Assembly (NCBI GenBank): GCA_951406725.2
Contig: OX597826.1
Span: 44,206,001 to 44,270,000, forward strand
DNA from: Octopus vulgaris
Lineage: Eukaryota
DNA: 64,000 nt
Direction: 5' to 3'
Shown: positions 1 to 64,000 of the stretch, piece by piece
Layout of the letters: each line of letters opens with the position of its first letter
Position numbering within the stretch: position 1 is the first letter of the stretch
Made by a program: the position numbers and the translations under genes
Notes under the pieces: model-generated
Databases searched by the model: none
Seen by the model: the letters and a program-made list of their open reading frames with translations, nothing else
What the model was told of the DNA's origin: nothing

Positions 1-120
1 TTGGTGAATTGAAGAAATGGAGCTGAACGCAGATTGAACAGAAATCGTTGTGATTTTTGCTACTAAGGTATCGGTTAAACTTTTGATTAATCTACTACAA
101 GATTATTCATCTTTCTATTT

Positions 121-153
<33 letters not shown>

Positions 154-155
<2 letters not shown>

Positions 156-540
156 GTACAGGAAGTCGCCTACAGTAAACAACATGAAATACGAAAACGA
201 ATGAGTTTAATACGCAAACAATGAAGGAAAGAAATGGAAAACAGGAAAAGTAATACAAAGAACGACCCTTCATCAATTGTGGGCTGTATATCTGCTCTTC
301 ATATCGAGCAGTGAACTTCAATATGAGTCTTCGAAAACAGTTACTTCCATAAATACCAACATATAATTTTGGATTTATTGAGGGTCAAAGTTGGGAACAA
401 AAACAGGACAGTGGAGACATACAAAGAAACCGAACGAAAACCAACATAGGGGGTCGTTAAACCAGAACGAGGGTATAATAGCGAGCGCTGGAGAAATACT
501 TTCTTTGAAAAAGGATAAGATAGCCGAGAGAGATAGTAGA
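154..540 (-). repeat. Dispersed repeat, possibly a Penelope terminal-repeat derivative (second copy at 56797-57002)
   Basis: Reverse complement of 154-359 aligns with 56797-57002 (shared TGATGAAGGGTCGTTCTTT and TTTTCGTATTTCAT..TGTTTACTGT). Confidence 0.75.
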
Positions 541-836
541 CGTTTATATAAATATATAAAAGCACATACATATATACATATACACGCACACACATGCACA
601 AACACCATGTATACAGCAAGTGCAAGTAAGAGAGACCAACACACAGACAGACGCACACAGACACACAGACACAGACACAGACACAGATACAGACAGACAC
701 ACACACGCGCACACACACACATATATATAGGTATCCACATATATATCAATATATTTTTCTCTATATTTACACGCATACATGTGTATATATATATATTTGT
801 ATTAAAACCTTTTCGCATGTGGTTTTAATTCACATT

Positions 837-899
<63 letters not shown>

Positions 900-1602
900 T
901 ATGCATATGCTTTTATGTATTCTGTCTGGAAAAAAACAACCTTAGGCAAGTATGTGGATCTAAAGATATATTATATACTCGGAACACGTACGTACTTTTG
1001 GTAACCGGGCGTATATTAAAATAACAACCTAAATTTCCTTGGACTGCAGGGCAAACAAAAGATAATTGAAATAAACTAAGTTATATACAATCACGAATTG
1101 GAATCTGTAACACACGAGGTGTAAATAGTAAGTTAAAATGTCTGTGAATTCAAATCACATCAGTTTGTCCATATACAATATATAGCAAAGTACACCAACA
1201 GCTTGAGGCTTAATATATATGCTGGGAGCAATAAATTACATATAATTTTCAAAGTGCCACAAGAATGTACTTTCTTTTGCAGATTACTACTAAAGGTATC
1301 AATGAAATTATACTGAAAACAATATGAATTAAGATTAACTGGAGGCACATGAAGCAGCGTTGAACGAACTTTGTGTATAGTTATATTTAACGCGTTCCTG
1401 TACATTTGGACGTGGAAATATGTTTCAGTGGAGAAAAAGTTGCAGTAGAAAATTTTCTTCACAGGCAATGTGATTAAAAATATATTATTTGGCTACGAAT
1501 GACATCATCGTACAATGGATCGCAGCATTTTTGAAATAGAATCATTCACATGATTTAGCCTTCTAAGAACAGTTGCTCTTATATATAACTTTTTTTTTTC
1601 TG

Positions 1603-1923
1603 AGACCTCCTCCGGTCACGACTGACCATGGGATTGCTCCTAGAAAAGTCCGGGCAAGGTTGGTTGTTTATGGAAGACCAGCACCTGCCCATGCATACCG
1701 GTCACTCCTCTCCACGCCACCGATGTTATCCAATGGAAAGGCAAAGGCCGATACAGCTTGGTACCAGTGACGTCGCAACTCATTTCTGCAGCTGAGTGAA
1801 CTGGAGCAACGTGAAATAAAGTGTCTTGCTCAAGAACACAACACGCAGCACGGTCCGGGATTCGAGTTCACAATCTCACGATCGTAAACTCGACGCTCTA
1901 ACCACAGAGCCATGCGCCTTCAC
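1603..1923 (-). mobile_element. tRNA-derived CORE-type SINE, family A (resembles octopus OR-type SINEs)
   Basis: Minus strand has a tRNA-like head with A/B boxes, then the CORE-like TGTTCTTGAGCAAGACACTTTATTTCACGTTGCTCCAGTTCACTCAGCTG; further copies at 2873, 57074 and 57518. Confidence 0.85.
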
Positions 1924-1933
1924 ACACACACAC

Positions 1934-2096
<163 letters not shown>

Positions 2097-2829
2097 ACTT
2101 CACATATATATAACTATAACATCAGTTAATGTCACGTTCACTAAAGTGCATAGGTGAAGTCGAGCTACAATTAATCAACTGGAGGCGCGCGAAGCTGCGT
2201 TGTAAAACATGCAGGTGTACAATCATATTTAAAAAGAGATGACGTACACGCGGACGCGGAATACATTTCACTGCCGAAATAGCCTCGGGAGAAAATTCGC
2301 CGCATTGACAATATGTGTTAGAACATATCATTGGAATATGAATGACGCTATCGGACTTTAAGACGCATGTGTTTCTGTGTCGCTCCACTTCCTGAGATAT
2401 AGAAACCGAATCAATCTTACAAATTCCTCTACAAACTTTGTTTTTAAATATAAAAAGAGCAACGTTACATTTTTTTAATATGTGCAATTCTTGGTTCAGT
2501 TCGAATTACTTAAATAGAAATGTAGAAAGTAGCTATATACACTAAACTAACTAAATCTACATGAACTGTTATTCCGTGTCCACCGATCGGTGTTGGCTAT
2601 GATATCTAAAAAAGTGTTACAATATAATTCTCTTCAGACTATCGACAACGGGAAGCAGAGGTTTTTAAACACCCAATTCATTATTGTAGTCTACTTTCAT
2701 TTACTAATACTATATTTTCGTTATTTCACTATGATTTCATCCAATGATTTCGAGTTTACCACTTTCTGTCCCTCTCGAATGTACAAGCATTCACACACGC
2801 AAAGTCGCCCCACACCTTCATAAACCCAA

Positions 2830-2872
<43 letters not shown>

Positions 2873-2875
<3 letters not shown>

Positions 2876-3163
2876 CCCCACTTGTGTCATTATTGACCAT
2901 GAGATCGCACCTTGAAAGTTCTCCTCCGAAGCATAATACCGGGCAAGGTTGTTTATGGAAGACAAATAGTCGCCCATACATACGAGACCCCGCTCTCCAC
3001 GCCACCGAAGTTATCCAAGGAAAAGGCAAAGGCGGACACAGCTTGGCACTAGTGACGCCACAACTGATTTCTACAGCTGAGTGATCTGGAACAACGTGAA
3101 AGAAAGTGTCTTGCTCAAGATCACAACATAAAATCCGGTCCAGGAATCGAACTCCCGATCGTC
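2873..3163 (-). mobile_element. CORE-type SINE family A, diverged copy
   Basis: Shares GGGCAAGGTTGTTTATGGAAGAC, CTCCACGCCACCGA, CTACAGCTGAGTGA and GTGTCTTGCTCAAGA with the other family A copies. Confidence 0.85.
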
Positions 3164-3243
3164 AGCCCGACACTGTAATACGTATACACATATGTGTGTG
3201 TGTGTGTGTGTGTAATGTATGTATGTATGTATGTGTATATACG

Positions 3244-3278
<35 letters not shown>

Positions 3279-3293
3279 AAGTATGTATGTATG

Positions 3294-3541
3294 TATTAGC
3301 CGAAGTGTACAATATTATATATCTATCACGGCGGATCTTGCCAATCGGTTTCGCGCTGGGGTATAAACAGAGTGTTAAGTAACAATCCGAATATATAACC
3401 CTATGCCTATATCGGTTACCTCTGATGAGCGCAGGATTATATTATCGGATTGTTACCTAATATTCCGTTGTGTCACTGGCGCGAAACCGATTGTTAAGAT
3501 CGGACGTGATAGATATATAATACTGTACACTTCGGATAATA
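3294..3541. mobile_element. Palindromic non-coding element with hammerhead-like motif (Penelope terminal-repeat-like)
   Basis: About 3294-3415 is a diverged reverse complement of 3421-3541. The right arm reads CTGATGA(3422-28)-GCGC...GCGC-GAAA(3483-86)-CCGAT...ATCGG-AC. Confidence 0.75.
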
Positions 3542-3573
3542 TACCCACTCTATTGACAGATATGCGAGTGCAT

Positions 3574-3630
3574 CATTTTCCTGACTTATGGAATTTTAGA
3601 CATTTTCCTGACTTATGGAATTTTAGACAT
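3574..3630. repeat. 27-bp tandem duplication
   Basis: CATTTTCCTGACTTATGGAATTTTAGA occurs twice, exactly. Confidence 0.95.
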
Positions 3631-4053
3631 CTTACGTGTATATATATATATATATATATATATGATAGCGAATCGACACAATCTGCATTACCCACAATGA
3701 CTTCCATTCCGTAAGTAAGGAGGTACATAATTTACGCAAAGTTTCCTTCTGCTGTCCTTTTTACATATGAAATCTCTTTTCTTCGCTGTCACTTTTACCC
3801 ATTCGATCTGCACCAGTTTTAACAGTCCATGACACCGACCGTCTCATATTTTCTAGTTACCCCCGTTTTACTTTATTCCTCTAGCTTTTCTCCTCTTTTA
3901 ATTACCTTTCTCAAGAGGAGTCTTAGAACAAAACATTAACAACATTAAAATAGATATGTCTTCTGTTCCCTTTCTCTCCTGTGTTGATATTTTCCTCATT
4001 CCTTTTGACTTATATGTGTACACATACACACACACATATATGTATATATATAC

Positions 4054-4101
<48 letters not shown>

Positions 4102-4362
4102 TATGCATATGCACATATACACCGGTGCACTCATGTTCATATAATCATTTACCAGAAACACATGCATGTGCATTCTATCTATCTATCTATCTATTATAAT
4201 ATTTTTTATTTCATTAAACATGGCTCGTAGAGTTGTTTGTAACGCAGTCAAACTGTATAGCTGTATTAATTTGTGTATAAGTGAGTGTGTGTGTGTGTTT
4301 GTATAAATACACATACATTCATATATCTATATATCTATATATCTATATATATATATACATTC

Positions 4363-4425
<63 letters not shown>

Positions 4426-7400
4426 GTATATTCTTGATGTTTGACTTAACAGATATCTTCGCTTTTGATAATGTAAAATAGAGAAGTAACGCACACACAT
4501 TGCTTATTAATTCTACTGAGTTTACATTTCATATGGCCATCGTTTCTGTTTACATTTCTAGCTCTTTTAGTAGTGAATGCCTTTAATCTCAACTTTTTAT
4601 CTCTGTATAGTTTTTCTTTGTTTGATAGTTTATATTTTAATAGTAATATATCAAAATTTTTGACTATGTTACTTTTCTTCCACTGAAAGCTATGTATTAA
4701 ATTTCATAATATCAAATAATTTAAAAATGTTGATGCATATTCCTTACAACTATATCTTTACAGAAAAGACACGTGCTAATTAGTTAACGGTTCAATCAAT
4801 TAAGACATGTAATTATACTAATTACTCGTACATATTTCCTTCTAGATGACGTTTTAATCGGGTCTATCATATGCCGGCATCAAATATCGACAGCCTCTGA
4901 ATATATATTTTTATAATTTAAAATGTGTGCTGAAGCAAATGTATTAAGTGGGACACTTTCATAAAGTTAAAGCGCATAGATGGTGATGTACAGAATGATG
5001 TACACAAAAATGTTATAATGATTTGAAAATTGCCTTTATTTATAAAGAGAAAGCATAAATCAGACATCAGATGATGGCGAGCTTTAGTGAAAAGGGGAGG
5101 TAATCGTATGGAAAACTACCGTATTTATGGTATCAAAGATATACGTGCTTACAATATGCTCTCCAATTTCAGCAACGCATATTCAGGAGGAAAAATATTT
5201 AGAGCATTGAAGATTATTAGAAGCCCAACAGCACACATATACAAACGTCTTTTTTGTGATCGAATATGCAATTTATTCATGATTGGAGGTGTGGTGTCTA
5301 ATTTTTGTTAGAAGGTATGGCGACAGCTATAGTCGGGGTTTCTATCTTATTAGTCCTTACAAACAAATCACATACCTTCCGAGAAGAGTATAGAGATTTT
5401 AACAAGTAGAAAAATAGATAGGAAGAACTTTAGTCTGTATAATTTGCATAATTACAAATTACAATACATCAGCTAAGAATAATTGTGTAAGTTGGTTAAT
5501 AGCGTGAATTTTTAAAATTCGGGTAGCTGGTGATGTACTAAAAGACGGACTCAGAAAAATTCTCAATTTTATATATTCTCGTGCTACAGTGAAATTTATA
5601 TTCATCATGCACACTATACACAGCATATTCATAGATATTATATACCTATCCCATTAAACGAGAAACGATAAACAATTTCTAACATATGCATATAATGTAT
5701 TTTTATATAAACTTATATATTTTCTTTCACACACTGAAAGATATAATAAAATTCAGTAACCTCGATAACCCCGCCCTCTTTCTTCTAATACTACGGATAC
5801 CTCAATATCGACCCGAAAATTATTGATTTGTTAGAAGGAAAACAAAACTGAGCATGCAATGTAAATGGCTATTTGGAAATATTTCAAAACCTACCTAGTT
5901 GCCGTTGAACTAAAATGTACATTCATACCTACATATCAATATATATATATAAATATATACACACATACATATATGTATATATGTATATATATATATATAT
6001 ACATATATACATATATATAAATATATATACATATATAGGCATACATACCTATATATCAATATATATATACATATAAATACATACATACGTACATTCATAA
6101 TGCATACAAGCATACATGAAAGTACCCATAAATATGGGTGCATAGATACATGTATCCTTTCATATGTTTAGATACACATGTGAGTAAATTTACTCACACA
6201 CACGCACATCACATGCACACACGCGAACACGTGCACACATACACACAGATACATATTCATTCATTTATTCATTCATTCATTCATTCATATGTGTGTGTAA
6301 AATAAGTCTGCGTGTCTGTGTAATCTGTTATTGTTTAGTATGTGGTAGTAAACGATAGATTATTCAATGCAAGTCTATATTAGAAATATGTATTTTCACT
6401 ATATATTTTTTACCATATATAGGATAGACTGTTTACATTACTGCACCTAAAAATTCATTCTATTGCCCTAATGGTCAACCGTACTCATTAACAATCTCAA
6501 AGAAAACGAGCCGTGCATAATCTGAAGTACTATCAGCTGTAAGGTCTACATCACGAACATTTAATTCCGTATATGCAATTATGTAACCTTGTAAAAGAGA
6601 AACACACACTGCGCAAAACCTATGACATTTCAAATTAGATAACTTACCCGTATTCTAGGTTTTACACGATCTGTTTCTGGCAGTGAACATCTTCAAACTC
6701 AATGACCCTTTAGAAAGTACTACATTTCAGAGTGAAACTATTTCTTTAGGCATTTCTCTTCACATGCCAACGATCTATCTGCTGTTACCTATAATATTAA
6801 ATTGTATTCTGACTACACTTCCGCGACATCCCGCATAATCATTGCCTGTAATCCTTCAAACCACTCATCAAGGTTTTTCGCGATTAGTTGCACCAAAACT
6901 GTGCAAGGAAGGCCTACACGGATCTAACACAAATTTTGTAAAACTACTCGAAAATTTATATAACACAACACTCTTACGCCTGATACATGCTGCAAGATAT
7001 CCCATCTCCTTAGATATAGCAGTTCTATCAAGGTCGTTGTCTATAGAACGTCTTGGCAAAACACCTCACACGAGTAATTTTGGCTGATTTTCTCGATTAT
7101 CTACTTCTCCTAGATCGGGCATTTCCGGTAAGACCGATTACACCAACTCATGTGTGTTGCCAGGAGAGTTTCTGATCCCGAGTCTTTCAGAACAAGAGCA
7201 CAGTAAGTGCCAATGTCCTCACAGTTTCTTCTCTATATTAATTATTTGCTTGGGTTCAGATCTCAGAAGACTCATTCTGAATGGAAGGGCATCACACTTC
7301 ATTCTCTCTCAACTAACGCACGTAGAACACAGAAGTTAACAATACGTGGATCATGTGCAGACATAATAGACACAGCAGTTACCGATGAGATCATGAATAC

Positions 7401-7702
7401 CTGATAGCTTGTTATCATTCTCTCCGATTTTGAACTAATCATTAAAAAAATACCACAAAGCCACTAGAAACGGTAAAAACTAAGCCATCGCAATTATCTA
7501 TAACTTTTCCTGATGATACCATATTAATAACGTAAAGAAGACTGTATCCCAAACACTTACTCCCAAAATCTGCGTAATTTTGGCTTTCATTATTTGCTAC
7601 TTGTTAACCCTATACAAACAAAGGCTCAATATAAAGTACTGATCGCTCATGTTTGAGAGTGCTTCTGTTACTTGTAAACATGTGAGAACACTTCCAATTA
7701 AA

Positions 7703-7940
7703 AAGCTATCCAACCGACCGACTGATTAGAAAATGCTCTCCCACTAATATAATATTCCATAAATTCTGATCTATTTGCAAGCTATGCATCCGACTGATAG
7801 GCAAATATTCACTTGCTCAGTGTCTTGTTCACAGATAAACTATTCGTCCGGCTGATCGGCAAATACTCATTCACTAACATCCTACAGATTCTGGCCCTCG
7901 GACAAGCTACCCTCCCGAATGATTACCAAAATACTCACTT
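7703..7940 (+). repeat. Degenerate minisatellite, 4 units of about 58-76 bp
   Basis: AAGCTA....CCGACTGAT.GGCAAATACTCACT-like motif at 7703, 7779, 7837 and 7904. Confidence 0.7.
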
Positions 7941-8322
7941 ATAGACCACACAGCACACATATAAGCTTCTCCTAATATTGTCTATTCTATTGCACATATA
8001 ATGGTCTTCGCTTCTCTGAATTATCTATTTCAGCTCCTCCTCATCTCAATCCCATTTCTCCTCGTGTTACTCGTGATGTCCTTCAGCTGTAAACCCTACA
8101 ATAACCACAATCCCACACTCAATTCCCCCTCACCGACATCAACGTCAACATTCTGGAATTCTCAACGTACCCACGTTTTCCCTGCAGACATCGACTTACA
8201 GATGTTCAAGCCAAATATAATCGATCAATGTTACCAGTCTCATAGGAAATGTAAAGGTCACAGGTTTCTTTCCTTCTTCCTGACTAAACAATACAATGCA
8301 ATATACATAAATAAATACATAC

Positions 8323-8377
<55 letters not shown>

Positions 8378-8509
8378 TGTGTGTCTATGTGTGTGCACGT
8401 ATATATAAATGTGTATGTATACACACACACACACATATATATAAATACACACAAATATATTATTGTATGTGTGCGCATACATATCGTTATATTTAAATCT
8501 ATCTCTACG

Positions 8510-8578
<69 letters not shown>

Positions 8579-9254
8579 GCATACATGCATATATTATGTA
8601 CATGCACACACACACACTAGCAATTCTCCAAGACGTTGCCCGGGTGTTATGACCTACACCACCAGAATCGGCACACGAGGTGTATGAAGCAAATATGATG
8701 TTATTTGCTTCATATGATCAATCAAATTTTTGAAGGTGATACCACATCATGGCGACAGTCGAAATATTAAATCCACTAAAATATTGTTTAAAGACTTTAT
8801 GGGTTAAAATGCCTGTACATTACCAGGAGCGTAGTGTAAATTATAAGCAGTGATCATTTTGAAGAATGATAATTCTCGGTGGTGAATTCAAACAAAAATT
8901 TACGTAAGTAATTGGTATTTATTTCAATATAGACCGCGAAAAATTGCTATTTGGAAGAACTAAGGATACACAATATCTGAATTCATGGTATTTTAAGATA
9001 AATATATCACTAGATAGCTAAGTACAGAGAGAGACAGAGAGAGTACGAAGATAGACAAATCAGTGAGGAATTTGGTAGGATGTTCGAAGTAGTGTTAGAA
9101 ATTGTCTCAATCTGGAAAGCTCAGAAATCTTAGCAAAATTACTGGAGCTCTGTAATCGACGCACCTCTCTCCCCCCTCTCTCTCTCTATATATATATACA
9201 TATACATATATATACATATATATGTATATATAGGTGAGAAAGTTGGTGTGTGAT

Positions 9255-9286
<32 letters not shown>

Positions 9287-9327
9287 CTGTGTTTATAAAA
9301 GCATATACATGCACACATAATTATATA

Positions 9328-9410
<83 letters not shown>

Positions 9411-10276
9411 GTATATGAACTTGACATCCGTTTTCTTTTCTTTTCATTTATTTCCTTAGATTAAAATCAACCAGAGGAAGGTCCTTATAAGATTCTGGAA
9501 TTTGTAATAATACCAGCATAATTCCCCACTCCTGCTAATATTGCACTATGTTGTCTTCACCTTATCTGATATTAGTTTTACCGCGCGCTGTTTCCTATCC
9601 ATACTTAAATATCAACTCTGCAAGGCAATATTAAGTGCTGTTTATTGAGAGCAATATGTTCACAGCTTAGAACTTAATGTTGCCTTCTTGGCACTATGTT
9701 TAGCCTTCGTGTGGAGATTGTTATTATTATTATTATTATCATTATTATTATTATTATTTATTTTTCTCTTTTAATTAATCTTTTAATCTCAAATAATAAA
9801 TCGAGTCATTGCACATTCCCAATGAACATCTTATCGGTAGCCATGTTCATAATATGGTTGACTTTAACATCTTCCTATCAGGCAGCAGTTGACTTGAGGA
9901 TTTTCGCTTGGGTTATTAATACTCAATACAATTTGACCGAAATTGATTCTATGAATTGATTCAATGAGATATTTCTCAATTGATTTTCTACGCCGGCTCA
10001 TCGAATGATTAGTAAAAATAATATGAAGAAGAGAGATCCTTTATCATAAAACATCTATTCATAAAAAGAAAAAAAGAATTGTAAATAAATCCTCATAATG
10101 GTTTATAGCCATTTTGGTTTCAATGGATAGTAGTGATACTATCAAAACAAGTTGGTATTTCTCATATACAGTGACATATTGGATTTATATGTTAGTATCA
10201 TACCAGTAGTTATATATGCGGTAATACATACATTCATGTATATATATACGTACATACATATATATAAACACATATA

Positions 10277-10366
<90 letters not shown>

Positions 10367-10750
10367 GCAACAAGGATAACCAGTAGTAATGCAGTACGAT
10401 CGTTTCATGCAACTCCATTTAAGTGAACAATGCAATCATTATCTCAATTTGAAATGTAGAGCAATTTTCAGCTGCACATATCTTTATATATATATATATA
10501 TATCCAAATATGAATTTGAAGCAGTGTTAGTGTTGTAAACATTATCGTCCACAGATATACGATGTGAGTCTTCACCTGTAGGCTGCGATTTAACGCGGTA
10601 GGAGTGATTCCTTCAAAGCGTCGGGTGTTAAAACACTTGAACGTCACATAGACTGGCCAGAAAACTCGCCCTAAATACAAATCAGGAGCGACGGATATGA
10701 ATGTTTCGCTATTTTGCGGCTTTTAGGTATACACATAGTTCTCTACGTGC

Positions 10751-10803
<53 letters not shown>

Positions 10804-11471
10804 ACACACTCTCTCTCGTCCTTTCTCTCTACCTATTAATCTGTCTATATATCCATATATATTCATAGGCACATACATACATGCATATTAATGTGAAATT
10901 GTATATAGAAACAATTTGAAATTAAGCTGAAGAATTACTCAGAACTTCTTAGTAGATTACTTATTCATTCTTACATGAAAAATGTTTAACATTGAATTTG
11001 AAGTTTCGGGTTACCATCCACCATCACATAAACCCTATCGACGGTCGGTAAACTTAAATATCGCATTCACTAACTATATATATATGTGTGTGTGTGTGTG
11101 AGTGAAAGTGTGTGTGTGTGTTTTTTTTTATAAATACATAAACAAACCCATATAGATGATGATAGCACCACATGAAATTCCGAAGCAGTCACCTATCTAC
11201 GTACTAACAAGGTTTCATATAGTCTAACTCCAGTGCTCCGACGAGAACCGGTGCTTTTAATGTTATATATATCATTGCTATTATGTTAAACTGTCGTATT
11301 TCCAAATTTTGCCAAATGCATTTCTTTCAACACTTATTTTTGGTCAAGATATCCAAAATTTTCAAAGTGCATTGCACTATTTTTACACTGTTTTTCCTTT
11401 TCTGAAAAAAGCAACGGTTTGGTCTAATATATATATATATATATATAACTCAAAGATTTTCCAACTTTGTT

Positions 11472-12369
11472 TTATAACATAATATAGTATAATATAATGA
11501 AATGTTACAAATTTCCATTCTGATTGAACTAGTACCTTCAGGCATTCAAGTATGCCATCTTCAGGTTCATGTAGTAGTGGTGGCAGCTGTGTTTTACAAT
11601 TTACAACTGTAGTGAGATGGCTAAAATGTGTGCCTTTTGTATAGGCTCCAGAATGTGAAGTTTTGCAAACTGTGTTCTGACCAATCAGTGTGTGGCTTAA
11701 CTAAATTACTAAAGTTGATCGGTGTTTTTGTTCAGGTGTCACAGTTTGTTGAATATGTCAAGAGATCTGCTATCACCACCATCATTAACAGCAACAACAA
11801 TACTAAAGGTTCTCATGATGACGATATCAGGAATATACGATGTCAAGAGAAAAGTCAGTAAAGATAACATTATTTTGGGTTTAAAGTTCTATTACTACAG
11901 CTACTCCTACCACCACCACCATTACCACCACCCTCACCCCACCACTAACACCACGAACGACAACAATAAAAGTGATGATGATAAATGAAATGTAAAAATC
12001 CCTGGGAAATGTTAACATTTCTAAAAATAGCCAAACAATAACTGCTTTCGCCAGGCTCAAAATACAACTAACTTGACATGTTTAATAAACTGTGACGCCT
12101 AAACCAAATACCATTCAACTTAAATAATTTAGTTAAGGCCCACACACTGATTGGTCAGAATACAGTTTGCGAAATATTACATTCTGGAGTCTGTACAAAA
12201 TGTATTTAAGGGATACATTTTAGCCATACCACTACAGTTGTCAATTGTAAAAGATAACTGTCATCACGACTACATGAACCCGAAGATTGCATACTGTAAT
12301 GCAAAGTACTAGTTCTATCAGAATGGAAATTTAAATGTTCTATCATTTCATTATACTATATTATTATAA
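11472..12369. mobile_element. Long inverted-repeat element (~290-bp arms, ~310-bp spacer) with a hammerhead-like motif in each arm
   Basis: 11472-11762 is a diverged reverse complement of 12072-12369. Minus strand 11526-11568 reads GAAC CTGAAGA TGGCAT ACTTGA ATGCCT GAAG GTAC TA GTTC. Confidence 0.8.
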
Positions 12370-12430
12370 GATTGTAAATAAAACATGAAAATCTGTGAGT
12401 AGTAATTATTCTATACACAACGGCACACAC

Positions 12431-12494
<64 letters not shown>

Positions 12495-12540
12495 GTGAGA
12501 AAGTGAGAAAGTTGGTGTGTGAAAGCACGTGGTTGAATAT

Positions 12541-12814
12541 ATAGAAAATAGTAAAAAGTGAAAAAACTGAAGGCTTGTTTTAAAAGAAAAAACATATATT
12601 TGAGTCATTATCTCTGAAGAATGTTATAAATTTTTTCATACAATGACATAGTTTTTGAAGAAATTTGAAAAGCTGAACGCGAAACCGGTCATTTCTTCAC
12701 AAATTATGTCATTGTATGAAAAAATTTATAACATTCTTCAGATATAATGACTCAAATATATTTTTTTAACCTTTTTAAAACAAGCCTTCTGTAGTTTTTT
12801 CACTTTTTACTATT

Positions 12815-12820
<6 letters not shown>
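12541..12820. mobile_element. Hairpin element: ~120-bp inverted arms closing a hammerhead core
   Basis: 12541-12664 pairs with 12691-12820 with few mismatches or indels; flanked by (TA)n. Confidence 0.85.
12657..12698 (+). ncRNA. Minimal type I hammerhead ribozyme, U3:A8 variant (predicted)
   Basis: Stem I GAAGAAAT/ATTTCTTC; core TTGAAAA; stem II GC-TGAAC-GC; GAAA; palindromic ACCGGT; GTC cleavage triplet. Confidence 0.7.
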
Positions 12821-12873
<53 letters not shown>

Positions 12874-13066
12874 TTTAACAGCTGAATTTAGAGAAGAGAG
12901 CAGAATATAAGAAGGCATAGCTCAAGAAATACTTGATCTGACTGCAGCCGACTGTAATTTCCATGATGATCTAGTATGTCACATTTCACATGTGCCCAAC
13001 AAGAAGACTTCGAGAGCACAGTGTAGAAACAAACATACTCTGCCTTTGTGCTCCAAAAGATATATA

Positions 13067-13788
13067 CAGGGGTTGGATAAAATAATGGAAACACCTAGCA
13101 TCATTGCATCATAAGTTTCAAATAAGTATAAAACCGTAAAAAGCTTGTTTATTTTATGATTTATTTTATGATTTTTGTATACGTGTGGATACAGCCAAAA
13201 GAAGTATCTGACGCTGACTGCCTTCTTCCAAATGTTAAACATGGAGGAGGATCTGTGATGATCTGGCGAGGGTGGAGGGCTATATCCTGGAAATACGCCG
13301 GCCCAATAGTTTCCCTTCATGGCAGAATTAATAGTCAAGACTATTTAAGCATTTTATCTGATCAAATTCATTCTATGGTTGCGAAACTCGGTTTCGGAGA
13401 GAATCGCAATCTTTCAGGATGCCATACGAGCACCAACAATTTGACTAATTCACACAGCTTCACACAGCTGAAGTTGATACTGAATGGCACGGGGAACATT
13501 CTGGTGAAGTTGAACATCTTATTTGGCCACCACAGACCCCCAGATCTGAATATTAGTGAACATTTGTGGTGCATTTTAGAAAAAAAAAGTAACTTGTCGA
13601 TATCCTCCACCATCATGACAACAAGAACTGGGGACTGATTTAGCTGAAGAATGGACAAAAATTCATTTGGAAACAATTCAAAGTCCATACCTCATAGAAT
13701 TTAAGCTGTAATTACTACGAAAGGCAGTGCTACCCTATATTAAAATAAATTTGAAATTTTAAGGTGTTTCCATTATTTTGTCCAGTCC

Positions 13789-13791
<3 letters not shown>
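13067..13791 (+). mobile_element. Tc1-family DNA transposon, internally deleted
   Basis: ~30-bp TIRs (CAGGGGTTGGATAAAATAATGGAAACACCT / AGGTGTTTCCATTATTTTGTCCAGTCCCTG) flanked by TA. Confidence 0.92.
13183..13720 (+). pseudogene. Tc1 transposase catalytic-domain fragment, frameshifted
   Basis: Peptides PNVKHGGGSVMIW, GPIVSLHGRINSQDYLSIL, IFQD and PDLNISEHLW match the Tc1 motifs KHGGGSVMVW and SPDLNPIENLW. Confidence 0.88.
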
Positions 13792-13827
<36 letters not shown>

Positions 13828-15539
13828 GTTATACATACATACAATATAAATGTACATGATCTCACATTTGTACTCCCATAGATATATAAATTTGTGCGTG
13901 TGAGTGTATGTGTGTGTGTTTGTGTGTATGTGTGTCTGTCTGTGTGTGTGAGTATATACATAAATGTACATATTGGTGGGGGATAGAATATAATCAGTGA
14001 TCGATCAAGTTTTGTAAATCTTTTAAACAGTCTCATCCGTTATATTTTTACTTTCCATTATATAGACATACAGATATGTCTGTAAGTTTGTGTATTTATG
14101 AGTGTGCGTGAGTGCGTGTGTGCGTTCGCGCGCGTGTATGTGTGTGTGTGTGTTTTGGTGTGTGTGTGTACGTGCGCGTATGTGTCAGCCTGCTACTTAT
14201 TCACCCTTCGTGCTTCTTGGTATGTAGAAGAAAGTTATTTCTCAACAACGCTACCAAACAACTTATAAGTGTTCGTTATTTTTTTTTCTTTATACGCAAG
14301 CTCCCAACTTTTAGTCGACTAAATTTGTATTTCAAACATTCTTCTTTCGTCACTATACAATGCATTCGTACATTCCCACATTCCCACATTCCCTCATTCC
14401 CACATTACAACATTCTCCCATTGCCACCCCGTTTCTCTACTTTAGCTGCCTGTCAAAGAAAGAACTTTGACCTCCACTTTCATCCATCTCTGCAGCTTAC
14501 ACATTCATTGTACGTCTAATGCCACTCAGGTTGTATATAAGGAGCAGTGAAGCGTTTCGTAGCTGATGTCATTCGGAATCTCAACACATTAATTGTCAGT
14601 CAGAATCTGTTTATTTATCCTGTTTCTCCCAGCTTTGCTGGCTATCCTGCCAGCCAACCATACTTCTAGTCATCTTTTCACCGTTACATTTTCTTTAAAT
14701 CTACACGCAAAAAGAAAATAACAGATGAATAAATATCAAAATTTAAAATCAAAATGGATTGCATACATGACTTCATAGTACCTTCATGATATTTCCAATA
14801 TTTTAATTCGTAATCTAATACTAGTAGCATGACTCAAACGGTTAATCTTAACTATGTCTGTCATTAAGTTTTTGTTACTCTACCATCTTGTATCAACGAT
14901 AACAAAGGAAACTATTTATAACTCTAAACTACGTTCACACAAATAACCCAAATCTGTATTCTGTCCGTCCTACCGGCCTTCAACTGCTCGGAGTGAGTTG
15001 CTTTTTATAAATGTGTTTTCCAACTCAAATATCACATGACTGCATAATAATTACTGTCGTCATCGTGTATGGAGGTTGGCATTGTATTTCCTCATTTCCT
15101 CATTATTTAAGCTGAAAAAAAAAAGCGACAAAATAGTTACCTGTTGTTAACTTAAATGCCAAGCACTTTAGCAAATATGCAAATGTGAATATATGTAATA
15201 TATTCGCTTTAGTTTCAGTTCAGTCGCATTGCATGGTATCTGGAATTTTACAATTTTAACATAAACTCGATTTGAACAGCTTTTTTGAGTGTGTGTGTGT
15301 GTGTGTGTGAGTGTGTGTGTGCGAGTGTGTGCGAGTGTGTGTGCGAGTGTGTGTGAGTGTGTGTGTGTCTGTCTGTCTGTGTGTGTGTCTGTGTGTGATT
15401 GTATTTTATTGAGTATGACTTATACTTACATCTTGTATTGCGGCCTGGTTCGGGAGTTCCAGGTTTTGAGGAATCTTGATGCAACTCTTAGCTACTATCG
15501 TTCTCAGGTCTACACTGACCCGCGGTAGTAGCACCTTTC

Positions 15540-15760
15540 AAGGTTATTTAGCGTATCACAGAACTACCTCAGAAAGAAAGACGGCCATTCATAGACACTC
15601 CATGAACCCATGGTAGCTGAGGCCCTTCGGCTCTTTGGCGGCTCGTTTAAGAGAAGGTAACACCATACAAATCCTGCATTCTGATAACTACTGTGCTCAT
15701 GCCACTTGTAGCACAAGGCCAATACAAGCTAGAGGAACGAGAGATTGGGACTAGTTCCTC
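15540..15760 (+). repeat. Possible RTE-clade LINE 5' UTR relic
   Basis: GGCGGCTCGTTTAAGAGAAGGTAACACCATACAAATCC resembles the RTE leader motif GGCAAC..GTCTAGGAGAAGGAAAACTC; recognised from memory only. Confidence 0.3.
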
Positions 15761-17025
15761 ACATCCCGCCCATTATGATATAACTCTTTCTTCATAGGTC
15801 TATCGGCGATAGGGAAAGAGATGAATGGGATAGGTAGAGGATGCTGCAGGTAATTTTAGCTTTGACTCTGCACACAGGTGGGTTTAGGTTGATATAGAGC
15901 AGCTGTGTCGTTGCTGAATCTTCATTTGCCGAGGTGATGAGAGAGGCCAATATATATTTTCAGGTACACATACAAACATACAATATCCGTTTACAAGAGC
16001 CGTCACTCGCAAGCGAACATGACATGCTGGCAAGTACCATTCATTCCCTACTTGGTTAAGGCACATACATAGCCGCAACCAAATATGGCGGGCCTCTACA
16101 CTCTTTCGGTCAACAAAATACATTTGAAGGAGGCAACTGTCTGACTTAACGCGCTCAGAGGGAACGAACCTGGAATCAATATTGTTGTGAAGCGAACTTC
16201 TTAACCACATTTCTTTTACTGATATATTCAAGTAGGTTGCATTTAGAACAAAAGAACGTCGGTTCAATGAAGTTGTAGCATACTTTTACCATTATGCAAC
16301 GATTCATTCACTGTTTGTGCTTTTGTATAGCCTTTGTTAAATTTACATACATTTATATATAATTCATAATATGTTTGTGAATGTAGACGTTTTGAATTAC
16401 GACCGTTAAGAATATCTGCCGACTGTGAATTTCTAAAAACAGAATTATAAATATATTTAGTTATATATAATGTTTTATCGATATTTCACGCTATCAGAAT
16501 TATGTTGACATGTCGACAATTTAAACTTTGGTTTGTTATAAATCAAGAAAAAAAAAATGCATAACTCTCTAAGTTACATTTTACTGTTTTATATTTATAT
16601 TGTGCAAAGCGGGTATCGTTTAAGCGAAATACTGTATTTGTATACAAACAGAAGAGATGTGTATCTTAATAAAAATATCTTTTGAGAATCAATGAATGTA
16701 ATATAGAGAGGAATCTTTTAAAACCTGTAGGACATTGATTGTGTTTATGAAAATAATCAATAACTCGAAACTAAGAACAAGGTAAGAGTCTGAAGCATGA
16801 TTATAGAGCGGGATAAGCCAAGAAGCGTGTTGTGACTCGTTTAAATTAATACAACCTTGATTATATACAACACAGATGATGATAAGGATAATCGATGACC
16901 TGTAATTTACTATATACGAACTACTTGTAGCTTTAAGGTGTTTCTAACGTTATTGGTCTGCTGATGATTATACGTTCCATGGAGCAACTTCTCCAGCAGG
17001 TGAACAGCATTGGTTGTCCTAGTAA

Positions 17026-17099
17026 ACTGGGCGTCTCTAAATCGAATTTCTTCTTTTAATGTACTGGGCGTCTCTAAATTGGATTTCTTCTTTTAGTGT
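17026..17099. repeat. 37-bp tandem duplication
   Basis: ACTGGGCGTCTCTAAAT.G.ATTTCTTCTTTTA.TGT occurs twice. Confidence 0.9.
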
Positions 17100-17950
17100 C
17101 TGTAATCGTTTGCAAACAAAAATTTGACGCGAAGACTAATAATATACAACGCAGTTTGTCTCTATATGCAAACATTTTATTTTATTTGTTATATTTTATT
17201 CAATTGTTCAAAGGCTAAATTCGCTTCCTCCACATATAATGTTAAACGAAAATTTGTGATTATTTTTACATTAATCTCTTATTCACCCTATGGTTATCAC
17301 CTTTTATATCGAAACACTTATTAATTGCAAAACAAAAGGATTACTTCCTGTTTAGAGTGTGGCATACACAGAAATAATTGTTCTAAACTATTGTAGGTGT
17401 CATTTTGAAGTCCCGAAAATTTATACTTACACACACACATACACACATACACACACACACATACACACATACACCAAAACATTTACATACATATACACAT
17501 ATATCCATACGCAAACACACACACACTCATATATATATACACACACACGTACACAAGTACACACGCATTCACACATAAACACCCACCCACCCACACATGT
17601 ACGTATACACACACACACAAACTCTCGCACGCGCACACATATGCAGTAATGATAAAATAAACACACAAAGCGAAGCTGGGGTTTTTTCCTCAATGCATCT
17701 GGGTAATTTAACATTGTACGTTGGAAAACAATCAAAAACAAAGCTCGCCCAAAGGTCTTATACAGACCGCATAGGGAATGAGAGCGGGTATATTGTAGTA
17801 TCTTGCTACGGCCTCGTGGCCGGAGTGCATATTGGGGAGGGTGGTTAAGTTTCTGTATGAGTATGCGCATGTACATGCACGTGTGTGTGTGTGTGTGTCT
17901 GCATGTGCATGTGTGAGTGTGTGTGTGTGTGCGTTGCCTATGCGACTAAA

Positions 17951-18184
17951 TACCTATTTCTTTACTACCCACAAGGGGCTAAACACAGAGAGGACAAAGG
18001 ACAGACAAACGGATTAAGTCGATTATATCGACCCCAGTGCGTAACTGGTACTTATTTAATCGATCCCGAAAGGATGAAAGGCAAAGTCGACCTCCGCGGA
18101 ATTTGAACTCAGAGCGTAACGGCAGACGAAATACTGCTAAGCATTTCACCAGGCGTACTAACGGTTCTGCCAGCTCGCCTCCTT
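17951..18184 (-). mobile_element. SINE family C (Nin/Deu-like central domain), near full length
   Basis: Minus strand reads GGCGAGCTGGCAGAACCGTTAG...GAGTTCAAATTCCGCGGAGGTCGACTTTGCCTTTCATCCTTTCGGGATCGATTAAATAAGTACCAG; many other copies in the window. Confidence 0.85.
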
Positions 18185-18189
18185 TATAA

Positions 18190-18486
18190 AATGATGCTAA
18201 GTATTTCTATTTGGCGAGCTAACGATTCTGCCAGCACGCCGCCTTCTGTGCGTCTAGATACCTATACGAGTGGATCTGTTTAAGAGTGTCTGTGCATGCG
18301 AACCTCTATCGCCTCAGGGTTATTTCATTTCCCTTTCCCCACTCAATATATATTTCTGCGGTTACCTCGAAAGGATGAGAGACAAAGCCGACCTCGGTGG
18401 AATTTACTATCAGAACGGAAAGGCGGACGAAATACCACCATGCAATTTGTCCCGCATAATAGCAATTCTGCCAGATCACCGCCTTA
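18190..18486 (-). mobile_element. Two partial SINE family C copies
   Basis: CTAACGATTCTGCCAGCACGCCGCCTT; GAAAGGATGAGAGACAAAGCCGACCTCGGTGGAATTT; TTCTGCCAGATCACCGCCTT. Confidence 0.7.
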
Positions 18487-19356
18487 TGCCTTCTGTCATA
18501 ATGACAATCGTTTTATTGAAACGCATGCATGTTCTATATTGCTCAAAATTCCGATGGCATGCTTTTGTGTTAATTATCATTACAACATGGTTCGAATTTG
18601 GAATATAGCCTCTTTGACGATATGATGGTCTTCTTTTAACTAAGCTGATATAAGAGTGGAAGGTAGTGCTGTCTACTGAGTCCAAACATTTGCTGAGGTG
18701 TAGTAGCCTGCAGTGCACTTCTATATATACGTAGATACGTAGACACACATATATCCACATATATGCAGTATTAATTTTCGAAAATGTTTTCTTTCAAAAT
18801 TTGAAATACAAGCTTTTTAAAAATTTTTTAAAAATTAAATTCATATATTTTCAAATTACCATTAATTTATTCTTTGAACATTTTCTGGCCATGAAAATGG
18901 TCCTAGCAGTAGGAGTACATATAGTAATATCATCTAGGTTATAGGAGGTGAACGAGTTTTTATTTAGGAACTTTGACAGAATTTTGTATACGCATCTGTA
19001 TGTTACATATTCCATCACGATCGGATAGTGAGGATCCAATCTTAAGGTCTTCTAAAGTCTTCTAATCTGTATATCAGTAATCGATTTAAATTTAGTCCAT
19101 TCCTCCACTCAAATCTCTGAATCTTATCGTAATCTTCATAATCAGTATTCTTGAAACATCTGAACAATATCTCTGGTGAGCGGAGTAATTTAGCCTAGCA
19201 AGGAATTTTACTGGATCTGTGAATCAGAGCACACTGATCGTACAGATCAACAGAACAACTGCTATTCTATCATTGTCTCTTGCAATGGCAGGGCTGGATT
19301 CGAGACATTTTTCAGTTTAAGTCTTAGATTAACGCCTCTAATATATATATTAATTA

Positions 19357-20039
<683 letters not shown>

Positions 20040-21616
20040 TAAATATATGATACACAATTGGACTAAGTTCAATTCTTTTTAAATACAGCATTATAATGAA
20101 AAACAGAAAAAAATTGTTGCTAATATTTTCATACAGCACAAAAACTAGCAGTGGTGGGGATAAGGAGAGGAAGAAATAAACATTTGAATCGACAGTAATA
20201 AAATAGAGCAACAATCTTTACGCCGTAGAAGAGGAAAACCCCAAAAAGCTAAATAACAAAAATTTAAATTCACAATGTAAAGCGAAAAACCTGTTTGGTA
20301 TTCAACACATTTTTATAGAGATATTATCATTGCAGCATACTTTTATTATATTACGTTACATTCTTACAAAATGTATTAACTCACCTAAAGAGATGTTGAT
20401 AAATAATTCTAAAATGTTGCAAATACGTGCAGCTAAATTGAATATTGTTAATAAAATAACAACTACATGCATACCATATTTTATTCAGTGCATATATTGT
20501 TTACTAAGTTGTACGGTTGTATTTTTTCAGTGAGTAAATTGGTTGATTAGAAGTGAAAGCGATACGGAACATATGGCATAAAAATTACTAAAATGTATTC
20601 TGTATAACGTCTTAACCATTGGCAGTTACTTTGAAAGCCTGCATAAATTACCTTTTTTGTTGTATTCTTGTTTTACTGTTTTTTGAATAGTATATCAATG
20701 AATCCTGTTTCTATGCTTGAATATTCTATAAAATACCTATGCTATGAAATACTATAATAAATTCAAATTGAACAAAATTGTGACTCATTGTTTATCCAAA
20801 TACGTGATGCATCGCTGTTCTCAAGTGTTAAGTTACAGGATCATTCTATTAGAATTTTTACTTCTTGCAAAACAGATGGTTTTTGCCCTCTAAGTTTCAA
20901 CCAGATTTCAGGGAACCTTTTCCTGTCATGCTGTCATTTTATATTTGTGTTCGTATCTATTTCTTATCTTTCTCTCCACAATATTTCTCCACAGCTTCAA
21001 ACTTGGTTATAGAAATCTATTTATAAGCAGCATTCGTTACCCTTTCTGAAATGATACTATCAATTCATTGATATTTAAATCACTGGTAGAACTTCTCATA
21101 GCATTCGACCGATATAGATAAATGGCTTCTTAACTAAGACGACAAAGAATTAATTTTAAAGATTGTTTAACAAACATCTCTTCCTTTAATTGTTTCGATA
21201 TTATGCAACCCTTAAAACTTTTCCTCCACCCTTTAGCTACCAGGGTGATATATTTTTGCTGACAGTGTCCCATGTTTTCCTTACGTTACTAACAAACCGC
21301 TTTGAAAGCTGTGTCTGATATCGTTTTTCTTCATATTCTGACTTGACAGTTATACTGTTTTCGTTTAAATTAAGTATAAATTTTTCTACATCTAAATTTG
21401 TGCTGCCGTGTTGACACTTCTCATTCAAAACTTCATTATTTCGCATTGGATCATATTTATGACTTTTAAACTGAGATCTTTTAAAATGGAGTTTTGTATA
21501 AATTTATTTTAGTATACCAAATTTTGTAGGCAGGAAATTACATGTATCAGAAAAATCACTAGGGAAGATTTAAACATAATAATATGGAAACTTATATTTG
21601 TACATGAATATGAATA

Positions 21617-21674
<58 letters not shown>

Positions 21675-21812
21675 CCTGTTTATCACTGTCTTCACCCATG
21701 ATTTATGATCATAATATTTTTGAGCATGTTTAAATATAGGTTATATACCGGTAGTATTTTGGATACTTTTATCCCTTAGACGGTTATTTTAACCTCTAAC
21801 TCAATTAACCTA

Positions 21813-21993
<181 letters not shown>

Positions 21994-23804
21994 GTCTTAC
22001 AGTCCACCCTATACTCGCGTGGATATGATATAAGAACGGAGTGCGGAACTATAATACCTAGGAAGTAAGACGAAGTATGTTACGTGGTAAAGCCAATTAG
22101 TTTACGAGAGCCAAATAAAAGGAACTCGTTTAGGTTATACAAACCTTCAGCATACCAATAACGATATATAAATACACACACACATATACACGCACACATA
22201 TAATCCCGCCCCTGTCTGTCTATATATATATACATACACACATATATGCATATACATATACGCATATTAACAACAACGATACTGAGATCGTTTTAGCAAT
22301 GTTGAAGGTATAATGGTAGTAGTCTATTGATATGTCAGTACTTGTCAGAAGTATATATAAATTAGAAACAGGGGTTTATGTTTTAAAGACGTATTAATAG
22401 AGAGAGCTTCTTGAAAAGCTGCTCAGGTCTTAGTGATGTAGCCACTAACAGAAGTTAGATTACTAAGGACAGAGGAAGCATTTCATGCTGCCTTTCTGTG
22501 TGGGTGGAGATATATCTTGTGTAATTCAGGTTATTCTGATAACAAGATCAGCAGCACATTCAACAAGAACATCAATAATCGCAGCAGCAGCAATAAATAT
22601 AAATTGCTGCCGTATAAGACTACGAATAATTAATGGGAACTTTGTTTTGTGAAGTGTAAATCATGCTTGGCACTCAGAGAAGCTAATGAAGATCTGAAAA
22701 TTCTACAATTAAATAACATCAGAGAGACCAATATTCTAGTATATTGAGAAGCTATCACAGAATAAATAGAAATCAAACAGAAAGAATAAAATCAAACAGA
22801 ATTGGTCGTACAACTTTAAAAAAAAATGTAAAACTAAATAAAGATCTTTGTAAAGTTTCTACAATTTCAAAAACATAAAAAAGAGGAAATTTTAAGTAAA
22901 CAGTACGAGATTTACAAAGAAAAGATGAATTAAGAAAAAGAAATACTTTAAGACAGGAAATAAAAAAAGAGTGAATGTGATGCCGTCGAAAATAAATGAA
23001 TTTCAACAATAGATCAAGTAATATCAACAAAGCAGCGTAATTAGGAATAATAAAATATTCTATCAACAAGCGAACTGCGTCGAAGAACATTAAGAAAATG
23101 AAGAGACAGATGTGGAAAAATTAACACATTACTGATAAGGCACTCCTGGTATGGTATTTGAACAAAACAATGATTGCAACGGTTGAAGATAGGACTATAG
23201 AATATAGAATAAAGAGAGGACAAGAGAAAGTGCATATATTTTATTTCTTTATTAATGTTAGATAATGAAGGTGTGTACACATGAGACATATGTAGGGTCT
23301 TAACAATAGTAGGAGGAAAAGAGAAATTATAAATTTAGACCGAAGTTTGGCTCGAACAACTGCGACAGAATGGGCTGAGAAATAAATCCACAGAGACTTT
23401 CTTGGAGAGGCTTCCACACAAATTTCTTTTTGCTCCAAAGGCTTTCATTAATCGCAGACTATAACCAAATATATATAAGATACCGTAAAGTGGGATTGAA
23501 CTGAAGCCTGTGTGTGAAGGTTTTAACGTCACAGCCATATCTGTACCTTTGAATACTACGGAAGATTTACAAATAAGAAAGCCCCAGGAGGGATGGAGTT
23601 TGTGATTTTTAATTTAATTTGGATTTCACCTGCCGTATGTCAGGTAACTTTGGAAGAATGATATTGCCAACACAGGTAATATCAGGAAACATGACATGCT
23701 TACACTGATTATGATTTAACTTTGCATACGTATCAATCTTCTTGGTGCTTATACAAAATATTTATTGCCTTAAATTAAAATTATAAAAGATAAATTCCTC
23801 ATTT

Positions 23805-24038
23805 ATTTTATTTTTACTTGTTCGAGTCCTTTGAATGCGGCCATGCTGGGGTACTGCCTTGAAATATTACTGGCCTTGAAATTTGAAATTTTAGTCGTAT
23901 GTATCGATGGCAGTACTTATTTTTTTAAAGCCTGGTACTTACTCTATAGCTCCCTTTTGCTGAACCACTAAGTTACGTGGAGGTAAACACACCAGCACCG
24001 GTTGTCAAGCTGTGATGGTGGGGATAAATACAAGCACG

Positions 24039-24102
<64 letters not shown>

Positions 24103-24150
24103 CGACGGGATTCTTTCAGCTTCCATCTACCTAATCCACTCTCAAGGCTT
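23805..24150 (-). mobile_element. SINE family D with internal (CA)n
   Basis: GCGGCCATGCTGGGGTACTGCC...CCACTAAGTTACG..GTAAACACACCAGCACCGGTTGTCAAGC...(CA)n...TTCTTTCAGCTTCCATCTACC; related copies at 41255, 56300 and 63548. Confidence 0.8.
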
Positions 24151-24799
24151 GTGTAACTAACTTCCTTCTAATTACTCAGTCTTTTTCTCCTTCACCTCCA
24201 CCTTCTGTCACAAAGCCTGGTGTGTGCATACATTTTGCACTTCCCTCTTAAACTCTCTTTGTATCTATCTTTTAATCTCTCATCCTACCTTTTTCCACCA
24301 ACATATATATATCGGGTTTTATTATCTGCAGAAGATTTTGCATTTGATAAGATGGTTTTAGTATTTTGTATAATATGTGACTGCTAATTCGACCAAAGAC
24401 ATATATGTTTATACACTTTAGCGACATAGGCGCCCTCCTTGCCTCTTTTCTTTGAGGATTATACTTAACAAAGACTGTTATGTCTATGTCATTGTACATA
24501 AAACTCATTCATGTAGGCATCACGTAAACAAGTCTCAGTTTCATCATTGTTTACCGTTCCTATCGAAACCATCGATGGAATTGATAACTAATCGAACGCG
24601 CATATTGGATGAAATGAACATCTACTGGAGACGGAAAATAGGCCAAGAAATTCATGCGTGACTAACGTGTTATATATTGTTATATATTATTATTAACATG
24701 ATTTATTATTATTATTATTATTATTATCAATATACTGTTCTATATTCCAGCTACAGAAATCGAAAACATGATGAAGTACCAGCAACATGATAAATGGTC

Positions 24800-25770
24800 A
24801 ATAAAAATAAATATTGCTCTCTTTCTCTGGATTGTGGACTCCCTAAAAATAATTGGCTTTAACAACAAACTAAAGACACTTGAGACGAGTGAGAGTTCGT
24901 GGCAACTTGTTTGATATCGAGGTGACCTTGAGATCAAAAGACGTTGTTTTAAGTGAATATAATAGACTGTATACAGCAAGAAAAGAAAGACGTAGATGGT
25001 TATTCAATATAACATACACAGTACATTTGACAATTATAGGACAAGTGAGGTGTGCGAGCAAAAGTTAGAAGTTGATATTTACAGCTATACAACGAGGAAA
25101 ATCAATAGTGAATGTACAGAAGCTAAAATACGAAATAATAAAAAAAGAAGTGGAAGATTAGTATAGAAAAAGTGCTTCATGACAGTTTGTCAGCAAACAG
25201 AAAAATATAGCTGGAGAAAACAGAGGTTTGGCTGAAAGCTGAAGATCTAAAATGGGAAAGAGAAACCTTTATCATTGCTGTGTGCAAGGACAGGCTGTTA
25301 AAACAAACCTTGTTAAGACCGAAATAGACAAAATCCACCAAGTAACTGTTGGATACGTGGTAAGGTAGATGAAAATGTCAATCAATCATAGCCTATATAA
25401 ATATAGAATGCAATACGAAGAAAGGAAATAATGCAGCGTACGATATGACAGGGTAGGTAAATATACCCGAGAAAGTTATTTGGAATTTTGATTTAGAACA
25501 GATTTAATTGAAAGAACTAATGTAAGAGAATGTGGAATGTCTTAGCGCAATACATTCGGGTGAAAGAGTTACAGAGGTATGATGCTATTATTATATATGA
25601 AGACAAATGTGCAAGCTCACCGATTTTTGATATTGCTGTGTGATAGGATTGTCATACGGATAGTAAGAATATATTAAGACGTATCTGGATTTACTCAAGA
25701 AATCTTGTAGAGTTCAAAAAAGCAATTCCTATTGTTATAGGAGTGCTGATAACAAAAGTGTCTGTAGAAG
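24800..25770 (+). pseudogene. Decayed R4/Dong-type (RLE) non-LTR retrotransposon, C-terminal region
   Basis: Ordered relic motifs across frames: RLYTARKERRRWL (RLYxxRKEGGRGL), KVLH, WLKAEDLKWERETFII, QAVKTNLVKTEIDK, RYDRV (RHDxV), DIAV and IPIVIGVL. Confidence 0.75.
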
Positions 25771-25817
<47 letters not shown>

Positions 25818-26730
25818 GTGGGAAGGGAAGAAAAGAGGGTGAGAGAGAAATATTGATCTCAATTTTGGTACTAACCTAGCAAGTTCGGGGGAGGAGTAAG
25901 TCGATTACACCGACCCAGTGCTCAACTGGTACTCATTGTAAAGACGGGCGAAATGCTGCTTAGCATTTCGCTCGGCCTGCTAACAGAGAGAGAGCGAAAT
26001 ATCAAAAGTGATTCTAAGAGTTTCATGCATCCTCAATCATTATTTTGTAAAATTCATCATCGAAGTTATCAGAGAAACAAAAATGATCTAACCCAGCTTC
26101 TTGTCCAAACCTGCTGTTATCTCGATACTATTGAAATCTGAACTGATGTATAATATACTTTAACTACATAAAACATATTTAAATAATAGATGTGAGTGAG
26201 ATTGGCAGAATCAACAGAGTGTCATACACTCTTACAACATTAACTCACGACTCTTTACGTTCTGCGTTCAAATTCCACTAAAGTCTAGTTTACATTTCAT
26301 TGCTCCAAGATCGACAAAATAAAGTACCGGTTAAAAGCAAGGGTTTGATATAATCGACTAAACACTTCTCACAGATTTGTGTGCAAACGCGATGGCTTTA
26401 GGTGAAGCAGAGTACTGTAGAGCCATTCAATGATCTCAATCATTAGAATAAAGTAACTTCTTGGCGTTATTATTTATTCGTGCATTATTAATGGGACCCT
26501 TCACTCTTTTCTGCAATCTTACCATTGCATTGTCCCATCTTCTTTGCAATGAAATAAACCAATAACAATAATTTCTTCCATGGGCGCTATTGGTGATAGT
26601 GAATGTTCGATCGTCATATATATTTGTCCGCTACTATATTTTATCGGCTACTATATTTTATCGGCTCAGAAAGTGAAGTTGCTTCACTGGGATTTACACT
26701 CAGAATATAAAGGGACCGGAGAAGTAAAGC

Positions 26731-26830
26731 AATAATAATAATAATATTTTATTTATTAGCCATGTGGGCTCAAGATGATACAAAATTGCAAAAATCACGA
26801 GGGGATAGCAAAGAAACATTCACAAATACC
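26731..26830 (-). repeat. Short LINE 3' end fragment with (ATT)n tail, similar to the end of the Tx1-like element near 36500
   Basis: Reverse complement reads TTTTGTATCATCTTGAGCCCACATGGCTAATAAATAAAATATTATTATT. Confidence 0.55.
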
Positions 26831-27029
26831 TTAATGGGGTGGTAACAAACGTTATTCAATATATGATTGGACACATTAAAATGTTATAAGTACTTATATT
26901 GGTAAGGAAATATCAATGTAAAGCATGTAAAATTACTGGTTTGGTTGACTTTGAGCACTCTACAATCAACAAATCCATTAATCAGTTCTTGAATTGTTTA
27001 TGAGTGCAATCAAATGCACATGTAAGCAT

Positions 27030-27300
27030 TTTTAGGAGACTCGTTGTTGAAAAACTCTAACATCATTGGAATATGCTCTTCGAAGTTCAATGTAGTATCT
27101 TAGATCTTGTTTTATATCTTTTGTGTGTTGTTTATATTCTGAAACTAATAGCTTTTGTGTCATTCGAACTTCTTTGGGAAGTTTGTGGCACAGCAGATGC
27201 GTCATATTGTCTATCATGGTTCAATATTATGTTTTTCGTCATCTTCATTTTCTTCGTTATAATGTTTATCGCCACATTATCTCCTTCGGTATCATTGTTG
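27030..27300 (-). pseudogene. Possible highly decayed non-LTR reverse transcriptase fragment
   Basis: TQKLLVSE...KQDLRYYIELRRAYS resembles QLLID...KNL...IDYKKAYDS of R4-type RTs. Confidence 0.3.
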
Positions 27301-28807
27301 TTTTGAAGAACTTCGCGCTCCTTACCAATTTTTCTTGTTTTATGTATGAGTTTTTTTTTCTTTCTGTGTTTTCTTTAACAATTTATGGATTTGAATCTAC
27401 AACTATTATTTCTAATTCATCGCACTACAATCGAGGGGTGCACTGTTAAATATTGAGATGTTCACCTGTTTCTAGAACTAAGTGTGAAGGGATTTCTTAT
27501 GATATCTCCAAAATTTTGGCTGATTGTACATTAGAAACAGGGTTTGGTGTCTTTTTTGCTGGTGAAATTGATCTTTATTTTCGGGTAACGTTTTTTGTGA
27601 GTCTTTCAAAATTGTCCTGTGCAATCAGCTTTGAGGAGTTTCTTAATATGATAAATGTTGCAACTAGGCTTTTTATTCTGCATCATGCCCTTCTTTCGGC
27701 CCCTTCTACTTTGCACAATTCTAGCATAGCCTGGAAGACTTTGCTGTTCACTACGAACTGCAAATCTATTTTGTCGCCTTTATTGGACATTCTTTAACAA
27801 TTGGCTCATAATATGGTTCAAAATTGAACACTGAACTCAGATTTCCATCGTATATACTTCTGCCCCAGTAAATGGGCAGAAACGTATAGCCCCGAGATAT
27901 ATCAGACAACTTCATTCTATTTTAGCTGAGTTTTCAATTTTGAAGATTACAGAGAATACCATATATTTTGCCTTTGTAGTTAAGAGATTTCTTCTAATAT
28001 ATCTTGACATGCTTGTAGGTTTTTACTTGTCGTAGGGTTAGACTATATCTGCTTCCTTCCTTTCTCTTTGTTCCCCCTTGGATGAGTTCTTTTGGCAAAA
28101 AATAGCTTTCGTTCTTGCAAAATTCCCACACTTTTATTTCTTTTCTTTGATCTATGACAGGTTTAAAAATTATCTTTGTTCAGTCCGTATTAAGGGAAAA
28201 TTCATTCTGACACGACCACAACATGGATGTATTATAGTGTTTGAATCCTTGTATGAGTCGTCAGTGCTTTTCTTGTTACGGCTGCTAACGTCCTCGAAAC
28301 TGCATATTTTCATATTAATCCTTTGATTGTTCAGTAAACTGTTTATTTTCTTTTCTATGTATACTGAGTTGCGAGTTTTGACATTGAATCTCGTTTCTTT
28401 ACTATACATGCATACATACATATACATATACACACTCATGCATACATGCATACATACATATACATATACACACATGCATACACGCATACATACATATACA
28501 CGTGCATACATAAATGTGTGTGTGTGTGCAAGTGCGTATGCCTGTGTGTTTGTTTAGTAGCCATTATGAAAGCGAAAATGTAAGGTGTATAAACGTATGT
28601 AATCAAAGCCTGGCTTGTTGTACATCCAAGGATACTGAAGGGAAGCTTTCCTGCATTGATTATAGTTATTTTCAAGTTCTCGAAAGAAACAATTCACTTG
28701 GTACTGCTTCAATAACGAAATAGACCTTGGTTGAATTGGAACCTGGAAGAAATCTCGCTAAGCATATTGTCTGGCGTTGTAATGATTCTGTAAGCCCACC
28801 ACCTTCA

Positions 28808-28877
<70 letters not shown>

Positions 28878-28880
<3 letters not shown>

Positions 28881-29415
28881 CAAAGTGGCTCTCATAGCTG
28901 CTGATCTTAACTGATTGGAAGTGTTATCATGCAAATTGTTTTGTCTTGGTATAAAAGATGGGCGACAGCAAATATTCTGCTCAATACCAAAGATTTGCTT
29001 GTCAGTTGTTTGACCTTAACCAGTTGAGAATTTCCCTTAGTGGCTGACGATATGTGCATCTCTGATCACGAGCAGAAGTAGTGGGCCAGCATCATAGCCG
29101 TGTGTTGAAAGGAATTCTTAGAGGTTTGGGTAATTCACCTTTGGAAACATGGGTGGTTCGTTCAATATCCTTAAACAACCCTTATTCAGGGTCCTTTTGA
29201 GGGGGATGCGTTACTCAACCAGAAGAAATTCTAAGTGGGTCCCACCCGCAAGGTCATGCGCTGTTTATATTGATATGAGATCACCATGTCACGCACACAT
29301 GGCTGTGATGCACGTACCTGGTGTACCCTTATCAAACGGGTAGTCATGATGGGTATACCGAGCTTCCTATATTTTACCCCATTGTCACTTTGATGGCATG
29401 CACTGCTCTCTCACT
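28878..29415. repeat. ~540-bp complex-sequence element embedded in (AAT)n
   Basis: GC-richer block with sharp boundaries between two (AAT)n tracts; resembles a dispersed octopus repeat (recollection only). Confidence 0.55.
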
Positions 29416-29480
29416 TAATAATAGTAATAATAATAATAATAATAATGATAATAATAATAATAATAATAATAATAATATTA

Positions 29481-29515
<35 letters not shown>

Positions 29516-29567
29516 AATAATAATAATATTAATAATATTAATATAACTAATAATAATGATAATAATA

Positions 29568-29623
<56 letters not shown>

Positions 29624-29746
29624 TAATAATAACAACAACAACAACAACAATAATAATAATAATGATAACTATAAAGATGATGATGGTGGCGATGATGATT
29701 ATAATGATGATGACGATGATGATGTTTATAAAGATGAGGATGATAA

Positions 29747-29813
<67 letters not shown>

Positions 29814-29865
29814 GTAATACTAATAATAATAATAATAATATTTAACAACAACAACAACAACAACA
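29415..29865. repeat. Compound (AAT)/(AAC)/(GAT)n microsatellite
   Basis: Directly visible. Confidence 0.95.
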
Positions 29866-30459
29866 AGCATTGTGATTGTTGTGCTGATGATTGTAAAGAA
29901 TGCTTATTATCATGTGTTATTTGTTTAATGTTTTGAAATGTCAGAATTGCTATTGTACTTTGAGGTTCAAAGTAAGTTACTGTGTGAATTACAATAATAA
30001 TAATATCTCAGTATGAATTGAATTGATAAATGGTAATATCTTTACTTTAGTCATTAGTTAATATCTGCGTCTATAGAGTTGTGCCATAATAACTAGATAT
30101 AAATATAGTTATATATCTATGTAGTATACACACACGCACACACATACACACAAAGACGCATCGCACACGTGTATTTATATAATAATGAACCATAATAACT
30201 ACGTATACACCAAGTCAGTTTTCACTTGGAGCAATACCAAATATCGTCAACGAAATCGACCCCACCATTTTACTGGTTAACATAAACAGTTTTGCGCGCT
30301 TTGAGCGGCTCGATTGACTCTGACGAATGTAATGTTTTCACTGTTAAGATTCCGCCTCTGATATCTGAAACGTAATGTGAACTAAGCTGTTCCATAAAAT
30401 CATGCACACAAACTCACCAACACACGTTTGCAAAATACGTATGTATAAGTGTGTACTAC

Positions 30460-30784
30460 ATATATTCATACATACATGTATTCATAGATACATACATGGA
30501 TACTTACATTTATACATACATATATACATATATACATGCATATTTATATATACGTATTTGTGTGTTTATATATATATATATATAAACATATATAAATGTG
30601 TTTATATATATATATATCTATATACACATATATAAATGTGTGTATATGTAAATAAATATATAATGTATATATATATATTTATCAGTGTATGTATGTGCAT
30701 ATATGCATACTTACATTCATGCATACATATATACATACATACATACACACACATATATGTATATATGTATGTATATATATTCAG

Positions 30785-30818
<34 letters not shown>

Positions 30819-31260
30819 TATGTATATATCTATATATCTATATATATATATACATATATATATATATGAATATATGTATACATACATATATAAATGTTTG
30901 TATATGTAAATATATATATATATCATATATATGTATACATGCATATATAAATGTTTGTATATATATATATATATATCATATATAATATAATTACATACAT
31001 GTATACATATATACATACACACATACACACACACACATATATATATGTATGTATATATATTAAGTATATATATATATATATACACATACATATATATGTA
31101 TATATATATCTATCTATATATATACATACATATATATATATGAATATATGTATACATACATATATAAATGTTTGTATATGTAATATATATATATATATCA
31201 TATATAATATGTAGCATACACACATATATGAATATGTGTATGTAAAATATATGTATACAC
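30460..31260. repeat. TA/CA low-complexity tract with ~280-bp higher-order duplication
   Basis: GAATATATGTATACATACATATATAAATGTTTGTATATGTAA recurs at about 30868 and 31142. Confidence 0.85.
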
Positions 31261-33339
31261 AAGCATAAATATAATAATCCCAATATTATGAAAAGCAAAT
31301 TAGATGCTTCTACAATGTAGATGTTAGGAAATAGAGACCAGGCATGTGGAACGAAACGATTAAAATTCAATGGAAGAAGTTACTTTGATATAAACGAAAT
31401 TAAAAGAGGAAAGAAATGCATGATGAAGATAAGCAAAACAGTTCTGTACACAAATATATGCTAAACAAGCTACTGTAACTGCTCAGTCAATCATTGTGAT
31501 GCTTGCGCTAATGCTTTCTGTTTCTTGCCACAGAGTCTCAACTCGATCTATGCTTCATCCAGGAATTTGCTTGTTATTAGTAGTATCTCAAGTTCGAGGA
31601 AGATGATATTACATAGATGATTCTTTAATAGTGATCAAAGTCTTGTGTTGTACATGAGGTCACATTCTCCATCAAATGGGCTCCGCTCATACCGTTACGT
31701 GGGGTGCCACCGCCTATTGACGAAGTATACGCATAGCAACGTGAAATGAAAAGTTTTGCTCAAGAAGACCGCACATCGCCCGCTCAACGATTTCACCATC
31801 GCATGTGCGATAATCATTCGCTAGGCAACGTCTCCCATCCAAGAATACTGAATAACCAAATGGACGAACTGTAGGGTAAAATGGCCCCATGAACAATAAT
31901 GACATCTGTTACTAACCATCATCCTCATCATCGTCCTTGTTTCTCTACAGATGCGTCGCCCTGCATCAAAGAGTGCCGAGTGAAGTTTAGTCTGATTGAG
32001 AGATAGTTAATGAATAATTGACGGTAATTAACCTTTATGAGCAGTGTGTTCAATTCACAAATTCAGTATAATTTTTCTCCCTGTTCATTTAACCGGTAAC
32101 ACAATATACACAGTTTTACAGCCTTTGAAGATATAACGGCATTTTAGAATGGTCACTGCAACATTGCTGATATATAATACCACAATAATTCATAATTATC
32201 GAAGGCAAATAAAATTAAGGAAATACGAACGATCTTTCGTAAGATTTACCATCATAACTCTGTGTGTTGCCTTCAAATTTTATTAATATTTGAAGATTGA
32301 ATAGCTACAACCCATTATATAGAGAAAATGACATAACCTCCTGCAGAATCTGACAGCTCTCTTTTTAGTTAGATTTGTCCGCCTTTTTACATACGGTTAG
32401 CAATAGGTTCTTGAATATTCTACAAATCATTTGACTGAAAGATTTAGGCTCACCAATCGAGCTGATTAACTGAACTAGAAAGGAATTAGCTTAATGTCTT
32501 TCGTCCGAAGCTGCGAATACGATTATAAACACACTGTCATCACACGCCTTTTTATATACTATCGGCAAAAATGTTCTTGAAAATTCTATAAACTATTTGA
32601 CGAAATTTCAACTAATCAACTGATATGATTTGCTGAGAGAATGTCGCGTGAGGTCCGAAGCTGGAAAATATGAAATCGATGGTTCAGTCTCGCTCTAGTA
32701 GTTATAATGTTTAATATTGTAACCTGATAATATATTTTATAGGTAGTATTTGGGGTATAATCTTGGGCAAGACATTAAATTGCATCCGCTGGTGAAGCTT
32801 CAGCTCCGAAGTTCAAGAGTTAGGGAGAGTATGTAGTTAGCCCTTCATAACCAGCATATTTTTTTTCGCACTGGCTTGGGACATCATTTATTTGGCAACT
32901 AAAAATAGATATAACTAAAACACATGAGAATCACACGAGCCCACAGATGCGTGTATTTATTCTGAGATCACGTACACCAGTCACTCTGGCTAATGGCTAA
33001 AAATGGCCCCTGCCTCAAGGGAAAGCTCAGGAGACCAGGGGAATAACAAGGTAAATAAATCAGCATAGGGCAACGACAAATATCAGCTGATTTTTTTCTC
33101 AAGAACAAAATTTATATTTTCGAAACTTATGAAATACATGCAACGCAACGATTGGAGAATTGTAGTAAACTGTGTCCGGAACAGGTTGATAGTCCTGATG
33201 TTGGAAAGAAATTTCAGAATGGTAAGTAGGGAAAGCTGTCTACCAGTAAATTTGTTGAAAGGCAGATAAATGTAGCGAGAATTTCCCGAGTAAGTACACC
33301 TCTTCTAAGGTTGCCAATTTTCTGTTACCTCGCTAACAT

Positions 33340-33780
33340 TCCAATACACACATAAGCTTTGAGTCATACTTTCGCGTATACCTTTTTTTGTGCTATCTTA
33401 CTGCATTCAGTCGTGATGACGAATACTTTCGTTTGCTTTCTTGCACATACTACGTTTGCTCTCAGAGTGAGCTTTGGCAATCCCAGTCTTAAACAGATTC
33501 GTTCTAATGGTGTTTTATCGAGCGGCTATAATTAGCGTTTCGGCTTCTCGTTTCAGGTTTCTGTCCGTCAGCCATAGCCAGCGTTCTTTACTTTCAGGTT
33601 TCGTCAGTTGGTTGCATGACGTGATCACCTAAAACCATTTCTGCTCATCTTTTTGCTCTGTTGGTTTTCCTTCTGTTCTTGAATTCATCTGCTGTTTCAA
33701 TAACTTTTTGAAGGTCTCTTACCGCCGATTAATATTCATACTTTATTACATACAACATAATTTTTCATCCCACAATATAT
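33340..33780 (-). pseudogene. Decayed R4/Dong-type retrotransposon fragment
   Basis: Minus strand reads RWLWLTDRNLKREAETLIIAAR*NTIRTNLFKTGIAK...MCKKANESIRH, then ECSKIAQK (zinc-knuckle region). Confidence 0.75.
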
Positions 33781-33962
33781 CGCAATACTAACAATATTTT
33801 CTGCCTGCGAACAAAATCTTCAGCGTGGTGGCTAAAATGTTTCGCAACATTTTATCAACTTCGCCTTTCATCCTTGATTAAATAAGTACCAGTCACGTGC
33901 TAGTGTGTATGAACTCGACTACTCACCCCGAAAATTCAGGCCTTGTACCCATAACAGAAAGA

Positions 33963-33966
33963 ATTA

Positions 33967-34018
<52 letters not shown>

Positions 34019-34055
34019 CATTATTATTATTATCATTATTATTATTAGTATTATT

Positions 34056-34102
<47 letters not shown>

Positions 34103-34106
34103 TATT
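33963..34106. repeat. (ATT)n/(ATC)n microsatellite
   Basis: Directly visible. Confidence 0.95.
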
Positions 34107-34149
34107 ACACAATTGCAATTGTAATAGATGTTTTATTGGTTGAACGATA

Positions 34150-35395
34150 TTGCGACAGCTAGCCTGTCTTAGTTGAGTTCAAAACGAAAATTATAGAAAT
34201 TCAAATCCAAAATTTGGACGAGGCAACCAGCATTCCAACGTTGATAGAATGACAGTCTCCCATTTTCAAGTTTACAACTGGTAAAAATAAGAAAGAGAAA
34301 TAAAAGGAAGAAATAAAAAGGAAAATATTTTTCATCAAACAGTTTTGTGTAAATATGATTAAATTCTACTCTCATTTTATTCATTCCTCCAGGGCGTGAT
34401 GTTAATAAATCACAAACATATTTCTCCTCATGCATTTTGAGGACTGAAAGTGTAGCAGATTCAGAATATTTTCTTAGAACATGCACATTCGAGTCTTTTT
34501 CAAAACTGCAGCCGTTTGATGTAAAATGTGCAGCAAGTTCTGTCAAACTACTGTCATTGTGTGTGACGTCATATCTGTGCCTATCGAATCTTTTGTTTAA
34601 TTGTTCTGTCGTACAACCAACATCAGGTTGTGTTTCGTTCATTCTGCTACATACACCAAATGGAAATTTCTACACGTCCTACCTTCCGTGAAAATCATAA
34701 CATTTCTGTTATGATTCCTGATGGAATCGACTTTACTCTTGTTATTTAACAATGAACAGGGCTTACCTCTCTTGCGGCTGTTTTTCAAGGTACATCGTGC
34801 AGAAACTCCAATGTTAGTTGATGTTAGTTTTCTTGGTGTCAGAAGTAGAGGTTAATAGTTCTCTTATATTTTTCTTCCGTCTAAAGGCTACAATAGGCGG
34901 CTGAGGAAATATGTATTTAAAAAGAGGCTATTTTTCTGCATCATGCTGGTAACCTTCATGCTACATTTTTTGAAATGCCAACGGTGCCAGTTAATCACTA
35001 AAGAAATTCTGTCACATATTGTACTTTGCTAAAATTATGCCTGAAAGTTTGACTTTCCTTGCTAATCTTAGCTATATCATTAGCTATTTCCTTTAATCGT
35101 GATTCACTGTAACCGCATTTGACATAATCGTGTACAAAAACATTTGCATGTTTCCAGTAATCCCCTTTATCAGTACTAATCCGTTTTATCCTCAAAAATT
35201 GGCATTTCGGATTTAACCGAATATTATGATGTTGATGATCGGTGCGGCGGTGGATGTAAATGAGGGATGATGTGGGCTTGTAAAATAATTCTATCACTGT
35301 TCTGCTTCCAGAAAACTTAACATTGTGTCCAAAAATTCAAAGCTAGTTTTTGAAAATTTGCATCACATTTTCGGTATTATATTGTTAATTAACAG
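34150..35395 (-). mobile_element. Penelope-like retroelement, 5'-truncated and decayed (RT C-terminus + GIY-YIG endonuclease)
   Basis: FLD motif near 35330; FYKPTSSLIYIHRRTDH...CQFLRIKRIS...GY thumb region (34998-35297); VGCTTEQLNKRFDRHRYDV...LAAHF...E...GMN endonuclease (34169-34642). Confidence 0.88.
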
Positions 35396-35414
35396 CGGCA
35401 AGCAAGGATTCACT

Positions 35415-35640
35415 CTACTGTTTGATGTACCATGCCAGACTATTCTCCTCACCAACAACACAGACCTTGCATCCAATTAGACCTCTACCACCACTGCTTC
35501 AAGGCTCATACAGTCAGTCAGTATCGCTTTTGGGGTGTAGTTCCTTGTTAATTGCCATCATTTTTCTAGTTTTCCTGTCCATTTCCTCAAGCTCATTCAT
35601 TATCCACCTAACAACACCTGCGCCGTATCGCATTAAGGAG
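35415..35640 (-). pseudogene. R4/Dong-type RT thumb fragment
   Basis: Minus strand reads LMRYGAGVVRWIMNELEEMDRKTRKMMAINKELHPKSDTD*LYEP*SSGGRGLIGCK...EENSLAWYI. Confidence 0.85.
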
Positions 35641-35889
35641 GTTTAGTCCGGACCTCCAGGAGAGAGAGATAGTGAATTGAGGTCATTGAGCAGGCAACCC
35701 TGCTTCCAGAGCGACCCAGATCACGAATATTTATACTGCCTACTCTTAAACACCTCATAATGATCAGACAGAATTTGGAGTAGACACAAAACGTATCTAC
35801 TTACCACTCAGGTGTCGCTGGAAATCAGGTGGCTTAACGTTCATGATCTGTTGGGATTCCTCTGCGAACACCTTTAAAAGCTCGCCTTT

Positions 35890-36533
35890 AAAAGCCCTGT
35901 CAGGGCGACGAAATCGTCCTGAACGCACTCGTCTAATGTCCATGCATTACTAACTTGTGGAGTTTTGTCGAACAGCTGATATCACGTATAGAACGGATCC
36001 AGTTACCAGCTGAGGCCATCGCGAAGATTACCCCACCAAATTCCTTTGGTCGAGAAGGAAAGGCAGTTTTCCTCTGTCTGGTGGCTATGGGGAAAGAGAT
36101 AGTGTGGTGGACAGATACTTTCCTCTTCGTCCAAGCCCTTTTCGAATTTTTCAAGTCCTACTAGAAAAAGAAAGGAAGAGTAGAGCGGGAAGTTCTACCT
36201 CCCAGGAAATTTGTTAAAAGGTGTGTGCATGTGGTGAGGATGGCCCGTGTTAATTGGCCTACTCTGAATTTTTGTTTATAAACCGGAGGGACTGAGGATG
36301 AGAGAGGGGCAGGTTGAGGTGCATCTGGTGGTTAGGATAACCAGGTGTGGGGTTCCTCGGTTGTCGTTGTGAAGAACTCCTCAATTTTGGGGGGCTTTAT
36401 TGTTTAATTGTATTGTTAATTGTCATTCTTATTTTATTGTTTACTCGATTTTAGTTCTTAAACATTAGGTGTCCCCAGTTTTGCATTGTCCTTATTTGTA
36501 TTGTGTTCGGCCCTTATGGCCAATAAAGAAACG

Positions 36534-36607
<74 letters not shown>

Positions 36608-36620
36608 CATTATTATTATA
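35890..36620 (+). mobile_element. L1/Tx1-like LINE 3' end (zinc-finger remnant, 3' UTR, AATAAA, (ATT)n tail)
   Basis: CQGDEIVLNALV*CPCITNLWSFVEQL resembles the C..C...ET..H....CP....W motif; AATAAA at 36522 directly precedes (ATT)n. Confidence 0.65.
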
Positions 36621-36624
36621 TGCT

Positions 36625-36800
36625 AAGGCGGCGAGCTGGCAGAATCGTTACAACACTGGAGGAAATACTTAGCGGTATTTCGCTCGTTGCTACCTTCTGA
36701 GTTCAAATTCCGCCTAGTTCAACTTTGCCTTTCATCCTTTCGGTGTTGATAAACTAAGTACCAGTTGAGTCGATGTAATCGATTTAACTCCATATGGCAA
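36625..36800 (+). mobile_element. SINE family C
   Basis: AAGGCGGCGAGCTGGCAGAATCGTTA...GAGTTCAAATTCCGCC...CTTTGCCTTTCATCCTTTCGG. Confidence 0.85.
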
Positions 36801-36806
36801 ATTACA

Positions 36807-36951
<145 letters not shown>

Positions 36952-39900
36952 ATATAGTTCAAGTGGTCTTGATAGCAACTGTAGTATTAGAACTAGTAGC
37001 AGTGTCAAAGTGATAGTATTATGAAAGAGAAATCTGTGTTAATAAATGTCTATAAAATATTTCGCCGTTTGCTCTGGCTGATGTAATCCTATGGAGAAGC
37101 ATTAATCAAACGTTGTATATCCTTTTATGGACTCATTATTAATGATTTTAACTCCGCTATTCCTGAGTCAGATGACACTATCTTTAGTAAATCTTCCGAA
37201 AATAACTTATACAAATTTGATAATTTTTTTTCTTATTAAAATAAAATCTGTTAAAGTTGAGATTATTTTTGTACATAATGATGTTTCAAATCATTTCCAC
37301 ATCTATTATCGGAAACGACATTACGCCATTTATAAAAATATGAAGTTATTTTGTCATTTACAGTGGACATTCAAATGTTTTATTTTCTTGTAGTGCATCT
37401 TGAAATAGATTAAATAAGAATGTAATGAAATGTCCTTGAGATTTGTATTATATCATAATTGTCTTGCCTTTTCTTTTTTGTTTCTGCGTTTATGAATAGC
37501 TACATAATAATAGTTTTAATTAATTTTGGTTATTAATATAAATATGATTTAATTTTAGCTTTTCAACCTATGATGCTGTAAGCACATTTTTTGTAATTCA
37601 TACGCGTTAATAGTTTATTAAAATCCTAAACCCTTTTTAATTATCAACATAGATTCTTAAGTCAAAATCATTATTCATATAAGTGAATCGTTTTATAAAC
37701 TTTTGAGTAGACTGGCAACTACATGTCAAATGTACATTAGTACTTGTTGGGATGGATCGATGATGATCAATATTCTATGATGTACATTCCATGTAAAGCT
37801 CAACTAAGCAAGATTGGACTCGAATTCAATAACTTAAACAAATCAATTGAATAGAACTGAAACATAACAAAGCTTAACCGTCACTCACAAGCAATTGCGA
37901 CCTGGCAGCTTGTACCACATTAACGCTTATTAGTGGCAACCAAAGTGTGATCCAATCAAAGAGACATACAGAAGTTTTCAGGGCAGTCACTTTGATGAAC
38001 TTACAATATGAAAGGCTTCGTACAGGCCGGTATGTGTGAGGCCATCATGTCGACTCTATGGGCAGCAGAGGTTGACTCAAAATGGCTGTGGATCAGGTGA
38101 TGTGAATCTTGAGTGGATAATGCTAGCTAGAATATTGCACAGTGGAAACAAGCAAGGGCTTGATCAGCCTGGGCTGGATCACCTATGTGTGTGTGAAGTG
38201 GTGGGGGTGATGTCGAAAGATCTGAAACATCTCGTAACCCCAGGAAACTTCAATAATGATGTGTTCAGGTGCACCGCAGGTGGAAAACATGCCGGTACCA
38301 GCATTAAGCCCGTACCAATTTTTCAATTGAGTAGAATGAAGCATCGTGAATCGAACTTGTAACTTTGATTGTGAAATACACAGCTGCGGCTACTAGGCTA
38401 TGCGTTCTCTCATAAGAAAATCAATAAATTTTAAAATATTGTTGCAAATATCAACATGAAAATGACATGAACACCAACATGAAAAAACATAAGCTACAGC
38501 CCATATTTCTGTCTAATTTTGTTATTTATATCCTAGTTCAAAATGAAAGACGAGTAGCCCTCACATTTTACAGGACCGTAATGACTGGCGGGAGTAAAAG
38601 TGAGAGTTACTGACTACCTAAGACTTGGTCCTAATCTTTGCAACAGAGAGCGCTTTGCGGAAGGACAGTAAAAGCCAGATACCGTAGTTATGTCGGGCGA
38701 TGGAACAGATTACCACCCGGGAAAAGTTACAGTTCATTTAGCAGAGGTTTCAAAATATTTTCCTCGGCAAAATTTAACTTAGAAGGTTTGAGTCGATTCC
38801 AGGATAGGTTAGAAGATTCCTGTCCAAGTGGCATGGCAGTAGTATCGAACCTACAATTAGGCGATTGCGAAGTGAAGTAATTAAACACATGGCCGTGCCT
38901 GCTAATTGCTAATTGTTAATCGTTTAATGCAGCATATAATGTTGAATCATTGTTATAAGTTAAGGTTTAATGCCGTTTCCAACCGTTCCCTTTCAAACTA
39001 ATGTATCCATACTCCTTATACAAATAACATGACCCTACACTCCCTGCCTGCAGACGCAGACTGCGTCAATACACATTATTGACAGAAAGACATTTCCTTT
39101 ATCGAGTTGTTCGTCAACATCTGAGACTCATTCAACCACACCTAAAAGTAGTCACTGCACGAGTCAAGAAAACAAAACCACGATACTATATCCACCTCTC
39201 TCTCGGCACCTAATCAGCTGTCAAAACATTCCTTAACAATTGTACAACATTATCGTACTATGTTGTGCTGAATATACATTTCGTACATAGTCATTGCTAA
39301 CTATATTTAAATACACCTGAACAAAATTGCTCACATCTAGAATAGTAGACTCTATGACATGAATGCATTGAAAAATCTATTTAAATTACAACCAGATTGA
39401 CAATGGTTCTCACCAATCAACACATTGTATCTCAATCGTCTTGTTCTCTCCATGTCTTTTCTACCTGCTGTTAAATGTTTGCAATCATTTTTTTTTTGTA
39501 TTTCACTGTAACTTGCGTGGCTATCCTAAACTAACTAAATTCTCTACTTTATATATTTTTTCGCCAGTGTTTTCCGACTGACAATTTCGATTCTCTACAT
39601 TATAAATTGTTACTCCAGACCTAGTTTCAAGAAATCTGTTCCTGCGGTTGTGTAATTAAAAGAGTTCAAGTCGTTGGCTTTGTGCTAAATTTTTATCTCA
39701 ATCTTGGGTTATTTCTGTCATGTTTCAAACGAGAATTCTCAATCCACAGATCTATCATGCTAAATATATCATGCTCCTCTCAGTGAAGGTTCATAGCATC
39801 TTATTCGGCATACAGCTTTTTGGTATGAGATTCTTGAGTTACTATTTGTCCTATTTACTTGCGTGTGCTAGTCGCTTAGTCACCCTTAATCTCCCAGACC

Positions 39901-40329
39901 TATCATCTTAGGGATTCCAGACGTGGACATCTCGTATTTTGTATCTAGGCCATCACTGACTTTTTTAAAGCAATTGAGTGTTGTTTGAGAGATATTTGGC
40001 TGTTGTTTCCAGCAGGTTAAGCCACCACGTAAAAAATAATTATTCGTCAGCTATAGAGACTTCCTTGTCAGATCATTAAATATATGTAGATTCTACACGA
40101 GAGAAGTAGACATGAGTCTACGACCCTAGTCATAACCTTTCTAATGATTGTGCACATATAAGGGAGGTGGCACGTATCTGATGTTGGAAGCTGAATATAA
40201 ATAAATGTGAATTAAGGAGTTCAAGAACTAATATTTCTAAGAATTCTGGCTTTGTGCTAAAATTTGAAACCGATATTTCTAGGAAATTTTAAGAGTGAAC
40301 CTAGGAAGCTAATGGGACATTGTTATCAT

Positions 40330-40600
40330 AAAAACTAAAGTTGAGATGTTTTGGTTGTGTCAATTTTCTAAATTCTGCATGTCTGGTTGTGGTGGTGCGA
40401 GTAAATGAATTTAAGTATATCAGTAGGATTTTGCCACACCCCACCGCTTTTTAGTTTTGAAATTTCCCCTTGCCTTAATTGCTATTGTATCCAAAAATAA
40501 CTTACTGATTCTTTGATGTGGCTGTTTTAGATGTAGATAAATTTAGTTTTGATTGTATTGCAACTCCTCTAGTATTATTTACATTAGCTTTTTTAACACA
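40330..40600 (-). pseudogene. Possible second, older Penelope RT remnant
   Basis: Minus strand, across frames: FLDTIAIKARGNFKT...QNPTD (cf. FLD...YxKPT). Confidence 0.4.
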
Positions 40601-41254
40601 AGATATGCTGTATGCGTCACAGCGTCAATGACTTCTCCATTCTGGTGTTTCGGAGAAGGAAACATTAAGCTGACGATCTACGTGGAATATGCATAGCTTG
40701 CGTTTCCTGTCATTACCATCGTTCTGTGCTCTTTTGCTGATTTTCAGAGATAGCGGGATAAGAGAATTGCTGCCAGAGGGTGGGCGTTTTCTTTGAAGCC
40801 TTAATTGTAACAGATATGGCTTGGTCTTTCTATAGTGTCTTACCACTTTTTACTCCTTGTGGCTTGTGTTGGATACATCAGCTTCCAAGGTTTTTGTTTT
40901 CCCTTTCATTTACGTTCTTAATTTCTTCAGTTGTTCGTTGCTACTTGTTTTCTCTGTTGAATGTCATGCTACAGCGTAGTATTTAAGGTAGTCCCTTATA
41001 TTTTTTTAAGTTGATAATTCTATTATGGACTGTATTATCATTTTATGTTGCCTTTTGGGATATGTTTCATAAGGGACTTTACAATAATATTTGTATTGCA
41101 ATATATTTGAGATTGTGATGTTTTATATTCTACAAATTGTAACTATAAGTCTTGCTATATCTCCAAACGAACTGTTTGTTTTCGTCAAATGAGAAGGTTT
41201 TTTTTTTTTGTTCTGTAACGATGCAGAAAATTCATAAATAAATATCTTTATCTT

Positions 41255-41471
41255 TTATTTTTGAGTAGTTTCAGTCATTTGACTGCTGCTGTGCTGGGGC
41301 ACCGATCTGAAGTGTTTAGTCTAAAAAATTGACCCGGCAACTTTTTTTAAAGCCTAGTACTTATGCTATCATTTGGGGGGGGGGGGTCGAAACGCTAGAT
41401 TACGTAGACGTAAACACACCAACGCAGGTTGTCGAGCGATTGTTGGGGACAAACACAAGCACAAACACAGT

Positions 41472-41530
<59 letters not shown>

Positions 41531-41702
41531 CAGTATTAATAAAATAGGAGCTGGAATATGTAATAGACATATTTCGACCCATTCTGGGTCTTTTCGGGCA
41601 CAACAATAAAAAGTCTCACCCAGATTTCTTGAGTCGGTTTACTCATCATCTATTTATTACTTATACTATCATTTTATATATATATATATATATATACACA
41701 CG

Positions 41703-41755
<53 letters not shown>

Positions 41756-42030
41756 TCTCTACGACCAGACGATCAGATGTTGCTACACATCGCTGGTCAC
41801 AATGCGTTCGCATTGTTTTAGCCTTCGAACGACGCCACCCCGCTGGCTAAGCGAGCAGGCCAACAGAAAAAAGTGGGAGAAAGAGTGGTGAAAGAGTACA
41901 GTAGGGATCACCACCCCCAGCCGGAGCCTCGTGGAGTTTTTAGGTGTTTTCGCTCAATAAACACACACAACGCCCGGTCTGGGAATCGAAACCGCGAGTC
42001 CGCTGCCCAAACCACTGGGCCATTGCGCCT

Positions 42031-42089
<59 letters not shown>

Positions 42090-42222
42090 CAACAGGATTC
42101 TTCCAGTTTCCGTCTACCAAATTCACTCATACGGTTTTAGTCGGCTCGGGGTAACAATAGAAGACAGTTGCCCAATGTGTTACGAAGTGAGACTGAACCT
42201 AGAACAATATGGTTGGGAAACA
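41255..42222 (-). mobile_element. SINE family D interrupted at its microsatellite by nested insertions
   Basis: 41255-41475 and 42085-42222 continue the family D sequence seen at 23805-24150; between them lie a hammerhead-like fragment and a family B SINE. Confidence 0.7.
41762..42034 (-). mobile_element. tRNA-derived SINE family B
   Basis: Minus-strand head GGCGCAATGGCCCAGTGGTT...GGTTTCGATTCCCAGACCGGGCG; body matches 57741-58035. Confidence 0.85.
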
Positions 42223-42655
42223 ATATATTTTTATTGCGACCGAGTTCTTCTTGTATATAAATGCAAGCAGCATGACATTATATCTGAGGATGAGTAATTG
42301 TAGTTATTTTCGTACATGCAGGCGTTTTTCCTGTATGTATCTAAGACTTAGTGAGTATTTAGTTGAAATGTTGCTACGTCTCTTCTAGCGTTTTTATATT
42401 TAGATGTTTTACTGTAAGTTTTAATGTCTTCTCTAATATTCAAATTCCATTTAGGTCAACTGTGCCCTTCATCCTTTTGAGATCGATGAAATAATTACCA
42501 TTTATGCACTGGGGTCGATGTGATCGACTAGCTCCCTTCCCCAAAATTTCAGACCTTTTGTGTATAGCAGAAAGTAATACAATATTAGAGAGTGTGTTAT
42601 AGTGCACCTAAGGTCTAAATATAATCGAATTAGTGAGGAAGTTGATGATGCTATA

Positions 42656-43444
42656 CGAGGGGGTACCCAAAGGAAACCAGAATTTTGTAATATTATTTTA
42701 ATGACTTAGATTTACATGTTTACACTTTCATCTCCTTCAAAGTATTCTACATTTGAAGCAGTGCATCAGTTCAGGCCCATTTTCCACAATTCGATTCTGT
42801 GCTGGAACTCTTGCGAAGTGAAACCCTTTAACCGTCGTTTTTTCTTCACCATTTCCATATCTGCAAATTCTTTAGCACCAGCTTTCGTCATCAGTGATGA
42901 CCTTCGAAAAAGGGTCCAGATGAACTTCCAACTGTTCTTTCAGTTCATGACACGCATTCACTCGTAACTGCTTGGACACATCAGCCATATCAACAAGTTC
43001 GTCAATTGATCAGCGACGGTCCGTCAAAATCAGTTCATGAATTTTCATGATGTTTTCATTCATTCGGGAGGTCACCGGCCGCCCTGAACAAGTTTGGTTC
43101 TCAAGCGACAAGTGGTCATTCCTAAAGCGTGTAAACCAATCGTAAACTTGTTTTGCTCATGGCAGCGGTCTTGCAAGCTGTTCGAAGCATGACAACTGTT
43201 TCGGTCGCCGTTTTCCCCCGGCAGAAAGCAGAATTTCACGGAAGCACATTGTTCTTTCGTTTCAGCTATCGCAAAAATCAACGAAGTAAAGATGCACCAC
43301 GTGACAGTAGGACTACACTTGATGACGCTGGTTGGCATAGTGATGGCTGAGGGTCACATCAAGTTACCTCTATCGGCAGAAGTCTGAGCTACGACGGACT
43401 TGTCTTACAGAGAACATTTCCGGTTTCTTTTGAGTATTCCATCA
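42656..43444 (-). mobile_element. Mariner-family transposon, internally deleted
   Basis: Imperfect ~28-bp TIRs flanked by TA; minus-strand peptides EQCASVKFCF (N-terminus), ITDDESW (first catalytic Asp) and EYFEGD (C-terminus). Confidence 0.88.
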
Positions 43445-44762
43445 TATATTTGATTAGTGTATTACTGCCTCGGGAGTAAATGTTTTTTAAGGCTTTGAAC
43501 GTTGCTATGAATATCCGCCTTTTGTGGCATGTGTGTACCTGATGGTAAGCGTCATAGTCGCATTAGGTGAAATTTTGATCTAGCGGATGTTGTGTTTGTG
43601 TTACTGTAGTTTTACTTTTTATTATAGTGTTGTGAATATCCACAGTGATTAAAACGTTAAAGCGTTTAAGTTGATCATAAAGTTTTACATATCTTTTATA
43701 AAAGCTGTGCGTAATTTGTCTTCACTTCAGGCAAACGAATATCAACCAATGTTTTTCATTTATGATCATCGTGCTTATAATTATCATCAAATAATACGTT
43801 AAAAATTGGGAGTTTAGGAATACATTTAAAGCAACATCTACGGAGGATCCCCTGACTATGTTGTGTGTTTTAACTAAGAGACGGCATGGCATATTGAATG
43901 TGTCGTCTCAAAGATGGGACACGGTTCGAACAAATGAATAATGAATACACAATACTGTAACTCATCCATTCGATAGTTAGCATCCAATATTTGACTACAA
44001 GAAGTATTTTGTGTTTAGAAATGTCAATTCCACTGAGGTCAACCTTGTCTTTAATCGTTTCGAAGTTCAAAAAATTTCGGTCAACGTTGCCTTTCATCCT
44101 TTCAGGTTCGATATAATAACGTAGCAACCGAATGCTGGGGTGGATTGGGAGGGGTCGATGGTATCAACCCATCTCCTGACTATAAAAAATTGCTGACCTT
44201 CTGTCAAAATTTAAAATATTTTAAAATCCCCACTAGCGCTGTCTAAATAATTTCTAGTAATGTAAAATTAATGCTGTTACAAATATTTCGATGCATGGAG
44301 TTTTTATGTAAAATTCAAGCAGAAAGTAGCATTTATTAAATAGAAAATGAAATTAGCTTGCAGATAGAAAACCGTCAATTCATATTCATCCGTTATTAGA
44401 CTTTTCTGAGGAGTCAGCTCTGTAAATGAGAAGAACTGGCTAAAATCCATCTGCCATTAATGAGTATTATGTGACTTGGCATTGCATCAGAGCTGTTGCA
44501 TTTAAGAATTAGAACATTCATTTTTATTAGCATTTTTTAATGTTCTTAATGTATTTTCGAGAATGATGGAGGAGTAACATTTTTGTTTGAAATGTTTTAT
44601 GTTAATAGGAATGCAAATGTTTAATTTACTGTTACTTATCCAATGCAGATTCACAAGCAAGGCAATATTTCAGGATTTTGCGTTCATGAGCAGTGAAGTA
44701 TTCAATGCCTTCATTGATGCAAATAGAAGCATCCTTTCTGCTGTGGTATGAACATACATACA

Positions 44763-44946
<184 letters not shown>

Positions 44947-45162
44947 TACACATACATTCATACATACATACATACATAGATATATGTGTATTTGTGCGTA
45001 TATATATATATATACATACATATTTGAAATCAGAACGTAGCGGCAGATGAAATACCGCTCAGCATTTCGCCCGTTTCTGCCAGCTCGCCGCCTTCACACA
45101 TACATATTCATATACATGTATATATATGTAAATATCTATATATGTGTACATATGTACAGACA

Positions 45163-45201
<39 letters not shown>

Positions 45202-46069
45202 ACAGGCATACAATATAGCATCAACTAGGTGTACTACTGTACACAAAAAAACGGACTGTATTAATATGTTATATCAGCAAATCTAAAGTAAAATGCTTCC
45301 TTGCTTCATACTATTCTGCTAGAGGGCAGCACTTGTAGAACAAGGATCGGCAGAATACCTATCTAATTAATGTTATCAACAAGGTATGTTGGGGCCATTG
45401 AATATGCAACGCTGTTGAACGATCCTAATTTATTTATATTGAAATTTACAATGTACATTGAAAATCGCTTAATAAACGTTGTAAAGTTGTAGGAATTTCA
45501 TCGAAATGATGAGTCATCTTTCATTGTAGCACTTAAACATCCACGGAAATTTAACATGAAAAGAATGATTTTAGAAAATTGGAATTGAATTTTTAAAATA
45601 ACTTAATTATCAACTGAATTATACATCGAATATGTTCCAACATGTCGAAGCACCGGTGGTGAAAGCCCTTTAATCCCTCGAATCGAATGTGTTATAAAGA
45701 CAGGCGAAATGAATGGGAAGCCGTTCTTCTGTGATCGACGCAGTAGAGATTAGCATATTTGCGTTCGAATCTGCCCGAACGTATTAAGAATAAATATGTA
45801 AGTCATCGTGAATATTTGCAGTTCCTTTTAAAGTTAAAAATCTAACAGACAATTACGGTGAATTATTAACCATAATTAAAACTGGCCTAGCAAAGCACAA
45901 TTGAGAAAGGACAATTACCATTGGTCAACGAAGAAATCCGTATGTTTGTGCACTACTTGCTGAAAATAGTAATCGTGACTCTCCAGTTATTTCATCTATG
46001 ATCTTAGAATAATAATCCTGAATGCTAAAGGCATAGGACCGGAAATGTGTACGTGTGTAGTGTGGTCGG

Positions 46070-46665
46070 GGCTAGTCGATTAAGTCGACTCCAGTGCTCA
46101 ACTGGTACCTGTTTGATCATTTGTGAAAAGACAAAAGGTAAAGTCGACTTCTTCGAAATTTGAACTCAGAACGGAAATCCGGAAGAAATGCTACCTGACA
46201 TATTGTTCGATATGGTAACGATTTTGCCAGCTTACGGCTTGCTAATAATGGTTTCAAATGTTGGTCTAGGGTCAACTATTTTAAAGAGGAGATAAGCTGA
46301 TTTCATAATCACCAATGCTCAAGCTGATACTTATTTTATTGACACAAAAATATGAAAGGCAAAGTCATCTCGGCGGCCCTTGAACTCAAAGTGTAAAGCC
46401 GGAAGATATGCTATTAAACATTTTGTCCGATGCTATAACGAATCTGCTCGCTTGCCGTCTTAATAATACCAGTAAGTGTTGGTTCGAGTTTTGGCACAAG
46501 GGCAGAGATTCTGGGAGCAGCTTGTAGTCTGATTCATTCGACCACAGTGCCCATTAGGTACTTAGTTGTTCGATGAAACACGAAGTCGACCGTGACGAGA
46601 ATTGAGCTTACAACATAAAAAGAGTATTTTGTCCGACGCGCAAACAATTTTGTCAATTCACCAAT
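46070..46665 (-). mobile_element. Three tandem old SINE family C copies
   Basis: Repeated AGTGCTCAACTGGTAC...AAAGTCGAC...TTGAACTCA...TTGTCCGA...TGCCAGCT blocks at about 46075, 46295 and 46525. Confidence 0.7.
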
Positions 46666-47317
46666 AATAAAAATAAGAAAGAACGCATTAGATGATCTAG
46701 TTCTAAACACCGCAATACAGACGGAATAGTAACGCTACTGCAGTAGTTTTGATCATGAGTCTGAACAAGTACAACAACAGCGGCTGCAACAAAAATAACG
46801 ACGAGAAATTAACAACAACGAGAACAACAACAACAAATGATTGACATAGGCGGAAAAATAAGAGACACCGGAAATATCTTTATGCTTTTCAAAATATATA
46901 TGAGTAATAATTACGATAAATATCTACTCCAATATATGCAAGTAGAGTGTTATCTGATTGATGCTATCTCTCGCACAACTTTCAAACAGATGTGTTTCTC
47001 TTACAGAAAGTTACACAAGAGCTATTTAATGCAAAAATATAAAATAAAGAAAGAAAACAAAGGAGGATGAAAAAAATGAAAGCTAACAAACAAAATATAG
47101 ACTCTGCAGCTCTTTCAATTTGATTATCGATTCGTATTTACATCTTTAGTCATTTGCGCAGTTAGCTATGTAACTAAATTTTACGCAAAGTTTGTGTCCG
47201 TTAAAAGAGAACCACACGACTGATTTGATCACAGAATTCGATAGTTTCTTACTTGAGCCGAGCAGGAAGACATGCGGGTTTTTCAAGTACGGACATGCAT
47301 CAGAACGTTCGTACACA

Positions 47318-47393
<76 letters not shown>

Positions 47394-47781
47394 AACGTAC
47401 AAGCCCATACAGGATACACATATTCATACACATCTATGGACCACGCATAACCACTCACTCACATCCACAAAGACTCACACACATAAAAACATATACAGAT
47501 ATGCACGCAGAGATATATTTGAGATATACATGTGTGTGTGTGTATGTATGTATGTATGTATGTATGTATGTATGTGTGTATGTGTGTGTATGTGTATATA
47601 TATATAATCATATATATATATATGTATATGTATATATATGCATATCTTAAATATATCTATACCAGCGTGCACATCCGTGTTCATACACACACATATGTAT
47701 GAATGCATACATATAATACACTACCGCACACACCCACACATATATATTACATATATGACTGTGTATATATGCTTATATGTG

Positions 47782-47822
<41 letters not shown>

Positions 47823-48748
47823 TTATATTAGTGTGTGTTTATATATGTATGTATGCTCTCCGAGTGTACGCGTGTGCATGTGTGTGTGTGAGCAGAAATA
47901 AATAGCGCTGTTTGAAGCCTGAATTATTTCATAGGTGCCTTTGCACTTCCATAGTTGTTGCATGAGAATCACCTAAATAAATATGGTACATTACTTAAAT
48001 GCAATCATACAATCGCATATCCATGTTCTAATTGTTTCCACTGTTTATGTAAGTTAGCTTCCAGTCTCAGTGCATGGCTTTAAGCTGTATTCTCTATGGG
48101 CTTTGTAACAACATATGTATGTATAATAGATCAAAGAACGCATATTATCTTGTCTATATAATAATAATACATAAACTGGCAGATTCGTTACAGCATCAGA
48201 GGAAATTGCCATCAGTATTTGTTCCATAGTTTTACAGATTGAGTTCAAATTTCACCGAAGTTGTCTTTGCTTTTTATCATTTCGAGATCATTAAAAAAAG
48301 TGGTACAAATCAAGGATTTGGGACTGGTTGAGCAATAAAAATAGACTAGAAGCCTTATGGTATTTGTTCCAATATTTTACAACCTGAGTTCAATTCACGG
48401 CATATACCTCTAAAGTATTAGAATTAAGCCAATACTTATTTTGGCAACTCCACACGTCGTGGACTCGAGCATGTTGCAATTATTTGAGATGAGTCTCTCG
48501 TCTGAAGCAAAATTCCTACCTTCCTGTCTGCCACCAGTCGCGGAGGTCCTATAAAGGATCATGATCGAATTACTTCCTACATGGTTCTAACGACAAAAAA
48601 GAGATTACCATTTCAGAGAAAAATCGCATCTTTGTATAGTTCGTTCCGGTATATTTCTGCATAACACTAATAGCATATCCATAAAATACCAAGGTAATGT
48701 ATATCAACCGAAAATACTAATCGACTGTGTTGTAAAGATATTCCGTAT

Positions 48749-48826
<78 letters not shown>

Positions 48827-49735
48827 CTGTGTGTGTGTATATGTATATATATATATATATATATATAAATGTATGCTTATATATATACATATATATATAT
48901 ATATAACAGTATGCTTTTATATATATATATATATATATATAACAACCTCGACTTAAAACGTGGATTCACTGAGAACACATGAAACCATTTGTCCATAGTT
49001 ACATGTCTGGTATCTGGCTACTAATCTTACTATTCAATGATTTATCGACAACTAATCAAAATCTATAATACATAAACTTGAAGCTTAACAAACTACACTA
49101 TACTATAATGTGTTTTACATTAAAACCTTATGATCTTTATGACAAAGTCAACTTTTATTTCAATCATAATTTTAAAAACGTACTCGAGATACATCTTTGA
49201 TGATAAGTATCAATGAAACAACACTGTTTTGTTTACTTTGTTAGCCATTAACTTTGTAACTGTAATCGCAATATCTATCTATCTATCCAGATAGATATTA
49301 AATATGGCGGGGCACATAATTTTTCCTTATATCGTTGATTTTTATGGCTTTGTCTGTCTATTATGTAAATACATCATGTTTCAAAATAGAAAAAAAAAAA
49401 AAGGTTTGTAAAAGTATATAGGTATATAAATATATGAATGTGATTGAGTGTCTGTATGATTCTTTGTGTGTATGTGTGTGTGAGTATATTTATTTGTATA
49501 GTTATAACAACGCAAACTAAGAGAGCATGTCTGTATCAATATTCATATAAAGACAGGCAAGCAAGCGAACACACACAAACACACACACACACACATACAC
49601 ACACACAGAGACTCACACACACACATATTTATATATGTGTGTTTGAGTGAGTGCGGTAGGATATACAGTATGCCTATATATATATGTATTTTTGTACATG
49701 TGGGCATCATATACATATATATGTGTACTTATGTA

Positions 49736-49783
<48 letters not shown>

Positions 49784-49922
49784 CAGATGTACATATATGC
49801 GTGTATATATGCATGTGTATGTGTTCGTATGTGTAAATTTATATATATATATGTATAGATAATATGTGTATAGATGTGCGCGCATGCATATATGCACGGA
49901 CACATATGTAGATATACGTATA

Positions 49923-49965
<43 letters not shown>

Positions 49966-50380
49966 TATATTATACTATATTATATTATATTATATTATAT
50001 ATATATATATGTATGTATTTCTGTGTCTGTGTGTGTATTCATTTACAAATCAAATTCTTTCACTTTCAACGAGAGGTAATTAGATATCAGTTTAGTGAAG
50101 GCAGACATTATTTCTATAAATGAATAGACACAGAAATTGTTTTCTCTTTATTTGCAGCGTACTAATCTTGGTATCTTTCGAATTGTTATAACAGAATTGA
50201 ATAAAAGAACGCCGGCAACAACAATAGCAACAACAAAATGTATGTGGGTTGGGTGCTGGGTGGGTGGGGTATGAGTTCAGAACACAGCCAACAGTAGAAG
50301 CATCCGCAGCAATATTTGTCATGATCAAGTTGAAAAGTAAACAAGAATAAAAAAAAAATCGTCGAAATCAAAGTAATATA

Positions 50381-50454
<74 letters not shown>

Positions 50455-50488
50455 ATACATACACAGACGTGTATGTGTGTGCCTCTGA

Positions 50489-50589
<101 letters not shown>

Positions 50590-50705
50590 CACATATCTAT
50601 GTGTACATTTATTAAATATCTATATTTAAATGCATATATATATTTGTATATTTATGTATATATCTATATTTATATGCTACATATATACATACATGTAGAT
50701 ATATG

Positions 50706-50740
<35 letters not shown>

Positions 50741-50773
50741 ATATACATATATACATATGTATATATATACATA

Positions 50774-50812
<39 letters not shown>

Positions 50813-51619
50813 CTATTTATACACACACACACATATAAATGTGTGTGTATATTTACGTATATGTATGTATATACGTATATGTTCGTATATGGAATAGAGA
50901 AAGTTTAATAAGCATAGATACATCTGTAAGAAAAGTGTGTTTGCTTTCATTATTGCTGAACAATATAAAGGATGAGCTGACCTGAGAAATGAGGAAAAGC
51001 ATAGTAGCATTAATTTCGATTATATTCTTTCTGGAAGATTCCTTTTCTCCTTCCGGTTCTCTGTTATACTTCGCAATTCTTTCGCTTGTTCTATCGTTCT
51101 CTCTTTCTTTCTATCTCTCTCTCTCACTTTTCTACTTTTCTCGCTTTCTCTCTTTCTGTTATGTTTTGTTTTGGTTTTTGCCTGCTTTCACTTAAAACTG
51201 TTCAAATCGAATTTATAGTTATTGTTTATGTATAATAAAAACTATATGAATGATATAAAAGATATTATAACAAAAGAATCAACAACAGAAATGTAACAGT
51301 AAAAAAAAAAAAAAATTAATAAAATAAATAAATAAACCAAAACAAAGAATCCTGTTCATATTTTAATAATAATTTCATTTAATATAGAGCAGCAGCAGCA
51401 GAATTTCGTCGCTACCAATGAATATTGACTTAAAGGCTAACTCTCATGAACCGCAAAAGATGTTATAAAAACAGCAAGTCTCTAAACTTGCTTCTCTTAA
51501 ACGGTTAATTCCTGTAGAGCGGCGGCCGGCTCTTTCATGCATTTACAAGAAATTAAAATATCACAATAGATCTGAAGTTATCGTCGTCGTCTGTAAAACT
51601 ACTACTACTACTACTGCTG

Positions 51620-51658
<39 letters not shown>

Positions 51659-51689
51659 ATACTGCTGCTGCTGCTGCTTTACAATTCAG

Positions 51690-51947
51690 GCCATGCAGTC
51701 CTGCAAAACGCGGGAGACGGGGTAAAATCAATTCCATCGACCTTCCCAGTGCTCAACTAGTTGTTATTTGTTTCTTTTTTATCGATCCAGACGGAGTGAA
51801 AGGTAATGTCGATTCGATCGTCGCGTCAGGACTTGAACTCAAAACACGAAGTACCGTAAGAAGGGACGAAACGTCGCTTAACATTTTGTCCTATTGTCCG
51901 AAGACGCTAAGGATTCTGCCACATCGAGGCTTTACTACTACTACTAT

Positions 51948-52006
<59 letters not shown>

Positions 52007-52500
52007 ATAATAATAATAATAATAACAATAATAATAATAATAATAAGAATAATAATAATAATAAGAAGAAGGTTGGCGCAAGTTAGCTATTTTCGTATCA
52101 AAGGGTTTGTCGACAATATTGGCCCCCATGCTCAGCTGGTACTTATCTATACCGAACGGATGAAACACTGCTAAGCATTTTGTCTGACGTGTCTTATTAC
52201 TACTACTAATAATTACAAGAAGAATAAATAAACAAATAAATAGTTACTGTTACTACTGTGAATAAATTATTAGTTTTATTATTATGATCATCATTACGGT
52301 GGTGAACTGAACTGACTCGCAGAATCATTAGCAGCACGCCGGGTAAAAGTTTAGCGTCATTCTGCCCGTATATACGTTCTGAGTTCAAATTCCGCCGAGG
52401 TCAACTTTCCCTTTTATTCTTCAGGGTCGAGGAAATAAGCACCAGTTGCGCATTGGGGTCGATGTGATCAATTTCAGGCCTTCATCCTTATGTAGAAAGT
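51690..52500. mobile_element. Cluster of SINE family C copies with (ACT)n/(AAT)n tracts
   Basis: Minus copies near 51690-51930 and 52075-52190; plus copy 52298-52500 with GTTCTGAGTTCAAATTCCGCCGAGGTCAACTTT. Confidence 0.7.
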
Positions 52501-53670
52501 ATTATTGTTGTGGTTGCTCTTCTTGTCGTTGTTGCTGCTTCTAAGGAGGAGGTGGCAGAATTCTTAGCTCCAGAAGGGGCAAAAATGATTAAGAAGAAGA
52601 TACCATAAGATCCATATATACGTATATACATTTTTCTGAACGTCTGCTAGAATTTCACTTTCTAAGTTCGGCAAGATTTTACTAATTTACGACCGGGGAG
52701 GGAGTGGTGGTCTTAGTTAACTCGATAGTGTAGCCGAAGGAACAAATTAAATCTGAATTTGCTTTACTCTGAAATTTTTAAAATGTTGAGGGTATTTTTA
52801 ATAAATTAAATAGGATAGCGAAGAAATTGTAATTGTTTTAGAATGTTGATGATCATGTGTTACAGTCAACAATATCTATACAAAATAGCCAGAAGGTCAA
52901 CTTATAATATTGCTTAATCTTAAATACAGAAGCTTACACTTAAGTAGCGTACCCTGGATACTAATACTTCAGTATAAGTGTGTAGAAAAATAGAGGAATA
53001 CTAGTGTGTATGTGTGCTGTAACTATCTTTCTATGTGTGTCTGTGTGTATTTTATTAAGTTGATTATTTAATTGAGAGATGTTTAATAAAAATTAGAGTT
53101 GTTTTATTTCTTTTTATTTTTTGTTTTTTTTTCTTACCCCCACAACGTCTATAACTATCCAGCTATTTGTATACGCATGTACTGTTCTACACATTTATTC
53201 AATCTGTCAGTAAATATAAACACTCTTTAGCTGCTGGCGGCATTAGAAATGCATACGATACATTGACTGTTTCGAATGTGCTTGATTTTCTGTGAGGAGA
53301 AGAGCGCATCAGTTGTTATTCTAATTGTCATGGAGCAAAACCACTTCAAAATCCTTCAGGAAATGTTAGTATTGTTTTGAAGTGGACAACAGAATTATCT
53401 CTGGTAAAAGCATGTAAGTCACGTAGCAAATATAACATTATATAATGTTTCATTCTGAAGAATATTTCTCTTCATTTTTCTGCCATGTTTTATATTTTTC
53501 TCTTTTTCTATATAGCTCTTCTATTTATTTTTCCATTCTCTCTAAAACTGATGCTTCTCCTTAACATATCAATATACTCTCTCATTCTTTGCATAAACAC
53601 ACACATATGCACACACATGTATACATATATACATATATATATAGTTATATATATACTTATATATATATAA

Positions 53671-53752
<82 letters not shown>

Positions 53753-53860
53753 ATATACGTACCTATGTATGTATGTATCTACCTATCATCTACCTATCTA
53801 TCTACCATGAATCAATCTCTCTATCTATTTTTCTGTCTACATATATGTATATATTATGCG

Positions 53861-53926
<66 letters not shown>

Positions 53927-54480
53927 TGTACTTGTTTATGTACGTCTATTCGTCTATGTGTTCGCGTGCAGTGTGTGTGTATTTGGATATAAATCATCAT
54001 CAATACGGCGGATTCATAATGATATCTTATAATCACAGAAAGGGAAGTTTTGAAATGTATTTATAAAGCCGTTTCTATAAGAATGTCATTCATCGTTGAA
54101 TAATTCTTGTTTCTGATATGTCTCCTTCACGAAGAATGTTTTAAACCAAGAATAAACATAATGATCAGACGTTGACAAATAATTCATGGATATTTAAATA
54201 CTCAGCGTAGACAGGACGTAGAACTCCAGTAATTAAACATGCATAGTTTTGTTCAGTGTTGCAATATAATCCGCTGCACATGATACTAACACGCATCGTA
54301 AGAGTTTGTATGCGTATTGAGAACTAGTATATAATGTACAAAGATACTTACATATCCACATGTGTGTGTGCAAGTGTGTGTGTATATGCATGTATGTATA
54401 TCTGTGTGTGTTTACATGTATGTATATATATATATATGATATAAGGTATCTTTCTTTCTTTTGTTATCTTACCGTTTTTA

Positions 54481-54523
<43 letters not shown>

Positions 54524-54531
<8 letters not shown>

Positions 54532-54915
54532 ATATTTCGGAATGGTCATATTGCCAGTTTAGCCAATAAACACACACGCACTATATATTTGGTGTTATTT
54601 TGCTTCAGTGATATTTATTTTTTACATTAATCTTAATCTTATTTCGGCCAAAGTTCTTTCGTCACACTCCTGTGACCGCATCAGTGGTCCTTTGTTTTCT
54701 TCTCACTTACTTGTGTCTCTCCTTACAAGTAAGTGAGAAGAAAACAAAGGACCACTGATGCGGTCACAGGAGTGTGACGAAAGAACCTTGGCCGAAACAA
54801 GATTAAGACCAATGCAAAAAATAAACATCACTGAAGCAAAACAACACCAAACACATAGTGCGTGTGTTTTTATTGGCTAAACTGGCAATATGACCATTCC
54901 GAAATATAACAATAT
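54524..54915. mobile_element. Near-perfect 392-bp hairpin element (191-bp arms, 10-nt loop) with hammerhead-like motif
   Basis: 54524-54714 pairs with 54725-54915; inner 62 bp perfect; motif CCA CTGATGCG GTCACA GGAG TGTGAC GAAA GAAC (C/T)T TGG. Confidence 0.9.
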
Positions 54916-54968
54916 CTGTTTCAACACACGACTTCACATAAAAAATCTTGCACAACAAATATTTAAAC

Positions 54969-55001
<33 letters not shown>

Positions 55002-56062
55002 CGTACACATTTGTATGTATATATGTATATGTTCATGTATAAATATTAACTTATGTATATACTTATATAAAAGAATCGGGTGATTTGATCAAGTGTTTTA
55101 TAAACGTACATAATTCTACATCATAAAAGTAATATTCTGGCAGTCAAAGAGCTTCAAAAGAACTCCAGGATTATCTTTATGAAACATTGATTATGGTAGT
55201 CTTCATGATGTTTGGGTCATCTTAATATCTAGGATTACGCTCTTCGTTGATTTTTTTCTGTGGAATGTCTGTATGCTTAAAGCAATGTTTATTAAGACTA
55301 TGACCAACTAAAATCTTGTATCTGATTTTGCGATAAATAGTAGATACATAGCAGTCAAATCTCTCTTAAATTAATGCCGAGAGATATGAAACTGGAAGGT
55401 CGCTGTATAATGTAGTTCTAAGTATACGCAATATCTAAAGAAAGGATCAGGCTTTCACGGCTGGAACGCTTTTGATCGTATATATGCTGGTTTGAGGATT
55501 TTCAAACACTATGCATTCGTTTCCACTGTCATAAACTTGTGGAGGATTCCATATTATTCTCTGAATATATTTGGAAGTCAAACGATAAATAAAAGATAAC
55601 TAGATGTCACATGCAATACTGCAAAGAAAAGCGATATGATTTGGATGAATGTGCTGTCACCAGGTTTTGTGGAGAAATAAAATATTATTTGGACCCACTC
55701 TGATCCTAAATTAAATATATGAACGTATTTAAAATTTTCCTTACACGTCTTAATTCCAATTCGCGTGCTTAAAGATATACTTCTCTAAATAATTGGTTAC
55801 TGATGTCAGAGACAATGTGAGTTCCTTAAGTCATAGCTATTCCAAATTCTATCATTCCGCCATTATCAGTCACATATTTGGAATTGCTGGAAGAAAATTC
55901 TATCAATTTTATTATGAAAATGAAGGGGTAAACCCGGGTAAAAAATCAAGTGGATAAACGGGTGAATAATTCTGAGGCAGATAATTCGCTGTTTTATACA
56001 AACAGTGAGTGAGAGAAAGAGAGAAAGAGAAAGAGAGAGAAATAGAGAAAGAGAGAATGAAC

Positions 56063-56093
<31 letters not shown>

Positions 56094-56299
56094 AGAAAAA
56101 GCATTTGTGGCCCTGATATTGCAGTGGGTTGGCAACGAAGTATTTGTTATTCATTTACCCAACCGATTTTTGACTTCTCTCTGCGAGGTTTGTGTATGCA
56201 GCATAAGCACTTATACCGAAGAACATGACTGAAGCTCACTTAAACTTTGGAAAGAGTTAGAAGACACTTAGCGATGAGGGATTGCTTTCGATGTTATAC

Positions 56300-56515
56300 T
56301 ATTCTTTATACTTCTTTCAGTCAGTTGCTTACAGCCATGTTGTAGCACCAACTTCAGGGGTATTAGTCGAACAAATCGAAGCCAGGACTTACTGTTCGTA
56401 AATCCAGTACCCATTCTATTGATCCCTTAACCGAACCGCTAAGTTACGGGAACGTAAACACAATAACATTGATTTTCAAACGATGGTGGAGACAAACACA
56501 GACATAAACACACAA
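56300..56515 (-). mobile_element. SINE family D, partial
   Basis: TTAGTCGAACAAATCG..CCAGGACTTA...CCGAACCGCTAAGTTACGGG..CGTAAACACA. Confidence 0.75.
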
Positions 56516-56537
56516 TATACATACATACATACATACA

Positions 56538-56629
<92 letters not shown>

Positions 56630-56796
56630 TTATTATTTGACTGAACGCCACGCATCCATTTCCAACTAAGTTTCTCTTAATCATTTGTATGCGAATCTTA
56701 TCTACACTATTTTCTCCCCTATCGTTTTCTCTCTCATCCTTTCTCTAATTCCCTTTTTCTCCCCTTCACCATTTTCTATTTGTCTCAAATTTTATT

Positions 56797-57002
56797 TTGG
56801 TACTTATGGGAGCAACTGTCTTCGAAAACCCATATTGTCGTTCAATGCTCGAAATGAGGAGTAGACAGACAACCGACAACTGATGAAGGGTCGTTCTTTA
56901 TGCTACTTGTCCTGTTATCCATTTGTTTCTGTCGTTGTTTGTGTATTGAACACATTTGTTTTCGTATTTCATTTTGTTTACTGTTGGTGACGTCATGGAA
57001 CC
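56797..57002 (+). repeat. Second copy of the 154-359 repeat
   Basis: Aligns to the reverse complement of 154-359; contains CTGATGAAG. Confidence 0.75.
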
Positions 57003-57015
57003 TTGTATGCATATG

Positions 57016-57057
<42 letters not shown>

Positions 57058-57073
57058 TATATAAAAGGAGTAA

Positions 57074-57403
57074 AGACCCCCTTCGGTCATGAATGACCAT
57101 GGGATTGCACCTAGAAAGTTATCTTCCTAGATACAAGTCCGGGCAAGGTTGTTTATGGAAGGCCAGCAGTCGCCCATGCATACCAGCCTCCCCTCTCCAC
57201 GCCACCAGTGTTATCCAAGGGAAAGACAAAGGTCGATACAGCTTGGAACCAGTGACGTCGCAACTCATTTCTACAGCTGAGTGAACTGGAGCAACGTGAA
57301 ATAAAGTGTTTTGCTCAAGAACACAATACGCAGCCCGGACCGGGATTCGAGCTCACAACCTCACGATCGTAAGCTCGACGCTCTAACCACTGAGCCATGC
57401 GCC

Positions 57404-57406
<3 letters not shown>
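57074..57406 (-). mobile_element. CORE-type SINE family A, full length
   Basis: tRNA-Arg(ACG)-like head GGCGCATGGCTCAGTGGTTAGAGCGTCGAGCTTACGATCG..., CORE-like domain and tail. Confidence 0.9.
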
Positions 57407-57458
<52 letters not shown>

Positions 57459-57517
57459 TGTATACATGTATATATACATATGTCTATATATATATACATA
57501 CATACGTACATACATAC

Positions 57518-57732
57518 GTGAAGGCACATGCCTCAATGGTTAGAACGTTGAGCTTACGATTGTGAGGTTGTGAGTTCGAATCCCGGACCGGACTGCGTGT
57601 TGTGTTCTTGAGGAAGACACTTCATTTCATGTTGCTCCAGTTCACTCAGCTGTTGAAATGAGCTACGGCGTCACAGGTACCAAGCTGTATCAGTCTTTGC
57701 TTTTCCCTTGGGTAACACTGGTGGCGTGGAGA
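57518..57732 (+). mobile_element. CORE-type SINE family A, 3'-truncated, head-to-head with the previous copy
   Basis: GTGAAGGCACATGCCTCAATGGTTAGAACG...GAGTTCGAATCCCGGACCGG...TGTTCTTGAGGAAGACACTT. Confidence 0.88.
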
Positions 57733-57740
57733 TATATATA

Positions 57741-58035
57741 CAGTGGTTAGGATAGCGGACTCGTGATTGTAGAATCATGGTTTCGATTCCCAGACCGGGC
57801 CTTGTGAGTGTTTATTCAGCGAAAACATCTAAATCTCCATGAGGCTCCGGCAGTGAATGGTGGCGATCCCTGCTTTACTTTTTCGCCCCAACTTTCTATC
57901 ACTCTTTCTTCTGTTGGCCTGCTCGCTTAGCTAGCGGTGTGGCGTCATTTGTAGGTTAAAACAATGCGAAGCGCATTGTGACCAGTGATGCGTAGCGACA
58001 TCTGATAGCCTGGTCAGTCACAGTGATCCCGGTGA
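57741..58035 (+). mobile_element. SINE family B
   Basis: CAGTGGTTAGGATAGCGGACTCG...GGTTTCGATTCCCAGACCGGGC; matches the reverse complement of 41762-42034. Confidence 0.85.
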
Positions 58036-58907
58036 TATATATATACATAGCTTCCCAACATTTCCTGTCTACAAAATTAACTCAGAAGGCTTTGGTCGGA
58101 ACTATATTAGAAGTCACTTGACCCAAAGTGCAGTACATAGGGACTAAACTCGGACTTACATAGTTGCAAAGGATTTTTTTTTATATATGAAGTATAATAA
58201 AATTCCTTCTTTTAAACAATTACTGTTCATTTGTATATTCGGGAAAATTTTGTTCCCTATTCTCATTCTAAAATTGTGAAAATCTTTGAAAGTAGAAACC
58301 CTTGTAGTCATCTGTGATACGAATTGCAATATACATATATTTTAAAAATATGAGTACTTTTTCTGTCGGTCTTGAGAGCGTAACTCTAATAAATTGACTT
58401 TTCGTTTTAAATCTATATTCACATATTCTGGTTTGGTGGTGATGGCCTACATTTTCGTTTCTCTCAGTGTACATTAAAAAATATGTTATCTGGACTATTC
58501 TCACAATTATTTAAACGACAAAAACAATTTTTATTAAATGTCCCTAAATATTAAATTTTAATGTGTAAATACCAAGAAAATTAAATCGCAACATTATAAA
58601 ACTACAAATATGAAAGACATAAAAAGATTTAATCATAGTAAAATATGGCAGCATGTCCTCATCCAATGATTTTGTTAATTTCTTATACAAATTCAATGTC
58701 GTGATGAGAAAATTGCTCCCCTCTCTCTCTATTCCTTCATATGGTTTTTTGCCCCTCTTTCTTCTTATATCTACACATGCTTCTCTTAAATATGTTGCTT
58801 CTCTGTCTCCTCTTTCCATACTTGCTATCTACCTCTTTCTGTTTACATACACAGATATACAGACACAAATACACGTACTCACACACACACGAGAACACCC
58901 ACACATG

Positions 58908-58946
<39 letters not shown>

Positions 58947-59776
58947 ACATACCCGCACACACAGTTATTCACAACCTATTTCGTAGTCTTGTGCTCTAAT
59001 CGTAATGCATTGTTCAAATATTTTCGTTCTGTATTGCTGTCGTCCGTATCGTTAATATGTTTTACAAGAATGGAGGTTGGAACAAGTGTGTGTATTATTT
59101 CTGCTGGTGCTAATATTGCTGCCGGTAAAAGTAGTTCATATTTTCATGGCTAACTGCTATACACAGTCTTCAGAGACACTGCTGTTATGAGATTTAGAAC
59201 GAACGTTAATGTCTAAAACACGTTTTACCTACAACAGACGACACTTTCTCTCTCTCTTTCTCTTACTCTCTTTCTCTATCTATCTCTCTTTCCTTCTCTC
59301 TGTATGCTGATTATACTGATAAGCTGTTAACACCATTATCGTTTTATTTTTTTTCGGCAGTCGCCATTACGGAAAGCAGACTGTTATCATAGTTTCGGAT
59401 AATAGCAGAAAAAAAATGGGCTCATTAAAATTTTAACTACTTACAAGACACAAGGAAATACTTTTGTAATCATACTTATACCAGTTATACTTCATCTAAT
59501 AGCTAGTATATTTGTCGCAGGTATACTTATTCTAATAACTAGCATACTTGTTGTTGGTATACCTGTTCTAATAACTAGTAATTCTAACATTCCTATTTCT
59601 TATTACTGCTAAAATCTCAACAGAACAGATTTATTTAATATATATCAGAGTTATAAAAACCATTCCTCGAATCAATGATCAAATTTATGAGTGAAAAGTG
59701 CTTCGGAGACTGTTTCCGAAGTCTGCTTTTCTGATTTCTGTTGCCTTTAGTCTTACGAGAAATATTTGTTTTGGGT

Positions 59777-59777
<1 letters not shown>

Positions 59778-59808
<31 letters not shown>

Positions 59809-60210
59809 TGTATGTATGTATGTATGTATGTATGTATGTATGTATGTATGTATGTATGTGTGTGTGTATGTATGTATGTGTGTCTGTATGTATGTATGTA
59901 TGTATGTATGTATGTATGTATGTATGTATGTGTCTGTGTGCCCTTGTCTAGACAACAAGTGATGGTCGTAAATGAGCATCATTGTCATACAAGTGATGTT
60001 GCTAGTTTCCAGTCCTCTGTGAAACATATGTCTGATCATGGGGAAACTGGGCAACTAATACCTTGTTTGGAAATAGGTAGGGGTTGGTGATAGAAAGGGC
60101 ATCCAAAAAGCAGCGCCGGCGTTGTGAACATTCTCGATTACACATACTCAAAGTATGTGTTTCTTTGTTCGCTGGTTCCCTCATAACATGGGGATATTAA
60201 AACACGTTGA
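59778..60210 (+). repeat. (TATG)n tract followed by a SINE 3' part with RTE-like tail
   Basis: GGGTTGGTGATAGAAAGGGCATCC resembles the RTE-type tail GGTTGGCGACAGGAAGGGCATCC. Confidence 0.5.
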
Positions 60211-60227
60211 ATTCATAGACAGTCAAC

Positions 60228-60329
<102 letters not shown>

Positions 60330-60332
60330 GTA

Positions 60333-60381
<49 letters not shown>

Positions 60382-60401
60382 GTATACATACATACTCCAA
60401 A

Positions 60402-60447
<46 letters not shown>

Positions 60448-61560
60448 CATACATACATACATACATACATACATACATACATACATACATACATACTTCA
60501 AATATATGTTTAATCACATCTGTAACAACTGGTTGATGTTCGCTATTGGAGAGAAAAGAGTGGATTTAGTTTCACAGACCTACTTGTCAGACAAATGATT
60601 TGATCTGAGATCATATGCTGAAAATCATCTTTAATTAATCATTTATTATATGATGCTAAAATTATTTTGACGCTACTAGTGACCTGGACACTGACGGAGT
60701 TTCACTATAATACTTCCTAAAATATGTCAGAACTACATAAAATTCTTCCGGTCATCCGCAAATGCGAGCCCTGTGAGTCAGAGGAGTTGTTCCCAGCGAT
60801 TCTCCCTTAACATTTTCTGGGCAAAACCTATTCCATTTTGTCTGCAGGGACTATGAAGACGGTCTTAATTACAGGAAATGAAAAGAATGTAAGAATTTCG
60901 TAATTAATTACATGGACAATAAACATATACAATCCATCTCACTTCAATATGCTACTATTTCCATCAAAATAATATTATTCATAGTCGCCATGTAAAAGAA
61001 AAAGAAAAAGTTAATAAGCAAATTGTCTGGAAAAATTGATATATAATTTATTTGTTTTCACCACTTCTTTAACCCACATATATTTGACGACTTAAACAAC
61101 TATTTTCTTATCTGAGAAACGCATTATAACATTAAAGTTGCTATCAACATCACTACCCAACATTCATCTGTGGCCCATTAACGGGCAATTAATAAAGTTA
61201 CTTGATCACAACTCATTCCTCACTCAGGCTTCCACTGTAAACGCCCTTTATAGTACATCACTGTAACATAATCATATATATGTGTTTGAGGATGTGCATG
61301 TATATATATATATATAGTAAACAGAACTATAAGCTTTCACCGTATATTGATTATAAAAAGTGGTCTAAAACCAGGGCATATAAACACCGATTAACGGGCG
61401 CACTAATGCCTATTTTTTTCCGTTACAGAGTTTATATGCCCTAATATTAAATTATTTTCTATAGCCAATATGCGGTGAAGGATTATTTCTATTTACAAAT
61501 TTTCACTCGCCGCCATTTCTTATTTCACGCAGAATATATATATATATATTTATATATTAT

Positions 61561-62020
<460 letters not shown>

Positions 62021-62597
62021 ATATATATATATATATATATATACAGGGAGTGAGAGAGAAAGACTAACAATGCAAGCCATATAAATTATCTTGAGACTAG
62101 ACACGTTTCGGTCACTCTTGGTCTCTTGCACCTGAAACGAAACTTCAGTCAATTTGAATAGTTGGCTGCCTTGCTTTGAAGATAACAGTACTGTTTATCA
62201 CACGTCAATTCACAGCCCATCATAAATTCACTTAACCGTTAATTTCAAAATACGAATTGAATATGGCCATTTAACTACATCCCTTTATGATAAGTACAAA
62301 TTGATTTGGTTGCTTTTGAAATCATGTTGTTTGATTGGTCACCAAGTTTAATACCTCCATCCTATTTGTTTCATACTGTTTGGTTCTGAATATATCTTCC
62401 CTCATAGATTCATCATATTTCACTGAAACATTTCGCAGAGTATCACCTGATGAAATGGAGTAGTTACGTAACGCTGTGAATATGTGTGGTTTTAACTGAT
62501 ATGTAACAGTTTCGTATTTGAGAATACCCTACACTGTTGAATCATGTGTAGAGTTGTTTTGAATAATCTATTCATTTTTGTTTACAATATGCATACA

Positions 62598-62900
62598 TGT
62601 TGTTTGTTCCTTCTCAAGCCATGCCTGGCTCATAAGGCCGGTTTCCCGGTTTCCTTAGCGTATAGGGCCCCCACCTGGACGGGACGCCGGTTCGTCGCAG
62701 GTGAGCTGCAAGATGCAGGAGGCACTAGTGAGAGAAACTTGTGGCGAAAGAGTCATCAGAGGTTCGCCATTACCTTCTGCAATAGCCGCGTGGAGTTTAG
62801 GTGTTTCACTCATAAACACACACATCGCCCGTTCTGAGATTCGAACCCGTGAACCCTCGAGCGCGTGTCCGCTGCTCTAACCACTAGGCCATGTGCCTCC
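62598..62900 (-). mobile_element. tRNA-derived SINE with family B-like head and a different 3' body
   Basis: Minus-strand head GGAGGCACATGGCCTAGTGGTTAGAGCAGCGGAC...GGGTTCGAATCTCAGAACGGGCGATGTGTGTGTTTATGAGTGAAACACCTAAACTCCACG. Confidence 0.8.
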
Positions 62901-63125
62901 CCAATATATATATACATATGTCTTGCATATTAGAAAACAAAGAAATATTTTACCCATCGTTAATTACCAGTTACAACTGTCTCTGTACCAGCTCTCTACC
63001 TTGGTGAAACTAGGATTTGCTACACGTAAAAAATGTCGGTAATAGTTTGGATCTAACTTTGTTTATAGCCCAGAACTCGGGTTGAGTGGTGCATTGGGAA
63101 TACCCTTACTTTCCACGCTACCAGG

Positions 63126-63222
<97 letters not shown>

Positions 63223-63413
63223 GAAATTACACACTCACGCACACACGCACACACATACACATATATACAGGGGATGCCATCGGTTATGAATGATAGCATC
63301 TAGAATGTTACCCTCCTACTACTTAGTCTAACCAAAAATTCCGGGAGCAGGGATAGAAATAGAGATGAAATGGACTTAGAGTGAGAGGGGAGAGAGATAG
63401 AGTAAAGGCGGAT

Positions 63414-63450
<37 letters not shown>

Positions 63451-63547
63451 CATAGGGCACAGCTTGTATGTATGAGAGGTTTGGGCTGCGTGAATCTTTG
63501 GACGAATTTTTCTATTTTGGCCTGGATTACTTAATGCCTAGTAATTT

Positions 63548-63752
63548 AATTTGATAGACGGAAACTGTGCAGAAACCTATCGTTTGTCACAGTGATAACC
63601 GGTGTAGATTTGCATGAGTCCCTATAATTTAGCAGACCAACAAAATAAAATTTTGAAATTGTAGTGGTCTCGATCTAGTCGACAACGAAAGCTGTCAAGG
63701 CAGTGTTCTAGCGTGGCTGATGCCTAACAACTGTGACAACTTAAAGAATAAA
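63548..63752 (+). mobile_element. SINE family D, old partial copy
   Basis: TTTGATAGACGGAAACTG...CAAGGCAGTGTTCTAGCGTGGCTG...AAAGAATAA. Confidence 0.55.
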
Positions 63753-64000
63753 CCAATAAAACATAAATATATGCAAAGATTTGTAGATGTATGAAATTAT
63801 ACGTTGATATCCTTCATAAAAGGCATCAGAAATTATACTAGCTAGAGGTAAGAATCTTATTAGTGAATGAGTTTTCTATATTGTGCGTGTGCATGTGTAT
63901 ATATATATACATATATATATATACATACACACACATGCATATATATATGCACATGTATATCCATATAACTCTCCATCCCGCCCTCTCCATCTCTCTCTCT

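Follow-up and report, generated by a model that had tools for sequence, protein, structure and literature searches.

A long hairpin with a minimal hammerhead motif in its loop, read as an insertion of a Penelope-like element in Octopus vulgaris

The hairpin and its surroundings

The window, a stretch of 64,000 nt from the Octopus vulgaris genome (contig OX597826.1, in an assembly of 2.8 Gb), is AT-rich and rich in microsatellites. Between two (TA)n tracts it holds a long hairpin, the parts of which are collected in Table 1. The arms, aligned over 12536-12664 and 12691-12825, were nearly perfectly complementary, with two 3-nt indels and a few mismatches. When 12541-12820 was folded, a single rod of -148.8 kcal/mol was obtained (z = -25.4), and an equal stability was found in 0 of 200 shuffles. 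A preliminary description of this DNA had taken 12541-12820 as the extent of the feature. The rod does fold within these limits; however, the left part of the insertion was thereby left out, namely the 36-nt tail at about 12493-12537, as were both (TA)n flanks.

Table 1. Parts of the hairpin insertion and its flanks (positions within the window; signed positions are relative to the predicted cut site)
Feature	Position	Strand	Basis
(TA)n microsatellite, left flank, likely target site	12434..12491	.	nearly all relatives among the matches listed terminate in (TA)n
Optional tail of the Penelope-like element (about 36 nt + 8-nt duplication), inverted arm only	about 12493..12537	-	44-nt match to L029
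3' end of the element, inverted and 5'-truncated	12538..12664	-	arm comparison; L001 = +1..+166, overlap 7 nt
Junction microhomology AAGAAAT (native stem I 5' strand and inverted-arm end)	12658..12664	+	linear copies
Minimal type I hammerhead core, U3:A8	12665..12690	+	descriptor match, folding, 323 exact core copies in genome
2-bp stem II of the core	12672-12673/12679-12680	+	descriptor match
Palindromic ACCGGT in stem III position	12684-12689	+	descriptor match; predicted cut after C12690
Direct copy of the 3' part of the pLTR, without tail, entering (TA)n	12691..12825	+	L001 = -33..+133
(TA)n microsatellite, right flank	12818..12871	.	repeat scan

The tail in the window matched, at 100% identity across 44 nt, the end plus tail of a natural copy elsewhere (L029). 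The 5' end of the inverted arm is the first base past the predicted cut site, or lies at most 7 nt short of it, the overlap masking the exact point. The direct arm shared 75-83% identity with both pLTRs and with the inverted pLTR of a near-full-length copy (L082) of a Penelope-like element (PLE). In the window copy itself, the parentage, the head-to-head layout of the arms, the tail on one arm and the 7-nt overlap at the junction are direct observations.

Several other repeats were seen in the window. A 26-nt exact piece of the PLE tail alone lies within a TA repeat at 9228-9253 and is the shortest insertion scar of the family in the window. Adjoining the hairpin, 13059-13798 is occupied by a decayed element that retains 37-nt terminal inverted repeats (92%) and a disrupted frame resembling a transposase, which we take, from its motifs, to be Tc1/mariner-like. 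A second near-perfect hairpin, with 191-nt arms (95%) and a 10-nt loop, stands beside a TA repeat at 54524-54915. It belongs to a different repeat family, which was found too in L031, L118, L227, and L038; the hammerhead descriptor gave no match on it, and it is either a MITE or another PLE end. At 57194-57732, two opposite copies of what reads as a tRNA-like SINE (213 nt, 88%) surround a TA repeat, and a third copy lies at 1709-1923.

The hammerhead motif and its predicted behaviour

The 26-nt loop at 12665-12690 is a hammerhead core exactly as the preliminary description had written it, with the order U3 U4 G5 A6 A7 A8 A9, GC-UGAAC-GC, G12 A13 A14 A15.1, CCGG, and U16.1 C17. A type I hammerhead descriptor matched this loop and nothing else on both strands of the 64-kb window, and the core pattern was satisfied by 15 of 2,000,000 loop shuffles. 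The features that define a minimal type I PLE hammerhead are present: a Watson-Crick pair between positions 3 and 8, G12 A13 A14, U16.1-H17, and stems I and II. So is a short palindromic stem III (ACCGGT), for which an intermolecular duplex is predicted. No Rfam family reached its gathering score in the window; among the 40 Rfam matches at E<=10 in 12400-13000 there was no hammerhead model, and what did match were miRNA models, hit as generic hairpins far below the gathering score. The identification as a U3:A8 minimal type I hammerhead stands. The U3-A8 form has been published for PLEs (PMC4209133), where this variant is given for about 1,300 Schistosoma PLE motifs.

With the minimal type I hammerheads of metazoan PLEs described in PMC4209133, among them the U3-A8 variant of Schistosoma Cercyon, the motif has in common U3-A8, G10.1-C11.1, and a palindromic 15.2-16.2 with loop 3. 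Moreover, it shares their location in the pLTR and their occurrence mostly as single or opposite-strand copies; pairs of PLE hammerheads on opposite strands, 100-700 bp apart, are described in the same source. In the Schistosoma families, stem II has 7-8 bp with a bulge, whereas the window stem II has 2 bp and no extra 5' unpaired base. Unlike those hammerheads, the window copy has an artificially extended stem I.

In the fold predictions, the A15.1-U16.1 pair had a probability of 9e-6 in the monomer, while two strands together were predicted to pair through ACCGGU over 6 bp, both stems II being formed as well, at -58.9 kcal/mol versus 2 x -25.8 kcal/mol. The need for dimerisation through ACCGGU, which the preliminary description had suggested, is borne out by these predicted folds. 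According to PMC4209133, minimal hammerheads show low activity as dimers and none as monomers, and the same is stated in PMC6765202, citing Lunse et al. The hammerhead of the window is likely to cleave weakly and in a dimer-dependent manner. In a linear stretch of 85 nt, stem I had a predicted probability close to 0, but it was forced within the hairpin; stem II had a predicted probability of 0.59. If transcribed, the window copy could thus outperform the parent element in cleavage, the rod locking stem I. In sister subfamilies (L082, L085, L094, and others), A1.1 is missing or position 17 is A, and one subfamily has a GT/AC stem II with a 4-nt loop; these variants are natural material for comparing cleavage.

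The parent element and the origin of the rod

When the hairpin was used as a genome query, 84 matches were obtained from the 40 scored of 1,761 candidates, and they fell into two classes, whole hairpins and copies with the loop and right arm only. The 35-nt core had 323 exact copies in the genome, and its reversed control had 0. In the linear copies, the 7-nt stem I strand again stands directly upstream of the core; the shared sequence beyond it is not complementary to the right arm, and the native stem I is 7 bp. The shared upstream sequence ran for 28 to 1,227 nt at 15 of 15 loci and reached GIY-YIG and RT-thumb frames. A protein search of the genome gave 15,079 candidate places; 150 of them were scored, and the open frames in these reached 851 aa. 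The near-full-length copy L082 is arranged as (TA)n, an inverted tailed pLTR, a direct pLTR with hammerhead and tail, an 850-aa frame, a 3' pLTR with hammerhead and without tail, and (TA)n. Its frame matched RVT_1 (E=9.9e-8; 32.4 bits, above the cut-off of 29.6), and a GIY-YIG match in L032 (E=8e-4; 20.1 bits) lay below the cut-off of 22.6. The L082 frame contains a DKG motif, a CX4CXXC linker at residue 711, and a GIY-YIG-like motif with an internal CXXC. The Atlas neighbours of its protein at 0.98 were GIY-YIG/RVT_1 proteins, and a PDB sequence search with the frame gave 0 matches. Furthermore, pLTRs in both direct and inverted orientation were found in L082 and L083, and 5' truncations formed a continuum across 101 arms. 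Since the linear copies run into RT/GIY-YIG frames and L082 has this layout, these domains and these motifs, the parent is, as far as its sequence tells, an EN+ PLE, Neptune/Nematis-like as judged by the linker. RT and GIY-YIG are found in the parent element and are absent from the window copy itself.

The parent resembles EN+ PLEs of the Neptune/Nematis type, as characterised in PMC8557442 and PMC3846280, in the order of RT and then GIY-YIG, a CX2-5CXXC linker, pLTRs, an inverted 5'-truncated 5' partner, a tail of 30-40 nt at one end, and microsatellite targeting. Unlike them, the window copy is without a coding part, and the coding region of near-full-length copies is apparently in two overlapping frames. 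The Poseidon element PAc of Anolis is likewise described in PMC11167929 with a tail between two RT start sites, AT-rich targets, and a pLTR hammerhead; PAc has C3-G8 and a frame that begins inside the ribozyme, whereas here U3:A8 is found and the first ATG lies past the tail. The octopus repeat annotation of PMC13282606 includes Penelope-like families, and hammerheads go unmentioned in that annotation. In the near-full-length copies L086 and L092 (also L082, L083, and L085), a separate upstream frame of 320-490 aa was seen in addition to the RT-EN frame, and in L086 and L092 the two frames, which are in different phases, overlap by ~170 nt. This could reflect an intron or a frameshift. The PLE class is normally described with a single frame.

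Head-to-head junctions were collected from 140 fetched loci, a non-random set of which 40 were taken by hairpin similarity, 70 by exact core, and 30 by protein. There were 78 junction rows, and 70 distinct junctions were left after 8 duplicates had been removed. Measured from the predicted cut site, the arm starts were spread between +118 and -1814. An overlap of 1-9 nt was seen at most junctions, and the hairpins carried zero, one or two cores. The tail layout was tail/no-tail in 55 junctions, tail/tail in 3, and none/none in 1, with an internal arm in the other 11; a tail was thus present on exactly one arm in 55 of the 59 pairs with both outer ends. Two of the three tail/tail pairs were the 5' pair of a near-full-length element, the far end of which is tail-less. 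Arm divergence was 2.2% within pairs versus 4.2% between pairs (45 pairs), which points to one source per insertion. The tailed arm was the longer one in 24 of the 55 pairs and the tail-less arm in 31, so neither of the two can have served as the template in every case. The window junction, +1/-33, has a 7-nt overlap that equals the self-complementarity of stem I. Exactly this junction was found in 3 of the 70 (window, L002, and L017); since the tail layout is different in each, they arose separately. Because partners join at every distance from the motif, with zero, one or two cores, the rod is, on the evidence of these copies, an ordinary inverted-pLTR structure and not part of the ribozyme design.

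The preliminary description had read the whole rod as the extended stem I of an active hammerhead, meant to nick the hairpin into a long dsRNA with defined ends, and had held that simple inverted insertion does not explain it. Neither claim was supported: the native stem I has 7 bp, partners join at any distance from the motif, and head-to-head pairs are routine, even the exact junction recurring. Such a purpose-built device is very improbable, although the core is intact, stem I is locked by the rod and the predicted dimer lies 7 kcal/mol below two monomers. Against it stand, besides the short native stem, the sibling hairpins with no core or two in the loop, the recurrence of the junction (3/70 junctions, and 2/32 rows of a genome-wide pattern search), the lack of excess loop conservation after insertion, and the failure to identify any coding or promoter context. 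Slightly less probable still is a DNA transposon of the MITE or fold-back kind, inserted at TA and bearing terminal inverted repeats, the loop of which would resemble a hammerhead by chance. Long inverted arms, TA flanks, and hundreds of relatives would suit such an element; however, the arms derive from the 3' end of an RT/GIY-YIG element and show a continuous range of 5' truncations, the tail makes the ends asymmetric, and the core pattern arose in just the 15 loop shuffles given above. The linear copies, being continuous with the RT frame, refute this reading. Instead of fixed symmetric repeats, the junctions spread over 1.9 kb, and many copies have a single arm. An equally improbable reading, a non-autonomous retrozyme-like unit that spreads itself via circular RNA, has in its favour that an origin of non-LTR retrozymes from PLE pLTRs has been reported (bioRxiv 10.64898/2026.07.22.740005) and that a ~460-nt tandem unit in L202 starts at the cut site, but retrozymes are head-to-tail tandems with a core per unit, whereas the window holds one head-to-head pair, and the core is lost from the L202 unit.

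We read the window locus, with a rough probability of 0.93, as a non-coding PLE insertion in which two 5'-truncated 3' ends lie head to head in (TA)n and the minimal hammerhead motif that forms the loop comes from the element itself, with weak dimer cleavage predicted. This arrangement is ordinary and has already been described for PLEs, the literature on which includes U3-A8 minimal hammerheads, a palindromic stem III, inverted pLTRs, and tails. Inverted pLTRs that are tailed on one side appear in PMC8557442 and PMC3846280.

As for its formation, PMC11167929 describes a PLE protein that cuts and extends both strands, with two RT start sites bounding the tail, and self-priming is invoked for palindromic junctions in PMC3846280. 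We propose that the element endonuclease would open a TA repeat, that both DNA ends would prime reverse transcription at the element's two start sites, one giving a tail and the other none, and that both cDNA products would stop early and then be joined via short microhomology. In the window copy, one product would have halted at the cut site and its AAGAAAT end would have paired with the other product's stem I strand; one core would thereby have remained as the loop, with the long rod as a by-product. Alternatively, a single cDNA may have folded back via stem I, which would give an identical sequence for the window copy. We infer the joining mechanism from genome copies only, and twin priming and fold-back are indistinguishable for the window copy. 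That every pair stems from fold-back alone was rejected, given the pairs in which the tail-less arm is longer (31/55). In the active element, the ribozyme likely processes a tandem precursor RNA.

Conservation of the core and arm ends at the predicted cut site

Conservation was followed in arms located, independently of the core, through an anchor that lies 50-68 nt downstream of the cut site (the first 100 listed of 694 matches; 101 distinct contexts). Among these listed arms, departures from the commonest letter of a column made up 8 of 863 cells in the core (0.93%) versus 240 of 3,984 in the arm (6.0%). When variants limited to at most two arms were counted, the rates were 0.93% in the core and 1.03% in the arm (p = 1.0). 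Shared variants, counted by eye in the listed arms, were found at 0 of 12 core positions versus 20 of 69 flanking ones (p = 0.03, approximate because the subfamilies are related). Since no core variant is shared but the rates of rare variants are alike, the core has been preserved in source lineages and has decayed neutrally once inserted. The preliminary description had proposed weighing its device against loop and arm conservation across copies, and half of this outcome went against it, the loop being no better kept than the arms after insertion. Moreover, A1.1 was missing in 19 of 80 listed arms, by which the first stem I pair is broken, and position 17 was variable (U 7, A 7, and G 2 among the 16 full-length rows of the cut-site pattern search). 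Both count against a strict requirement.

The ends of the arms were then compared along the element. In the 101-arm sample, among the matches listed, 8 of the 85 arms at risk ended at +3..+1, or 3.1% per base, 3 of the 8 being one locus. Elsewhere in the same listed arms, the rate was 0.15-0.5% in most stretches, 1.3% at +13..+9, and 1.6% at -29..-36. Genome-wide, 398 arms were exact to +1, and the 32 departing rows were classed by eye as 16 truncated arms (13 loci) and 16 point variants. At a control site, likewise AAAT-ended, truncations made up 2 of 50 rows among 630 arms (by eye). The comparison of 13 loci in 398 with 2 in 630 gave a Fisher p of 1.7e-4, the control being blind to junctions followed by T; matched for this blindness, the counts were 7 versus 2 (p = 0.03), and for ends into (TA)n only, 4 versus 0 (p = 0.02). 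Both end patterns detect only rows with A or T at a fixed distal base, and the control is a single site, closer to the priming end. Another control pattern, to which we give no weight because it had a single working mismatch filter and no denominator, gave 8 truncations in 18 rows. At a GAAGAAT look-alike site, 6 of 8 rows were truncations, and 2 of these fell on the analogous end.

In L016, L202, L231, and L238, both arms or tandem units terminated at +1. A tandem repeat of ~460 nt was seen at L202:1050-2300, with a unit that runs from the predicted cut site via the tail into the coding start and back to the cut site; it resembles copying around a circular or re-used RNA. At L238:1000-1750 lies a perfect head-to-head pair, both arms of which halt at the cut site and are followed by an identical ~115 nt of non-element sequence, apparently a truncated copy re-mobilised together with its flank. 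The tail status of the 15 arms ending at +1 was mixed (7 tailed and 8 tail-less), which gives no support to run-off at the cut site being confined to tail-primed strands.

The excess at the cut site is possibly a footprint of in vivo cleavage, for which the genomic evidence is only suggestive. A stronger proposal is that the genome records in vivo ribozyme cutting, with about 3-5% of arms stopping right after C17 by run-off of the reverse transcriptase, and that the window hairpin is such a product caught by stem I annealing. We regard this as tentative, with the odds somewhat against it; the same ends may instead be due to AT-rich microhomology or to pausing of the RT at structure, both of them live alternatives. 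Arm ends being in excess at the cut site, the position of the window junction may not be pure chance. For PAc, the RNA-seq data discussed in PMC11167929 have no ends at the cut site, whereas here DNA copies pile up there modestly; hammerhead cleavage was dispensable in vitro in that work, and PMC8557442, where it takes up hammerhead function in EN+ PLEs, calls it unclear. Among the papers listed by a full-text literature search, no title or abstract dealt with an arm-end footprint at the cut site. Further motifs, possibly including the type of this family, are catalogued in the supplements of PMC4209133.

The window locus itself carries little weight, as it is one among hundreds of dead insertions of a known class. 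If transcribed, such hairpins may feed small-RNA silencing or A-to-I editing. The family, in the meantime, is a convenient test bed for the role of the hammerhead in EN+ PLEs. If cut-site run-off is true, the genome would provide evidence as to whether PLE hammerheads are at work in transposition, and if the excess holds genome-wide and shifts with subfamily sequence, junctions would be a cheap readout of in vivo cleavage.
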